A DNA stretch of 64,000 bases from an uncultured delta proteobacterium (GTDB taxonomy: Bacteria > Desulfobacterota > RBG-13-43-22), in NCBI GenBank assembly GCA_963790475.1, contig CAWBOS010000012.1, forward strand, positions 1,120,001 to 1,184,000, given 5' to 3'. The notes below the pieces were generated by a model. The model saw only the letters and a list, made by a program, of their open reading frames with translations. It made no database searches and had not been told where the DNA came from. A program made the translations under genes and the position numbers. Below, piece after piece: positions 1-64,000 of this stretch (position 1 is its first letter; the number at the start of each line of letters is the position of its first letter).

Positions 1-1
1 A

Positions 2-373
2 CCGCGGGAGGGCTGGAATCGTACGGCCGAGGCCACTGCTGTGGGTTATGAAACTCGGGGTCTCGCTGCCCTTCCCAACCGACCTGAGGTAGGAAGGGTG
101 ACGCACCGCGGGGCTGCCGGTCTGGCCAAGGCGGCCAGGGGGATACTCGTTCAGCATGATGCCAGTGTCATCGAGTCACTGTCCAATATAGTTGTTCCGA
201 CACTGGTGGTCGCTGGTGCGCTGGATACGCCGTTTCTGGCGGCAACGGACTACATGGCCGCCAAAGTGCCCGGTGCGGTAAAGGCGGTTATTCCGGATGC
301 CGGCCATGCCTCCAACATCGATGAGCCCGAAGCCTTCAACCGAATCGTACTTGATTTCCTGGACCGGGTGTAA
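2..373 (+). CDS. Alpha/beta-fold hydrolase, C-terminal part (5' end outside window)
   Basis: The frame is open from base 2. VPTLVVAGALD...IPDAGHASNIDEPEAFN matches the catalytic Asp/His region of alpha/beta hydrolases. Confidence 0.85.
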   Translation, partial: PREGWNRTAEATAVGYETRGLAALPNRPEVGRVTHRGAAGLAKAARGILVQHDASVIESLSNIVVPTLVVAGALDTPFLAATDYMAAKVPGAVKAVIPDAGHASNIDEPEAFNRIVLDFLDRV

Positions 374-400
374 AGAAGGCTCTTTAATGATAAGGAAATT

Positions 401-1648
401 ATGTTAACAGGAACAAGGGTGCTGGATTTGACGCGGGTCTGGTCAGGACCGTTGGCCGGGAGAATCCTGGCCGATCTGGGGGCCGAGGTCATTCATATCG
501 TCGGCCGGGCAACGGTTTCGGCAGCCGAGATTACTCTGGAGACAGCACAGATGATGGGGATTTTTCCGGATAACGATCCCGGTAAAAGGCCCTGGAACAG
601 GATGTCTCAGGTGAATGATTTCAATCGCAATAAATTGGGTGTGACCCTGGAGTTAAACATCCCTGAGGGGATCGCCATCTTTAAGCGTCTGGTCAAAATC
701 AGCGACGTAGTTCTGGAAAATTTCAGTCCCAGGGTCATGCCCAATTTCGGGCTGGACTACCCGGCGTTAAAGGAAATTAATCCGGGCATCATCTTATGTT
801 CCATGCCGGGCTATGGTTTGACCGGCCCTTACCGGGATTATGTCTCCTATGGCACCAATCTGGATCCTTTTTCGGGTCTGGCCTCTCTGATGGGTTATCC
901 CGAAGAGGGTGCCCATATGTCCGGTAACGCCTATCCCGACCCGGCGGCGGCCTTGCATGCCACTGGGGCCATATTAACCGCCCTATTTCATAAAATCCGT
1001 TCCGGCCAGGGTCAACATATCGATCTTTCGCAGGCCGAATCGGCCACCTGCCTCATCGGGGAAACTGTCCTGGGTTATGCCCTGAACGGAAAAATACCTC
1101 CTCGCCTGGGGAATCGCCATCCTGTCCACGCCCCACAGGGCTGTTACCGCTGTAAGGGGGATGACCAATGGGTGGCTATCGCCGTCGCCTCGGAAAGAGA
1201 ATGGGAGGCCCTGTGCCGGGTTCTGGAACATCCGGAATGGATAAAGGATGAAAGATTTGCCGATTCGAACAATCGGCGAAAAAACCAGAATGACCTGGAT
1301 GAAATAATCGAGACCTGGACCGGCCAACATACTCACCTGGAGGCCATGCGCCGTCTTCAGGAAGCCGGAGTTCCGGCCGGGGCCGTTCTGGATGCCGCCG
1401 AACTCCTGGCTAATGAACACTTGAGAGCAAGAGATTTTTTCTTGGAGATCAACCATCCCGAGGTCGGCCCCAGAAAATATTGCGGCCTGCCTATCAAGTT
1501 TTCCAATGGCACGACGCCTCCCCGAAAACCTGCTCCCTGTCTTGGTGAACACAATGAGTATATTCTGGGTAAACTCCTGGGCCTTTCTCAGGATGAGATT
1601 ACCCGGCTTGAAGAGAAGAATATTATCGGGACCCGGCCGATAGATTAG
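401..1648 (+). CDS. Family III CoA-transferase (CaiB/BaiF)
   Basis: RVLDLTRVWSGP, LADLGAEVI, NRNKLGVTLEL, DVVLENFSP and APCLGEHN motifs. Confidence 0.95.
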   Translation: MLTGTRVLDLTRVWSGPLAGRILADLGAEVIHIVGRATVSAAEITLETAQMMGIFPDNDPGKRPWNRMSQVNDFNRNKLGVTLELNIPEGIAIFKRLVKISDVVLENFSPRVMPNFGLDYPALKEINPGIILCSMPGYGLTGPYRDYVSYGTNLDPFSGLASLMGYPEEGAHMSGNAYPDPAAALHATGAILTALFHKIRSGQGQHIDLSQAESATCLIGETVLGYALNGKIPPRLGNRHPVHAPQGCYRCKGDDQWVAIAVASEREWEALCRVLEHPEWIKDERFADSNNRRKNQNDLDEIIETWTGQHTHLEAMRRLQEAGVPAGAVLDAAELLANEHLRARDFFLEINHPEVGPRKYCGLPIKFSNGTTPPRKPAPCLGEHNEYILGKLLGLSQDEITRLEEKNIIGTRPID

Positions 1649-1699
1649 AAATTCTCTTTAGAAGACCCCTCGGTCCCAGGCAGCAAATCCTGGTCCAAA

Positions 1700-3216
1700 T
1701 TATTTCTCGGTAGCCACCTCGGATTCTTTGTGGGAGAAGTCGTAGTAATGCCAATATTGAACAAGCACTGAAACAGCCCTGGAAATGAGGCGGGGATTGA
1801 TCCTCCAGGCTTCTTTCAGGACATTCCAAAACATAACTCTCACCGGACGCAGGAACACGCCAGGTAAAATGATAGAAAATCTTTATCATCAGGCCAATCC
1901 GGAAGAGATTTTTTTTCTTCGTAGAATATATGTCGGTGAAGTATTTTACGTTCCTGAGCCAACCGATCATGCGGCGTCCAAAATGTTCAGGCTCATATAA
2001 TTTTTTAAACAGGTGCTTCTGGCCAAAAAATAGTTCTTGGGGAGTCAGTTGTTTGGGGATGATATTGGTCGTTAGATGCCAGAACCCCCCAAAATCTTCA
2101 ACGAGGCGCCCCTCCCTTTTCATCCTTTCGTACAGCGGGGTATGGTCGGGAGCATTAAGGATACTGATCGAGGCAAAGGGGCTTGCGGTTTTATCAAGAA
2201 ATTCTTCAATTTCATTGAAAACAGCAGGCGTATCATGGTCAAATCCGACGATCATCCCCAGAAAGGGGACGATCCCATAACTCGAAATTCTCGGAATCAC
2301 CTGGAAAGGATCGTATCGGACCATCTGTCCTTTGTTAACTTCTTCCAGGCAGTCCTTGTTGATCGTTTCCAGACCGAGAAAGATAACCGTGAAGCGCGCG
2401 TCGGCCAGGAGCTTGACGAATTTCTTCATCGGCGCCGATCATAATGGTGGCCTGGGTACTGAAAGACAACGGCATATCCAGGGTTCTGTTCCATTTAATA
2501 ATTTCCTGCAGAAGTTCAATCGTGAATTTTCGATTGACGACAAAATTGTCATCGGAGAAAAAGATGGTTTCCGCTCCCAAGGCATGGGCGTTTTTAACTT
2601 CAAGCATAATCTGGTCGATGGACTTATTTCTGTATTTTCTGCCCGTGACGCGAATAACGTCACAGAAGTCACAATTGTTGGGACATCCGCGGCTGGTCTG
2701 CAATGAGAAGTAGTGGTAATTCTCAGGTTTTATGTAGAAGAGATCCGGCGCCGGTGAGTCTTTGATATCGACAAACGTTTCCTGTTTATAGATGGCTTTT
2801 GCGCGGCCCTGAACCCAATCTCTCAAAAACTGCGGCCAGGTATACTCCGCCTCACCGATGAATAGATGATCACCTATATTTTTTGCCTTTTCCGGATTAA
2901 TAGTCGCGTAAATACCCCCGACGGCGACAGGTTTGCCCCGTTCTCGAAAACGAGTGCTGATCAAACCCATCTGTTCAAATTGGAGGGTATAACCGGTGAT
3001 CCCTACCAGATCGCACTCGATATCCCAATTAATGGGCGCGACATTCTCATCGCAAAAAATATATTCCACCTCCAAATCTTTGGGTGTCAAGGCAATCAAG
3101 GTTAAGAGGGCGGTATTCTGCATAAGGGTCTTGTGCTTACCTACAATGTCCAGAGCTCCCCGCATGGCCCAGAAATTTTCAGGTGTCTTGGGATTAATGA
3201 GATAAATTTTCATCAA
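1700..3216 (-). CDS. Cobalamin-binding radical SAM protein, split by two 1-nt indels (~2425 and ~1845)
   Basis: N-terminal B12-binding region (VAVGGIYAT, IGEAE), SRGCPNNCDFC and FFSDDNF, continuing as FLGLET...GFDHD in a second frame. A third frame gives ...RAVSVLVQYWHYYDFSHKESEVATEK* ending at 1700. Confidence 0.85.
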
Positions 3217-3689
3217 AATTTTTCGTTGCCCCTTTCTTATTAAAATTATCCCGATTATCGATTATCGTATAACCTTTATAGGGACTATATTGGCCATAGG
3301 CGGAAACGTTGAGCATAATGATTCTCGGATTCAACCCATGGAGAGTTTCATAAGAAAATCCCATCTTTTCTATAACGCCAGGACGGGAATTCTTAATACT
3401 CGGGTGCCTTCCAGGGCTTTCTTAAGACCGGCCATATTTCCCTTCCTCCGAATACTAGATTCTAACACTATATGATCTGAGAAGTTACCTCTACTATTTT
3501 TTTTAATCCAATTCCACCGCAGGGCCGCAGAGGTCGCAACCCCTTCAGCCTTCAGTCTATCACCTGTGTGTTTTTACTTCCAGCCGAGAATACCTCCCGA
3601 TTATAATGGAGGACCCCGACCTTTGGGGGACTATAATAATTTATTGACAATTATTGACAATCGAAATAGCAGTATAATATTATCTCTAT

Positions 3690-4066
3690 ACGAATTAGGC
3701 TCGGCCCAACGAATCACCAACTCTCTTATTACCATAGGATACCTGGCCAAAGATAAGAAAACAAAAAAATTCCGTTTGACCCCCAAGTGGCTCTCCATAG
3801 GATTTGGAATTCTGGCCGGTTTGGAAATCCGAAAAATCGCCCTCCCGCATCTAAAACACTGGCGCACTACAGGCCAGGCCTATGTGAAAGACTATTTTGA
3901 TCTCATGGGTGTTTCCCTGGATGAAGCCCGGTTTATGGAAACCCCCGGTTGGTGTGACTGGTACGACACCGATTTGTCCCAGGAAATCCTGAACTACCAG
4001 AATACCTCTTATCAGGAACACCTAAATCGTCTCCGAGCCGAAGTCGAACGGAGGGTGGAGGAGTGA
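3690..4066 (+). pseudogene. Chimeric remnant: IclR-type HTH fragment fused to the C-terminal tail of an unrelated protein (probably an NAD-dependent epimerase/SDR)
   Basis: GSAQRITNSLITIGYLAKDKKTKKFRLTPK...IRKIALPHLK resembles an IclR HTH/linker without its N-terminus. After ~3853 the sequence switches to ...CDWYDTDLSQEILNYQ, which is not an IclR effector domain. Confidence 0.55.
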
Positions 4067-4177
4067 CAGATTTCCCGACTTTATTAGAAAAGCGTTAGAA
4101 GGTATCCCCGATCTGCTGTCCATATAGGTGAAGCGGAATCTTGACCCCTTTTCCCCTCTTATGTGTAGACACTTCTG

Positions 4178-4206
4178 TTGACAAAGCGTATCCATTAGAC
4201 TACAAT
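4178..4206 (+). promoter_or_regulatory. Sigma70 promoter of the toxin-antitoxin operon, probably giving a leaderless transcript
   Basis: TTGACA-17 nt-TACAAT, with the ATG at 4213 six nt after the -10 box and no SD sequence. Confidence 0.7.
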
Positions 4207-4212
4207 TGACCT

Positions 4213-4503
4213 ATGATTGAGATTCGCAAGACTGAACACTTCGCCAAGTGGATCGACAGCTTGCAGGACATCCGAGCTCGGGCCCGGATTCTCGCAAGAA
4301 TTGAGCGACTGGCTACAGGCAATCCGGGGGATGTTAAGTCTGTGGGTGAAGGGGTTTCGGAATTGCGTATCGACTCTGGTCCAGGCTATCGGGTCTATTA
4401 CACGCATTATGGGCGATAGGTAGTAGTCTTGCTGGCTGGTGGCGATAAAAGCACCCAAGCTAAAGATATAAAGACTGCAATTCGCCTGGCAAAAAATCTA
4501 TAG
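4213..4503 (+). pseudogene. RelE/HigB-family addiction-module toxin with an internal amber stop at 4417-4419
   Basis: GNPGDVKSVGEGVSELRIDSGPGYRVYY...GR*VVVLLAGGDKSTQAKDIKTAIRLAKNL*: the conserved LLAGGDKSTQ tail lies in frame after the TAG. Confidence 0.85.
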
Positions 4504-4512
4504 GAGTATATC

Positions 4513-4833
4513 ATGGCAAAAACCGTTACGACCAAATACGATGTTTCCGAGCATCTTCGCACTCCTCAAGAAATGGCCGCTTATCTAGAGGCGTGTATTG
4601 AAGAGGCAAATGGTGATGCGGCCTTTATTGCTAAAGCACTGGGGGATATTGCCAGAGCAAAAGGTATGTCTCAAGTAGCGCGAGACGCAGGTTTATCCAG
4701 GGAAAGCCTATATAAAGCTCTCTCCGGTGAAAGAACTCCGGGCTTTGATACCATTCTCAAGGTGATAAGTGCATTGGGGCTGAAGTTACATGCTGGAGCA
4801 AAACCCACTGCAAGATCAACAGCCCAACGATAA
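4513..4833 (+). CDS. Addiction-module antidote protein (HigA/HI1420-like HTH)
   Basis: AAYLEAC...ALGDIARAKGMSQVARDAGLSRESLYKALSGERTPGFDTILKV; lies directly downstream of the toxin with an AGGAG SD. Confidence 0.93.
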   Translation: MAKTVTTKYDVSEHLRTPQEMAAYLEACIEEANGDAAFIAKALGDIARAKGMSQVARDAGLSRESLYKALSGERTPGFDTILKVISALGLKLHAGAKPTARSTAQR

Positions 4834-4877
4834 CTTTCAGCAGATCGATAACCACTCCTTCTGAAGACCGTTTTGGC
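4822..4877 (+). repeat. Degenerate attC-like site A
   Basis: GCCCAAC (RYYYAAC) overlaps the gene end, followed by an inner TTCAG...CTGAA inverted pair and GTTTTGG. Confidence 0.45.
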
Positions 4878-4890
4878 GCAGAAGCAGCGC

Positions 4891-4980
4891 ACCAATCAAG
4901 CCATTGGACAGCGATGTCACTCGCTTGCATGGGCCATCGGCCACACAAGCTGCGCGCAACCGGTCAACGCCTCATCAGAT
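4891..4980 (+). repeat. Degenerate attC-like site B, homologous to the copy at 6841-6926
   Basis: ccaatcaagccattggacagcgatgtcactcgcttgcatg...caagctgc aligns by eye with ccaaccgaaccattggacaccgatatcgctcgcttgcatg...caagctgc. Confidence 0.55.
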
Positions 4981-5006
4981 GTCAAAGATTGGAAGAGGTA
5001 AACATA

Positions 5007-5459
5007 ATGGATGCCCGAGAGATCATGGCTGTGGCCTTCGAGGAAGCGAAAGCAGCATTCAAGAGAGGCGAATGTCCCGTCGGGGCTGTTATGGTCAAAA
5101 ATGGAGACATCATGTCGCGCGCAGGAAATAGGGAAATTGAGTTGAAGGATCCTACAGCTCATGCAGAAATTCTAGTTTTGAGAGAGGCGGGTCAATTTCT
5201 CAATCAACATACTTTCCCAGATTGTATCGTCTACACGACTTTATGGCCTTGCCCCATGTGTGCAAATGCACTCCTGCGAGCCAAAGTTCCGAAAGTCGTT
5301 TGTGGTGCAAAGTCGTTCAAATACATATACGAAGAAACGTTCAAGCCATCTCGACTCATCGTGGAGGGTCCCATCATGACCAACGAGTGTAGGGGTATCT
5401 TCATTAAATGGGCCAAGGAAACTGGGCGTGACTTTATTCTGGGCGATGACGAGCTCTAA
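5007..5459 (+). CDS. Zinc-dependent nucleoside/cytidine deaminase (TadA-like)
   Basis: PVGAV, TAHAE and PCPMC motifs; ATG 5007 preceded by GAGG. Confidence 0.9.
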   Translation: MDAREIMAVAFEEAKAAFKRGECPVGAVMVKNGDIMSRAGNREIELKDPTAHAEILVLREAGQFLNQHTFPDCIVYTTLWPCPMCANALLRAKVPKVVCGAKSFKYIYEETFKPSRLIVEGPIMTNECRGIFIKWAKETGRDFILGDDEL

Positions 5460-5576
5460 TAATGGCATAAACAAGGACGGGCTGGATACCGCAGTTTTTG
5501 GTAGTTTATCGAAATAATCGGCGTGGTGGGTTAATGACCCTTTTGCTTTCAATCCCGCCCGCCCCCTTATAGATAG
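5455..5576 (+). repeat. Degenerate attC-like site C
   Basis: TCTAAT at the stop codon, then GCATAAAC-GGACGGG...CCCGCC-CTTAT inverted arms. Confidence 0.4.
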
Positions 5577-5583
5577 GGTGGAT

Positions 5584-6192
5584 ATGGCCGATTTGATCGA
5601 AGTGCTTATCTTCGACTTAGGGGGGGTTCTGGTAGATTTCTCCGCTTTTGATGACCTTCTGCCACTTCTTCGACAGAAGATTGACCCGGAGGAAATCCGG
5701 CGACGCTGGATAGCCTGCCCCATAATTCGCGAGTTCGAGTTAGGTCGTGTTAGTCCGCGCGAATTCGCGGCCCATTTCGTCAAGGATTGGGACGTAGCCT
5801 CGTCGCCTGAAGAGTTTCTCGTAACCTTCCGGTCGTGGTCGCGAAACTTTTTTCCCGGTGCTCGTTCTCTGCTAAAGTTGCTCAAGGGCAAATATCGGGT
5901 GGCGGCTCTTAGCAATTCGAATGCGACTCATTGGGACCGCAATGTGTCAGAGCTCGGAATCTTGGAGCTCTTCGACGCGGCCTTCTCGTCACACGAACTA
6001 GGCTATCATAAACCTGATCCGAGGAGTTATCTAGAGGCATTGGTGCGGCTCGGTGTACGGGCCGACAGGAGCGCCTTCTTTGACGATTCACCCTCCAATG
6101 TGGAAGGCGCGCTCAATGTTGGAATGAGAGCATTCCACGTAAGAGGCGTGTTGGAGCTACAGCGATGTCTTGTCGAGCAAGGCCTCTGCTAG
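5584..6192 (+). CDS. HAD-family phosphatase
   Basis: IFDLGGVL, LSNSN, KPDP and FFDDS motifs (HAD I-IV). Confidence 0.92.
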   Translation: MADLIEVLIFDLGGVLVDFSAFDDLLPLLRQKIDPEEIRRRWIACPIIREFELGRVSPREFAAHFVKDWDVASSPEEFLVTFRSWSRNFFPGARSLLKLLKGKYRVAALSNSNATHWDRNVSELGILELFDAAFSSHELGYHKPDPRSYLEALVRLGVRADRSAFFDDSPSNVEGALNVGMRAFHVRGVLELQRCLVEQGLC

Positions 6193-6221
6193 CGGCTTGT
6201 TAAGTGTAAAGGGGTTTTTAA

Positions 6222-6704
6222 ATGGATATTATAAAAGCAAAAAAGAAAGATATACTCGATATTGTTTTTTTAAATTCGTTTGTTCAGAAAATTCATGTTG
6301 AGAAACATCCGGATATATTCAAGCCCGTGGGAAATGATGATGACCTTAATAAGTTCTTTAATTTTATTTTAAGTAAAGAGACTAATTGCATTCTAATCGC
6401 TTATTTAGAAGGAAAACCTGTCGGGTACATATGGGCAGCCTTCGAGAATAAGCCGGATACTCCGCTCAAATATGAAAGAAGGCAGGTTTATATTCACCAA
6501 GTCGCCGTTCATGAAAGATTCAGACGCCAAAATATCGGAAGCGCGCTTTTTAGCGAGATACAAAGCATTGCAAGGCAAGAGGGTTTTCGCAATTTTGCCG
6601 TCGATACATGGGCCTTCAATAGAAATGCTCAAAGATTTTTTGAAAATTTGGGGTTTGATACCTACAACATTAAAATGTGGCGGAATGAAAAATCGAACAC
6701 CTAG
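6222..6704 (+). CDS. GNAT-family acetyltransferase
   Basis: VAVHERFRRQNIGSAL acetyl-CoA motif and NRNAQRFFENLGF; AT-rich relative to its neighbours. Confidence 0.9.
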   Translation: MDIIKAKKKDILDIVFLNSFVQKIHVEKHPDIFKPVGNDDDLNKFFNFILSKETNCILIAYLEGKPVGYIWAAFENKPDTPLKYERRQVYIHQVAVHERFRRQNIGSALFSEIQSIARQEGFRNFAVDTWAFNRNAQRFFENLGFDTYNIKMWRNEKSNT

Positions 6705-6769
6705 CAATCCTCTACACCCGATCGGTGTTACGCTGGGCTTTACACCGGACAGGTGAGAAACAGGTCGGC
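6699..6769 (+). repeat. Degenerate attC-like site D
   Basis: ACCTAGC at the stop codon; hairpin CACC-CGATCGGTGT...ACACCGGAC-AGGTG; ends GGTCGGC. Confidence 0.5.
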
Positions 6770-6840
6770 CCCGCCTGCGGGGTCACCAATGCGGCGTTAC
6801 CCCTATCGGGTCCATGTCCCAGTCGGCGCCGCGTATCGAC

Positions 6841-6926
6841 GCCAACCGAACCATTGGACACCGATATCGCTCGCTTGCATGTGTACGTCAGCCCCGCAAG
6901 CTGCATACCACGAGTCTACGTTATAT
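6841..6926 (+). repeat. Degenerate attC-like site E (homolog of site B), ending GTTATAT
   Basis: Direct similarity to 4891-4980; precedes the HIT gene. Confidence 0.55.
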
Positions 6927-6951
6927 CATACAATGAAGATAGGACCAAGTT

Positions 6952-7425
6952 ATGGAAAGAAACGGTGTTTACGAGGATAAGTATTTTAAGGTTATCAGTC
7001 CTGAATTTCCTCTAAACTGCCGGGATGATGGGGGGCATCTTATTCTGATCAAGAAAGAAAAGGTTTCCGACAGATCGGACATGACCTATCAGGAAGCCAT
7101 AGACTTCATGAGAATCAGCATGGCTGTGGGAAAATCAATGTACGAAGTGCTGGGTATTGAGAGAATGAATTATGAGGATTTAGGCAATTGGGGAATCGAT
7201 GATCCGGGTGGCGCCAAAATGCACCTTCATTTTATGGGAAGGGCAAGGGAGCAAACCCATCAGATTAGAGGCCAACACATTTTCTTGTTTCCCAAAGACC
7301 ATAAAATATATCAAGGGCATTTAAAGCCACTCTCTAATGAACAGGTTGATAGTCTGAGAAAACGAATCTCTGAAATTCTAGCAGAGCCAAAATATAAAAA
7401 AATGGCCGAACTGGCGAAACTGTAA
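6952..7425 (+). CDS. HIT-like domain protein
   Basis: DGGHLILI...RMNYEDLGNW...MHLHFMGR resembles a degenerate histidine-triad motif. Confidence 0.65.
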   Translation: MERNGVYEDKYFKVISPEFPLNCRDDGGHLILIKKEKVSDRSDMTYQEAIDFMRISMAVGKSMYEVLGIERMNYEDLGNWGIDDPGGAKMHLHFMGRAREQTHQIRGQHIFLFPKDHKIYQGHLKPLSNEQVDSLRKRISEILAEPKYKKMAELAKL

Positions 7426-7510
7426 GGATCTCAAGATGGGGCGAAAGAATTTCAGCAAATGGAAAATAAGGCCTGCATAGAAATTGCGTTACTATATGAA
7501 CCTCTTGTTG

Positions 7511-7936
7511 TTAAAAAGGCAGAATAAGTCCTTCTTCCTCCGCGGCTTTATTTAACTGACGATCAAAACAAACAAATCTAACGGGCAGAGGACCTTCCTT
7601 CTGGATCACCAGGGCCGAAGCCAGATGGATGGCATCAAAACCCCTCAAGGGATGTTTAAAGAGGAGTTTCTCAATCATTTGGTTCAAATCCGGACTTATG
7701 GAAACTAAAATAAGTTTTGAATATTCATTCTTAAATTCCGAAATAGTTTTAAGATAGCCGGCTCTTGAAAATATTCCCTCACGATATTTTCGGCTAAAGG
7801 CAGCTATTATTTCAGCGAAAGCAACCGTTGAAGTAATTATCTCTGTCCCCCCTTCCCAAAGATGGTCTACCTCCTTACTTCCATTTTCTTCCACATAGCG
7901 TTTAATCAAGGCAGAGGTGTCAAAATAAAGAATCAT
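7511..7936 (-). CDS. vapC: VapC-family PIN-domain toxin
   Basis: YFDTSALIKRY...LRGFDAIHLASA...FDRQL. Confidence 0.92.
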   Translation of the reverse strand: MILYFDTSALIKRYVEENGSKEVDHLWEGGTEIITSTVAFAEIIAAFSRKYREGIFSRAGYLKTISEFKNEYSKLILVSISPDLNQMIEKLLFKHPLRGFDAIHLASALVIQKEGPLPVRFVCFDRQLNKAAEEEGLILPF

Positions 7937-8223
7937 CTTCGATCCTCTATAACCGCATCCGAGAAAGGCGTCCCCTGAACCTTGACACGTTTGGGAAGGC
8001 CAACAAATTTTTGCCTGGGTGGAAGTTGAATAAGGCCTTTTTGAGCCAATTGACGAAGGGTGGATTGAATTTTTCTTTCTTGTTTGCTTTCACTGGGGCG
8101 GATTGGAAGGATTTGGGCAATCTCCGCACCCCGCTCAGTAATCAAAATTTGTTCCCCTTGTTTGACCTCTTGAAGATATTGACTGAAATGAAGTCTCAAT
8201 TCACGGACACCGGCTTTTTTCAT
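7933..8223 (-). CDS. Phd/YefM-family antitoxin
   Basis: AGVRELRLHFSQYLQEVKQGEQILITERG; ATGA overlap with vapC. Confidence 0.9.
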   Translation of the reverse strand: MKKAGVRELRLHFSQYLQEVKQGEQILITERGAEIAQILPIRPSESKQERKIQSTLRQLAQKGLIQLPPRQKFVGLPKRVKVQGTPFSDAVIEDRR

Positions 8224-8243
8224 TGTTATTTCCTTTTTGAATT

Positions 8244-8282
8244 ATGTTGCTACATTATATTTTTATGTGACTACATTGTCAA
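8244..8282 (-). promoter_or_regulatory. Consensus sigma70 promoter with two tandem operator palindromes for phd-vapC
   Basis: Minus strand TTGACA-ATGTAGTCACATAAAAA(17)-TATAAT, containing ATGTAGTCACAT and followed by ATGTAGCAACAT. Confidence 0.8.
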
Positions 8283-8449
8283 GAAAAAGATTATGGCGGG
8301 ACCGAACTGCTTCCCGGGTGGGCTTGGGATGTTCACCCTCAAAGTTGGAGCAATCTTAGAATTTCATTTCTCTTGACCTGCGATATCTATTCATATATTT
8401 TATTTCCTGATTGATTTTCCAATAAATCTATCCGACTATTGCAGGCATT

Positions 8450-9583
8450 GTGACTCAAAAAGACCTTTTTTCAGATCTGCTGGAAGAAGTGGAGGAAATA
8501 GCCTCCCGAGGCTGGCCGGAAATTGCCGCTCATCTTCCTCCGGGACGGATTTCCATCGGCTATTTCTGTCCCTTCGTCCCCGAAGAACTCCTTCAGGCCG
8601 CCGGAGCTATTCCCATCCGGCTGATGGATATCCCGGTTAAGATATCCCATGCCCAAGCCCATCTGCCGGCTTATTGCTGCCACCTGGTCAAATCCTCTTT
8701 GGAAAATTACCTCCGAGGAAAATTGGACTTTTTACAGGGAATCGTATTCTGTCAAAGCTGCGACACCATGAAAGGTCTGGCCGATATCTGGGCCATTCAA
8801 GGACGCCTTTCTTTTCAGTTCAACCTGATTGTCCCCACCCGTTTGAATTCTCCTTTGGCCAGGGATTATTTTAGGATTGAGCTGGAAGGCCTTAAAGCGG
8901 CTTTGGAAAAAAAGCTGGGGAATATCCCTGCGGAAAGCCTTCGGGAAGCGATCAGGCTTTTTAATCATATGCGAGACCGAATTCGGACCTTGTATGACCG
9001 AAATCGGCTTGATCCCGGCCGTCTTTCCGGAAGAGGGTTGGCTAACATTATTCGGGCCGGATATCTGATGGATCGGGATCAATATCTCAAGTTGCTGACC
9101 CGGTTGTTGGATTCCTGGCCGGAGCAGCCCGAAGGTAAGACTCCCGGAATACCCCTTTATCTCTCAGGAAACATAGTCCATTCAGGCGATTGGTTTTCTT
9201 TGATCGAAGAGGCGGGGGGCAGAATTGTCTACGACGACCTGTGCAGCGGAGCACGCACCCTGCGTTTAACGGTTAAGGAAGGGGGCGATCCCTTAGACGC
9301 CTTGGTGGACCGCTATTTTACCACTTTTCTCTGCCCGACGAAGCACCAGGGAATCGAGACCCATCAAGAGCTCCTTTTAAAAGAGGTTCGGGAGTCAGGG
9401 GCCAAGGGGGTCATTTTTATTTTCTACAAATATTGCGAATCCTATTATTTCGACTATCCCGATTTGAAAAAAATTCTGGAGGCCGAAGGTTATCCCACGT
9501 TGTTACTGGAAATCGAAGATCCTTCCCAATCCAGGGAACAAATGAAAGTCAGGTTGCAGGCTTTTGTAGAAATGCTTTCTTGA
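8450..9583 (+). CDS. 2-hydroxyacyl-CoA dehydratase / benzoyl-CoA reductase family subunit
   Basis: IGYFCPFVPEELLQAAG, CHLVKS, SCDTM, DDLCSG, YKYCE and RLQAFVEML. Confidence 0.9.
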   Translation: MTQKDLFSDLLEEVEEIASRGWPEIAAHLPPGRISIGYFCPFVPEELLQAAGAIPIRLMDIPVKISHAQAHLPAYCCHLVKSSLENYLRGKLDFLQGIVFCQSCDTMKGLADIWAIQGRLSFQFNLIVPTRLNSPLARDYFRIELEGLKAALEKKLGNIPAESLREAIRLFNHMRDRIRTLYDRNRLDPGRLSGRGLANIIRAGYLMDRDQYLKLLTRLLDSWPEQPEGKTPGIPLYLSGNIVHSGDWFSLIEEAGGRIVYDDLCSGARTLRLTVKEGGDPLDALVDRYFTTFLCPTKHQGIETHQELLLKEVRESGAKGVIFIFYKYCESYYFDYPDLKKILEAEGYPTLLLEIEDPSQSREQMKVRLQAFVEMLS

Positions 9584-9591
9584 AGTTTAGC

Positions 9592-9712
9592 GGTTGATGA
9601 AAAACGCCCATCTGCTGCGTTTCCCTCATCCTTCGTCATTGCGGCGTACAGAAAAGTACGCCTCATTCCTCAGGATTTCGGGGGCCTTGCATCTGGACAT
9701 TTTTGATCAACC
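9592..9712. mobile_element. MITE-like ~120-bp element with terminal inverted repeats and an internal palindrome
   Basis: GGTTGATGAAAAACGCCCA...TGGACATTTTTGATCAACC termini and an internal GGCGTAC-agaaaa-GTACGCC hairpin; no ORF. Confidence 0.65.
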
Positions 9713-9756
9713 TTATTAACGGATATTTTCAATGTCCAAAAAAGAAGCACAAAAAA

Positions 9757-10983
9757 ATGGCAACAAAAGGAAAAACCCAAAAGTCCTATCGGGAGATTGA
9801 GTCCGTTAAGGCCTATCGCCGGCTGATGCAGGGTTATTATTTTATGGCCACCCATCCCAAATGGTTTGGGAAGAAAACGGCCTGGATCACCAGCGGCGGG
9901 CCGGTGGAACCCCTCTACGCCATGGGGGTGCTTCCTTTTTACCCGGAGAATTACGGGGCCATGTGCGGGGCCGGGCGAGAATCGGTTTCCCTGTGCGAAA
10001 TAGCGGAAGCGCAAGGTTATTCCCGGGACCTCTGTTCTTATGCCCGGTTGGATATCGGCAGTTCCCTCAGCGGGAAGGGTCCTCTGGGGGTCCTGCCCAA
10101 ACCTGATTTTCTGGTCTGTGCCAACAATATTTGCGGCACAGTCATCAAATGGTATGAGATCCAGGCCCGTAAATTTCAGGTGCCCCTCTTTTTCCTGGAC
10201 ACGCCTTTTATCCATAAGGAACTGACGGACCATACCCTGCAATATGTCCGGCGGCAGATGGAGGAATATGTGGCTTTCCTGGAAAAAGTTTGTGCGCGGC
10301 CTTTTCCGGAAAAGCGCTTCCTGAAGGTTGCCGCCAGATCCGTTGAGGCAGTCGCCTTATGGAAAGAAATCCTGGAACTTTCCCGTATTCACCCGGCCCC
10401 TTTTGCCGCCTTTGATGCCTTCATCCACATGGCCCCCATTGTCACCTTGCGGGGAACCGGCTGGGCCGTGCGCTATTATCAAAAACTTAAGAAAGAGCTC
10501 GAAGACCGGGTGAAAAAAGGGCAGGGGGCCTTCGCCCGGGAAGAGATCCGGCTGATCTGGGACAATATTCCCATATGGTATGACATCCGGAATCTATCCC
10601 AGCTTCTGGCCAGGCAGGGGGCGGTCCTGGTGGCCGACACCTACACCTCGGCCTGGACCTTAAAGCCTCTGGACCTGGGCAATCCCCTGGAGAGCCTGTC
10701 CCGCTCCTATGCCTCTGTTCTTCTCAATTTGGGATTGGGGCATAAAGTGGCCAACATGACGGAATTGATGAAACAATATCAGGCGGATGGATTTATCATG
10801 CATTCCAACCGGAGCTGCAAGACCTATTCGCTCGGTCAGTATGATATTAAGAAAAAGGTCTCAGAACTGACCGGCAAGCCGGGTTTGATCATCGAGGCCG
10901 ATCACACCGATTCCCGAAGCTATGCTCCAGGACAAGTCGAAAAGCAAATCGAGGCCTTTGTGGAAATGACCCGGGGAAAATAA
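9757..10983 (+). CDS. 2-hydroxyacyl-CoA dehydratase family, second subunit
   Basis: YPENYGAMC, GYSRDLCSY, NNICGTVIKWY, HSNRSCK and QIEAFVE. Confidence 0.9.
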   Translation: MATKGKTQKSYREIESVKAYRRLMQGYYFMATHPKWFGKKTAWITSGGPVEPLYAMGVLPFYPENYGAMCGAGRESVSLCEIAEAQGYSRDLCSYARLDIGSSLSGKGPLGVLPKPDFLVCANNICGTVIKWYEIQARKFQVPLFFLDTPFIHKELTDHTLQYVRRQMEEYVAFLEKVCARPFPEKRFLKVAARSVEAVALWKEILELSRIHPAPFAAFDAFIHMAPIVTLRGTGWAVRYYQKLKKELEDRVKKGQGAFAREEIRLIWDNIPIWYDIRNLSQLLARQGAVLVADTYTSAWTLKPLDLGNPLESLSRSYASVLLNLGLGHKVANMTELMKQYQADGFIMHSNRSCKTYSLGQYDIKKKVSELTGKPGLIIEADHTDSRSYAPGQVEKQIEAFVEMTRGK

Positions 10984-11015
10984 AACTAAAATGACGTTCT
11001 CGGAAGGAGAAAAAT

Positions 11016-11849
11016 ATGGATCGATTAAACCGGGTTTTTATTATGCCTGTTATTTTACTGGGACTGATTTTATGGGGATGGTCAGCCGTTCCTTCGTCGG
11101 TTGAGGCACGCAGACCAATCAGCCCTCCTAAACCTAAAGCCGCAGCCACAGAATCCTTGCCAGAATGTCCTCCGAAGGAAAAACTCCAAGAGGGAATCCA
11201 TAAGACCTTTCCGCAATTAAAGTTTGAGATCATTCGGATCGAACCAAGCAGGATTAAGGGTCTCTGTCAGGTTCAACTTAGAATAGCAGCCCAAACCCAT
11301 CTCCTCTATGTTGATGCCCAGGGGGATTTCCTGTTGGCCGGAAATCTTCATGAATTGAAAACCGGGAAGAATTTAACCCAGGAAGCCTTTCAAGTACTGA
11401 ACCGGATGAACCCCGAGGAACTTCAACAATTGGAATCCCTGACCGCCTTGACCTTGGGTCAGGGGAAAAAGGTGGTTTATCTGGTAACCGATCCCCAATG
11501 TCCTTATTGCAAACGAGCCGAACCCCTTTTGAAGAAGTTGGTGGAGGAAGAGAACCTAAGCGTTCGTTTCCTTTTTTTCCCTTTGGACTCGCACCCCGGG
11601 GCCAAAGAACAGTGTATTTCCATCCTCTGCGACAACAAAGGGATAGAAGGATATGACAGCGGTTATCGATCGGAAAACCAATGTCCGGAGGGAATAAAGA
11701 AAGTGGCCGATACGACGGCCTTCATGCAGAAGAAAGGGATTAATTCCACCCCCTCTTTCATTTTCATGGATGGAACCCACCTCTCCGGATTACCGAGTGA
11801 AGAACAATTACGGGATCGAATGGGATTATCAAAACCCCTTCCGAAATAA
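11016..11849 (+). CDS. DsbC-family thiol:disulfide isomerase
   Basis: Signal peptide, DsbC dimerisation-like region, TDPQCPYC and GINSTPS motifs. Confidence 0.9.
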   Translation: MDRLNRVFIMPVILLGLILWGWSAVPSSVEARRPISPPKPKAAATESLPECPPKEKLQEGIHKTFPQLKFEIIRIEPSRIKGLCQVQLRIAAQTHLLYVDAQGDFLLAGNLHELKTGKNLTQEAFQVLNRMNPEELQQLESLTALTLGQGKKVVYLVTDPQCPYCKRAEPLLKKLVEEENLSVRFLFFPLDSHPGAKEQCISILCDNKGIEGYDSGYRSENQCPEGIKKVADTTAFMQKKGINSTPSFIFMDGTHLSGLPSEEQLRDRMGLSKPLPK

Positions 11850-12150
11850 TTCATTTTTTCTATTGATGTTCGAGAGAACCGCTTAAAAATTCAGAGGGAA
11901 AGCGCTCGAATCTTTGAGCGTCTTTCCCTCTGGTGAGGGATACCTTAAAAACTACGACCTTTTCCCGCAATATTTCCCCATTAGAAAACCCATCCGATGA
12001 GCCTTTTGCGATAGCCGGATAATTTGAATTTTTTCCTAATAGATCATCTCCGTCCGGGCGGGGTTGACATTTGTTGATTCCAAACAATCGTCAAACCAGA
12101 TCCCTGACCTATTTTAAAAGAATGGATGTGGTGGGAGGCTCAGAGAAGAG

Positions 12151-12198
12151 AAAAAAGAAAAGGGACAGTTTATATGAATTCTATAAACTATCCCTTTT
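12151..12198 (-). terminator. Intrinsic terminator downstream of the small lipoprotein gene
   Basis: AAAAGGGACAGTTTATA-loop-TATAAACTATCCCTTTT hairpin with a T-tract on the minus strand. Confidence 0.7.
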
Positions 12199-12225
12199 GA
12201 TAAATGATCCAATAAATACAAGAAA

Positions 12226-12474
12226 CTATTTTTTTTCGGCACCAGTGGCACCAGTGGCACCTGTGGCACCAGTGTCACCTTTCGCACCAGTGTCACCTTT
12301 CGCTCCAGTATCTCCAGTCGGTCCAGGAGCCGGAGCCGGAGCTGCTTCGGGGGCTGTTTGTTCAGCCGCAGGTGGGGCCGGCGGCGGAGCCTCCTCCTTT
12401 TTCTTACAACCCATGGCAAAAGAAAAGACCACAAACAACATTGCGACGAGCACTAAGGAAATTATTTTCCGCAT
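12226..12474 (-). CDS. Small lipoprotein with a Pro/Ala linker and a collagen-like (Gly-X-Y) tail
   Basis: AMG|C lipobox-like signal, EEAPPPAPPAA, then GPTGDTGAKGDTGAKGDTGATGATGATGAE; AGGAGGT SD. Confidence 0.8.
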   Translation of the reverse strand: MRKIISLVLVAMLFVVFSFAMGCKKKEEAPPPAPPAAEQTAPEAAPAPAPGPTGDTGAKGDTGAKGDTGATGATGATGAEKK

Positions 12475-12587
12475 TTTGACTCACCTCCTTTGCTTAATTT
12501 ATAATGCTTAGTTCAGGTAACTAATAATCAAAAAAAACCTATCTTTTTTCAAGAAGATAGACAACAGAAACTCATATTTAAAGTGTG

Positions 12588-12616
12588 ATAATAGGCGATC
12601 TAAAAGCCTATGTCAA
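12588..12616 (-). promoter_or_regulatory. Sigma70 promoter with an inverted repeat across the spacer
   Basis: TTGACA-17-TATTAT; ATAGGC-N9-GCCTAT spans the spacer. Confidence 0.6.
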
Positions 12617-12624
12617 GATAATTT

Positions 12625-12897
12625 TTACTTGATCACTTCAATATCAATCAGCCTTAATTTCCCATTTTCTCTCACAATTTCCCCCATTACCCAATAACCT
12701 ACTTGCAGGTCGGACAGCTCAAAGTCCGAGGCATCCAGGACTTGGTCGTTTATGGTGATCGTTCCCCGTTTTTCATTGATCTGGGTTATGCGTCCTTCAA
12801 TAGGTTCCGGTTCGCTGCCCCAGACTTCAAGGCAAAGGGAAGTCAAAAGCAATAAGGCAATGATTAGATAAAAATGGGATTTTTTTGGGGAATTCAT
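12625..12897 (-). CDS. Small exported OB-fold-like hypothetical protein
   Basis: Signal peptide followed by IEGRITQIN...DLQVGYWV. Confidence 0.6.
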   Translation of the reverse strand: MNSPKKSHFYLIIALLLLTSLCLEVWGSEPEPIEGRITQINEKRGTITINDQVLDASDFELSDLQVGYWVMGEIVRENGKLRLIDIEVIK

Positions 12898-14003
12898 TTA
12901 GTCGATCCTTTCTCTTTTTTTAGGATCTTCTGTCTGACTCCGGCCATCAGAATAGGCCAGGCAATCGTGGCATCACATAGAACCTCGGCATAACGGCCTC
13001 CATCCTCGATAGGGGCGAATTTCCCCCAGGAAACCCCCTCGGAATAGGTGCAGCCACTTAAGCCGCCCCAATGGGCAGGTTCAGGACAGATACGAACTCC
13101 ATAAGAAAAACGTTTTAATGGAAGGGGTTCCTTTAAACGGTACTGGAGGATTTCCAAAAACGGACCAACTTGTTGGCCCCAGTTTCTCGGCACTCCTCCG
13201 CCGATAGTAAATATCCCTAGTTTGGAGGCCTTTAGGATATTCTGAGTATAGGATCCCAGATCATAAAAAGGGTTAAAGTTAAAGACCATCCGGCCCAGGG
13301 CCTCGGCCGGACTCCCCGCTTTTTTCTTTTCCAAAATCTTTCTGATAACACAGGTGGCCATATCCAGACCCAATTCCGAATCGGTGAAAGCCGGGATATA
13401 GACCGGGACCCCTTTTAAATAGGCGTTTCGTAAGATGCCGGGCTGGTCGGTAATTCCCGATAAATATCTTCCGACCTCCCGGCAGAATATTTCAGAGGAG
13501 AGGGGGGCTGTTTCCAGGTCTATGCCTTCCAGAACCCGGGAAATGATTTCCTCAATATGGTTGAGATTCTTTTCCATTTCCAGGGTATCATAGATCCGGT
13601 TATACCCCAGGTCATACAGGTCGGCGTCCGATTGCAAGGGGTTATGCTTGTAATGGGTTAAGCCAACCGATTCAATCAATCCATGGGCCATTAAGGCCCC
13701 GGTGGAGATGATAATATCCAGCCAGCCCCAGTCGATCATATCGCAAATGATCAACCCCATCTTGGCCACCGACATGGCTCCGGAGAAGGTCCCAACTTTC
13801 AGACAGTCGGGATCAGAGATCATTTCCGAGAATACTTCCTGGGCCTCACCCAGGGCCCGGCCGCCAAAGGCCGTTTGGGCCATACCGGAAAGCAAAGAAG
13901 TAAAATCATTACTCTTTTTAATATCGAGGCTTTTAAGACGGGTTAGTCCGTCCTGGGATCCGTCGTGCAAATCGGTCCAGGATCGTACTTTATGTTCGGA
14001 CAT
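12894..14003 (-). CDS. Deoxyhypusine synthase-like protein (probable homospermidine synthase, SpeY-type)
   Basis: FSGAM, ISTGA, GYNRIYD, PAFTDSELG, IGGGVPRNW, GGLSGCTYSEGVSWGK and CDATIAWP; start taken at MSEHK (14003). Confidence 0.92.
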   Translation of the reverse strand: MSEHKVRSWTDLHDGSQDGLTRLKSLDIKKSNDFTSLLSGMAQTAFGGRALGEAQEVFSEMISDPDCLKVGTFSGAMSVAKMGLIICDMIDWGWLDIIISTGALMAHGLIESVGLTHYKHNPLQSDADLYDLGYNRIYDTLEMEKNLNHIEEIISRVLEGIDLETAPLSSEIFCREVGRYLSGITDQPGILRNAYLKGVPVYIPAFTDSELGLDMATCVIRKILEKKKAGSPAEALGRMVFNFNPFYDLGSYTQNILKASKLGIFTIGGGVPRNWGQQVGPFLEILQYRLKEPLPLKRFSYGVRICPEPAHWGGLSGCTYSEGVSWGKFAPIEDGGRYAEVLCDATIAWPILMAGVRQKILKKEKGSTK

Positions 14004-14898
14004 AGGGGTTATCTTTCTTCGTCTGAAAAAACAGATAAGAGAGGAATTTAAACATCGATTTGGCAACCACAAATTCCGACAAGCGAGACCCCGGTATGGG
14101 CATAAGCTCACAAATATCCGCTCCCCGGACTGGTCCGCGCCCGATAGTAATCTTGAAGACCTCGAGCAGATGATGCCAGGCCAATCCACCCGGCTCCGGA
14201 GTTCCGGTCCCGGGGACCAGTGAAGGGTCCAGGGCATCTATGTCCAGACTGAGATAGAGATTTCTACCGGCCATAGCTGATAGATCGTTCCGGAAACGGT
14301 CCAGGCCGTTATTAAAAAGGATTTCCTGACTGGAATAGGAGCGGATTTGGGATTGACTATCCAGAAATTCTTGTTCTTCTTTGGATAAACTACGCAGCCC
14401 GAGGTGGAAAATCGGACAATCCAACTCGGCTATCCGCTTGAGGGTACAGGCATGAGAAAAGGAGGTTCCTTCCCACGATTCCCGTAAATCCGCGTGAGCA
14501 TCCAGAACCAGGACCACCAGATCGGGATAATTTTGTTGGACCCCTCGAACCAGGGGAACAGCAATGGTGTGTTCTCCTCCTAAGGCCAGGATTATCTTTT
14601 TTTGTTCCCGGTAGGATTTCAAGCGTTCATATATGTCGCCGATCATCATTTCCGGACTATGGTGATTCCTGGGGATATCGGGGAGGGTCAGACAGGTTCC
14701 AAGGGACATGGGTTCCCAACCCAATTCCTCGTCCCATAGTTCGACTTGGCTGCTGGCCTGAAGGATGGCTTCTGGCCCGAATCGGGTTCCCGGTTGGAAA
14801 CTGGTCGTCGAATCGTAAGGAATAGGTTGGATGAGGACATCCGCCGTTTCTGGAGAAAGGCCTGTTTCATCCAATCCCAGAAAATTAAGGGTTCGCAA
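13990..14898 (-). CDS. speB: Agmatinase
   Basis: PYDSTTSFQPGTRFGP, GGEHT, DAHAD, SHAC and DIDALDPS...PGTGTPEPGGL. Confidence 0.92.
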   Translation of the reverse strand: MRTLNFLGLDETGLSPETADVLIQPIPYDSTTSFQPGTRFGPEAILQASSQVELWDEELGWEPMSLGTCLTLPDIPRNHHSPEMMIGDIYERLKSYREQKKIILALGGEHTIAVPLVRGVQQNYPDLVVLVLDAHADLRESWEGTSFSHACTLKRIAELDCPIFHLGLRSLSKEEQEFLDSQSQIRSYSSQEILFNNGLDRFRNDLSAMAGRNLYLSLDIDALDPSLVPGTGTPEPGGLAWHHLLEVFKITIGRGPVRGADICELMPIPGSRLSEFVVAKSMFKFLSYLFFQTKKDNPYVRT

Positions 14899-14961
14899 AA
14901 GATTGTCCTACTAAGTTGTGATGAAAATCCTGATCCAGAATTTCCTGTAAGAATACGACAC

Positions 14962-15585
14962 TCAGAGTAAAAAAACGGCTGCTACCACCACTGTTGTCCA
15001 AATACCGTCTCCTCGGGTTGTGCAGGTTGTGGAAAAAGTGTCTACAATTTTGCCGCTCATTCGATAAATTTCCCGACGTTCATCATAATCCTTTTGAGGG
15101 TCAAAATCAATTCCCAGCGTGGTAGCCAACATGGTAGAGGCTAAATCTTCGGCAAAATCGCCCATTTCTTTTTCGTTCTCACCAAAAGCCGAGTGTTCCG
15201 ATAAATAACCATAGTGATATTCATCCGCCGGAACGGCCAAACCAATGGAAGCCCCCATCAACCTCTCAGGTTCGTTGGAACTGATTCTAGCCAAAACACA
15301 GAAGGTGATTTGTCCGGGTAAAAGCTCTCTGATCCCTTCTTCAAAAGGGATGATTTTACAGTTTGGAGGGAAAATGGAGGAAACATATACCAGATTGCAT
15401 TTTTCGATTCCGGCATCTCTCAAAGCCAGCTCAAAGGATTGAAGCTTGGCTTTGTGTCTCCCTATCCCCTTGGTAAAAAATATTTTTTGGGGAACCAGCC
15501 AGGCATTATCCAACCGGCCGTGTTCTTTTATTTTTTTTGTTTTAGAGATTTTCAACGCGTTGGTCCTTAATTTTTGAAAATTCAA
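14962..15585 (-). CDS. pdaD: Pyruvoyl-dependent arginine decarboxylase (true start probably near 15513)
   Basis: [25 protein letters not shown] (Ser-Ser self-cleavage site), GYLSEH and AEDLASTML. Confidence 0.9.
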
Positions 15586-15619
15586 ATCATATATGATAAT
15601 TTTTGAGAAAATGTCAAGA

Positions 15620-16360
15620 TTAAAATAAAAATAGGCGCTTTTTCATTTCTCGGGCGCCCAATTCCATTAATGGCTTGAGTTGGACGATGTCCATGGTGTT
15701 GTAGAGAATTAAGCGTTCCAAAGCGGATTCGTCTCCCCATTGGTAATCATTCCAGAGAAGAACGGCATCGAACCCATCTAATCCTGCCACTGCCGGATCC
15801 CTTAAAAGGCCTACCTGTTCTTCAATGGATTTCAAGCCTCCCCGAAGCCCCAATTTTCTCAAAACGAAGCGCAGATCTATGTGAGCCGGGGGGAGGTCTA
15901 TATGTCTGAACCACCGTTTGAGATAAGGCAGATCGAAGCAGGACCCATTAAAGGTAATGACCAGGGGAAAAGGGGCCAGGGCCTGTTCAAAATCATCTAA
16001 GTTGAGGCCGTTAACGAAAGTCTGGACCTTCTGGCCATCATAGAGCCCGATAACCGTGATCTCATCCAATCCCTGATACCCTCCGCTGGTTTCGATATCC
16101 AAAAAAACGGCCCGATCCTGAAAAGATTCATAAACCCTCCAGAGATCGGATGGAGGAAGACTGTTTACAAAAAAAAGGAGGTCATGGCGATTTTCCAGGG
16201 AGATTTCAAGTTCCCGGCGTATGACGGCATCCCGGTCCAGGGAGAAGACCGGCTTCTTATGATCCAGGAAGTCTTTCCAGGTTCGGATGCCCCGGTTCCA
16301 AAGGAGCCGTTCGGTTTTTGGCCCGATCCCGGATATATGAATAAAGGTATGTTCTAACAA
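15620..16360 (-). CDS. RNase H-like domain protein (YprB/RNase_H_2)
   Basis: HhH-like [33 protein letters not shown] and YNTMD. Confidence 0.88.
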
Positions 16361-16557
16361 AAGGTTTAATTTCTCTATTTTAAAATCTTTATCTGAAAAT
16401 TTTTTTCGAAATGGAGTACCGGAGAACAGAAGTGATGGTCTGAAATACCAATACGATAACTCTCATCACTCCCATTTTAATAAGCCCCTGTAACCGGCTG
16501 GGGATTAAGGTAAAATTGAATATCTCAGTTGGGGACTTAATCAATATGAAAAATAAG

Positions 16558-17079
16558 TTAGATCCGCGTCAGCAGTGATGAATAATCATTATTTACTCCG
16601 ATCATATCCAGTAATACCGAAATCTGGCCCCGGTGATGCGTTTGATGATTGAACCACTGAAGCAGAATCTTCCATACTTCTTTCTCAACGTCATCTCCTT
16701 TATAATTCTTATAGTTAATAACGGAATTCAGGGTATCTTCGTCGATCTCTTCAACAAATTGCATAATAACATTATCGGCCTTCTTCCGTTGTTGAAACAA
16801 TTTGGTATAATCAGTCTCAAATTTCTTTCTCAAATTTTTTCCATCTAAAGAAACAAGCTTGCTGACAGTTAAGGCATTGCTTTCTTTGAAAACATCCCTG
16901 AAACGTTTTAGCCAAAAGAGATCGGAGAGGAAGAGGTGCAGCATGGTTTCGAAAATGGACGGGAAAAAGGCCTTTGTTTTGGTCATAATTTTTTCTTCGC
17001 CCAAGGGCTCAATTAATTCTATCAGACTCTGATCAACGCTGCTGTTATACTTGGCGAGTGCCTGAAAAACGGGTTTCAT
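16558..17079 (-). CDS. DinB-family protein (copy 1)
   Basis: FPSIFETMLH and FNHQTHHRGQ. Confidence 0.9.
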   Translation of the reverse strand: MKPVFQALAKYNSSVDQSLIELIEPLGEEKIMTKTKAFFPSIFETMLHLFLSDLFWLKRFRDVFKESNALTVSKLVSLDGKNLRKKFETDYTKLFQQRKKADNVIMQFVEEIDEDTLNSVINYKNYKGDDVEKEVWKILLQWFNHQTHHRGQISVLLDMIGVNNDYSSLLTRI

Positions 17080-17203
17080 TATTTTTCCTTTCTAAGGAAG
17101 TTTTAAGAATATTTATTTATAAATTTTTCCCAACGGAAACGGTTCAGATTTAATGAAGTATAAAGCCTTTGGGGAATCTTCTTTTGGCTGATGTTATACG
17201 ATG

Positions 17204-17401
17204 TTAAATGGAATGTCCCGGATAAAAGGGAAAAAGTTCTTTTAAAGGATTATCCTTTTTCTCAATAACGAACCCTTGCGGATCCATCATGAAATCGCTA
17301 AGTTTGCATTCTTGGGGATCTTTCCATAAGTTGTGAATGTAATTACGTACTTCCCGATCGAATGAGCATTGTATACGGTATATCATACGGTTGTTTAGCA
17401 C
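17204..17401 (-). CDS. Small hypothetical protein
   Basis: Co-oriented short ORF filling the gap between the DinB copies; no motif recognised. Confidence 0.35.
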   Translation of the reverse strand: MLNNRMIYRIQCSFDREVRNYIHNLWKDPQECKLSDFMMDPQGFVIEKKDNPLKELFPFYPGHSI

Positions 17402-17570
17402 AATTAGGCAAGTAAAATTTGTATATCTTCTTTGGCGACGGTTTAATTATCCTTTCACAATAGGCGGCAAGGCGCATCGGGTTCTATCTTCCCAAGTGAA
17501 AGATTTCCCTCAATCGACGTCTATCCGGCCTCCCACTAAAATTTCCCCCTATATCAGGAAAAGGCTTCGG

Positions 17571-18092
17571 TTATATCCGGGTCAGCATGGAAGAATAATC
17601 ATTATTGACTTCTATCATATCCAGTAATACCGATATCTGACCCCGATGATGCGTTTGATGATTAAACCACTGGAGAAGGATCTTCCATAAGATATTCTCC
17701 ATCTCTTCTCCCTTATAGTTTTTATATTTAAAAACCGAATTCAATCTATTCTCATCGATTTCTTCAATAAATTGTCGAATTGCCTCATCGGCCCGTTTCC
17801 GATACTGAAACAATTTTGTATAGTCTTCCTCAAACTCTTTTCTTAACCCTTTAAAATCCAAAGAAACGAGCTCACTGCCGCTTAAGGCCTTACTGTCTTT
17901 GAAACCATCACCAAAACGTTTCAACCAAAAGAGATCGGAAAGGAGGTTATGGTTCATGGTTTCGTATATGGACGGGAAAAAAGCCTTTGTTTTGGCCATG
18001 ATCTTTTCTTGGGTTAAAGGCTCAACTAATTCTAAAATAGTCAGATCAACACTTTGGTTATACTTAGCAAAGGCCTGAAAAATGTTTTTCAT
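17571..18092 (-). CDS. DinB-family protein (copy 2)
   Basis: Colinear paralog of 16558-17079 with the same motifs; AAGGA SD before MKNIF. Confidence 0.9.
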   Translation of the reverse strand: MKNIFQAFAKYNQSVDLTILELVEPLTQEKIMAKTKAFFPSIYETMNHNLLSDLFWLKRFGDGFKDSKALSGSELVSLDFKGLRKEFEEDYTKLFQYRKRADEAIRQFIEEIDENRLNSVFKYKNYKGEEMENILWKILLQWFNHQTHHRGQISVLLDMIEVNNDYSSMLTRI

Positions 18093-18262
18093 TCTTTTTC
18101 CTTTCAAGAAAAATTTTGAAGAAATTAATCGACAATCTTTGGATAACATAACCGGCTAATTTGTCAAGAAATTTATTTCAGTTTTGACAATCCCAGAATC
18201 CATCCTCCGAACAATCAGTCAGGTCGGTTTCATTCCCCAATCCGAAAATGACCAATCCTTAT

Positions 18263-20788
18263 CTATTGTAAAACCCCTCGGACAAAACTTCTAATTTCCC
18301 ATCCTTCTTTTTTTAAATCAAAGCAGATCGCCCCTTCCTGCTCAGTTCGAAATATGGCTATCCCCCGTTCCCGATATCGTCGGATGATCTCGGGGTGGGG
18401 GAGGGGAAGACGGAAAGAGGCTCGTCCGGAAATCACCGCATAACGAGGTTGGACCGCTTCGATAAAAGGGATCGTACTCGATGTCAGGCTTCCATGATGG
18501 GGGACCAGGAGGATTTGGGATTTTAGAGAAAGGTTCTTTTTCAGAAGAACCTTTTCCGTCTCTACTTCAATATCCGCCGGCAGAAGTAGTTGCTGGTCTT
18601 TGTACCTTAAATTTATAACTAAAGAATCATTATTCTGGCTATGATAGGACTTCAAAATCGTTTTTTCTCCATAGGAAGATTTCATTGGGGCGTGGAACAC
18701 CTCAACCCACACACCGGAAATCGATCGTGACCAGCCCGGACCGGGGTAGACCACGGGAATTTTCTTTTGTCGAATCAATTCTCCAAAACGCTGGAAGGCT
18801 TCGGAATCAACCTGTTGACCATTAGACCAGATCTCCTTCACCTTGAATTTGGAAAGAATAAACGGCAATCCATTTAAATGATCCGGATGGGGATGGGTGA
18901 GGACCACAACGTCCAGAGCGGTAATTTTCTTATCCCAAAGAAAGGGGGCGACCACACGTTCTCCGAGATCAAATTCGGGATTAAAGGAACCCCCGCCGTC
19001 GACAAGCATTTTCTGACCCCGGGGAAGCTCTATAAGCGTGGAGCTGCCATGACCGACATCTAAAAAGGTGGCTCTGAAAGGCGGTGAAAAGAAATCCCGG
19101 ATCTGGGGGGAGAAGAAGAATAAAAACATTCCTAAACAGGACAGGGAAATCAACCAACCCGGTTTGGGTATTTTACGCCAGTTAAATACCAACACCAGGG
19201 TCAGATAAAAAAAAACGATTTCCCCGTATCCCGGCCGGGGCAAAACCAAAAAAGCCAGCGGCAGGTCGGAAAAAAAAAGGGTCAACCCCAAGGTCCATTG
19301 CAGCAGCAGATTCATAATCCAGAAAAGGGCCGAAGAGAGAGGGGAAAAAATGGGGGCGAAGATCAGGGCCAGGAGGCCGATGGGTGTGGCCAGGATGCCG
19401 CTTAAGGGGACCAGAATAAGGTTACTGATTAGACCGATCAGGGAGACCTGGTGAAACCACCAGGCTACCACCGGAGAGGTGGCCAGTTGACAAACCAGGG
19501 AAACACAAAAAGTACCCCAAAGGTAAAAAGCCCCGCGTCGGATAAGGGAGGTTTTTCCCCAGCTCCAAGCCGAATCAGGATTCAATATCCTGGGGAGCAA
19601 GGTGCCAATGGCCCAGACTGCAAGAAAGGATAATTGAAAGGAAGGCAGAAACAGGGAATCTGGGGACAGCAGCAAGATGATAAGAGCTGCTAGGGCCAGA
19701 CTATTGAGTAAATCAGAATATTTGTTCAGCAGAAGGGCGGTTATGACCATACTCACCATAAAAAAGGCCCGGGCCGCTGAGGGGCTCATCCCGGCCAATA
19801 GAGTATATCCCAAAACAGGGAAAAAAGTGCCGATCAAAGCCCATTTTCGAACATTAATATGCAAGAGGATGGTCTCGGACAGGCTGAATAAAAACCGGAA
19901 CAAATAATAAGACAGACCGCCCACCAGGGTGAGATTCAGGCCGGAGAAGGCCAGGAGGTGAGAGACCCCGGCCTGGCTGAAGGCTTGTTGGATCTCCCGG
20001 GGAATTTTGCTCTGATCCCCCGTCAAAAGGGCCTGGGCCAGGCCATTGAAAGGGGGCGGGCTCCTGGAGTCAATCAAATCGGAAACTTGTTTTCTAAGGA
20101 TGGACAGACACTGCCAGGGCCAGGACCTCTGATTGGGTCCGTTCAGGATCAGAAGTTCAGGATCATCAATAAATCCCGAGACCCGAATTCCTTTTCGGGC
20201 CATCCTCTTTTCAAAGTCAAAGCCACCAGGATTGCGGTAGCCTTCGATCAAACGCAATCGGCAGACAAACCGAATCGGATCTCCCTGATCGAATCCTTTG
20301 ATGAGGCCTTTGATTCCCAGGAGAATTATTCCCTGGGCTGATCGGCTTTGACCTTGGTCCGTATAACCAGTCAGTCGAATAACCAAGCGGGTCCTATCGG
20401 GATAATAAGCCGGTTCCTCCAAAATCACCCCGGACAGATTCTGCAACTGACCGGTTAGCAGAGCAGGGGGGACCTGCGGGGTTGTAGCTTGAGGAGAAAG
20501 GAAAGTCACCAGACTGAGACCGGTCACTATAAAGAAAGCGCATGCGCTCCAGATAGCAGCAGATGGGAAGAAAAGAATAACAACCGGGCTGGCTAATAGA
20601 ATAAAAAGCAGCACCCAGGGAGCAACCGGCAGATTAGAATCGAAGACTTGAGTCCCCAGAATCAGGCCGGTTATCAGGGCCAGGACTAAAGGGATCCCGG
20701 CGCGGGCCAGAAAATGGTTTTGAGGGTTGGTACTTGGATTTTGACTTGGGTTGGGATTTTTTATTTTTGATTTCGGAGTCAGAATCAT
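18263..20788 (-). CDS. comEC: DNA uptake channel ComEC/Rec2
   Basis: HLLAFSGLN, SFQLSF, FLDVGHG, THPHPDH and PHHGS: competence plus metallo-beta-lactamase domains. Confidence 0.95.
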   Translation of the reverse strand: MILTPKSKIKNPNPSQNPSTNPQNHFLARAGIPLVLALITGLILGTQVFDSNLPVAPWVLLFILLASPVVILFFPSAAIWSACAFFIVTGLSLVTFLSPQATTPQVPPALLTGQLQNLSGVILEEPAYYPDRTRLVIRLTGYTDQGQSRSAQGIILLGIKGLIKGFDQGDPIRFVCRLRLIEGYRNPGGFDFEKRMARKGIRVSGFIDDPELLILNGPNQRSWPWQCLSILRKQVSDLIDSRSPPPFNGLAQALLTGDQSKIPREIQQAFSQAGVSHLLAFSGLNLTLVGGLSYYLFRFLFSLSETILLHINVRKWALIGTFFPVLGYTLLAGMSPSAARAFFMVSMVITALLLNKYSDLLNSLALAALIILLLSPDSLFLPSFQLSFLAVWAIGTLLPRILNPDSAWSWGKTSLIRRGAFYLWGTFCVSLVCQLATSPVVAWWFHQVSLIGLISNLILVPLSGILATPIGLLALIFAPIFSPLSSALFWIMNLLLQWTLGLTLFFSDLPLAFLVLPRPGYGEIVFFYLTLVLVFNWRKIPKPGWLISLSCLGMFLFFFSPQIRDFFSPPFRATFLDVGHGSSTLIELPRGQKMLVDGGGSFNPEFDLGERVVAPFLWDKKITALDVVVLTHPHPDHLNGLPFILSKFKVKEIWSNGQQVDSEAFQRFGELIRQKKIPVVYPGPGWSRSISGVWVEVFHAPMKSSYGEKTILKSYHSQNNDSLVINLRYKDQQLLLPADIEVETEKVLLKKNLSLKSQILLVPHHGSLTSSTIPFIEAVQPRYAVISGRASFRLPLPHPEIIRRYRERGIAIFRTEQEGAICFDLKKEGWEIRSFVRGVLQ

Positions 20789-20892
20789 AAGAATTCAATA
20801 TTTCAATTAGATTCTTACTTCTTGGATAGTTCATCCTTCTAAATTATGATTCCCTGATTCCGGCCTCAAAAACATCAAGGTTTGGCTGGTTT

Positions 20893-22155
20893 TTATGCCG
20901 ACTCTTTTATCCGCTCTATCCGCGCACCCAGAGGAAGAAGTTTTTTCTCCAGGCCTTCATATCCCCGGTCCAGATGATAGACCCGTGAGATCTCAGTAAT
21001 ACCACCGGCAGCGAGTCCGGCCACGACCAGAGAGGCACTGGCCCGCAGGTCGGTGGCCATCACCGGGGCCCCCAGGAGGCGGGACACCCCCTTGACTACT
21101 GCTTGATTTCCGGATATTTGAATATCGGCCCCCATCCGCCGCAGCTCGCTGACGTGCATGAAACGATTTTCGAAAATCGTTTCTTTGATTAGACTGGTAT
21201 CCTGGCTGAGGGACATGAGGGCCATGAACTGGGCCTGCATATCCGTTGGAAATCCGGGATAGGGCCGCGTGGTCAGCGAAACACTTTTTATTTTCTGAGG
21301 TCCGTGAACGGTCAACCCTGTTTTTTTCTGGGAAAACTCCAAGCCGGCCTCCCGTAATTTCATCATCACCGTTTCCAGACATGATCCGTCATACCCGGCC
21401 AGCGTGATTTCTCCCCGGGTGATGCCGGCGGCGGTCATATAAGTCGCGGCCTCAATACGATCGGGCATAATCTGATAGGGAGTCGGGTGGAGATGGGAAA
21501 CGCCGCGAATGGTCATGACATCGGTCCCGGCCCCTTCAATCTTGGCCCCCATGGCCAACAGAAAATTAGCCAGGTCCACAACCTCGGGTTCCTTGGCCGC
21601 ATTACCGATGATCGTTTTCCCCTTGGCTAAGCAAGCGGCCATCATCAGGTTTTCTGTCCCCGTTACCGTGGGGATATCAAACACAATTTCAGCCCCCTGT
21701 AATTGGCGGGCTTTGGCTTCCACATAGCCATGTTTCAAGTCGATTCGGGCACCCATCAATTCCAGACCGGTTAAATGCAGATTGATGGGCCTGGCTCCGA
21801 TAGCACATCCCCCGGGTAACGATACCCGGGCCCGGCCGAAGCGGGCCACCAAAGGTCCGAGAACCAGGATGGAGGCCCTCATGGTCCTGACCAGATCGTA
21901 AGGGGCCTCGAATCGATCGATCTTTGAAGCATTGATGCGCAGGGTCGATTCGGGACCTTCTTCAAAGGATGCCCCTAAAAAAGATAACAGTTTTTTTTCG
22001 GTCTGGATATCTCTCAGGGCCGGAAGATTGGATAGGGTAATCCAGCCGTCGGTTAAGAGGGCGGCCGACATAATAGGCAAAGCAGCGTTCTTGGCCCCGG
22101 ACAGGACCACCTTCCCTTTTAAAGGGATTCCTCCCTGAATACGAATTTTATCCAT
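20893..22155 (-). CDS. murA: UDP-N-acetylglucosamine 1-carboxyvinyltransferase
   Basis: [31 protein letters not shown] and DLRA. Confidence 0.98.
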
Positions 22156-23041
22156 GATAACAGGCCTTCAAAACCCGATCCTTCCCGGCATAATCCCGGA
22201 GGATGTTTATTGGATTAAAGTGATGTTCTTGGGCCAGGGTCAGGATCTGTGGTCCCTGGGTTTCTCCGATTTCAAGAAGCAGCCAGCCTCCGGTCTTGAG
22301 CTGTGTCGCTGCTTGATGAAAAATCTGTCGAATGGCCTCCAGACCATCTAAACCGCCTGAAAGGGCCTTGACCGGTTCATATCCTTTCACGGTATCCGGC
22401 AGGGAAAACATTTCAGTTTCCGAAATATAAGGGGGATTGGACACCAATAGATCGATCCACCTCGAATGGGAAGAAAAAGGCTTTAACCAGTCTCCCTGAA
22501 CAAAGTGAATTTTCCTCTCCACCCCATGAAAGGCGGCATTTTTTTGAGCGGTTCTCAGTGCCTCCCGGGAGAGGTCAGTAGCTATGAGTCTTGTTGTGTT
22601 TAGAGGTGTTAGAGACTTGGACAAGGCGATGGAAATAGCCCCGGAGCCGGTCCCCAGTTCAACCAGGGTCATGGGTTCTGTTCGGGTTGAAACGATACTT
22701 AATGTCTCCTCAACCAGCATTTCAGTTTCCGGTCGAGGGATCAGCACCTTCGGGTTAACTTCAAAATTCAGAGACCAGAATTCCTTGTGACCGGTCAGAT
22801 AAGCAATCGGTTCATGTCCGGCCCTTCGAAGGACTTTTTCTTGAAAAATAACCCCTTCTTTTTCATCCAGGAATTGATCGGAGTGGATGATCAATCCCGG
22901 ACGATCGAGACCTACGACTGCTCCGAGCAGTAATTCCGCGCTTAGGCGGGGATCGGGGAGACCCTCAGCCTGCAAGCAGGATCCGGCCCAGGCCAGGGCT
23001 TGTTGGACGGTACATGGTATGGGGTTTAAGGTGTCCGGCAT
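22148..23041 (-). CDS. prmC: Release factor glutamine methyltransferase
   Basis: [15 protein letters not shown] and SNPPY; follows prfA. Confidence 0.96.
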
Positions 23042-23110
23042 AGGTTTTTCCTTGAACCTCCTGCCCCTGCATGCCTGCAGGCGCAGGCCCTAAACCTTTT
23101 CACCGGGTTA

Positions 23111-24181
23111 TCAATTATCCCCGGCTTTAAGTTGTTCGGCTTGATAGTGCGTTGTCAAAGGATCGATAACCTCGGCAAGGTTGCCTTCCATAATCGTATC
23201 CAATTGATAAAGGGTCAAACCGATTCGGTGATCCGTCAGTCGGTTCTGGGGGAAATTATATGTTCGGATCCGTTCACTGCGATCGCCGCTGCCGACCTGA
23301 CTTTTTCGATCCTCGGAAATTTTATCCTGTTGTTCTTTGACTTTGAGGTCCAGCAAACGGGCCCTCAGGACTTTTAAGGCCTTGGCCTTGTTTTTATGCT
23401 GGGATTTTTCGTCCTGGCAGGAGACCACCAGTCCGGTCGGCAGGTGAGTGACGCGTATGGCCGAATCGGTGGTATTGACACTTTGCCCGCCAGGCCCGGA
23501 AGAACGGAAAACATCTACCCGGATTTCTTCGGGATCGATGACGATATCCACTTCCTCGGCCTCAGGGAGTACGGCCACCGTGACCGCCGAGGTATGGAGA
23601 CGGCCTTGCGCTTCCGTGGCCGGAACCCGCTGAACCCGGTGGACACCGCTTTCATATTTGAGTTTGCTGTAGGCCCCTTTTCCTTCGATCAGGGCTATGA
23701 TTTCCTTGTAACCTCCCATACCGGTCGGATGCTCGCCCATGATCTCCACTTTCCAGCCCATGGCCTCGGCCAGCTTGGAGTACATGCGAAAAAGATCGGC
23801 GGCAAACAGAGCGGCCTCCTCTCCTCCGGTGCCGGCCCGGATTTCGAGAAAAGTGTTTTTCTCATCATTGGGATTTTTTGGCAAAAGGAGTACCCTGATT
23901 TCTTCCTCGATCTGGGAAATTTCCTCTTTCAGAATTTCAATCTCGATCTTGGCCAGCTCTCTCATCTGGGGATCGGCATCTTCCAGAAGTTCATTGTTTT
24001 CTGATAATTGTTCGGAGAGAGATTTGTAGCGGCGATACTTGGCCATTAAGGGGGCCAAGCTGGAATGCTCTTTGGCCAGCTTTTGATAGGCTAAGGGGTT
24101 TCTGTGGACTTCGGAATCACTGAGTGATTTCTCCAATTTCAGAAAACGGTTCTCCACTTCTTCCAGTTTTTTTAAAAGCAT
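23111..24181 (-). CDS. prfA: Peptide chain release factor 1
   Basis: GGQ motif, PAT recognition loop and [16 protein letters not shown]. Confidence 0.98.
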
Positions 24182-24189
24182 AATCGGAC

Positions 24190-25128
24190 TTAAATAACCT
24201 TTGATTCGGAAAGTCGGCCTTCAAGAGTTAGAACCCGGTTCAGAGCGGACAAGGCTACTTCGATTTGGTCTTCGGTGGGTTCCTGGGTGGTCAGTCGTTG
24301 AATCCACAACCCGGGAAGGATAACGATGCGCATCCAGGGGAGATGGGTTTTCTTGCTGGAATATTTAATTGCCTCATAGGCCAGACCGGTAATGGGAATC
24401 ATCAACACGATCTTGAAGACGACATACAACCCATTCCGGGACCAGGAACTCAGAGAAGGCATCTTAGGCAAAAAAGGAAAAAGGATGGAGAAAAAAAGAA
24501 TACTGATGACCAGGAGCAGCAGGATAAAGGAAGTCCCGCAGCGGGGATGCAGCGTGGAGTGCCCTTTGGCGTTTTCCACGGTCAATTCCTGACCGGCCTC
24601 GTAGGTGAAAATCGATTTGTGTTCCGCTCCATGATATTGAAAGACCCGTCGAATATCTTTGAAACGGGAGATGATCCAGATATAAGCAATAAAGAAAAAA
24701 ACTTTGACCGCCCCGTCCAGGAGATGAAAAGAGAAAGAATCGACTCCGAAATGGAAGGAAGTCAGCCCGCCCAGATAGGCACTGATCCAATGGGGCAAGG
24801 CGACAAATAATCCCAATCCCAACAGGATGGCCATAGATAAAGTGCCCAACATGGCTACCCAGCCAATCTCCTTGGATTCTTTTTCCTCGGTCATGGCTTG
24901 ATTGGCTGAAAAATTTAAGGCCTGAATTCCCTGAATCAGGGTTTCCAGCAGGATCAGCGTTCCCCGTAACACCGGCCACTTTAGAAATGGAAAACGGTCT
25001 GACCAGGGGTGAAGGATATCCTCTTTAGTCACCATTTCCCCATTCGGCCGCCGAACTACGACGGCCAGGGATTTGGGAGCCTTCATCATCACCCCTTCAA
25101 TAACCGCTTGACCACCTACTTGAATCAA
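24190..25128 (-). CDS. DUF1385 membrane protein
   Basis: [18 protein letters not shown] and HPRCGTSF; usual position between rpmE and prfA. Confidence 0.92.
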
Positions 25129-25364
25129 ACCTGGGTTTCCTTCTCCGAAGCGGTTTTTTTGTTGTTCACTTTGCTGTATTTCTTCTGGAAACGCTCGATC
25201 CTTCCGGCCGAATCCATTATTTTTTGTTTCCCGGTGAAAAATGGATGGCACTGGGAACAAATTTCTACCCGGATGTCCTTCCGGGTGGAACCGGTGGGGA
25301 TTTCATTCCCACAGGCACAGCGAATCGTCGTTTGATAGTATGCCGGATGAATTTTTTCTTTCAT
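25125..25364 (-). CDS. rpmE: 50S ribosomal protein L31 (Zn-binding type)
   Basis: IHPAY, CACG and [10 protein letters not shown]. Confidence 0.97.
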
Positions 25365-25376
25365 AATAATAACTCC

Positions 25377-26627
25377 TTATTTATTCATTAAGCTTAAAAA
25401 ATCAGCGTTATCCTTGGTCCCATCCATCTTTTCCAGGAGAAACTCCATACTGTCCACTACGGTCAGAGGGGCCAACAATTTTCTTAGAATCCAAACCTTA
25501 TTCAGTTCGTCAGTATTTAACAACAGCTCTTCTTTGCGGGTCCCGGAACGGTTTATGTCTATGGCCGGGAATATCCGTTTGTCGCTCAGTTTGCGATCCA
25601 GATGGATTTCCATATTGCCGGTACCCTTAAATTCTTCGAAGATGACCTCGTCCATCCGGCTGCCGGTATCCACCAGGGCCGTCGCGATAATGGTCAGACT
25701 GCCACCCTCTTCGATGTTTCGTGCGGCCCCGAAAAAACGTTTGGGACGATGGAGGGCATTGGAATCCACTCCGCCGGAGAGGATCTTGCCGCTGGGAGGC
25801 ACCACGGTATTATAAGCCCTGGCCAGACGGGTAATACTGTCTAAGAGGATGACCACATCCCTTTGGTGTTCCACCAGCCGTTTGGCCTTTTCAATGACCA
25901 TTTCGGCTACCTGGATATGCCGCTGGGCCGGTTCATCAAAAGTCGAGCTGATGACCTCGGCTTTGACTGATCGTTGCATGTCGGTAACTTCTTCAGGGCG
26001 TTCGTCGATAAGCAGGACGATCAAAATGATATCCTTGAAATTTCGAGAGATGCTGTTGGCGATGTTCTGAAGCAGCATGGTCTTGCCAGTCCGGGGAGGG
26101 GAGACGATCAGACCCCTTTGACCTTTGCCGATGGGGGTTAATAAATCCATAACCCGAATCGAGTAATTGGTCGGGTCATCGGTCTCCAACTGGATCCGTT
26201 CGTCGGGATAAAGGGGAGTCAAATTGTCGAATAAGATTTTATCCCGGGAGACTTCCGGATCTTCAAAATTAACCGACTCCACTTTCAGGAGGGCAAAATA
26301 TCGTTCGTTATCTTTGGGAGACCTGATCTGTCCGGAGGTGGTATCGCCGGTCCGCAAATTAAATCTCCGGATTTGAGACGGGGAGACATAAATATCATCC
26401 GGTCCGGGAAGATAGTTGTAATCCGGGGCCCTTAAAAAACCAAATCCATCGGGCAGGATTTCCAGTACCCCTTCCCCGTAAATCAGGCCGTTTTTTTCCG
26501 TTTGGGCTTGAAGCAGGGCAAAAATAAGTTCCTGTTTCCTCATCCCGCTGGCCCCTTCGATATTAAATTCTTTCCCCATCTGGGTTAGTTCACTGATCTT
26601 CTTCTGCTTAAGTTCGGCTAAATTCAT
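25377..26627 (-). CDS. rho: Transcription termination factor Rho
   Basis: [27 protein letters not shown] and FKGTGNME. Confidence 0.99.
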
Positions 26628-26886
26628 AGTGTCCTCAATGGTTCTCCTCTACTAAACTTAAAGATGGTCTTTTGGAGAATAGGCCCTTTTATATCCAATG
26701 ATTAAAAGGCTTATAAGCTAACGATTATGCTTGACTAAAAATCACTTTATTGATCTTAGATCTTATGAGATAGCAATGAGAAATGATGATGATTTTGGAA
26801 TCTGTCGGTTTCTTTTTGGATTTATACCCTTGCCAGGCAGGAATTGGTACTTTCTTGGGGCACCATGATCTCCCTTAGTTTGCAAA

Positions 26887-26915
26887 AATCTAAAGCAAAA
26901 CTACAAGAATGTCAA
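26887..26915 (-). promoter_or_regulatory. Sigma70 promoter for rho, implying a ~250-nt leader
   Basis: TTGACA-17 nt-TAGATT on the minus strand. Confidence 0.6.
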
Positions 26916-26922
26916 GTATTTT

Positions 26923-27906
26923 TTATGTTTTTTTACGGGCGATTTGAGCATTGCCCGAATCGGTTCGTAAGTAATGGATGAGGTCTTCCATATCTTTGGG
27001 AATCGTCGATGAAAAATCTAAGCGATTCCTTTTGGTTGGATGAAAGAAAGAAAGACGGTAGGCATGAAGCAGTTGACGCGAGATCTCTTTTGGACCTTCA
27101 ATCGCCTTTGCTTTATCTTGGATTATGATATTCTTTTTCCCACCGTACAGAGGATCTCCAACCACCGGCCATCCTTGAGAGGAAAGGTGAACACGAATCT
27201 GATGGGTCCTTCCGGTTTTTAAAACCAGATTCAGCCAGGTGATTCCCTGGGAGAATCTTTCGATGACTTGCCATTCGGTCACAGCCGGTTTACCCTGGAT
27301 CGTATTAATGGCCATCTTTTTTCGCTGCACCGGATGACGGCCGATTGGTTTTTCAATCCTTCCCTGGCTTTTTAGTGGAAGCCCCCAAATCAAGGCCTGA
27401 TATTCCTTAATCACCTTTCCGGTTTGGAATTGGTGGATCAGTCTCTGATGTGAAATATCATTCTTGGCTACGACCATCAATCCAGAGGTGTCTTTATCCA
27501 AGCGGTGGACGATCCCGGGCCGGAGAACCCCTCCAATTCCTGAAAGATCGAGGCAGTGAAAAAGCAGGGCATGGACCAGGGTCCCGGAATAATTACCCGG
27601 TGCCGGATGGACCACCAATCCGGCGGGTTTGTCTAATACCAACAGGTCTTGATCTTCGTAGAGAATAGACAAAGGGATGTTTTCCGGGGTCAGAGATAAG
27701 GGAACGGGCTCTTCGGGAAAGAGTTCCAGGAAATCTCCGGTTTTTAAACGATAACTGCTTTTCGCAGGCTCTCCATTGACCGAGATTCGTCCGTCATCGA
27801 TCCATTTTTTGATCTGTGAACGGGAATAAGGGACTTCCTTTTCCACAAGAAAAAGATCTAATCGTTTATGAAGATCCGGGGCTTGAGCTTTGAATTCGTA
27901 CCGCAC
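26923..27906 (-). CDS. RluA-family pseudouridine synthase (RluD-like)
   Basis: S4 domain, HRLDKDTSG and TGRTHQIRVH. Confidence 0.93.
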   Translation of the reverse strand: MRYEFKAQAPDLHKRLDLFLVEKEVPYSRSQIKKWIDDGRISVNGEPAKSSYRLKTGDFLELFPEEPVPLSLTPENIPLSILYEDQDLLVLDKPAGLVVHPAPGNYSGTLVHALLFHCLDLSGIGGVLRPGIVHRLDKDTSGLMVVAKNDISHQRLIHQFQTGKVIKEYQALIWGLPLKSQGRIEKPIGRHPVQRKKMAINTIQGKPAVTEWQVIERFSQGITWLNLVLKTGRTHQIRVHLSSQGWPVVGDPLYGGKKNIIIQDKAKAIEGPKEISRQLLHAYRLSFFHPTKRNRLDFSSTIPKDMEDLIHYLRTDSGNAQIARKKT

Positions 27907-27980
27907 ACTTGATGACTTTGATGACCTTGGAGGTTGGATACCAGATAAGGGTCATCCGGTATCCAGTATCAGATTATTAT

Positions 27981-28985
27981 CTAACCATTCTTAATTTCAG
28001 TAAAAATCATCCGCCCTGTCCCTGTTTGCAAGACACTGGTAACGACAACCTCGATGGTTTTGCCGATATGCCGCCTGGCATTTTCAACTACTACCATAGT
28101 TCCATCGTCCATATAAGCGATGCCTTGTCCCGAAGTTTTTCCTTCCCGGATGATTTGGACGGTTAAGACTTCTCCGGATAATACGGCCGGCTTCAGGGCA
28201 TTGGCCAGCTTGTTCAGATTCAGGCATTTAACTCCCCGTAATTCAGCCACCTTGTTCAGATTGAAATCATTGGTAATGATCGTTCCATTCAGCTCCAGGG
28301 CCAAGTCCACCAGTTTGGCATCCACATTGTCTTTGGGAGGATTCTGATCCAGGATGATGACTTCTTGTTCTTTTTGTTTCTGGATCTTTTCAATGACATC
28401 CAAACCTCTTCGTCCCCGGATCTTTTTCAAAGGATCATTGGAGTCGGCAATATGGTGCAATTCCTGGAGGATAAATTGGGGGATAATCAAAGTCCCTTCT
28501 ATAAAGCCGGTTTCACAGATATCGGCAATACGGCCGTCAATGATGACACTGGTATCCAGCAAGTAGCGGGACCGGTTTTTAGAAAGGGGTGCAGGAATCA
28601 GGGCTGAGTTGGCGAACTTCCCGATTTCTTCCGCTTTGCTTCCGCCCAAAGTCAATCCCAGATATCCCAGAATGACGCTTAAAAAGACCAATATCAAATA
28701 GTGGAGAAAGGCATCGTTTCTAAAACAATCAAAGGGAAACATTAAAAGGCGAGCTACCAGTAAACCCAAAACCAGGCCGGTGACCCCTCCCAAAGAACGG
28801 CGAAGGGGGGCCTTTTTTATTTGTTTTTCAGCTACCAAGATAATCGCAGATAAAATTAGACCGCCGAAGGCCCCCAGAAAACGGAGCCAGGGGATATCCT
28901 GAGTTCCCTTAAAATGACCGGTGATAAGATAGCCACCCAGCAAACAAATAACGATTAAAATTGCTTTTAGTAAGAATTGGCCCAT
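27981..28985 (-). CDS. Membrane PIN/TRAM-domain protein (YacL-like)
   Basis: N-terminal TM helices, LLDTSVIIDGRI, TNDFNLNKVA and DDGTMVVV; follows carD. Confidence 0.93.
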   Translation of the reverse strand: MGQFLLKAILIVICLLGGYLITGHFKGTQDIPWLRFLGAFGGLILSAIILVAEKQIKKAPLRRSLGGVTGLVLGLLVARLLMFPFDCFRNDAFLHYLILVFLSVILGYLGLTLGGSKAEEIGKFANSALIPAPLSKNRSRYLLDTSVIIDGRIADICETGFIEGTLIIPQFILQELHHIADSNDPLKKIRGRRGLDVIEKIQKQKEQEVIILDQNPPKDNVDAKLVDLALELNGTIITNDFNLNKVAELRGVKCLNLNKLANALKPAVLSGEVLTVQIIREGKTSGQGIAYMDDGTMVVVENARRHIGKTIEVVVTSVLQTGTGRMIFTEIKNG

Positions 28986-29320
28986 TTTTTTCACCCCCTT
29001 TCAATTGGCTATCGCGAAATAAAAGCAGATTTCCCTTCCTTGGAGACTTTGTCGCAATCTATTTTCGTAATTATAAACGGTCCAGGAAACATGTAATTTC
29101 TTTATTTTTAAACATTTTTAGATTGCCTGGGTCGTTTTATAACCTTAACAAGGCCATTGCGGCGCTGTTTCCCGGGCAAGAAGAAAAACAAGTGGTGATT
29201 TTTAAGACTTAAAACAATAGGCCGGTCAGGAATAAAAGAATTCCTTTGAATTCAGCCGGGTGAAGGACCAAAGCAGTAATTTGGAAATTTAACGAAAACT
29301 TAAGAAGACTCTTGACTTTT

Positions 29321-29809
29321 TCAACTTTTAAAGATTCGTCTAATATTTTCCTCCACCTTGGTCTCTTCCATTTTTTTAGCTATGGAAATTTCCTTAACTA
29401 AAAGGCCCTTGGCAGTGTCAAGCATTTTCCGCTCACCAAAAGAAAGCTCCTTCTCCAATTTCAATAAAAACAGATCGCGCAGGACTTGGGCCACTTCATA
29501 GACCGAACCGGTTTTGATTTTTTCCATATACTCACGGTATCGCCGGTTCCAGCTCTGATTGTCAAATTCGACATCTTTTTCTTTTAAGATCTTAAATATT
29601 TTTGAGACCTCCTCCTCCTTAATGATCTCCCTGAGTCCGACATTGTTGGCATTACTGATCGGGATCATGATAATCATATTGTTTTCCAAAATTCGCATAA
29701 TGTAAAAATTTTGTGAAGAACCGTAAAGGTTACGAGCTTCTATGGATTCTATCCGACCAACCCCATGGGCTGGATAAACCGCCAAATCCCCCACCTTAAA
29801 TATCATCAT
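29321..29809 (-). CDS. carD: CarD-family transcription factor
   Basis: FKVGDLAVYPAHGVG, WNRRYRE and LSFGERKML. Confidence 0.95.
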   Translation of the reverse strand: MMIFKVGDLAVYPAHGVGRIESIEARNLYGSSQNFYIMRILENNMIIMIPISNANNVGLREIIKEEEVSKIFKILKEKDVEFDNQSWNRRYREYMEKIKTGSVYEVAQVLRDLFLLKLEKELSFGERKMLDTAKGLLVKEISIAKKMEETKVEENIRRIFKS

Positions 29810-30188
29810 GGGGCAACCTCCTGGCTTATATTTTTTTAACATTATAATTATATCATCTATCTCCCGAAAACCCAACAGAAAAATATTAATAATATATCTA
29901 ATAGGAATTTATTGGTAAGAAGGTCATTTTTCTGGGATCTCTCTTCGACCGGTTGCAAAGCCACCACCGCCAGGATGGCGGCTCATCTCCTATAGAATTT
30001 TTATCCATAAGATATTATGCTAACCAATTTTTCCATTTTCATCCTTGACCCTCTCCCACTTCCTTTCTATAATCTTCCTGCATTGAACTTTTAGTTGAAA
30101 TGGGCTATATTGAAGATATTTAGATCTCGGACTGAATTCCTCGAAAACCCTTCTTTGGGGTTAACGTTAATGTTCAGAGAGGATTAAA

Positions 30189-30629
30189 GTGAAAATTTCA
30201 ACCAAAATTCGTTATGGAGTAAGAGCCCTTTGCGACATTGCCTATTCCTCAGCAGAAGCTCCTTCCCAAATTAAAGTAATTTCAACAAGACAAGGTATTT
30301 CAGCAAGATATCTTGAACAAATTTTCAAGAAATTCAGGAAGGCCGGGATCATCAAAAGCGTGCGGGGACCATTTGGAGGGTACTTACTTGCCAAAAAACC
30401 AAAAGAAATAACGGTTGGGGATATCATTAGAGCCATCGATGAGCAAGATATTGAGCTTGTTTTTTGTTCAGGGATTAAAAAAACCTCAAAAAAACCGTGT
30501 AAGCGGATAGGAAAATGTGTCGTCTCCGATATCTGGGATGAGGCCTCAAAGAAATTAATGGACTACTTTAATTCTATTACAATTAATCAAATTTGTGCGG
30601 TAGCGAAGAAACGGGGGATAGGAATCTGA
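30189..30629 (+). CDS. Rrf2-family regulator with three C-terminal Cys (Fe-S type)
   Basis: RYGVRAL, YLEQIF, SVRGPFGGY, and Cys residues in FCSG...PCKRIGKC. Confidence 0.92.
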   Translation: MKISTKIRYGVRALCDIAYSSAEAPSQIKVISTRQGISARYLEQIFKKFRKAGIIKSVRGPFGGYLLAKKPKEITVGDIIRAIDEQDIELVFCSGIKKTSKKPCKRIGKCVVSDIWDEASKKLMDYFNSITINQICAVAKKRGIGI

Positions 30630-30879
30630 GGATTTCTTCCATGATTCATCTCCTTTTTTTGTTATAACATCTCAGTTATTATTATTTGCTCCTGATTTTT
30701 ACCAGCCTTTTACTTAACCTTATAAATTAATTAATTATATTCGGATAGTTGATAACTGGGTTTTTCATTCATCAACAAATCAATGGGTCCGGCCCCGACC
30801 CGGGGGAGGGATGAATCCCAGTGACTCCACCTTTCTTGAAGCTCTATTAACGAAATTCAGGGAATCGTCTTCAATTAGC

Positions 30880-32202
30880 CTATTTCTTTAACAGGGTGAT
30901 GCTTTCCAGATGGAAGGTTTGGGGAAAAAAATCTACCGGTTGGGACCATTGAATTTTCCATCCCTGTTGGGTCAACCGGTTCAGGTCCCGAAAAAGGGTC
31001 ATGGGATTGCAGGAAATATAAATAATCCCTTTTAAGTCCCGGGCACCAAACATCGGGATTACTTCCTGGGCCCCGGTACGAGGGGGATCCAGAATGACCC
31101 AGGAAATTGTTTTGGCGAGCAGTTTTAATTGATGGAACGCATCTTCGGCCCTGGCTTCGATAAAGGTACAGTTGGAAATCCGGTTGATTTCCCGGTTCCA
31201 GCAGGCGTTGGCCACCGCCCGGGGAAAGGCCTCCAGACCGATGACTTCTTTAACCCTGAGGGCCAAGGGCAGGGAGAAATTTCCTAAGCCGCAATAAAGG
31301 TCCAGGACAGTGTCCTGCTGGGTAAATAAGTTTAACTCTAAGAGACGCGTTATCAACCGCCGGTTCAATTCCAGATTGACCTGAGTGAAAACCCCGGGGA
31401 AACAGGTTAATTGGAGGTCTTTGGAAAGACCGGTTTCAGAACCGGGAAGCGAAAATTCCGGGCTGTCCTTTTCCGGGGAGAAAGGGGGATTTCCTTTTAA
31501 AGTGAATTGATTGGATTCCTGGAAAAGGAGGTAGTTCAAACCTGGGATAGCTAAAAGTTCTTTGAGGATCTTTTCCCTTTGAGAGGGATCAATCCGCTGG
31601 GGAGCGTTAAAAATAATTCCGCCTTTTCGCGGCAGGTCAAAGACCAAGACCTCGATTTCCGGAGTCCATTCTTTATAGCGCAAATTCTGTATTTTTTCTC
31701 CAAGGGCTCCCAAGACTTCATTGGTCGCCTCATTGGCCAATAAACAGCGATTGATGGGGACCACTTGGTGACTTTTGGGTTTGAAAAATCCCAGGTTTAA
31801 GCGGTTGTTTTGCCAGGCTGTTTTAAGCTGAAGGCGATGACGGTAGCCGAATTCCGCGGGCGATTTCAGGGTTGGATGTACCAGAATTTCTTCCGATTTC
31901 AAAGTATGGTAAAGGGCTTGCCTGAATAATTTTTCTTTTTCCCGGATCTGCCCGTGAGGTGCCAGGTGCTGAAGTTGACATCCCCCGCATTCCCGGTAAA
32001 AAGGACAGGGAGGTTCAATCCGGTCCGGGGAAGGTTCCAGGATACGGAGCAACCTCCCCTGACTGTAATTTTTTTTTGATCGGATCACCCCCACTTCAAC
32101 GACTTCCCCTGGAAGGCCGAAGGGGATAAAGACGACTTTTCCTTCTATCCGGCCGATACCCTCCCCTCCCCAGGAAAGGTCTGTAATACGGACTTCAGGC
32201 AT
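30880..32202 (-). CDS. rlmD: 23S rRNA (uracil-C5)-methyltransferase
   Basis: TRAM domain, CPFYRECGGCQLQH, DLYCGLG, DPPR, YISCNP and FPQTFHLE. Confidence 0.93.
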   Translation of the reverse strand: MPEVRITDLSWGGEGIGRIEGKVVFIPFGLPGEVVEVGVIRSKKNYSQGRLLRILEPSPDRIEPPCPFYRECGGCQLQHLAPHGQIREKEKLFRQALYHTLKSEEILVHPTLKSPAEFGYRHRLQLKTAWQNNRLNLGFFKPKSHQVVPINRCLLANEATNEVLGALGEKIQNLRYKEWTPEIEVLVFDLPRKGGIIFNAPQRIDPSQREKILKELLAIPGLNYLLFQESNQFTLKGNPPFSPEKDSPEFSLPGSETGLSKDLQLTCFPGVFTQVNLELNRRLITRLLELNLFTQQDTVLDLYCGLGNFSLPLALRVKEVIGLEAFPRAVANACWNREINRISNCTFIEARAEDAFHQLKLLAKTISWVILDPPRTGAQEVIPMFGARDLKGIIYISCNPMTLFRDLNRLTQQGWKIQWSQPVDFFPQTFHLESITLLKK

Positions 32203-32263
32203 AATTTTATAATATTCTTATCATGTTAATTTTGAGATTTTATCCCTTCTTTCTTTTTTTGTC

Positions 32264-32349
32264 GGAGTATGAAGTATGGATTCCCTTGGGTCATTAGACC
32301 CTTACTCCATTGCCCCAGGACTCCATTACTCCAAGACTCCAATCCCCAT
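32264..32349. repeat. Intergenic degenerate octamer repeats (GGAGTATG / TTACTCCA)
   Basis: ttactcca ttgcccca ggactcca ttactcca agactcca, facing upstream ggagtatgaagtatgga. Confidence 0.6.
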
Positions 32350-32678
32350 TTCCAGTTTTTTGGCATTATAGGGTCTTGTTCCATGCTTTTCCATAATTAT
32401 TTAAAACAAATTTAATAGTTGACCTTCTTCGGTTCATTATGCTATGTAAGCAATGACAGTCTATGATTACAGGGTAATCGATCCGGATATCATGGGAGCT
32501 TCAAATAAAAGAAAACTCTTAAAGGGCTCCGGCCCTTAAAGTATTCAGTGGGTTTTTTGCGGAAACTCAGGACCGACCCTGATCGCCGGACCTGCCGGTT
32601 CAGGGGAAAAAGAATCATCCAATTCCAACAATAATCAAGCATAATACGGTTAAGACCAATAGGAGCATCGTCAAGCCA

Positions 32679-33335
32679 ATGGGCAAAAAAAAGAATGGAA
32701 ATGGAAACGGAAACGGCCGATCTATGGAAGGGATCTATTCTTTTTATTCTCCTTTCTATGATCTGATTTTCGGCAAAGTCTTTGAGTCCGGCAGAAGGCA
32801 GGCTATAAATTACTTGAATTCCTCCAGCAAAAAAGTCCTCGAAGTCGGAATCGGAACCGGTTTAACCTTGCCCCATTACCCTAAAAGTTGTCATATCGTG
32901 GGGATCGATATCTCCGCCAAGATGATCGAACGGGCCAAACAAAGGGTCAAAGAAATGGGGAATGGGCTCAAGGTCGACCTTGAAGTCATGGACGCCTGTA
33001 AAATGAATTTTGAAGACAATACTTTCGACGCCGTTCTTTCTCCCTATGTTTTTACTACCGTTCAGGACCCTCATCAATTCTGCCAGGAAATTATCCGGGT
33101 CTGTAAACCGGGCGGTCAAATCATTATTGTCAACCACTCTAAAGATCCTGATCGGCTGTTTGGAAAAATAGAATCCATCGCCTCCCCTTTGTTTGCCAAG
33201 GTCGGTTTTGTCACCAACCTGGATGTGGTATCCTTAGTCAGGTCCACGGAAATCGAGATCCAGAGAATCATTAAATGTAATCTCTTTAACCTGCACAAGA
33301 TCATCCTGGGGCAAAAACCCATACCCCTGAGTTGA
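32679..33335 (+). CDS. Class I SAM-dependent methyltransferase, PmtA-like (phospholipid N-methyltransferase)
   Basis: YSPFYDLIFG, VLEVGIGTG, GIDIS and RVCKPGGQIIIVNH. Confidence 0.75.
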   Translation: MGKKKNGNGNGNGRSMEGIYSFYSPFYDLIFGKVFESGRRQAINYLNSSSKKVLEVGIGTGLTLPHYPKSCHIVGIDISAKMIERAKQRVKEMGNGLKVDLEVMDACKMNFEDNTFDAVLSPYVFTTVQDPHQFCQEIIRVCKPGGQIIIVNHSKDPDRLFGKIESIASPLFAKVGFVTNLDVVSLVRSTEIEIQRIIKCNLFNLHKIILGQKPIPLS

Positions 33336-33461
33336 ACCTTTCTGGAATAAAATACGGAAAACTTTTTCGGGTTCAGCGTTCGTTGAACTCGATGTCATGA
33401 TTTGATAAGGCCCGTCCCAGGCGAGTATGGGGGTATATTTTTAGCCCTTGAGGATCTCCCT

Positions 33462-34884
33462 ATGTTGAAAAAAATAACAAAAAAAGAAGCCCAGGCCTTT
33501 GAAAAAAAACTGGCCTATCACCGGCGGCTGGTCTGGGATGAACTTTCCTCGGAGGAAGGGGAAAAGGTTTGGAAACTTTCCGAGGACTATAAGGTCTTTT
33601 TAAATGCCGCTAAAACTGAACGGGAAACGATCGGAGAAATCACTCGAAGATTAACCCGGGCGAGATTTATCAGCCTTGATCATTCCAACCCCAAGGGTAA
33701 GGTGTTCCAGGTACTGAAGGACAAAGTGTTGGCATTGGCTATTCCCGGAAAAAAACCCTTGTCCGCCGGGTTGCAAATAATCGCCTCCCATGTCGATGCG
33801 CCCCGCTTAGACTTAAAGCAACACCCTTTGTATGAAGAAGCGGATATGGCTTTCTTAAAGACCCATTATTATGGGGGAATAAAAAAATATCAATGGCTGG
33901 CCAGACCCCTTGCCCTTCATGGGACTATCCTTACTGCCGAAAATAAAAAAATCGATCTGGTTATAGGCGAAAAAGACCAGGATCCGGTCTTCTCCGTGGC
34001 CGATCTTCTTCCGCACCTGGCCCGAAAGGTCCAGATGGAAAAAAAGCTCTCCGAGGCCATTGAAGGTGAAAAACTCAACATCCTGGTCGGGAGTATTCCT
34101 CTGGGGCCGGAGGAAACCAAGGAACGGTTCAAGCTGGCGATCTTGCGGCATCTTAATGAAAAATACGGACTGATTGAAGAGGACCTGGTCAGTGCTGAAC
34201 TGGAACTGGTTCCGGCCGAGCCGGCCCGGGATGTAGGCCTGGACCGGGGGATCATCGGGGCCTATGGCCAGGATGATCGGGCCTGTGTCTTCAGCGCTTT
34301 GAAAGCCGCCCTGGAGGTCGAAAATCCAAACAGGACCGTGGTGCATCCTGTTTTTTGACAAAGAGGAAGTCGGCAGCGAAGGCAACACCAGCGCCCGGGC
34401 CCAGATATTGGAAACCTTTCTGACAAGCTTGTTTTCCCTAAAACGGGAGGCCTTTTCTCAGGAGATCCTCAATGAGACCCTGGCCGCTTCCCGGGCCATT
34501 TCGGCCGATGTGGCCGGGGCCTTGGACCCTGATTATCAGGAGGTCCATGAAAAGCGGAATGCTCCGCGTCTGGGGTGCGGACTTTGCCTGACTAAGTTTA
34601 CCGGTTCAGGCGGCAAAATCGGCTCCAGCGATGCCCATGCTGAATATGTTTACTGGATCAGGCAGTTGTTCAACCGGAACGGAATAGTCTGGCAGACCGG
34701 GGAATTGGGCAAGGTGGATGAAGGGGGAGGGGGTACAATCGCCAAATTTTTAGCCACTCTGGGACTGGACATTGTGGATTGCGGCACTCCGGTCCTGTCC
34801 ATGCATTCTCCCTTCGAATTGGTCAGTAAGGCCGACTTATATATGACTTACAAAGGATATAAGGCATTTCTTCTGTCATCATAA
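33462..34884 (+). CDS. M18-family aminopeptidase (1-nt indel near 34345)
   Basis: SHVDAPRLD, THYYGGIKKYQW and YGQDD; FDKEEVGS resumes in another frame; GGGGTIA and SMHSP. Confidence 0.9.
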
Positions 34885-35030
34885 CCGGTTCCAATTTCCA
34901 TCCGGTTCTTTCACCTTTTTGCATTGATATTCTTGTTCTTTGCCTGCTTTTAACTGGACTCCTTCTCTTTAAAAATAATATGGATATATAACAATAAAAT
35001 AAGCTTATCTACTTGAAAATAATAATTTTT

Positions 35031-36344
35031 ATGCCAATAAGCCTTGTCCTCTATAATATCCTTTCCGGGATTCTTTTTTTAGTTGGGTTTCCTTTCCTGA
35101 TCTTGTATAATCTGGCGCAGGGAAAGTACAGCAATCGTCTGGTCGAGAGGTTGGGGCGCTATCCGCTATCCTTTCGGCCTGAGGATGACTCGCCCGACTC
35201 GAAACCCATCTGGATTCATGCCGTCTCGATGGGCGAGGTCAAGGCCGCCGTTGCCCTGACCCAGAGGATCAAAGAGCAACTCCCCGATGTTCCCATTCTT
35301 GTTTCAACAACTACTCCGGCAGGAAGGGAAACAGCTGAAACGCTCTTGGGAAAGGAAATATCCGTTATTTACTTTCCCCTGGATTTTTACCCCTGCGTAA
35401 AAAGGGCGGTGAACTTCTTTCGCCCCAGGGCCTTTGTGGCTATGGAGACCGAATTATGGCCCAACTTTCTTTTTCAAGTTGACAAATCAGGCAGTAAATT
35501 GATCCTGGCTAACGGTCGGATCTCCAACCGTTCTTTTAAACGATATAGAAGTTTTCGCTGGTTATTTAGGCCGGTACTGGAAAAGTTCAAGGTGCTGATG
35601 GTCAGGGATGCGGATGATGCCAACAAATTGATTAGGTTAGGGGCTAATCCTGAGCGGGTCCAGGTTTTTGGAAACATCAAATATGATGGTCTATTGGAAC
35701 AGGCTAAGGAGACCTTGCCCCCCATGATTCGGCAACGGCTTCTTCTTCCGGAAGACAAATCTGTAATCCTCGCCGGCAGTACCCGTGGGGGCGAGGAAGA
35801 GGTGCTTCTTGCGGTCTATCACCATCTAAAGGCCTCTTTCCCGGACTTGATTTTAATCCTGGTTCCCCGGCATATCAATCGATGTCCTGAGATAGAAAAG
35901 CTGTTACAAAAGCAAGGGACCCCTTACCAGTTATATAGCCGGATCATTTCGCCGGAGGGGCAGAGGAAAGAAGCGGTCATCCTCGTCGATCGAATCGGTG
36001 ATCTCTTTGCCCTCTACAGCCTGGCCACCCTGGTTTTCTGCGGGGCCAGCCTGGTCCCTAAGGGAGGGCAGAATATTTTAGAACCGGCAGCCTGGGGGAA
36101 ACTGGTCTTCTATGGACCTCACATGGACGATTTTAAAGATGCTTGCCGTCTTTTGGAAGAGGCCGGGGCCGGGATTATGATCCGCAACCAGGAAGAATTG
36201 GAAAAACAAATGGCCTATTATTTAATACACCCGGAAGAACGGAAAAAACGAGGAGAAGCCGGCCGGGAGATTTTGAAATCACAGGCGGGATTAACGAAAA
36301 AAGCGGCGGGGATTATCGCCGAAGTGATAAGGACTCCGGATTGA
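35031..36344 (+). CDS. waaA: 3-deoxy-D-manno-octulosonate (Kdo) transferase
   Basis: WIHAVSMGE, ETELWPN, GNIKYD, VPRH and GGQNILEP. Confidence 0.95.
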   Translation: MPISLVLYNILSGILFLVGFPFLILYNLAQGKYSNRLVERLGRYPLSFRPEDDSPDSKPIWIHAVSMGEVKAAVALTQRIKEQLPDVPILVSTTTPAGRETAETLLGKEISVIYFPLDFYPCVKRAVNFFRPRAFVAMETELWPNFLFQVDKSGSKLILANGRISNRSFKRYRSFRWLFRPVLEKFKVLMVRDADDANKLIRLGANPERVQVFGNIKYDGLLEQAKETLPPMIRQRLLLPEDKSVILAGSTRGGEEEVLLAVYHHLKASFPDLILILVPRHINRCPEIEKLLQKQGTPYQLYSRIISPEGQRKEAVILVDRIGDLFALYSLATLVFCGASLVPKGGQNILEPAAWGKLVFYGPHMDDFKDACRLLEEAGAGIMIRNQEELEKQMAYYLIHPEERKKRGEAGREILKSQAGLTKKAAGIIAEVIRTPD

Positions 36345-36345
36345 A

Positions 36346-37485
36346 ATGAAGGCGTTATTAGCATTAGAAGACGGGACGGTATTCCCGGCCCGGTCCTTCA
36401 CCGGCCCTGGAGAGGCCGAAGGGGAATGTGTGTTCAACACGGCCATGACCGGATATCAGGAAATCATGACCGACCCTTCGTATAAAGGACAGTTGGTGAC
36501 CATGACCTATCCCTTGATCGGGAATTACGGAACCAATGATCAGGATGTCGAATCAGACCGGATCCAGGTCGAGGCCTTTTTGGTCAAGGAATATCTGCCC
36601 TTTCCGAGCAATTTTCGCTCTCAGGCCCCTTTGGCTGATTATCTTAAGAAAAATAAGGTGCTGGGACTAGAGGGAATCGACACCAGGGCCTTGACCCGTC
36701 ATCTGAGAAATTGTGGGGCTATGCGAGCTGTTGGCTCGACAGAAGAATTAAGACCGGAAGTATTAATCGAAAAGGCAAGGTCCATTCCATCTATGCTCGG
36801 CCTGGCATTGGCTGATCGGGTCACCACCTCCCGGCCTTACCGCTGGATTCAAGGCAAACCACAACCCATCCCTTCGGAGCAGGTGGTCCATCCATGGAAT
36901 GCCAGTGGATCTGAATATAAGGTGGTGGTTGTCGACTACGGTATTAAATACAACAGTCTCCGCTCATTAGAGAAGAGAGGATGTCAGGTACTGGTAGTGC
37001 CGGCCCAGACTTCGGACCGGGAAATCCTGGCTTTAAGACCTGACGGCCTATCTACTTTCCAACGGCCCCGGTGATCCGGCCGCCGACCTGGGGATCATAA
37101 AGACCATTCAAAATCTCTTGGGCCTGATGCCCATATTCGGTATCTGTCTGGGGAATCTTTTCCTGGGCTGGCCTTGGGTGGGACAACTTCAAAACTCAAG
37201 TTCGGCCACCGGGGGGCCAACCAGCCGGTCAAATATTTGAAGACCGGCCGGGTGGAAATCACCTCTCAGAATCACGGCTTTTCCGTGGATTTGGAATCGC
37301 TGAAGGATCCCGACGTGGAACTGACCCATATCAACTTAAACGATCAAACCCTGGAAGGGATGGAACATAAAAGGCTGCCCATTTTTTCCGTCCAGTATCA
37401 TCCCGAGGCCTCGCCCGGTCCTCATGATGCCTCTTATTTATTTGATCATTTCCTGTCCCTCATGAGGAAAAGCCGGAGAAAATAG
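36346..37485 (+). CDS. carA: Carbamoyl-phosphate synthase small subunit (indels near 37050 and 37165)
   Basis: [10 protein letters not shown] and GIDTRAL; SNGPGDP and GICLG in a middle frame; [10 protein letters not shown] and [10 protein letters not shown]. Confidence 0.93.
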
Positions 37486-37488
37486 TCC

Positions 37489-40400
37489 ATGCCCAAACGA
37501 ACCGACATTCAAAAAATACTGATTATCGGCTCCGGACCGATCATCATCAGTCAAGCCTGCGAATTTGATTATTCGGGCACCCAGGCCTGCAAGGCCTTGC
37601 GGGAGGAAGGTTTTGAAATCGTCCTGGTCAACAGCAACCCGGCCACGATCATGACCGACCCGGAGATGGCCCATAGAACTTATATCGAACCGGTCACTCC
37701 CGGAAATCGTGGCCAAGATAATCGAACGGGAACGCCCTCAGGCCTTACTGCCGACCTTGGGCGGGCAGACCGGTCTTAACACCGCTGTTGCCGTAGCCGA
37801 GATGGGGGTTTTGGACCGTTTCGGCGTTGAAATGATCGGGGCCTCGCTACCGGTGATTAAAAAGGCCGAGGACCGGGATGAGTTCCGCCGGGCCATGTGG
37901 AAGATCGGGTTGCGAGTGCCGGAAAGCGTTATTGTCACCAGCTTGGAGGAAGCCCGCGCCCAGGCCGAAAAAATCGGCTACCCGAATATCATTCGGCCCA
38001 GCTTTACCTTGGGTGGGACCGGCGGTGGAGTGGCCTATAACCGGGAGGAATTCGAACGCCTGGTAACCTCCGGACTTGAGGCCAGCATGATCCATCAGGT
38101 CATGCTGGAGGAATCGGTCTTGGGCTGGAAGGAATTTGAACTGGAGGTCATGCGGGATTTCAAGGACAATGTGGTCATTATTTGTTCCATTGAAAATTTC
38201 GATCCCATGGGCGTCCATACCGGGGATTCCATTACCGTGGCCCCGGCCCAGACCCTGACCGACAAAGAGTATCAATTAATGCGGGATGCCTCTCTGGCTA
38301 TCATCCGCGAGATCGGGGTGGAGACCGGCGGATCCAATATCCAGTTTGCCGTGCATCCCGGGACCGGCGAGATGGTGGTCATTGAAATGAATCCCCGGGT
38401 CTCCCGGTCCTCGGCCCTGGCCTCAAAGGCTACCGGATTTCCAATCGCCAAGATCGCCGCCAAACTGGCCGTGGGTTATACCCTCGATGAAATCCCCAAT
38501 GACATCACCAAAGAGACCATGGCCTCTTTTGAACCGACCATTGATTACTGCGTGGTGAAGATCCCCCGCTGGACCTTTGAAAAATTTCCCGGAGCGGAAG
38601 ATTACCTGACCACTTCCATGAAATCCGTAGGCGAGGCCATGGCCATCGGCCGAACCTTCAAAGAAGCTCTGCAAAAAGGGATCCGCTCCCTGGAAATCGG
38701 AAGATTCGGGTTTGGGGCCGACGGAAAGGATCTTTTTCAGATTCCTTTGGATGAAATCCACAAAAAACTCCGCCAGCCCAATTCCCAACGGATTTTTTAT
38801 TTGAAGGCCGCTCTAGAGGCGGGCATTGGGGTTGAAGAAATTTATGACCTGACCGGGATAGACCCTTGGTTTCTCCGTAACCTGTCCCAGATTTTGGTCA
38901 TGGAAAAAACCTTGGCCGGACAGACCATGGAAACTCTGACGCCGGAATTGCTGCGACAGGCCAAGGAATACGGCTTCTCCGATGTGCAGCTCGGCCATTT
39001 GCTAAAGGCGCCTTCAGCGGAAGTATTTGAGAAAAGACAAAAACTCGAGATGCTTCCGGTCTACAAATTAGTGGATACCTGCGCTGCCGAATTCGAGGCC
39101 TATACCCCTTATTATTATTCGACCTATGAGCAGGAAGATGAGTCTCGGGCTTCGGAAAAAGAACGGATCATGATCCTCGGCGGCGGGCCCAACCGGATAG
39201 GGCAGGGGATCGAATTCGACTATTGCTGTGTCCATGCTTCCCTGACGGCCAGGGAAGAGGGCTATACCAGCATCATGGTCAACAGTAATCCGGAAACGGT
39301 CAGCACGGACTATGATATTTCCGACAAACTGTATTTTGAACCCCTCACCCATGAAGATGTCTATCATATCATCGACCGGGAAAAACCCAAGGGGGTCATC
39401 GTTCAGTTCGGGGGCCAAACCCCTTTGAATCTTGCTGTGGGTCTTCAAGCGGTCTCGGCCCCGATCATCGGCACTTCACCGGACAGTATCGACCGGGCCG
39501 AAGACCGGGAACGCTTTAAAAAATTATTGAAAAAGTTGGGTTTGCTTCAGCCGGAAAACGGGACGGCCTTTACCACCCAGGAAGCCCTGGCCGTTGCCGA
39601 AACGATCGGCTACCCCGTGGTCGTCCGGCCTTCTTATGTCCTGGGTGGCCGGGCGATGGAGATTGTTTATGAGCCGGCGGCCCTGGAAATTTTTATGGCC
39701 AAAGCGGTTCTGGTCTCACCGGGCCATCCTATCCTGATCGATAAATTTCTGGAGGAGGCCATTGAAATCGACGTGGACGCTGTTTCCGACGGGCAAAAGT
39801 CCTTGATCTGCGGGATTATGGAACATATTGAAGAGGCGGGGATCCATTCCGGCGACAGTGCTTGCGTCCTGCCCCCTTATACGCTCAAAGCAGAGCAGAT
39901 TGACCGGATTAAATCCAATACCTATGCCTTGGCCCGGGAGTTGGGGGTTCAGGGTCTTATGAATATTCAATATGCGATTAAAGGCGACACCCTCTATGTC
40001 CTGGAGGTCAATCCCCGGGCTTCGCGGACGATCCCCTTTGTCAGTAAGGCCACCGGAATTCCTTGGGCCAAGGTGGCTACCCGGGTGATGCTGGGTCTGA
40101 CCCTGGAATCGCAAGGGTTGACTAAAGAGATTGTTCCCGCCCATATTTCAGTCAAGGAATCGGTATTCCCCTTCTTACGTTTTCCTGGAGTGGATACGCT
40201 GCTTGGCCCGGAGATGAAGTCCACCGGAGAGGTCATGGGCATTGATCAAAGTTTCGGCCTGGCCTTCGCCAAATCGCAGTTGGCCGCCGGCGTCGATCTG
40301 CCCCTGACCGGCACGGTCTTTATCAGTGTCAAAGACCAGGATAAAAAAATGATTCTATCCACGGCCCAAAAGCTCTATAATCTGGGGTTTAAAATCATGG

Positions 40401-40751
40401 CCACTGCCGGGACTTCACAATTCTTGGACCAGGCCGGCTTTCCCAACCAAAAAGTCAACAAGGTCCGGGAAGGAAGGCCTCATGTGGTGGACCTCATGAA
40501 GAACGGGGAGATTCAATTGGTCATCAACACCACCATTGGTTCAAAAAGCGTTTCTGAATCCGCCTCCATCCGGCAGACCGCTCTCGATTAACCAGATCCC
40601 TTATACCACCACGGTGGCCGGGGCCAGGGCCACGGCCGAGGCGATTGAAGCCCTGCAGCAAAAAAAACTTTCCGTAAGAACCATACAGGAGTATCATAAG
40701 GATTTGAAAATAGCTCAAAGTCTGAAAGTTTTTCTTTCGGAACGGGAATAA
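37489..40751 (+). CDS. carB: Carbamoyl-phosphate synthase large subunit (indels near 37700 and 40590)
   Basis: [30 protein letters not shown] and GQGIEFDY, plus the MGS domain. Confidence 0.96.
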
Positions 40752-40841
40752 CGTCGATGGGTTTTAAAAACTTTTTTTAGGTTGTCAAAGTTACGGGGTT
40801 TGGTTTACTTTTCAACAGAAAATCATTTAAAGGCAACAACA

Positions 40842-42246
40842 ATGGAAATTTTTGAAGATCGGGCATTAAAAGAGGAATGCGGCATTTTCGGGATTTTTGG
40901 CCATCCGGATGCTGCTAAACTAACCTATTTCGGTTTATACGCCTTGCAGCACCGCGGGGAAGAGAGCGCCGGTATCGTCATTTCCGACGGCACCCAGGTT
41001 CGGGAACAAAGAGGAATGGGTCTGGTGGCCGATGTTTTTGACGAACAAAGCCTTGCCGCCCTTCATGGGAACCTGGCTATAGGACATGTCCGCTATTCCA
41101 CTACCGGTTCCTCGATGTTGAAAAATGCCCAACCCTTCCTGGTTTCTCATGGCGGAATGTCCCTGGCCATCGCCCACAACGGAAATCTGACCAATGCCCA
41201 TGAACTCCGCCTGGGGTTGGAAAAGAAAGGGGCCATCTTTCAATCCAGCATGGATAGCGAGATTTTCATTCATCTCATCGCCCATGGGTTGACACAGGGA
41301 TTTGAAACGGCCCTCATTCAGGCCTTATCCCAGGTTCAGGGGGCCTATTCCATGCTCCTTTTAACTCAGGATCAAATCATTGGGGCCCGGGATCCCAACG
41401 GTTTTCGCCCCTTGTGCCTGGGGAGATTGAACGGGGCTTATGTGCTGGCTTCCGAGACCTGCGCCCTGGATCTGGTGGAGGCCCAATATGTGCGGGATAT
41501 TGAACCCGGCGAAATTATTTTTATCAACAAGAACGGTCTTCGCTCCGTCAAGCCGACCACGTAAGGTCCGGAAGTCCTTTTGCATCTTTGAATTTATTTA
41601 TTTTGCCCGGCCGGACAGTTATATCTTCGGGCAGAATGTTTATCAGGTCCGGAAGCGATTGGGGCAGATGCTGGCCAAGGAATTCCAACTCCAGGGGGAT
41701 CTGGCCATGCCCTTCCCGGATTCCGGGAATTACGCCGCCCTGGGTTTTGCTGAAGCCTCTAACATCCCTTTTGAAATGGCAGTCATCCGCAATCATTATG
41801 TGGGACGAACCTTTATTCAGCCCACTCAGAGTATGCGGGATTTCGGGGTTCGGGTCAAACTCAATCCGGTCCGCTCGGTACTGAAAGGAAAACGGGTGGT
41901 CATCATCGAAGATTCCATAATCCGGGGGACCACCAGCCGCACCCGGGTTCAGGCCGTTCGTTCCGCCGGAGCCAGGGAAATTCATATGCTGGTCAGCTGC
42001 CCCCCGCATCAATTCCCTTGTTTTTACGGAATCGATTTTTCTACCAAAGGGGAGTTGATCGCCTGCCACCATTCCGTGGAGGAAATCAGAAAATATTTAG
42101 GTTTGGATGGGTTGGGATATCTCAGTGTCGACGGGATGGTTGCGGCCACCGGTCTGCCGGAGTCGAACTTTTGCCTGGCCTGTTTTGACGGCCGGTACCC
42201 GGTACAACCCGATCTGGCCTTTACCAAGGATTGTCTGGAAGGGTAG
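40842..42246 (+). CDS. purF: Amidophosphoribosyltransferase (indel near 41561)
   Basis: EECGIFG, QHRGEE, GHVRYST and HNGN; then CIFEFIYFARPDS, EDSIIRGTT and FCLACF. Confidence 0.95.
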
Positions 42247-42255
42247 TACGCGCTC

Positions 42256-43230
42256 ATGGTATTGGATGACGCCAAAGAGGTATTGGAAGTCGAAGCCCAG
42301 GGGATATTAAGTCTCATTCCCAAGTTGGGACCGGAATTTGAAAAGGCCGTTGAGGCCATCTATCAACTCCAAGGACGAGTGATTTTGACCGGAATCGGTA
42401 AGGCGGGTATCGTGGCCAGGAAGATCGTGGCCACCTTAAACAGCACCGGAACCCCGGCTCTGTTTCTGCATCCGGTGGATGCCATGCACGGTGACCTGGG
42501 GATGGTCACCTCCAAAGATATCGTCCTGGCCATCTCCAACAGCGGGGAAACCGTGGACCTGAACATTATTCTGCCCAGTATCAAACAAATCGGGGCCAAG
42601 CTGATTTCTTTTGTCGGCAACCCGGAATCGACTCTGGCCAGACAAAGTGATCTGATGATCGATGTCGGGGTGGAAAAGGAGGCCTGTCCCCTGGGATTGG
42701 CCCCGACGACCAGCACCACCGCCGCCCTGGCTATGGGTGATGCCCTGGCGGTGGCCTTGATTAAACGGCGGCAGTTCAATCATCAGGACTTTAAACGATT
42801 TCATCCCGGAGGAAGCCTTGGGGAACGGTTGTCGGTTAAAGTCTCCGAGGTCATGCTCACCGGCGAGCAGGTCCCGATGGTATCTCCCAACCAAACTCTA
42901 TTGGAAGCCGTTGAGGCGGATGCCAAAGATCTGGGGGCCACTCTGGTGGTGGATCATGATCAAAAGTTGGTAGGTATTATAACCGATGGGGACTTAAGAA
43001 GGCTCTTTAAACGGAAGTTGTCTCTGGAAGAAACCCTCATCGGACAAGTCATGACCCCGGATCCCAAGTCCATTTCACCCGAGATTCTGGCCTCCGAGGC
43101 CCTGGAAATGATGGAACAGTACCTGATCACCATCCTGCCTATTGTCGACTCCCAGAAAAAGGTCTTGGGTATTTTACATCTGCACGACTTGCTGGGCAAA
43201 GGGGAATTTAAATTCAGTAACAGGGAGTGA
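42256..43230 (+). CDS. kdsD: Arabinose-5-phosphate isomerase (KpsF/GutQ)
   Basis: TGIGKAG, HGDLG, SNSGET, APTTST and HPGGSLG, plus a CBS pair. Confidence 0.93.
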   Translation: MVLDDAKEVLEVEAQGILSLIPKLGPEFEKAVEAIYQLQGRVILTGIGKAGIVARKIVATLNSTGTPALFLHPVDAMHGDLGMVTSKDIVLAISNSGETVDLNIILPSIKQIGAKLISFVGNPESTLARQSDLMIDVGVEKEACPLGLAPTTSTTAALAMGDALAVALIKRRQFNHQDFKRFHPGGSLGERLSVKVSEVMLTGEQVPMVSPNQTLLEAVEADAKDLGATLVVDHDQKLVGIITDGDLRRLFKRKLSLEETLIGQVMTPDPKSISPEILASEALEMMEQYLITILPIVDSQKKVLGILHLHDLLGKGEFKFSNRE

Positions 43231-43233
43231 GCC

Positions 43234-44587
43234 GTGGATCATCTGCAACATTTGACCGAGGAAGATATCGTCATTGAAAACCTGGGCCCGCCCAAAATCA
43301 ATTCTCCGGTAAGATGCATCAACCTTCAAGGCCAGGAAGTCGGTCCGGTTTCCCTGCAGAAACTTCGTCACCGAAGACGATCGGGTGGTGGTTGATAATT
43401 CCCAGAAATATTTTTTGGAGTGTTGTGAAAAAGGGGAAAGTCCTCTGTCCTTTGAAAAGGCCGGCCCGCGGCAGAAAATCTATTTCGATCCCAAAAAAAT
43501 CAAATGTGCCATTGTCACTGCCGGGGGGCTTTGTCCGGGATTGAATGATGTCATCCGTTCCATTGTTCTTGAACTGTATTATATTTACGGGGTGGACAAT
43601 GTGATCGGTATCCCTTTTGGGTATCAGGGCTTTATCCCCCAATACGGTCACCCGGTCATCGATCTGACCCCGGAGCGGGTTTCCTATATTCATGAGCTGG
43701 GGGGGACGATTCTCTCCTCTTCCCGGGGCCAATACAAAATCGAAGAAATTGTGGATTCCCTTCAGCAATTGAACATCAATATTCTCTTCACCATCGGCGG
43801 GGACGGCACCTTGCGCGGGGCCCAGGAGATTTCTCGGGAAATTGAGAAAAGGGGGCTGATCACCTCGGTCATCGGCATTCCCAAAACCATTGACAATGAC
43901 ATTTCCTGGGTGGAAAAATCCTTCGGCTTTGAAACGGCCGTGGAAGATGCCGCCAAGGTGATCCAAAGCGCCCATGTCGAAGCGCTGGGGGCCCCCAGGG
44001 GGATCGGGATGGTCAAGCTGATGGGGCGATATTCCGGTTTTATCGCCGCCAGTGCCGCCCTGGCCTCCCGGGATGTCAATTTCGTATTGATCCCGGAATC
44101 GGATTTTGATTTGGAAGGTTCCGGAGGATTATTGGTCGCCTTGGAAAAACGTTTGGAAAAGAGAGGGCATGCCGTCATCGTAGTGGCCGAGGGGGCGGGA
44201 CAAAAATATCTGGCCGACCTTCCCCAAACCAAAGATCCGTCGGGAAATATCCGATTGAAAGATATCGGGACTTATCTGACGGAACGAATCAATCACCATT
44301 TTGCCGAAAAGAATAGTGAGATCAACCTGAAATATATCGATCCCAGTTATATCATCCGCAGCCAGCCGGCCAATTCCAATGATCGGATATTTTGCGGTTT
44401 TCTGGGTCAGCATGCTGTTCATGCCGGGATGGCCGGGAAAACCAATATGCTGGTCAGCCTCTGGAATAACGAGTATGTGCATCTCCCCATCCGGGCTGCT
44501 GTGGCCCAAAGAAAGCAGGTCGATCTGGTGGGGAATATGTGGATGAGTGTTTTGGAATCCACCGGCCAGCCGTCGCTGGAAAATTGA
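43234..44587 (+). CDS. 6-phosphofructokinase (N-terminal part shifted by an indel near 43350)
   Basis: AGGLCPGLN, GGDGT, IPKTIDND, FGFET, MGR and VAEG; upstream frame from GTG 43234 reads IENLGPPKINSP. Confidence 0.9.
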
Positions 44588-44604
44588 CATGAAAAGATAA
44601 GAAC

Positions 44605-44688
44605 CGTTCGTCGTTCAGCGTTCGGCGTTTGTCGATAAAGTCAATAAACATTCCCCACCTATTGCTTATTGCCCATCGCCTATTGCCT
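44605..44688. repeat. Two blocks of degenerate heptamer tandem repeats
   Basis: cgttcgt cgttcag cgttcgg cgtttgt, and cctattg cttattg cccatcg cctattg. Confidence 0.65.
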
Positions 44689-44706
44689 TATTTTTAGGAG
44701 TTCAGT

Positions 44707-45201
44707 ATGCCTGAAAAAGAAAGAGATTATCGAAACAGGGAAATAACCTGGAGCGAGATCGATAAACGGAAAGACCGGAGCAGTCATGTTTCCGATGATC
44801 CGAAGCCTTTCGGGAAGAACAAAGAAAAGGCCGACTGGCTTCGCAAAATGGCCCTCAAAGAGGCCAATAAGCATTTTCAGGGGAAGCAAGGAACTCCGGC
44901 CCATGAAAAGGCCGTCGGCCTCTTACAAGAAAATTTCGGGACCCGAAAATTTCAGACCCTGGCCAAACAATATCTGGATGAATACGACCAGCCCAAGCAT
45001 TGGGGGACCCAGTTTCTCTTTCTGGATTATGACGACCCAGAGGTGGTTATCGATTTGTTGAACCAAATGGCCGCTGATTATCCGGAACGGTCCTTGCGGG
45101 AACAACAGGCCTTTGTAAGCAAGCTCCGCACCCTTAAAACTCTGGCCGAGGACGGAGAAGTGCGGGATCGGGCCGAAGAGGTTTTGGATTCCCTTTCCTG
45201 A
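44707..45201 (+). CDS. Hypothetical protein
   Basis: 164-aa ORF with an AGGAG SD; TWSEIDKRKD N-terminus and helical composition. Confidence 0.75.
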   Translation: MPEKERDYRNREITWSEIDKRKDRSSHVSDDPKPFGKNKEKADWLRKMALKEANKHFQGKQGTPAHEKAVGLLQENFGTRKFQTLAKQYLDEYDQPKHWGTQFLFLDYDDPEVVIDLLNQMAADYPERSLREQQAFVSKLRTLKTLAEDGEVRDRAEEVLDSLS

Positions 45202-45423
45202 AATTTAAGATAAAGAGAGAACTCATTCGGCGCCTGCAATCGGCAGGAGCGTTCGATATTCGGCGACAACAAATTACTTTCAGGCGATTATTCCAGGAGC
45301 TCTTCCATCACCGACACGGGTTCCCCCAATATTATTTTTAGCGCTTCCACTTGCTTTTGAAATTCCGCCTCTGTAAAAAAAATAAAGCCCTCTCCGGACA
45401 AAAGAAGAATTCTTGATTTTCCA

Positions 45424-46204
45424 ATGGTGGTTTTTGACATGATCATGAATGGCCTTCCTCAGATTCCCTTCCTGGAATTAGTCAAATCTTCGGCTTCCCT
45501 GCGATGTGAACTTAAAATGGTTTACGACCGTCTTCCCGCCACCAGGTGTCTGCGCCAGGTTCGGTGTTGCCTGCTGTTGCCGGAGATGACTTTTCTGGAG
45601 ACTCTGCCGGCGATCAGTGCCATGAGGTCCTGGCCTCCACTGGACCGCATCAATATTATGAGGAAAATGGTCCGGTATTTTTTGGGCAATGCTACGGAAA
45701 TTCATTCCTGCCCTTTTTTGCAAGGCAGTGATTGCCTGATCTACCCGGACCGGTTTTTCGGCTGCCGGGCCTACGGACTTTGGTCCAAGGATTATTATCA
45801 GGAGCTGGTGAAGGAAAACCGGCAGGGAAAGCTGTTTTTGCGGCAACAGTGGGAGAACTTGGGGATACCCTTGCCCGATGGAAGTCCTTTCTTTCGAGGT
45901 CCCTTATTGTTCCCAAGTGGAAACGGTTCCGCCGCTGGCGATCACCGATGGGGAGCTTTCCGCCGCCTCGGACAAGATCGAAAGACTGTCGCAAGATCTG
46001 GAACCCTGGGATCGGGAATTCAGGGAAAACTATTCTTCCGACTTGAGCTTTTTCCTGACCAGCCTGCAATTCGGGTCTCAAGAAGCCGTTCGCCTGAAAT
46101 TTTTTATCACCAGAGATACTATCCAAAAAGGGGATCGAAATCTCTTGGATCAAACCCTCAGACGAGTGGCCGATCCACTTATCGAAGAATCGCAAAACCC
46201 TTGA
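45424..46204 (+). CDS. YkgJ-family Cys-cluster protein (indel near 45880)
   Basis: C..RCC, CPFL, CLIYPDRFFGCRAYG; continues as VLSFEVPYC in another frame. Confidence 0.75.
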
Positions 46205-46342
46205 CCGGGTCCTTCAAGATAGAATAGGAAATAGTGAGTGCATCTTTTACGGCACCTGCATCGATGGCTGTCCGTCCGGGGTCATCAAGTATGCTTTCCA
46301 TAAAAAGAGCTAACATTGTATAATATGCTATTGGAGGAAAGT

Positions 46343-46784
46343 ATGAAGCCTGATTTATGGTCCTTATATGCCCTTATGCACAAAAGCCGATTGTTTGAGG
46401 AGGCTGTCACCCAACTGTGGAAAGACGGGCTGATTTCCGGTGAGATGCACCTGGGGACAGGTGAAGAGGCCATTGTGGCCGGGGTCATCTCCCAGTTAAA
46501 GGCGGAGGATGCTATGGCCTTGGACCACCGGGGCACCCCGCCCTTGCTGATTCATGAGTTTCAGGGGGGCATCACTGGGGGAACGGTTGGCAGGGCTCAA
46601 AGTTGTATTATCGTCGGTTATGACCACCCTAAGGGACCCGCGCCGGGATAGCGGTAACGATCCGGTTTTACGAACCCGAACCGTCTTGATGTCGGACCAG
46701 GAACGCCTGATGAAACTGGAAGCGGCCATAGAGCAAGAGGTCAGCAATGCCCTGTCCTCTGCCCTTGAGGAGTGTGTAGTATGA
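46343..46784 (+). pseudogene. TPP-dependent 2-oxoacid/acetoin dehydrogenase E1-alpha with a large internal deletion
   Basis: The N-terminus RLFEE...GEMHLGTGEEA...DHRG joins at ~46552 to a C-terminal ...NDPV...IEQEV piece; the GDG TPP motif is absent. Confidence 0.8.
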
Positions 46785-47794
46785 AAACCATGTATTTCAC
46801 GGAAGCCGTTGACGACGCAATCGCCCAGGCCATGATCCAAGATCCCCGCATTATTCTCTTGGGTGAGGATGTCCCCCTGCTTCGTCGGAATCTGCTGGCA
46901 CGTTTTGGCCCCCAACGGGTGCGGGGCACACCGATCAGTGAAAGCGCTTTTCTGGGGGCCGGCGTGGCCGCTGCCATGGCCGGTTTACGGCCGGTGGTCG
47001 AACTGTATATGGTGGATTTTATCGGCGTCACGGCTGATGCCCTGCTTAATCATGCTGCCAAACTGGAAAGTTTTTCAGGGGGAAAATGGACCGCCCCTAT
47101 CGTTGTCCGGGCACCCTGCGGAGGCGGATATGGAGACGGGGGACAGCATGAACAATCATTATGGGGCTGGTTGGCCCACATTCCCGGACTGACCGTGGTT
47201 GTTCCCTCAACGCCGGCCGATGCCGGTGGGTTGATGTCAGCGGCTTTGAAATACGACGGGCCGGTTATTTTTCTCGAACATAAGTTGCTTTCAGAATCCT
47301 GGTTGGAATTTTTGGGATCCGGGGGACGCAAAACCGTCCAATACCCTACCCCCGCCGAAGGGAACCATGGCCTTGTACCTCAAAGCTGGGAGCCGGTTCC
47401 CATCGGCCAAGCCCTGCTTCGACGTGAGGGCAACGATGTGACCCTGGTCAGTGTGGGCGTAGGCGTACACCGCGTCCTTGAAGCCTCGGACATTCTGGGA
47501 AAGGAAGGTATTTCCGTCGGGGTTCTGGATCTGAGAACCGTCTCCCCGCTCGACAAGGCGACCCTCTGTGAAGAGGTCTCTCGGACGGACCGCTTACTGG
47601 TTGTGGATGAAGACTACGAAGGTTTCGGACTTTCAGGTGAATTGGCGGCCATTGTATCAGAGGCCGGTATTCCGGTTAAATATGCTCGAGTCTGCACCCG
47701 GACCTCTATTCCTTATTCTCGCTGCCTGGAAGACCAGACTTTGCCGAATGTCGAACGTATCTGCGCCAGTATCAAACTACTTGTTCAAAAATAA
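46781..47794 (+). CDS. 2-oxoacid/acetoin dehydrogenase E1-beta subunit
   Basis: LGEDV, RVRGTPISE, GLRPVVE, IPGLTVVVPS, FLEHK and DLRTVSPLD. Confidence 0.92.
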   Translation: MKTMYFTEAVDDAIAQAMIQDPRIILLGEDVPLLRRNLLARFGPQRVRGTPISESAFLGAGVAAAMAGLRPVVELYMVDFIGVTADALLNHAAKLESFSGGKWTAPIVVRAPCGGGYGDGGQHEQSLWGWLAHIPGLTVVVPSTPADAGGLMSAALKYDGPVIFLEHKLLSESWLEFLGSGGRKTVQYPTPAEGNHGLVPQSWEPVPIGQALLRREGNDVTLVSVGVGVHRVLEASDILGKEGISVGVLDLRTVSPLDKATLCEEVSRTDRLLVVDEDYEGFGLSGELAAIVSEAGIPVKYARVCTRTSIPYSRCLEDQTLPNVERICASIKLLVQK

Positions 47795-47861
47795 CTAATT
47801 TAGTATTTTTTTCAATCAGGATAGGCCTTGGAAAACCAATCCCTATTGAAAGGAACGGGCC

Positions 47862-48521
47862 ATGTATATCGGTCATTTTGCCCTGGGTTTTGCGGCCAAG
47901 AAGGTGGCACCCCAACCGTCATTGGGGACCCTGTTTCTGGCCACGCAGTTCCTCGATCTGCTCTGGCCGCTATTACTTTTACTGGGCTGGGAACAAGTGT
48001 TGGTCGAGCCCGGGAATACGGTGGTTACCCCTCTTAATTTCACCCATTATCCCATCTCCCATAGTTTCCTTTTGGCGTTTATCTGGGGAGTACTGATCGG
48101 GGGGATCTATTGGGTCGTAAAAAAAGACCTGAAAACAGGCTTATGGCTTGGATTACTGGTCATCAGCCACTGGGTTCTGGATTTATTAACCCACCGCCCG
48201 GATCTGCCTTTGCTGCCCGGCCTGGATATCAAAGTGGGCCTTGGCCTGTGGAATTCCCTGCTTGGGACCCTACTGGTGGAAGGGGGATTGTTTGTTGTCG
48301 GGGTTTATCTTTATGCCACCTCAACTCAAGCCAAAAATAAGACCGGCCGATGGGCCCTTTGGGGATTGGTGGCCTTTTTTATCATTACCTATCTCGGCAA
48401 TCTGTTCGGCCCCCCGCCGCCGGCGGTGGAACTGATTGTCTATATTGGTCTCCTGCAGTGGCTGCTGATCGCCTGGGCCTACTGGATCGACCGCAACCGC
48501 ATGGTTATTTATCTTCCTTGA
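47862..48521 (+). CDS. Membrane-bound metal-dependent hydrolase
   Basis: MYIGH, DLLWP, SHS and SHWVLDLLTHRPDLP, with multiple TM segments. Confidence 0.82.
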   Translation: MYIGHFALGFAAKKVAPQPSLGTLFLATQFLDLLWPLLLLLGWEQVLVEPGNTVVTPLNFTHYPISHSFLLAFIWGVLIGGIYWVVKKDLKTGLWLGLLVISHWVLDLLTHRPDLPLLPGLDIKVGLGLWNSLLGTLLVEGGLFVVGVYLYATSTQAKNKTGRWALWGLVAFFIITYLGNLFGPPPPAVELIVYIGLLQWLLIAWAYWIDRNRMVIYLP

Positions 48522-48758
48522 TTTAAAATCAGGGTGCGCGTCCAGATGGCCGGTTGGAGTGATGGGTGAACAGATATTTCTTCTTTCTCCCACCTCCGAA
48601 CATCGCCTTGGGAACCTTGGAGCAGTTCTAACACGTCCATCCACTGCAAGAAAAAATTGCTCTTTTTCACCATCAAAAAGCAAATTCTTGCAAACATTCT
48701 CACTCTCCTTCGGGGATAGACGCGTCCTATATGCGGCAGCATGAAGGACGGAACCCTG

Positions 48759-49106
48759 TCAATAGATTGAACGAATTCTCCCTGTTCTTTTATCTACGAT
48801 CGTCTTATCCATGAGGTTTCCATCGGCGTCCCGGATTTCTGCCTCGAAGTACCACTCCTTTTCCTCTATCTTACCAACGGTCATCTTATGTGGGCAGCCT
48901 GAGAAATACCGTTGCAGGACTTGTTTAGCCTCGTCAACGGTCCTGACGGGCTTACGCACTCCGTAAGGGCCACCCCAGCGAGGGCCTGGACAGAATTGTC
49001 CGTACGGCATTCCCTCATACCATCCGCGACCCCTTGGTTGCGCGAAAGAGACCACCGGCAGCATCAGCAGCTCTACGATAACAAGGAGAAATGTCAGAAT
49101 CCTCAT
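48759..49106 (-). CDS. Exported PepSY-like small protein
   Basis: Signal peptide; EAKQVL...YFEAEI...VDKRTGRI. Confidence 0.7.
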   Translation of the reverse strand: MRILTFLLVIVELLMLPVVSFAQPRGRGWYEGMPYGQFCPGPRWGGPYGVRKPVRTVDEAKQVLQRYFSGCPHKMTVGKIEEKEWYFEAEIRDADGNLMDKTIVDKRTGRIRSIY

Positions 49107-49168
49107 TCTCTTACCTCATGCAGGCGGGGCGGGCGATCCCCCGTCCAGCCTGCAACTTGTTCTCCTGT

Positions 49169-49624
49169 CTAGTTCCACATGCCCCTCGGGCCATACCCGT
49201 AACCGGCGTTACCCTGCCAGCCGCAACCCATTCCACAGCCGCGACCAAAGCCGGTATTAGGACCCATGCCCCGACCGTGACCAAAGCCTGCTCCACGACC
49301 CATGGCCGAACCAGGACCCCACGCGGGCAATCCGTTTTTCTCAGCAGCAACCTGAATCTTCGTCCGGAGATCGATCATTTCCTTCTGGAGGGTCGCTATT
49401 CGCTCGAAATTCGGTTTAGCCTGTGAGTACTCGTTCCTGATCTCAAGTCTCTTGGCCATCATTTCATCCCTCAGAGGAAGCGTCTCCTTCTGGAACTTTC
49501 TCAGGGCGTTCACGTCCGTTTGGGCCGCTGCCGAGCGGGGCCCATAAGCCTGAGCCCACCCATAAATTGAAGCAAAGAGAACCGCAATCAACACTGCCAT
49601 TGCCACTACTGATACCCTTTTCAT
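49169..49624 (-). CDS. Periplasmic ZraP/Spy/CpxP-like protein with a Gly/Met-rich tail
   Basis: Signal peptide, KFQKETLPLRDEMMAKRLE...IATLQKE and GMG repeats; next to a two-component system. Confidence 0.75.
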   Translation of the reverse strand: MKRVSVVAMAVLIAVLFASIYGWAQAYGPRSAAAQTDVNALRKFQKETLPLRDEMMAKRLEIRNEYSQAKPNFERIATLQKEMIDLRTKIQVAAEKNGLPAWGPGSAMGRGAGFGHGRGMGPNTGFGRGCGMGCGWQGNAGYGYGPRGMWN

Positions 49625-49692
49625 CTTTTCTGCCTCCTTGGCGTATATTTTCTATCAGTATAGGCGGCAGATGTGAAAGAGCGGCGAAGAGA

Positions 49693-51060
49693 TTATGAAG
49701 AATTGTGAAGAGGTGCCCCCGGGAGAAATGCTGTAAAAGAAGAGCCCGCCCCGTAGACGCTTTTCACTTCAATTCTCCCGCCCTGGGCCTCTAAAAGCTC
49801 TTTTACAATCGTCAATCCAATCCCGAGACCACCTCCGGGGCCCCGGTAGAATCTTTCGAAGAGGTAAGGAAGATCCTCCTCCTTAATCCCCGAACCATTA
49901 TCCTCGATGGTAATTGCCGTCTCACCCTCGACCGGCACCACCATTATGGACACGTGTCCGCCTGTTCCGGTTGCCTTCAATGCGTTGCTCAACAGATTAA
50001 CCACAATCTGGCTCAGGCGCTCCGGATCCACAAAAACCGTGACCTCCTTATCACACCTAACCTCCAGGGTCACTGCCTTTTCGAGAAAGGAGGCTCGGAA
50101 ACGGTCTACAATGTTCTCGAGAAAAGGTTTGACGTTGAACTGCTGCGGGTTCAGAGAAAGGACACCCGCCTCATTTTCATTGAGTTCTTCGATCCCGTCG
50201 ACTATCTTCTTGAGACGGCCTGTTTCCTCGTAGAGGGATTGCACCCTCTCTGGGCCATGCGGCAACATCCCATCCATCACAGCCTCAAGCTCCCCACGCA
50301 TGACACCGAGTGGGGTCCTCAGTTCATGGGCCACGTCTGCGATCAGCTTTTTTCGCAGGGATTCATGGGTGCGGAGAGACTTGACCATACGGTTAAACGC
50401 TACGGCCAGCTTACCGACCTCGTCTTGTCTTGAAACCCCTACCTGACTCCTGAGATCCCCCCTGCTGATTGCTAACGCCGCACGTGCCAGTTCTTTGATC
50501 GGCTTGGCAAGGCGCCGCGAAAAGAGAAAGCTCAGCACAAAGGCCACAGTACCCACCAGCACCATGGACATAATCAGAAGACGATCCGATCTCTGAACGA
50601 ATACCTTTTCCTTCGCCCCCTGAAGCTTTCTTACTTCAAGCGTGCCGATGGGCCGGCCTCCGAGGAACATGGGATAAGGGACAAATTCACCTCCACCCGG
50701 TTCCGTCCGGAACTGGGAAAAGGCCTTTAATCTCCTCTCGAAAAGCGGAGAAATGCCCTGGATGGCCCTGTTAGTGTCTGTAACCAGTTGTCCGTTTCCG
50801 TCGATGAGCCTGATCTCAAAACCCTCCGTTAAGGCCCATATGACCTCCCGACTCTGGCTCTCCTCCCGCCAGCCGGATTGGCGCTCATAGGACGCCTCGA
50901 GGCCCGCTAGGATCCCGTAGACCCTGTCTTCGGTCTCACCCTCCAGGTATTCGCGAAAGTCCACGACCATCAGCTGCCTCAATACTACGGCGGCCGACAG
51001 CGCCACCGCACCAACGATCATAAGGAGAAGCAGTGATTTGAACCAGAGACTCCTAAGCAT
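49693..51060 (-). CDS. HAMP-domain sensor histidine kinase (BaeS-like)
   Basis: Two TM segments, DEVGKL, AHELRTPL, NLLSNA, DNGSG and GLGIGL. Confidence 0.95.
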   Translation of the reverse strand: MLRSLWFKSLLLLMIVGAVALSAAVVLRQLMVVDFREYLEGETEDRVYGILAGLEASYERQSGWREESQSREVIWALTEGFEIRLIDGNGQLVTDTNRAIQGISPLFERRLKAFSQFRTEPGGGEFVPYPMFLGGRPIGTLEVRKLQGAKEKVFVQRSDRLLIMSMVLVGTVAFVLSFLFSRRLAKPIKELARAALAISRGDLRSQVGVSRQDEVGKLAVAFNRMVKSLRTHESLRKKLIADVAHELRTPLGVMRGELEAVMDGMLPHGPERVQSLYEETGRLKKIVDGIEELNENEAGVLSLNPQQFNVKPFLENIVDRFRASFLEKAVTLEVRCDKEVTVFVDPERLSQIVVNLLSNALKATGTGGHVSIMVVPVEGETAITIEDNGSGIKEEDLPYLFERFYRGPGGGLGIGLTIVKELLEAQGGRIEVKSVYGAGSSFTAFLPGAPLHNSS

Positions 51061-51757
51061 CTTTATTAGCCGAGAACCGGTATCCTACGCCGTAAATCGT
51101 TTGAATGAGAGACGGTTGCTGAGGGTCATCTTCTATCTTGCGGCGGATGTTTTTGACATGAGCGTCGACGCTCCTCTCGTAGCCCTCGAACTGATAGCCA
51201 AGTGCCTTTTCCACGAGTTCGCTCCGGCTAAAGACCTTGAAGGGAGTACTGGCGAGGGTGAAGATCACTTTGAATTCGGTTGGGGTCAATTCGACGGTCT
51301 TACCATCCTTCGACGCACGGTACATGCGGCCGTCGAGAAGGAGACGCCCCCCATTGAAACTTATTGGTGCGGTACCGGCCAAGTCCTTCTTCTCGGAGCG
51401 TTTCAGTATGGCCTTCACCCGCGAAACCAGTTCCCTGGGGCTGAAGGGCTTCACCACGTAATCATCTGCGCCAAGGGCAAAACCGGCGACCCGCTCGTCC
51501 TCCGACGACTTGGCGGTCAGCATAATCACAGGTAGATTGTCATCCATCTCCTTCAACTGGAGGCAGATTTCCTCTCCACTTATGTCTGGGAGCATGAGGT
51601 CGAGGATGACCAGAAGAACCTTCTCCTTGGCGGCTGCCTCCAGGGCATCCTTCCCGCGATCGAAAAGGGAGACCCTGAACCCTGCGCCCTCCAGGTAGAC
51701 CTTCACGATCCGAGCTATTTTGGCGTCATCTTCTATGACAAGGATGGGATAGACCAT
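51053..51757 (-). CDS. OmpR-family response regulator
   Basis: IEDD, LDLMLP, GADDYVVKPF, LTPTEF and TIYGVGYRF. Confidence 0.95.
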   Translation of the reverse strand: MVYPILVIEDDAKIARIVKVYLEGAGFRVSLFDRGKDALEAAAKEKVLLVILDLMLPDISGEEICLQLKEMDDNLPVIMLTAKSSEDERVAGFALGADDYVVKPFSPRELVSRVKAILKRSEKKDLAGTAPISFNGGRLLLDGRMYRASKDGKTVELTPTEFKVIFTLASTPFKVFSRSELVEKALGYQFEGYERSVDAHVKNIRRKIEDDPQQPSLIQTIYGVGYRFSANKDA

Positions 51758-51810
51758 CTAGGCAACTTTACCCCAGAATCTTTACGGACTCAAGTTTATT
51801 GGTTTTTTCG

Positions 51811-52072
51811 TCATATTTTACCATCTGGTATCGGCAATATAAAGCGATTTCTCATTTGTATACACCAGCCGGATCCCTGTCTCAGTAGGAAGAAGTTCAT
51901 AGGTTCCTGTTCAGATGGGAATCGGGCCGCCAGCTCCGCAAAAAGGACCTCGCAAGGTAGTAGCTTCCTCTTAGAATAAATGCCGACACAGAAGTCTCTT
52001 GGAAGACTCGCTGAAAAGTTCATCCGGAATAAGGATATCAAGGATAATATTAGTGTCAACGGCTGTTATCAT
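51811..52072 (-). pseudogene. Decayed VapC/PIN toxin
   Basis: MITAVDTNIILDILIPD start at 52072, followed by a stop and frame changes (…CEVLFAELAARF…). Confidence 0.65.
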
Positions 52073-52297
52073 GGCCTCTGATCCCTCTGACCAGGTCATC
52101 GCATCTTTGCCTTTTAAAATGCTTCAGTTTGCCCAGCGGCTGAACGGAGATTTGGTTGTAGCTTTTCGGATAAGAATCAAATCTCCTTTTTCTTTAAAGC
52201 CCACATCTTCTTCCGGGTGAATCCCCAGTTATTCCCTTACCTTTTTGGGAATAGTCACCTTCCCCTTAGACGTTATTTTTGCACAATCAATTTTCAT
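52073..52297 (-). pseudogene. Decayed AbrB/MazE-family antitoxin
   Basis: AKITSKGKVTIPKKVRE*LGIHPEEDVGF, with an internal TAA and a later frameshift. Confidence 0.75.
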
Positions 52298-52833
52298 CCC
52301 TAAATAAGAAATTGCCTTTAAATTGTCAAGTTTTAATTCGACAATAATTATAAATGGATTCCCTTAAGAGAGGACATCCTATATTTGTTCTGTCAAGAGA
52401 AAAAATAGCATTCAAAGGAAAACAATGATTTTGATGAGGTAGAAATTTCTCCTTTTTTTGAAGGCACCTCTATTATTTCGTCTGACAGGTAGACGTGATT
52501 CATCTGTTTCCCAAGTATTACCAAGTGCGAACTTTGAACCTTCGGAGTTATTCGTGTCCGATAGGCGGTACTGCCACTATCCCATAAACCTTTATTCTGA
52601 TTTTAAAGCTTAATGAGCGGCCATTCAGTATCGTCCGGATTTGAAAATTTTTCTTTCAATTAGGTTACGTCTCGGATTATACTTTTCCCTAATGATCAGA
52701 TTAATTAAGTGAAAAAAAACGAAGGGCTGTTTTAAGGTAACTTCTCTTCCAAGTTTTGTTGGTATGCTTGCTGCCTGCTGCGGAGGGCTGTTTTTGTGGA
52801 GGGGAATTTTATTGGGACAAAGGTGAGGCCTGA

Positions 52834-53418
52834 ATGGGCAAAAGTAGATTAGAAGCCTTTAGCGACGGCGTGATCGCCATCATCATCACCATCATGGTGT
52901 TGGAGTTAAAGGTGCCCCGGGGCGAGGGTATCGATGCCCTGACACCATTGATTCCCGTTTTCTTGAGCTATGTGTTGAGCTTCGTCTATGTCGGTATTTA
53001 CTGGAACAATCACCACCATATGCTGCATACGAGCCGCAAGGTAACCGGACCGATGCTGTGGGCCAACCTGCATCTGTTATTCTGGCTATCGCTGTTTCCC
53101 TTTGCCACGGGTTGGATGGGAGAAAATCACTTCGCTGCCGCGCCATCGGCCTTTTATGGAATCGTTCTGCTGATGGCCGCTGTCGCCTACTACATATTGC
53201 AGCAGCTCATCATCGCCTCCCAAGGCCCGGACTCTCTCTTAAGGAAGGCTATCGGCGGTGATTGGAAGGGAAAGATGTCGCCCCTCATTTACCTCATTGC
53301 CATTCCGACGGCGTTTTGGTCGCACTGGATCTCCCAAGTTTTATACGTACTGGTTGCCTTGGTTTGGCTCGTGCCGGATCGACGCATCGAAAACGCTCTT
53401 GCCGGCAAAGATACCTAA
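52834..53418 (+). CDS. TMEM175-family potassium channel (DUF1211)
   Basis: RLEAFSDGVIAIIITIMVL, YWNNHH and PFAT. Confidence 0.93.
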   Translation: MGKSRLEAFSDGVIAIIITIMVLELKVPRGEGIDALTPLIPVFLSYVLSFVYVGIYWNNHHHMLHTSRKVTGPMLWANLHLLFWLSLFPFATGWMGENHFAAAPSAFYGIVLLMAAVAYYILQQLIIASQGPDSLLRKAIGGDWKGKMSPLIYLIAIPTAFWSHWISQVLYVLVALVWLVPDRRIENALAGKDT

Positions 53419-53570
53419 CCCATATTATGGCGGGCTTTCAACTGCAAGGCCGGCAGCGGAGAACTGAAAAGGGGTTTCTTGAAATCTAGGGATTCCATAA
53501 TTTTAAGTTACCGTAATAGGAGAGTTCCACAAGTCAATCAGCCTCTTGCCTATCCCTCACCCTTTCTCCA

Positions 53571-56408
53571 TTACAAATCCATCTTGAAGCTGAAATTCAC
53601 AAAGCCGTCTCCATCCCGAACCTTCCATCCTGTCTGAATGACGAATTCAATGGGCAGGACGGCGAGCAGAACGAACTTGTTGGTCAATGTCGCCCCAATA
53701 GTTGTCCTGGCCTTTCCGTTCCAGGAATCCCAGTCAAATCCGCCGTCCCAGCCGGCACCATAGTCTACAAAAAGAGAGCCTTTCAAGAGGTTGCTGTGAT
53801 AGGCATAGAGGCCATATCCGCTATCAGTATAAAGGATCGGAAAATGGTACTCGGCACTCAGGAGAAGATTATTCCTTTTATCAAGGTTGCCCTCGGTGTC
53901 GGTGTCAGAGTACCCCCGCGGGAGACTCGGGGTTTTGCTGTAAAAAAGCAGGCCCTCCTGGGACTGTTGGGTCATGGTCAGGGCCAGGCCCTGGTGTTTT
54001 AAATAAGAGGGGATATACTGGGTGGCGGAAACAACCAGATTGTAGCCGGGGAGCTTCCCGCCCAAGCCGGACAGCCCCTTTTCATAAGAAAGGAAAAAGT
54101 CTTCCCCCCAGGAAGACACCATATCCCTTGATGCCGAATCCGGCCTTCTGGACAACTTCACCTCGCCAAAGAGTCCGACCGATTGATCCGCATCATCGCT
54201 TATCCGAACTTTATCAGCGAGGCTGTTGAAATACCGCAACCTGGACCCGATCCGTAACGAGAAAGTAATGAGGTCAGGTACGGCCCGAGGAATGATATTA
54301 AGTCCTGCGGAAAATTCAGCGCCCCTTTCCCGGAACCAGAAAGTCTCGACCTGGCCGACAGTATTCCCTTCAACGGAAGTGTCATAGATCCTGGCCGACA
54401 AAATGGGCCAGAAGGATTTATTGGTCAGGTTTATATCATACCCGGGCCTGCCGGAGTTAAACCCGTAAAGCAGATTCACCGAATAGACGTTTATTCCAAC
54501 TGGGTCCGCCCCCATGAGGTATAGTCCGGACTGAACCCCTTTTTCATCAGAGCTGAGATAAGGGATGTGGACAAAAGGCTTATAGGCCTCAAGGGGGATC
54601 CCTTTGGTCCCGGTAAAGGTGACCTCCGGCTGCAGAAGTTTTAGGTCCGGATGTTCGATGGCCGACGGTTCTTCCACTTCGACGGGTTTCCCTGATAGGG
54701 GGGTGAAAGGTAGAATACGAAGTTGTTTTATGCCCCTGGTCAGGAAGGAAAACGACAGCGTCTTCCCATCCGGCGATAAATGGGGATCGCCGGCCACGTA
54801 GGGGACTGAGGTTAACTGGAATAGCTTTTTCCCGGCCAGGTTCCAGGCATAGATGTTCCAGATTCCACTGCGGTCCGAGGAGAAGATGATCCATCGCCCA
54901 TCCGAGGAAAATTCCGGGTCCTGGTCTTCGGCCAGATCGGATTTGAATAGGAGTTCCATGGCGCCGGTCACAGGATCCACCAGGACGATATCGGAATTTC
55001 TTCCGCTCTTGACCACTGCGGCTATGCGGGAACCGTCGGGAGACCAGCAGGGTGCATCGAAATACAGGCCCGGTTTGGAGACAAGAGGCCGGAGGTTTGT
55101 CCCATCCGCATCGAGAAGCACCAGGTCGATCCACATGCCGTTCCGGCGGGTGGCGACAAAAGTCTTACCGTCCGGGGAAAGGGCCGCGGAATAGATATGC
55201 CGGGACCTGGTAAGACGATTATGTGCCTTGGTCATCGGATCATAGATCACCAGGTCCGTGGTATCGATGGTCTTCTCCCCCAGGGGATGATAAAAAACTT
55301 CGGGCAGAAGAAGTCGCCCGTCAGGGAGCCTCCGGGCGGAGAGATTGGTCAGAAGACCGGTTTTAATCTCCCTGATTATTTTTCCCGTATTCGGGTTGAC
55401 CTCTACCAGGGCAGTCTTCCGGTCATAGCCTCGCCTGAGGGCGGTAATGGTCCCCTTTTCCGTCCAGAAATGCGATTCAAAACTGTCCAGGGCCTGATCA
55501 TCGGTAAGAACAATCTTGCCCGAAGGAAGACCTTCTGAAAGGGCCTCTTTTTTGATAAGGCCTGACCGGGCCAGATAATCGCTTAAAAAATCCTGATAGA
55601 ACTGCTGCGGCGATTTCCCGACCACTTTTTGAAGGGCCTCGGTCGTTCCCCCCAAAGGATGCTCGGCCTGGTATCTGCTCATCCTGACAAAGGCATCCTG
55701 GCCATAAGTGCGGTTCAGAAACTCCACCATGTGGTACCCGGCCAGATAAATTCTTTCGCCCGGGGGGGCATAGGGAGAGGCCACAGCGGCGGAATTGAGG
55801 TTCCAGAGACCGGGACCTTCGGTGAAAGACCGCATTTCACCCTCAAAGAGAGGAGATCGACCGCGGCCTCCGTCGGTGAACAGGGTCTCTGTGTTGGTGG
55901 TGATCCCCTCTGTTACCCATCCCGGGGATAGAATGTTCGATACGGCCAGTCCCTTACCCAGGATGTCGGTCAAACCTCCATACCAGCCCAGACTGGTCGT
56001 GATATGGACATAATGGGTGTATTCATGGCTAAAGACCAGGTCCATGAGGTCCGATCCCGGACCGAAACCCCGTAGAGAATAGAGCGGTGTCTCATACAGG
56101 GATATCCTGCTGGGGAATAGGGACAGGTACCCGTTGAAAATGTCCGTGCCGGGGTCCAAAACGATCGGGCAGGCATGGGGCTCAAAGCCCAGATAACCAG
56201 TGATATCCTTATGGACCTTCTCACAGAGTGCGAGTACACGCTGGGCCGCAAGTTCGTGCCCTTTGGGGTAGTAGATAATAAAGTGGTCCGTTCGTACAGT
56301 GGACCATTGATACGCGGGGTCGTAGCGGGCAGAAGCCGGAAATGGGGAAAGGAGCATTATGGCCGCCCAGACCAACAAACCCGGCAAGTTCATTTTTCCG
56401 GATCCCAT
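53571..56408 (-). CDS. Large exported/outer-membrane protein: HExxH peptidase-like domain, PD40/TolB propeller and C-terminal beta-barrel-like region
   Basis: Signal peptide; HEYTH...WVTEG; repeated SPDGK/WSPDG/FSSDG motifs; amphipathic strand-rich C-terminus (SLPRGY, AEYHFP, FVDYG). Confidence 0.75.
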   Translation of the reverse strand: MGSGKMNLPGLLVWAAIMLLSPFPASARYDPAYQWSTVRTDHFIIYYPKGHELAAQRVLALCEKVHKDITGYLGFEPHACPIVLDPGTDIFNGYLSLFPSRISLYETPLYSLRGFGPGSDLMDLVFSHEYTHYVHITTSLGWYGGLTDILGKGLAVSNILSPGWVTEGITTNTETLFTDGGRGRSPLFEGEMRSFTEGPGLWNLNSAAVASPYAPPGERIYLAGYHMVEFLNRTYGQDAFVRMSRYQAEHPLGGTTEALQKVVGKSPQQFYQDFLSDYLARSGLIKKEALSEGLPSGKIVLTDDQALDSFESHFWTEKGTITALRRGYDRKTALVEVNPNTGKIIREIKTGLLTNLSARRLPDGRLLLPEVFYHPLGEKTIDTTDLVIYDPMTKAHNRLTRSRHIYSAALSPDGKTFVATRRNGMWIDLVLLDADGTNLRPLVSKPGLYFDAPCWSPDGSRIAAVVKSGRNSDIVLVDPVTGAMELLFKSDLAEDQDPEFSSDGRWIIFSSDRSGIWNIYAWNLAGKKLFQLTSVPYVAGDPHLSPDGKTLSFSFLTRGIKQLRILPFTPLSGKPVEVEEPSAIEHPDLKLLQPEVTFTGTKGIPLEAYKPFVHIPYLSSDEKGVQSGLYLMGADPVGINVYSVNLLYGFNSGRPGYDINLTNKSFWPILSARIYDTSVEGNTVGQVETFWFRERGAEFSAGLNIIPRAVPDLITFSLRIGSRLRYFNSLADKVRISDDADQSVGLFGEVKLSRRPDSASRDMVSSWGEDFFLSYEKGLSGLGGKLPGYNLVVSATQYIPSYLKHQGLALTMTQQSQEGLLFYSKTPSLPRGYSDTDTEGNLDKRNNLLLSAEYHFPILYTDSGYGLYAYHSNLLKGSLFVDYGAGWDGGFDWDSWNGKARTTIGATLTNKFVLLAVLPIEFVIQTGWKVRDGDGFVNFSFKMDL

Positions 56409-56686
56409 AAATCAGCTCATGGCTCCTTTCCCGAGACAGATGGCCCTATTCCCTCCCGGGTCATTTAGTCCGGTGGAACCGTCCCTAGTTGAAGGACTAT
56501 CATAATCCCCTGCATGCCTGTCGTCGTTGCGACCCCGGAAAACTCAGTCTTCGATTCTTCAAGGATGATTGCCGGTCTTCTCCGGCTTCAAATACGTATA
56601 CCCCTTCATCGGATTGGAATTCGGGACGCTCTGGAATGAATTGAATTGATCAAAACAGGGGAGCCGATTGACCCAGGCCACCCTGA

Positions 56687-57016
56687 TTACATCAAATCAT
56701 ATCCCGTTTCCAGCTTGGGAATGCCGGCGATCTTACAGGTTATAATGGGATCCGGAAACTGGATATATTCACAGGCCTTGGGTTGGTGGACGTTGGTACA
56801 GACCGCCCGGACGATGGGGACTGAATTGAATTTCTTATAATATTCTCGGATAAATTTCAAAATTTCCAATTGTTCGCTGTTCATTGGACAGGTTTTGCCG
56901 ACCCCTTCTCTATCGGCCAGGGCACAGGCAACCTTTTCATTCCAGGCATCAAAATTTACCAGATAGCCCTCGTCGTCTACCTTGATATTCATTCCTTCGT
57001 ACTCAAAAGTTGGCAT
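56687..57016 (-). CDS. DsrC/TusE-family protein lacking the C-terminal active Cys
   Basis: VDDEGYL...WNE..A, ILKFIREYY, FP, and CKIAGIPK followed by LETGYDLM* instead of PTGC. Confidence 0.85.
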   Translation of the reverse strand: MPTFEYEGMNIKVDDEGYLVNFDAWNEKVACALADREGVGKTCPMNSEQLEILKFIREYYKKFNSVPIVRAVCTNVHQPKACEYIQFPDPIITCKIAGIPKLETGYDLM

Positions 57017-57154
57017 TTCCCCTCCTCATTTTATGTTGGTTAAGTCGGTCAGCCGTTTCGGCCACTTTTCAATTACCAAATTCAGGACGCTACCCAACTA
57101 AAATAAGAATGGAATGGACATAAGTCAATAAAAAGATTGTTGTATTAAGCAGGA

Positions 57155-57850
57155 TTATTTTTTTTTGAATCTCTTGATGATCTTCGGGATAAAGAGGGAA
57201 AAACTAAACAGCCCTATGGAGAGAAAGACCTTGTCTGAAAAGAGCCGACCCCAATCCCCACCAGCCCAGATTTCTTTAAGGGTACCGATAAAGAAGGTGA
57301 AGACAAAGGTGCCGACGATAATACCCAGCAGGGTTCCCCAAAAATAATCCCGGAAACGGACCCGGGTCAGGCCCATGCCAAAATCCATGGCCGTAAAAGG
57401 AAAGTAAATCAGCCGTAAATAAAGAACAGTGGCAAAACCATTTCGTTCGATGGCCTCGTCATATTTTTTGAGTTTATCCCCGATGACCGTGGCGGCGAAA
57501 TCCCTTCCCAGATATCGGCCTATAAAAAATGTAACCGTGGCCCCCAGAATGGCCCCGGCTAAAACATAGACAAATCCCCAGTAGGCTCCAAAAATCGCCG
57601 CTCCCAAAGCGGTTAAGACGGTGCCGGGCACAAAAAGACAGATGGCCAGGGTATAGATGAGAATAAAAATTACCGGTGCCCAAAAACCCGAAGCATCCAA
57701 GAATTGCTTCATTTTTCCTACCGTCAGGAATTCTTTGATCGGGGTATAACGAACCACATAAACAGCGGCCAGGATGAACATTACCAGTATGGCCGCCTTT
57801 ATCATGGCGCCTTTATGTCGTTTGGTCTTAATCTTTTCTTCTTTTCCCAT
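57155..57850 (-). CDS. TVP38/TMEM64 (VTT/DedA-superfamily) membrane protein, intact copy
   Basis: FVPGTVLTALGAAIFG, FFIGRYLGR and LRLIYFP motifs. Confidence 0.92.
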   Translation of the reverse strand: MGKEEKIKTKRHKGAMIKAAILVMFILAAVYVVRYTPIKEFLTVGKMKQFLDASGFWAPVIFILIYTLAICLFVPGTVLTALGAAIFGAYWGFVYVLAGAILGATVTFFIGRYLGRDFAATVIGDKLKKYDEAIERNGFATVLYLRLIYFPFTAMDFGMGLTRVRFRDYFWGTLLGIIVGTFVFTFFIGTLKEIWAGGDWGRLFSDKVFLSIGLFSFSLFIPKIIKRFKKK

Positions 57851-57963
57851 TTTTCCCTTTAATTTTCCCAAAAACCTCTCAGGATACTAAAAAGAGTTAG
57901 GAATTGTTAAATATTAATATGCACCATTGCTGATTTTGAATTTCTTGCCCAAAGTTTTTTGCA

Positions 57964-58018
57964 GTCATTCCGGCGAAAGCCGGAATCCAGGAATATTAAT
58001 CGTCTTGGAGGAGTGACG
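57964..58018. repeat. REP-like palindrome with a remnant second arm
   Basis: GTCATTCCGGCGAAAGCCGGAATCCAG followed by GGAGTGAC. Confidence 0.7.
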
Positions 58019-58065
58019 GCCTTGGCGCCTTATTCAGATTCTGCCAATTCTAAAATGTCAAAGAC

Positions 58066-59094
58066 CTAAAAGGGGACTGACAATTTATTATCCGCGAAAC
58101 TCCTATTATAATACCGCGACGGGCCATCCCACACGCTCCACTCACTTTCACGGAAGATCCGCTTACAACTCTCAATCGTTTCTCCCCGGCCTTCCTCGGT
58201 CTTTGCCTCAACATCCCGCGGATTCGCGCCGACCTCCGCCCAAAAAAGGTTGGCCCCGGCTATTGCACCCAATGAACACGGCTCGTGGGTGCAGTTGCCC
58301 AATACTGTCCGCGGCATACCCAACCTGGTGACAGCAACGATCTGGGACAGGCGCAGTTCGGAGATCATGCCTCGTGAGGCAATATGAGTTCCGGGAATGG
58401 CTATGCGTCTTCCAGCGCCACTGTATGAAGGCTTGAAGGACCCCGTGAAGAGTATGGCTTCCGCCAGTTCATCGTTCGTATGTTCCGGTCCGACCGGTTC
58501 CACACAGGTTCCCACACCCAGCCCAGCCTCTTGGAAGTTCCGAATGCTGTTCTTTCTCGCGTTTGGCGACAGGGTAGTATCCAACCCTTCCCTCAGGCGA
58601 AGGGCGTGATAAACCCCGGAGTAGCCCGTTTTCTTGATTTGATTGGCATGCTCAAGGGACTGGTCCCCGACATTGGCGATCATCATGGTATCGGACTTCA
58701 AATTACGCCGAATTTCCTGAGAGATCTCGATAAACAATTCGAAGGGGTAGTGCGCGGTGGACATGATGTAAATGGCGTTGGCTCCTTCGGTTTCAAACTG
58801 CTTTGCATAACGGACAGCCTGCTCCGGGCTCAGCCGGGTTTCCTCCTTGAAGATGCCGTTGCTCTGTGCAAATGAACAGAATTGGCAGTTGCAGAGACAA
58901 GGGGCAAGGTTGAGTGCGAGTTGGGCATGCACTTCGGCTTTGTTCTGAGTCAGCTCTTTGGATAGACGATTAGCCTCAGCCATGATCTGGTAGGTTTCCG
59001 GGGAGTCCACGGGATAGCTTAACATCTGTACCAGTTCCAATTTCGTAAAAGGTTCATCCTCACCGGACTTCCGTAAAGAATTTTTGATTTTCAA
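58066..59094 (-). CDS. BioB-like radical SAM protein (copy 2)
   Basis: CLCNCQFC cluster motif, YHALRLREG, TCVEPVGPEH, NCTHEPC and AEVGANPRD; TTG start at 59094. Confidence 0.88.
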   Translation of the reverse strand: MKIKNSLRKSGEDEPFTKLELVQMLSYPVDSPETYQIMAEANRLSKELTQNKAEVHAQLALNLAPCLCNCQFCSFAQSNGIFKEETRLSPEQAVRYAKQFETEGANAIYIMSTAHYPFELFIEISQEIRRNLKSDTMMIANVGDQSLEHANQIKKTGYSGVYHALRLREGLDTTLSPNARKNSIRNFQEAGLGVGTCVEPVGPEHTNDELAEAILFTGSFKPSYSGAGRRIAIPGTHIASRGMISELRLSQIVAVTRLGMPRTVLGNCTHEPCSLGAIAGANLFWAEVGANPRDVEAKTEEGRGETIESCKRIFRESEWSVWDGPSRYYNRSFADNKLSVPF

Positions 59095-59142
59095 TATGGT
59101 CCCCCGTTTCTTTGTCAAAGATATGCGAAAAACCTGCCCCTG

Positions 59143-59291
59143 TCAACGACCGAACAGGCAGCCTAACACCCCTTTCTTTTCCGGTTCCAGCGAGGTCATT
59201 CCGAGATGTTTTTGGATAATATTCTCCAGTTCACCCTCGATCACATCGGCGCCTTCCACCACGATGTCATCATCCACTATGACCGCCGGTC
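59143..59291 (-). pseudogene. 3' remnant of a second thioredoxin-like (TsoC-type) gene
   Basis: PAVIVDDDIVVEG...LEPEKKGVLGCLFGR matches the C-terminus of 60856-61152; the 5' part is deleted. Confidence 0.85.
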
Positions 59292-59710
59292 GCAAAACCA
59301 TTTCGTTCGATGGCCTCGTCATATTTTTTGAGTTTATCCCCGATGACCGTGGCGGCGAAATCCCTTCCCAGATATCGGCCGATAAAAAAGGTAACCGTGG
59401 CCCCAAGGATGGCCCCGGCTAAAACATAGATAAATCCCCAGTAGGCTCCAAAAATCGCTGCTCCCAAAGCGGTTAACACGGTGCCGGGCACAAAAAAGCA
59501 GATCCCCAGGGTATAGATGAGGATAAAAACCAGGGGGGCCCAGAAACCGGAGGTGTTTAAGAAACGTTTCATCTCCTGAAGGGTCAAAAATTCTTTGACC
59601 GGCGTGTACCGAACCACATAAATAGCAGCGACGATGAACAAAACCAGAATCGCTGCTTTTATTACAGCACCACTATGTTGCTTAGCCTTAATTTTTTTTC
59701 CGTTTTCCAT
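59292..59710 (-). pseudogene. TVP38/TMEM64 copy truncated after ...ERNGFAT
   Basis: Near-identical to the first ~140 aa of the intact copy, then joined directly to the TsoC-type remnant. Confidence 0.85.
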
Positions 59711-59768
59711 TTTCTCCCTTTAATCTAACCCAAAGTCCATTCATGCCTTTAACTAAAAGAGTTTAAGT

Positions 59769-60806
59769 TTAAAAAAACTTAACAGATGCCGTTGGTTTAT
59801 TGTGCTCGGAGTCGATGTTGAAAAAACGGGAAGGGCCATCCAGTGCACCCCACTCACTTTCACGGAAGATCCGCTTACAACTCTCAATCGTTTCTCCCCG
59901 GCCTTCCTCAGCCTTTGCCTCAACATCCCGCGGATTCGCGCCGACCTCTGCCCAAAAAAGGTTGGCCCCGGCTATGGCACCCAATGAACACGGCTCGTGG
60001 GTGCAGTTGCCCAATACTGTCCGCGGCATACCCAACCTGGTGACAGCAACGATCTGGGACAGGCGCAGTTCGGAGATCATGCCTCGTGATGCCATTTGCG
60101 TTCCGGGAATGGCGATCCGTCTGGCCGCGCCGCTGAATGAAGGGTTGAAGGATCCCGTAAAGAGGATGGCTTCTGCCAGTTCTTCGTTTGAATGTTCGGG
60201 TCCGACCGGTTCCACACAGGTTCCCACACCCAGCCCAGCCTCTTGAAAGTTCCGAATGCTGTTCTTTCTCGCATCGGGCGAAAGGGTAGTATCCAACCCT
60301 TCCCTCAGGCGGAGAGCGTGATAAACCCCGGAGTAGCCTGTTTCCTTTATTTTTTTAGCCTGCTCAAGGGACTGGTCCCCCACATTGGCGATCATCATCG
60401 TATCGGCCTTCAAATGGCGACGAATTTCCTGAGAGATCTCAATATATAGTTCGAAGGGGTATTGGGCGGTAGACATGATGTATATAGCGTTGGCCCCCCC
60501 GGCTTCAAACTGCTTGGCATAACCGATGGCCTGGTCCGGGCTTAACCGAGTTTCCTCTTGGAAGATGCCGTTGCTCTGGGCAAATGAACAAAATTGGCAG
60601 TTGCAAAGGCAAGGAGCAAGATTAAGCGCGAGTTGGGCATGCACCTCGGCTTGGTTCTGAGTCAACTCTTTGGATAGACGATTCGCCTCGGCCATGATTC
60701 GGTAGTTTTCAGGTGAGTCCGCGGGATAGCTTAACATCTGTACCAGTTCCAATTTCGTAAAAGGTTCATCCTCACCGGACTTCCGTAAGAAATCTTTGAT
60801 TTTCAA
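59769..60806 (-). CDS. BioB-like radical SAM protein (copy 1)
   Basis: Same motifs as 58066-59094; colinear and highly similar apart from the C-terminal tail. Confidence 0.88.
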   Translation of the reverse strand: MKIKDFLRKSGEDEPFTKLELVQMLSYPADSPENYRIMAEANRLSKELTQNQAEVHAQLALNLAPCLCNCQFCSFAQSNGIFQEETRLSPDQAIGYAKQFEAGGANAIYIMSTAQYPFELYIEISQEIRRHLKADTMMIANVGDQSLEQAKKIKETGYSGVYHALRLREGLDTTLSPDARKNSIRNFQEAGLGVGTCVEPVGPEHSNEELAEAILFTGSFNPSFSGAARRIAIPGTQMASRGMISELRLSQIVAVTRLGMPRTVLGNCTHEPCSLGAIAGANLFWAEVGANPRDVEAKAEEGRGETIESCKRIFRESEWGALDGPSRFFNIDSEHNKPTASVKFF

Positions 60807-60855
60807 TATGGTCCCCCTGTTTCTTTGTCAAAGATATGCGAAAAGCCTGCCCCTG

Positions 60856-61152
60856 TCAACGACTGAACAGGCGGCCTAACACCCCTTTTTTTTCAGGCTC
60901 CAGCGACGGCAGCCCAAGATGCGTTCGAATGATATTTTCCAGTTTATCCTCGGCTACATTGGATCCCTCCACAACGACTTCATCGTCGACCATAACCGCC
61001 GGGGCCACGGGCAGCTCCAGTTCAAAATATTCATCTGTATTGTATTCGGATATCGGTTTGGACATTACTTCGACTTCGATATCACACTTTTGGCCCAACC
61101 TGGGCAGCATTTTTTGAAAATTCTTTCAAGGTTTTCCATTAGGTTCGTTCAT
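60856..61152 (-). CDS. tsoC: Thioredoxin-like selenoprotein with NEPxGxxU motif (UGA at 61126-61128); the N-terminus may be clipped
   Basis: ATG AAC GAA CCT AAT GGA AAA CCT TGA AAG is in frame with ORF 60856-61110 (APAVMVDDE); hairpin GCCCA-GGT-TGGGC follows. The symbol comes from recall of the NCBIfam motif name. Confidence 0.75.
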
Positions 61153-61164
61153 AAAACTCAGGAA

Positions 61165-61391
61165 CTAATCCTTCTTGAATTTCTTGATGATCTCCGGAAT
61201 GAATAGGGAAAAAATAAACAGGGCCAACGAAAGAAAACCTTAGGTCCCGGCAATGATTCCCAGGAAGGTCCACCAAAAATAATCCAAAACCGGACCCGGG
61301 TGAGCCCCATGCCTAAATTCATGACCGTAAAAAGGAAGTAAACCAATCGTAAATAGAGGACCGTGTAAAAACCGTTCCTCTCAATGGCTTC
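61165..61391 (-). pseudogene. Degraded 3' fragment of a third TVP38/TMEM64 copy
   Basis: EAIERNGFYTVLYLRLVYFLFTVMNLGMGLTRVRF...IIKKFKKD* with frameshifts. Confidence 0.8.
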
Positions 61392-61701
61392 AAAAGGTCA
61401 AAATCTTATCCGCCTCTTTGGCGATTTCATATAAATCATCCATCCAACCGATGGGGCAACTGCTTGATCCCTCCAGACCGTGGGATTTCATGCAGACCCC
61501 TCAGACATAGAAGTCCCCTCCAAATTGGTTGATCTGCTCCATTACATTGAATTGTTCCGTGCCAGCCTGTTCAAAAAGGACCCCCTTCCCCAGCATGAAC
61601 ACGCTGATTTCATCCCCCTTCTTCACGCCGACGTTAGCCAACCGCATGGCATTATAAATGGACTCTCCATCGTTGGTGGTAATGATAAACAAAAATTTCA
61701 T
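61390..61701 (-). CDS. DsrE-family selenoprotein, UxxC motif (UGA at 61501-61503), 103 aa
   Basis: FYV-TGA-GVCMKSHGLEGSSSCPIGWMDDLYEIAKEADKILTF* completes a canonical DsrE fold; U sits at the conserved CxxC position. Confidence 0.88.
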
Positions 61702-61970
61702 GTTTTGACTCCTTTCAAAATTTTACCCGCCAGAAAAATATCCATTTTATCCTTATCGGTTGCAATATCGATGGGCACCAATTCATTTTCAAAAATTACA
61801 TTGGTCGAACTTTTAAATTGATACTTTTTTGCTTCCTCCGAGTCTGTGGTGTAGAAATTTAATTTTAATTGTTCTCCATACTTTTCTTCCATCGCTTTAG
61901 CCACACCTATGGCCTTTTTGCAAGTCATTCAGGCCGGGTTTCCGCTTTGAAAAACAATTAACCTTCTCAT
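61698..61970 (-). CDS. tsoX: Thioredoxin-like selenoprotein, SGNPxUxxC motif (UGA at 61929-61931), 90 aa
   Basis: AGGAGG SD, then MRRLIVFQSGNPA-TGA-MTCKKA in frame with ORF 61698-61928; ATGA overlap with the DsrE gene. The symbol comes from recall of the NCBIfam motif name. Confidence 0.85.
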
Positions 61971-62022
61971 AACCAACGACCTCCTACTGATTATTATTTA
62001 ATCTCTGAAGAATCCTTCTCTT

Positions 62023-62478
62023 TTAAATCCTTCCTTCCCGCTGAAGCTTGGTCATCAGGAAGTTTGCTCCGGATCGTGACATTCCAAGGAACTCCGCCAA
62101 TTGAACCGGGTCCGTTATTCGATCGGTCCTGAAGGCCGCAACTACTTCCTCTTCTACTTCGTCCAGCCAGTTTTCAAACAGCCCCAGAATTTCTGGTTCG
62201 GCCACCCCTTTAAGCTGTTTGGACTGAAAGACCTTATCCACCAGACTCTGGCACATGTGCGTCGGATCGACACCTTCGTCCATGCACTCGGCCAGTCAGA
62301 GGTGGACCAAGCTGGAAACCTTATCCGTATCAGCATCTCCTATCAGATTCATTACAAAATCCAAAGGGACCTGTTCCTCAATAAGGGGGAAGATCTTTTT
62401 AATGATAGAGGCCATCTCCTTCAAAGCTTCTTCTGGCGCCAACTGATCGATGATTTGTTGTAGAGTTTTATTTTCCAT
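62023..62478 (-). CDS. tsoA: Selenoprotein with LULAxC motif (UGA at 62296-62298) and a C-terminal HTH-like end, 151 aa
   Basis: GGAGG SD; MENK...SSLVHL-TGA-LAECMDEGVDPTHMCQ joins two ORF-track ORFs in one frame. The symbol comes from recall of the NCBIfam motif name. Confidence 0.85.
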
Positions 62479-62494
62479 ACCATCCTCCCCTTGA

Positions 62495-62830
62495 TTAAAA
62501 AGATTTCCGATTGGCCAATAAAACATCGGCCAGAGTTTGCAAGTCTCGCAGAATAGGAACAATTCGTTGATCCGCCATTTCGTAATAAATGAAGGGGCCA
62601 TTTCTTTCCACCTTAACAAGCAGCGACCTCTTCAGCTCTTTCAGGTGATGGGAAACCAGGGGTTGGGAGAGTTTCAACTCCTCCACAATACGAGAAACAG
62701 ATTCTTTCCCATTGCTTAATAACAGAAGAATCCTCAAGCGGTTCTCATCCGAAAGGCTTTTAGCCAAAAAAGCGATGGTGGACAGATCTTCGGCCCATTG
62801 TGGTTTTTCCGATCGTTCTGTTTTCGACAC
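62495..62830 (-). CDS. ArsR/SmtB-family regulator heading the selenoprotein operon (TsoR-like)
   Basis: KSLSDENRLRIL, LSQPLVSHHLKEL and ERNG..IYY. Confidence 0.92.
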   Translation of the reverse strand: MSKTERSEKPQWAEDLSTIAFLAKSLSDENRLRILLLLSNGKESVSRIVEELKLSQPLVSHHLKELKRSLLVKVERNGPFIYYEMADQRIVPILRDLQTLADVLLANRKSF

Positions 62831-62987
62831 TCTTTTACCCTTTCTTTGAATCAGTTAAACTGCTTCTTGATGAAAAAAAATAGCCACCCCATTAATCATT
62901 TGCCAGGGCACGTTCCTTTTGGCTATTGTCAGGAGAGTCGTAGTATTTTCTCCTTACAAACACTTTATACATAAACATATTAATTGT

Positions 62988-63016
62988 AATTTATATATTG
63001 ATGATTCCTTTGTCAA
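62988..63016 (-). promoter_or_regulatory. Sigma70 promoter for the selenoprotein operon
   Basis: TTGACA-17 nt-TAAATT on the minus strand, back-to-back with the plus-strand TTGACA at 63044. Confidence 0.55.
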
Positions 63017-63043
63017 GAAAAATTTTTTTTCATAAAAAAATGC

Positions 63044-63075
63044 TTGACAACTGATTAAGTAATCTGCTAAATAGT
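63044..63075 (+). promoter_or_regulatory. Promoter/operator of the divergent ArsR gene; the TTAAGT-N5/6-CTAAAT box recurs at ~63563-63587
   Basis: TTGACA then TTAAGTAATCTGCTAAAT; downstream TTAAGTTATTACTAAATTACTTAA. Confidence 0.5.
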
Positions 63076-63107
63076 AAACAAAGACAAAAAAGATCAATCG
63101 GAGTATT

Positions 63108-63539
63108 ATGGAAATCCACTTAGATCCCCATGAAATGTTTAAAGTATTATCCGTGCCGACAAGGGTTAAAATTATGGAGCTATTAAAATCCGAAGGGCCA
63201 TTGGGGGTAAAGGATATTTCCGGGAAGATGGCCGTCACACCGGCGGCCGTGTCCCAGCATCTGAAATTGTTGAGGCAGGCGGGTCTGGTGACCAGTGAAA
63301 GAAAAGGGTACTGGATACCCTATTCGGTCAATGAAGCGGCCCTGGAAAACTATCGGCAGGTGTTCAATCAAGTCTGCACCTGCGGGTGTCAGGAATCCTG
63401 TCGGCTCAGCGAACGGGGATCGGAAAGGTTGAGTTTAGAGTCCCTGAAGGATTATGAGAAGGACCTGAAAAAGGAACTGAAAACAATCAAAGAAAGGATT
63501 CGAGCATTGGAATCTCAGGTGGCCACACAAGAGAAGTAA
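63108..63539 (+). CDS. ArsR/SmtB-family regulator with a C-terminal Cys cluster and coiled coil
   Basis: FKVLSVPTRVKI, AVSQHLKLLRQAGLV and VCTCGCQESC, then LKDYEKDLKKELKTIKERI. Confidence 0.92.
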   Translation: MEIHLDPHEMFKVLSVPTRVKIMELLKSEGPLGVKDISGKMAVTPAAVSQHLKLLRQAGLVTSERKGYWIPYSVNEAALENYRQVFNQVCTCGCQESCRLSERGSERLSLESLKDYEKDLKKELKTIKERIRALESQVATQEK

Positions 63540-63610
63540 GAAAAAAAAATTTCACAATTTTGTTAAGTTATTACTAAATTACTTAATTTAAAAGAAAGGA
63601 GAATGTTTTC

Positions 63611-64000
63611 ATGAAACAAAAAGAAAATCCCTTCAAAGAGAGTACAGGGATAAGGAAACTGGCAGAACAAATCACCCAAAAGACCATCGCCCCACAGGCG
63701 GGAGAAAGAGATCTGAAACAAATTTTCCCGAGGGATGGAATCCTTGCCCTTGGCCAGGCCGGCCTCTTATGCGCCGTCCTGTCGGAAGATCAGGGAGGTT
63801 CTGGTGTTGGGCGATTAGACTTTGTTTCAATGGTTACTGAAGTAGCCAAGGCCTGTGCCTCAACAGCTCTCATTTGGGTTTCCCACGTCATCGTGGCCAA
63901 GGCCCTCGAAGTTGCCGCGGCAGAAACCATAAGGAAGAAATGGTTGCCCCTGATGGCCAAAGGTCAGGCCCTAGGGGCGATTGCCGTACACGAACCGGAC
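63611..64000 (+). CDS. Acyl-CoA dehydrogenase family protein, N-terminal part (runs off the window)
   Basis: Hand translation: IAPQAGERD...FP...QGGSG...EVAKACASTAL...KWLPLMAKG...GAIAVHEPD; AAGGAG SD. Confidence 0.88.
   Translation, partial: MKQKENPFKESTGIRKLAEQITQKTIAPQAGERDLKQIFPRDGILALGQAGLLCAVLSEDQGGSGVGRLDFVSMVTEVAKACASTALIWVSHVIVAKALEVAAAETIRKKWLPLMAKGQALGAIAVHEPD

Follow-up and report, generated by a model that had tools for sequence, protein, structure and literature searches.

We showed, by comparing the four reading frames with their homologues, that tsoA, tsoX, a DsrE-like gene and tsoC, which lie close together on the minus strand of the window (the whole stretch of 64,000 nucleotides that was analysed), are genuine selenocysteine (Sec)-encoding genes. 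They follow the gene of an ArsR-family protein in the order TsoR, TsoA (U61), TsoX (U14), DsrE-like (U67) and TsoC (U9). The best overall explanation, which we consider probable, is that of a Sec cluster of the Tso neighbourhood, in the form of a composite locus that would combine a relay with its own regulation.

The preliminary description of this DNA had presented the cluster as a hidden operon. It is not new, as it belongs to a catalogued neighbourhood and to a long-predicted family. Indeed, the review PMC13188914 covers both the Tso system, or "three selenoprotein operon" (TsoR, TsoA, TsoB and TsoC with the associated TsoX and TsoY; Haft & Tolstoy 2025, cited therein), and a DsrE-like selenoprotein (PF02635, UxxC) among the predicted prokaryotic selenoproteins. 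As the Tso system is published and curated, NCBI models already name three of the four selenoproteins. The arrangement, as read from gene order, is unusual, being a rearranged combination of a Tso head and a Tso tail, with the following features:

63108..63539, plus strand: second ArsR-family regulator, divergent, with a Cys-rich stretch CTCGCQESC and a coiled-coil tail (NF033788, 82.7 bits)
62977..63016, minus strand: promoter-like site TTGACA-17-TAAATT (63016-62988), from a consensus scan, and overlapping candidate TsoR operator (62977-62996)
62495..62830, minus strand: tsoR, ArsR/SmtB-type regulator, 111 aa, zero Cys (NF045707 and Pfam HTH_5)
62023..62478, minus strand: tsoA, 151-aa selenoprotein, U61, C65, C76; Sec codon 62298-62296, SECIS-like hairpin 62263-62282 (NF045695)
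61698..61970, minus strand: tsoX, 90-aa selenoprotein with predicted thioredoxin fold, U14 (UxxC); Sec codon 61931-61929, SECIS-like hairpin 61899-61914 (NF045809)
61390..61701, minus strand: DsrE-like selenoprotein, 103 aa, U67 (UGVC); Sec codon 61503-61501, SECIS-like hairpin 61467-61486 (Pfam DsrE)
61168..61391, minus strand: frameshifted 3′ fragment of a VTT/DedA (TVP38)-type membrane protein gene, beginning at the dsrE stop codon (tblastn)
60856..61152, minus strand: tsoC, 98-aa selenoprotein, U9; Sec codon 61128-61126, SECIS-like hairpin 61093-61105, GCCCA-GGU-UGGGC (NF045708)
59769..60806, minus strand: radical SAM enzyme copy 1, 345 aa, CLCNCQFC motif (Pfam Radical_SAM)
59270..59710, minus strand: second VTT/DedA-type gene, 5′ half, broken after ...AIERNGFAT (83% identity to residues 5-148 of the full copy)
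59146..59304, minus strand: second tsoC, 3′ fragment, residues 46-98, without Sec codon (tblastn, 66% identity; NF045708 30.5 bits, below cut-off)
58066..59118, minus strand: radical SAM enzyme copy 2, 350 aa, 88% identical to copy 1 (DNA repeats D1 and D3, 82-91% identical)
57155..57871, minus strand: intact VTT/DedA (TVP38)-type membrane protein, 238 aa (Pfam VTT_dom, 92.2 bits)
56687..57016, minus strand: DsrC/TusE-like protein, 109 aa, inner Cys kept (TCKIAG), C-terminus GYDLM free of Cys (Pfam DsrC, 63.5 bits)

Selenocysteine codons, hairpins and decoding machinery

The preliminary description had placed one in-frame TGA in each of the four genes, and both the positions and the quoted contexts (VHL-U-LAEC, QSGNPA-U-MTC, FYV-U-GVC and NEPNGKP-U) proved exact. 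As it had also noted, ordinary gene calling breaks all four: with translation table 11, TsoA is split into 107 and 86 aa and the DsrE-like protein into 66 and 33 aa, while TsoX and TsoC are called at 76 and 84 aa. A Cys follows the Sec in three of the proteins, as described, at +4 in TsoA and at +3 in TsoX and the DsrE-like protein, TsoC having none. The Shine-Dalgarno sites reported before tsoA and tsoX are present as GGAGG and AGGAGG, 6-8 nt 5′ of the ATG; 16 nt separate the tsoR stop from the tsoA ATG, and the tsoX stop and the dsrE ATG overlap as ATGA.

We compared 21 loci, 20 of them fetched in addition to the window. At the aligned Sec column, TGA is found in 23/23 TsoA, 5/5 TsoX and 12/12 TsoC genes covering it, the TsoC count omitting one gene frameshifted at the column (L082) and the window's second copy, a fragment that falls short of it. 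The 13 DsrE homologues carry either TGA (seven) or TGC (six). The homologues have Sec or Cys at the same column, and in all four families the conservation of the protein continues on both sides of the Sec codon. In a sample of 401 genomes of the phylum, one TGA is present in 41 of the 46 TsoA matches, the remaining five stopping short of the Sec column, and in all ten TsoX matches. For the DsrE subfamily, 120/120 metagenome matches have TGA, with a search pattern that allowed TGG. Judged from these alignments, the pattern of in-frame TGAs is far beyond chance. Short, low-depth contigs from four metagenome runs cover the cluster in part, and none of the differences listed for them falls on the four TGAs.

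Bacterial SECIS elements are recognised as hairpins lying shortly 3′ of the UGA with a G in the apical loop. In the window, a conserved hairpin with a GGU-type loop (AGGUG, AGGU, GGUCUG and GGU) lies 17-24 nt after each UGA. The scan of 60700-62900 with Rfam (E ≤ 10) matched no SECIS model and returned only three chance snoRNA/lncRNA matches, so the hairpins were judged by their folds and covariation. In TsoA, pair 20-33 covaries (A-U in 18 sequences, G-C in five), and the TsoX hairpin is 96.7% paired with a U-A to C-G covariation (six versus four sequences). The five core pairs of the TsoC hairpin are paired in 12/12 sequences. The DsrE hairpin is kept in 7/7 Sec forms, and its upper part is gone in the six Cys forms. 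The genome also encodes selA (629.5 bits), selB (390.6 bits), selD (394.1 bits, with its own TGA) and tRNA-Sec (74.3 bits), so that the bacterial context for Sec decoding, machinery together with a hairpin bearing a G in its loop, is present.

That the TGAs are true stops of split or dead genes, or codons read as Trp, is barely conceivable and, on these comparisons, effectively refuted. The public databases do hold the DsrE-like protein mostly in forms cut to about 66 aa, stopping at the UGA, and show W at the column in 12 of the 13 full-length homologues aligned; but since all 120 metagenome codons are TGA and none is TGG, these W forms are best explained by translation of TGA with a code that assigns it to Trp, Cys stands at the column in the six TGC homologues and in the database protein P0018, and the conservation beyond the TGA in four families, the covarying SECIS-like hairpins and the Sec machinery all speak against this explanation.

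Protein families and composite arrangement of the locus

The curated models for the Tso proteins are NF045707 (TsoR), NF045695 (TsoA), NF045694 (TsoB), NF045708 (TsoC), NF045809 (TsoX) and NF047643 (TsoY). The names TsoA, TsoX and TsoC, used in the preliminary description, are all supported by scores above cut-off, and its ArsR-type regulator is TsoR: 221.3 bits for TsoA (cut-off 170; HL-U-LAEC motif with Sec), 129.8 for TsoX (cut-off 52; QSGNPAU-MT-C), 130.8 for TsoC (cut-off 45; MNEPNGKP-U) and 163.8 for TsoR (cut-off 115; also Pfam HTH_5). The Sec motifs LULAEC, SGNPAU and NEPNGKPU are those of the Tso system. The window's TsoX departs from the family motif HSGNPxU by Q in place of H, a position that is E in genome G031.

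The AlphaFold2 (AF2) model of TsoX (pLDDT 87.2) places U14 just ahead of a helix spanning residues 15-34, and Foldseek matched it to thioredoxins (E 4e-4 to 3e-3, TM 0.55-0.72). Pfam gave no match; the fold, as modelled, is the thioredoxin fold. The thioredoxin-like character claimed for the N-termini thus stands for TsoX, whereas TsoC has only matches below cut-off, to Thioredoxin_3 (21.1 bits versus 24.8) and TIGR00412 (19.7 versus 62). The claim that read-through restores a complete DsrE fold also stood, as Pfam DsrE matches over the whole model (positions 1-116 of 116; 42.6 bits versus 22.7). No NCBIfam model names this DsrE-like subfamily, the only match being to the DsrE-like end of YedF (23.8 bits versus 110). 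A sequence search of solved structures was uninformative, with zero hits for the DsrE-like protein, one at E 0.31 for TsoC and chance capsid matches for TsoX. The DsrC/TusE-like protein reaches TIGR03342 (62 bits versus 53.5).

Copy 1 of the radical SAM enzyme scores just below the Pfam Radical_SAM cut-off (29.3 bits versus 29.5). Its best NCBIfam match is BioB (46.7 bits versus 225), TrsS is not among the matches listed and no family cut-off is reached; by sequence, the enzyme is BioB/HydE/PylB-like in kind and outside the curated families. An in-frame TGA in its orthologue from genome G229 is the ordinary stop codon of that gene. The proposal that the selenoproteins feed this enzyme fits poorly with its distribution: of the 30 genomes whose TsoA exceeds the cut-off, only two (the window's own, G000, and G070) have it next to a Tso locus, and the majority of its orthologues are in genomes that lack TsoA. 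Three of nine such loci adjoin YedF or rhodanese, so that a link to chalcogen carriers may nonetheless exist.

Gene order in relatives points to two types of Tso loci. TsoR is directly upstream of TsoA for 23/23 TsoA genes, whatever comes after, the window's pair being matched by 22/22 others. Of the 30 sampled genomes whose TsoA passes its cut-off, 25 have TsoB after TsoA; loci of this type end in DsrC/TusE-like copies in L078, L079, L081 and L082 (78-83% identical), and a VTT/DedA-type gene is kept after TsoC in seven of them besides the window. DsrE(Sec) accompanies TsoR-TsoA in the window and in six other loci, immediately after TsoA or TsoX in G031, G220 and G288; this company may set the window's protein apart from the DsrE-like selenoprotein already predicted, with which it shares the DsrE fold, the U-G-x-C motif and the interchange of Sec and Cys at one column. 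The head of the window's locus, TsoR-TsoA-TsoX-DsrE(Sec), resembles the TsoB-less, DsrE-type loci. Its tail, TsoC-radical SAM-VTT/DedA-DsrC-like, resembles the TsoB-type loci; part of it is duplicated, and gene copies are broken where the segments join. This comparison of gene content showed the locus to be a composite of a DsrE-type head and a TsoB-type tail.

The description of the four genes as one operon fared less well. Between dsrE and tsoC lies a stretch of 237 nt with the VTT/DedA-type gene fragment, whose residues 139-173 are 83% identical to the full copy and residues 158-238, in another frame, 40%. Direct repeats D4 and D5 occur in this region, and the two incomplete VTT copies are broken at one and the same site, AIERNGF. 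Among the 21 loci, the window's is the only one to combine DsrE(Sec) with TsoC; given this and the intervening pseudogene fragment, the four genes may not work as a unit. The window's genome also differs from the known Tso system in its missing partners. TsoB, a double-Sec rhodanese/DsbD-like fusion, was not found in the 6.34-Mb assembly (best NF045694 match 56.5 bits versus a cut-off of 805); in the phylum sample it exceeds the cut-off in 25 of 401 genomes, and 29/29 such rows carry two TGAs. For TsoY, NF047643 (cut-off 250) gave no match in the window's genome and was also silent on the control panel, but the model works, as it scored 418-443 bits on L066, L068 and L069. As TsoB and TsoY are usual partners elsewhere, the system could be crippled.

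There is perhaps one chance in a few that the selenoprotein genes are real but grouped by accident, whether through rearrangement or through metagenome assembly. TsoR-TsoA-TsoX-DsrE and a duplicated, decayed TsoC-radical SAM-VTT array would then be unrelated modules that happen to be juxtaposed and have no joint function, with a tail that may be decaying. The broken VTT and TsoC copies at the joints, the promoter-like site before each radical SAM gene and the missing TsoB and TsoY would fit such an accident, as would the locus of the closest relative (G031), which goes from DsrE(Sec) directly to a 945-aa protein, with no tail. Some of the gene order could reflect chimeric assembly, since the estimated contamination is 9.68% and no independent contig bridges the permuted joints, the short, low-depth pieces not spanning the joint between dsrE and the VTT fragment by 31 letters. 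However, tsoC is complete and retains its Sec codon, and the core pairs of its hairpin are identical to those of 11/11 other TsoC genes. In addition, the DNA identity between the duplicated units is 82-91%, where a trivial assembly error would give identical copies. Finally, a TsoB-type locus (G264) also has TsoX, and in G051 a Cys-DsrE adjoins a TsoB-type locus, so Tso modules do mix in nature.

TsoR, its putative operator and TsoA

The promoter-like site matches the consensus at 10 of 12 positions. An 8-4-8 inverted repeat, ATATAAAT-N4-ATTAATAT, at 62977-62996 overlaps the predicted -10 box, and from its position we infer a putative TsoR operator. When at most two mismatches are allowed, 12 of the 23 regions upstream of tsoR contain the repeat and the other 11 do not; it has 31 hits in the 339,981 nt of all loci and two in the 64-kb window. 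The repeat is AT-rich, as is any promoter region.

TsoR has the winged-helix fold (HTH_5) of ArsR/SmtB metalloregulators, and its presumed operator is likewise palindromic and overlaps the promoter. It differs from them in its sensing sites. Indeed, the ArsR protein had been proposed to sense metal(loid)s or sulfur, but TsoR of the window is free of Cys, and a comparison of 22 TsoR sequences shows no conserved Cys column, so the usual thiolate sites are missing. We recognised no His/Asp/Glu metal site either, the invariant residues being those of the fold and recognition helix. Thus, any sensing by TsoR must be indirect, with TsoA as the candidate.

Among TsoA sequences, U61 and C65 do not vary, and the conservation of C76 reaches at least 90%. 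AF2 models the protein as entirely helical, its C-terminus resembling an HTH. The C-terminal 50 residues resemble HTH units of Lrp/AsnC, DeoR and IclR proteins (rmsd 1.3-2.3 over 45-53 residues) with Z of 6-7.2, below the value of 8 that the structure-comparison tool deems trustworthy, and match Pfam HTH_24 at E 0.005. Foldseek found no match to the model at E ≤ 0.001, and a very limited comparison of the N-terminal helices that bear the Sec returned no known fold. The invariant TsoR-TsoA adjacency, the Cys-free TsoR, the invariant U61 and C65 and the HTH-like end suggest a sensor role for TsoA. TsoR would repress the promoter through the ATATAAAT-N4-ATTAATAT palindrome, and TsoA, with U61, C65, C76 and a three-helix HTH-like unit, would be the likeliest sensor or adaptor to relieve this repression.

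A more specific version, for which we would claim little confidence, is that TsoA is a Sec-based sensor or co-regulator that releases TsoR from its operator, the TsoR-TsoA pair driving interchangeable cargo modules. U61-x3-C65, with C76, would react with a persulfide or polysulfide, a selenium species or a soft metalloid, and the HTH-like C-terminus would free the Cys-free TsoR from the ATATAAAT-N4-ATTTATAT operator. The cargo could be TsoB/TsoC, DsrE/TsoX/TsoY or a mixture, as in the window, where separate DsrE(Sec), thioredoxin-fold and VTT proteins would replace the fused TsoB. If true, TsoA-TsoR would be the first transcription switch dependent on selenocysteine.

Possible functions of the cluster

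The first proposal for the cluster as a whole, which we advance tentatively and at less than even odds, is a cytoplasmic, selenol-based relay of sulfane sulfur or selenium under TsoR repression, with TsoA as the likeliest sensor. It is suggested by the recurrence of sulfur-carrier families (rhodanese, DsrE, DsrC/TusE) in Tso loci and by the thioredoxin fold of TsoX. A rhodanese gene adjoins DsrE(Sec) in L069, and the rhodanese-like stretch of the TsoB model (positions 47-164) matches Sec-containing rhodanese-like ORFs. The DsrE-like protein would carry the chalcogen as a selenosulfide at U67/C70, to be transferred or reduced by TsoX, with its UxxC motif, and by TsoC, with its single U. The usual partner of DsrE would be the DsrC/TusE-like protein, and the VTT/DedA protein would provide the membrane component. 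Separate proteins would thereby replace what TsoB, missing here, combines in its rhodanese, DsbD-like and thioredoxin-like parts.

DsrEFH/TusBCD form a sulfur relay with DsrC/TusE. By analogy, persulfide-type transfer would be a natural reading of the window, which encodes a DsrE-family carrier and a DsrC/TusE-family protein. Unlike the known relay, it has a single small DsrE-like protein with Sec in a UGxC motif and no DsrF or DsrH, and no tRNA thiolation or Dsr genes are near the cluster. Proteins of the DsrC family typically end in a PKPTGCV-type sequence with a terminal reactive Cys, whereas the window's DsrC-like protein lacks this residue and keeps the inner Cys only.

A system for handling metal(loid)s or organometal(loid)s (As, Hg, Se, Te), in which the Sec/Cys pairs would be soft-metal ligands under ArsR-family control, appears unlikely to us. 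TsoA would then be a U-x3-C...C metallochaperone or sensor, and the thioredoxin-fold proteins would act as reductants. Two ArsR-family genes do flank the promoter region, and the second, with its Cys-rich CTCGCQESC stretch, has homologues adjoining Tso loci in three other genomes (L066, 85%; L084, 58%; L083, 54%). Relatives' loci also include an ArsC-type arsenate reductase (L073), DUF2284 with a NapH/HgcB-like ferredoxin (L066) and an ArsM-like methyltransferase piece (L067), and a review (PMC11422209) links a DedA protein to selenite uptake. Nonetheless, these metal-related neighbours are scattered, one locus each, whereas the recurrent partners are the sulfur-carrier families DsrE, DsrC/TusE and rhodanese. 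TsoR has no thiolate ligands, and the window's cluster contains no efflux pump, arsenite transporter or mer/ars structural gene. The Sec-assisted organometallic (SAO) system (Haft & Gwadz 2023), as outlined in PMC13188914, is comparable as a multi-selenoprotein operon from comparative genomics, with a thioredoxin-like Sec protein and a function that is only inferred; according to the same review, its families are different and it has ABC-transporter components, of which the window's cluster has none.

Altogether, the window opens no new class of system. It provides a clean, well-controlled case of four neighbouring Sec genes, and it shows how gene callers mangle such genes. Within the Tso neighbourhood, the regulatory pair TsoR-TsoA is constant and the cargo modules are exchangeable; a concrete candidate operator and the Sec/Cys motif of TsoA are now pinpointed.

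Four selenoprotein genes of a Tso neighbourhood

The cluster is made of five co-oriented genes on the minus strand, from 62830 to 60856, and a gene fragment lies between the last two of them.

Features of the cluster (window coordinates, strand, description)
62830-62495, minus, tsoR, regulator gene
62478-62023, minus, tsoA, TGA at 62298-62296 read as U61
61970-61698, minus, tsoX, TGA at 61931-61929 read as U14
61701-61390, minus, DsrE-like gene, TGA at 61503-61501 read as U67
61391-61168, 3′ piece of a VTT gene (TVP38-type membrane protein family), frameshifted, beginning right at the dsrE stop
61152-60856, minus, tsoC, TGA at 61128-61126 read as U9

The preliminary description of this DNA, made from the sequence alone, had reported four in-frame TGA codons in small co-oriented genes. 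We confirmed all four, and the peptide contexts that it quoted are exact. Ordinary ORF calling does fragment or truncate the four selenoprotein genes, tsoA and tsoX are each preceded by a Shine-Dalgarno sequence, and the ATG of dsrE shares nucleotides with the stop of tsoX. The names TsoA, TsoX and TsoC that it gave were also correct: with U read as C, the NCBIfam models exceed their curated cut-offs for TsoA (NF045695, 221.3 bits vs 170), TsoX (NF045809, 129.8 vs 52) and TsoC (NF045708, 130.8 vs 45), as does that of the regulator TsoR (NF045707, 163.8 vs 115). The DsrE-like protein matched no NCBIfam Tso model, its sole NCBIfam match being the DsrE-like end of YedF, below cut-off; read-through restores its DsrE fold, with Pfam DsrE matched along the whole model at 42.6 bits.

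Calling the operon hidden was an overstatement, as current annotation models already cover it and the families named Tso (“three selenoprotein operon”) are catalogued. The review PMC13188914 presents TsoA, TsoB, TsoC, TsoX and TsoY as selenoproteins found by Haft & Tolstoy (2025), under the same NCBIfam accessions. It includes in addition a DsrE-like UxxC selenoprotein taken from earlier work, and describes these selenoproteins as largely uncharacterised in function.

The codon aligned to U was compared in the window and in 20 loci around TsoA genes drawn from a 401-genome phylum sample. It is TGA in 23/23 TsoA and 5/5 TsoX sequences, and in 12/12 TsoC sequences covering the column, a count that leaves out one further gene frameshifted at the Sec column (locus L082). 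Sequence is conserved on either side of the TGA, with identities of 30 to 91% on both flanks. Among 13 DsrE homologues, seven have TGA and six TGC at this column, an interchange that makes a classical Sec/Cys pair. Across the whole 401-genome sample, exactly one TGA is present in 41 of the 46 TsoA matches, the remaining five being partial and ending short of the Sec column, and in all ten TsoX matches.

Tryptophan at the Sec column of homologues had been named beforehand as evidence against selenocysteine. Most proteins that a database search with the DsrE-like protein retrieved are about 66 aa long and end at the TGA, and the 13 full-length forms that were aligned have W (12) or C (1) at the column. 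When metagenome contigs were scanned with a pattern permitting TGA or TGG, the codon was TGA, not TGG, in 120/120 matches returned; the W forms are therefore best read as artefacts of translating TGA with a Trp-reading code. The stub and W forms of the Sec-DsrE subfamily in public databases are a systematic annotation artefact. Its public predicted proteins (P0008-P0127) are mostly 66-aa stubs, and the others, which come from short contigs, are full-length with W in the place of Sec.

Each of the four TGAs has, on its 3′ side, a conserved hairpin whose apical loop is of the GGU type; no Rfam SECIS model was matched. In TsoA, seven pairs are each paired in 20-23 of 23 sequences and one covaries (A-U in 18, G-C in 5). 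For TsoX, 96.7% of cells are paired vs 13-52% in slid controls, and U-A is exchanged for C-G, the two sites being synonymous (6 vs 4 sequences). The DsrE stem is kept in 7/7 Sec forms, one pair being C-G in five and U-A in two, while its upper stem is lost in 6/6 Cys forms; 115 of the 120 metagenome matches retain 6 or 7 of the 7 pairs. The TsoC hairpin reads GCCCA-GGU-UGGGC in 12/12. Sel machinery is present in the genome, with selA (629.5 bits), selB (390.6), selD (394.1), whose gene itself contains an in-frame TGA, and tRNA-Sec (74.3). Two selA sites were noted (G000:C13:443305-444664 and G000:C20:490-1848 in the window's own genome, G000): one intact selA lies on a 3.2-kb contig, and a second, on contig 13, is broken into four pieces that lie in different frames and include one TAA. 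Altogether, the four genes are confirmed as real selenoprotein genes.

Arrangement of the locus among relatives

In most sampled genomes with TsoA, TsoB follows it. TsoB scores over its cut-off in 25/401 genomes, with two TGA codons in all 29 such matches, but was not found in the 6.34-Mb assembly that holds the window (best match 56.5 bits vs a cut-off of 805); TsoY also had no match in this genome. The compared loci fall into two kinds (G numbers denote genomes of relatives). TsoB-type loci (G258, G199, G070, G312, G169, G051, G009, G264) have the order TsoR-TsoA-(TsoX)-TsoB-TsoC-(radical SAM)-VTT/DedA-DsrC-like, and DsrE-type loci (G031, G220, G288, G278, G329, G058, G061, G281, G098) the order TsoR-TsoA-(TsoX)-DsrE, with DsrE as the Sec or the Cys form. 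TsoY (418-443 bits) is present in the three scanned DsrE-type loci in which DsrE is the Sec form (G031, G220, G278); the ORFs scanned in G288 and G061 gave no match to it. G221 (locus L071:7578-8787) shows a third order, a minimal one: TsoR-TsoA-TsoC, with neither TsoB nor DsrE in between.

The window joins a DsrE-type head to a TsoB-type tail. The head ends with DsrE(Sec), and after it come the VTT 3′ fragment, tsoC, radical SAM copy 1, a VTT 5′ half, a tsoC 3′ fragment, radical SAM copy 2 (sharing 88% identity with copy 1), an intact VTT gene and a DsrC/TusE-like gene. DNA repeats between the tail units are 82-91% identical. The two VTT breaks share one AIERNGF site, where one fragment begins and the other copy ends, the latter running past the break into the tsoC 3′ fragment. 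The tail (59146-61391) has the look of a TsoC-radical SAM-VTT unit duplicated with circular permutation. It is wholly absent from G031, the closest relative with the same head (DsrE 91%, second ArsR 85%, following 945-aa protein 67%). With 9.68% estimated contamination in the assembly and the available public contigs too short to span it, the arrangement may be a true rearrangement or may in part be an assembly chimera. As assembled, the cluster is a rearranged variant of the known Tso system, without TsoB or TsoY.

Two further observations concern this region. Upstream of tsoR, G031 carries a DUF2284 protein, a NapH/HgcB-like ferredoxin, TsoY and a Cys-form DsrE (L066:4317-7539), a block missing from the window's genome. 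Between radical SAM copy 2 and the VTT gene lies a short hairpin element, TTCCGGCGAAAGCCGGAA (57957-57995), which two metagenome runs cover at depths, summed over contigs, of 745.7 and 243.7, with many differing loose ends to either side; this small palindromic repeat is common to many genomes.

The radical SAM enzyme

No curated family fits the radical SAM enzyme, the best match being BioB (46.7 bits vs a cut-off of 225). Of the 401 sampled genomes, 21 have a match with at least 56% identity, nearly all of the 21 being without TsoA, and only in the window's genome and G070 does the enzyme adjoin Tso genes; in G229 it adjoins a VTT gene. This weakens the earlier proposal that the cluster feeds this enzyme. 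Nine loci outside the window's genome and G070 were surveyed: YedF (TIGR03527, 165.7 and 205.9 bits) is adjacent in two, a rhodanese in two and a family-2 glycosyltransferase in three, the association as a whole being seen in only 3/9. These neighbours occur at orthologue loci of TsoA-less genomes (L091:2723-3322, L093:2694-3305, L097:2741-3283). YedF is a TusA-DsrE fusion, a “selenium metabolism protein”, and for one rhodanese-domain neighbour the nearest model is “rhodanese near glycosyltransferase”, below cut-off. Since its neighbours are mostly non-Tso and some are YedF or rhodanese, the radical SAM enzyme is not a Tso component, though it may make use of a chalcogen carrier. Together with YedF, rhodanese and the glycosyltransferase, it may belong to a separate sulfur- or selenium-dependent pathway.

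Regulators and proposed function

The TsoX model is a confident thioredoxin fold (pLDDT 87.2) with UxxC located where helix 1 starts, and TsoC, with a single U, has thioredoxin-family matches below threshold only. TsoA is modelled as all-helical (pLDDT 77); U61 and C65 are invariant and C76 nearly so. Over its 50 C-terminal residues (pLDDT about 90) it is similar to the three-helix units that bind DNA in Lrp/AsnC, DeoR and IclR regulators, with Z of 6-7.2, a range in which, by the tool's own warning, a common arrangement is possible.

A candidate operator, the 8-4-8 inverted repeat ATATAAAT-N4-ATTTATAT, is present with at most two mismatches upstream of tsoR in 12/23 regions, and has 31 matches in the 339,981 nt of all loci together. 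Upstream of tsoR in the window, the repeat and the -10 box of the best promoter-like site overlap. The metal(loid) or sulfur sensing earlier attributed to the ArsR protein is unsupported, as TsoR contains no cysteine and none is conserved among 22 sequences. A second ArsR-family regulator (63108-63539, plus strand), divergent from tsoR, combines a cluster of cysteines (CTCGCQESC) with a coiled-coil tail, and in G031, G009 and G051 its homologues adjoin Tso loci; the region's true sensor of metal(loid)s or thiols could be this protein. The two ArsR-type regulators, of which the second is Cys-rich, and the ars-like and DUF2284 neighbours scattered in relatives are in line with a metal(loid) system, a reading that we consider unlikely.

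DsrC and TusE have a reactive Cys at their C-terminal end. The DsrC/TusE-family protein of the window (56687-57016, minus strand) keeps the inner Cys (TCKIAG) and ends in GYDLM, without Cys; copies with 78-83% identity close four TsoB-type loci.

Sulfur-carrier families recur near Tso genes, namely the rhodanese-like stretch of the TsoB model, DsrE and DsrC/TusE, and a rhodanese gene adjoins DsrE(Sec) in G278. Because of these families, the protein folds, the cysteine-free TsoR and the palindrome, we tentatively propose a selenol-based relay as one possible function: the cluster products would act in the cytoplasm as carriers of sulfane sulfur or selenium, TsoR would be a repressor acting at the palindrome, and TsoA would be its likeliest partner for sensing.
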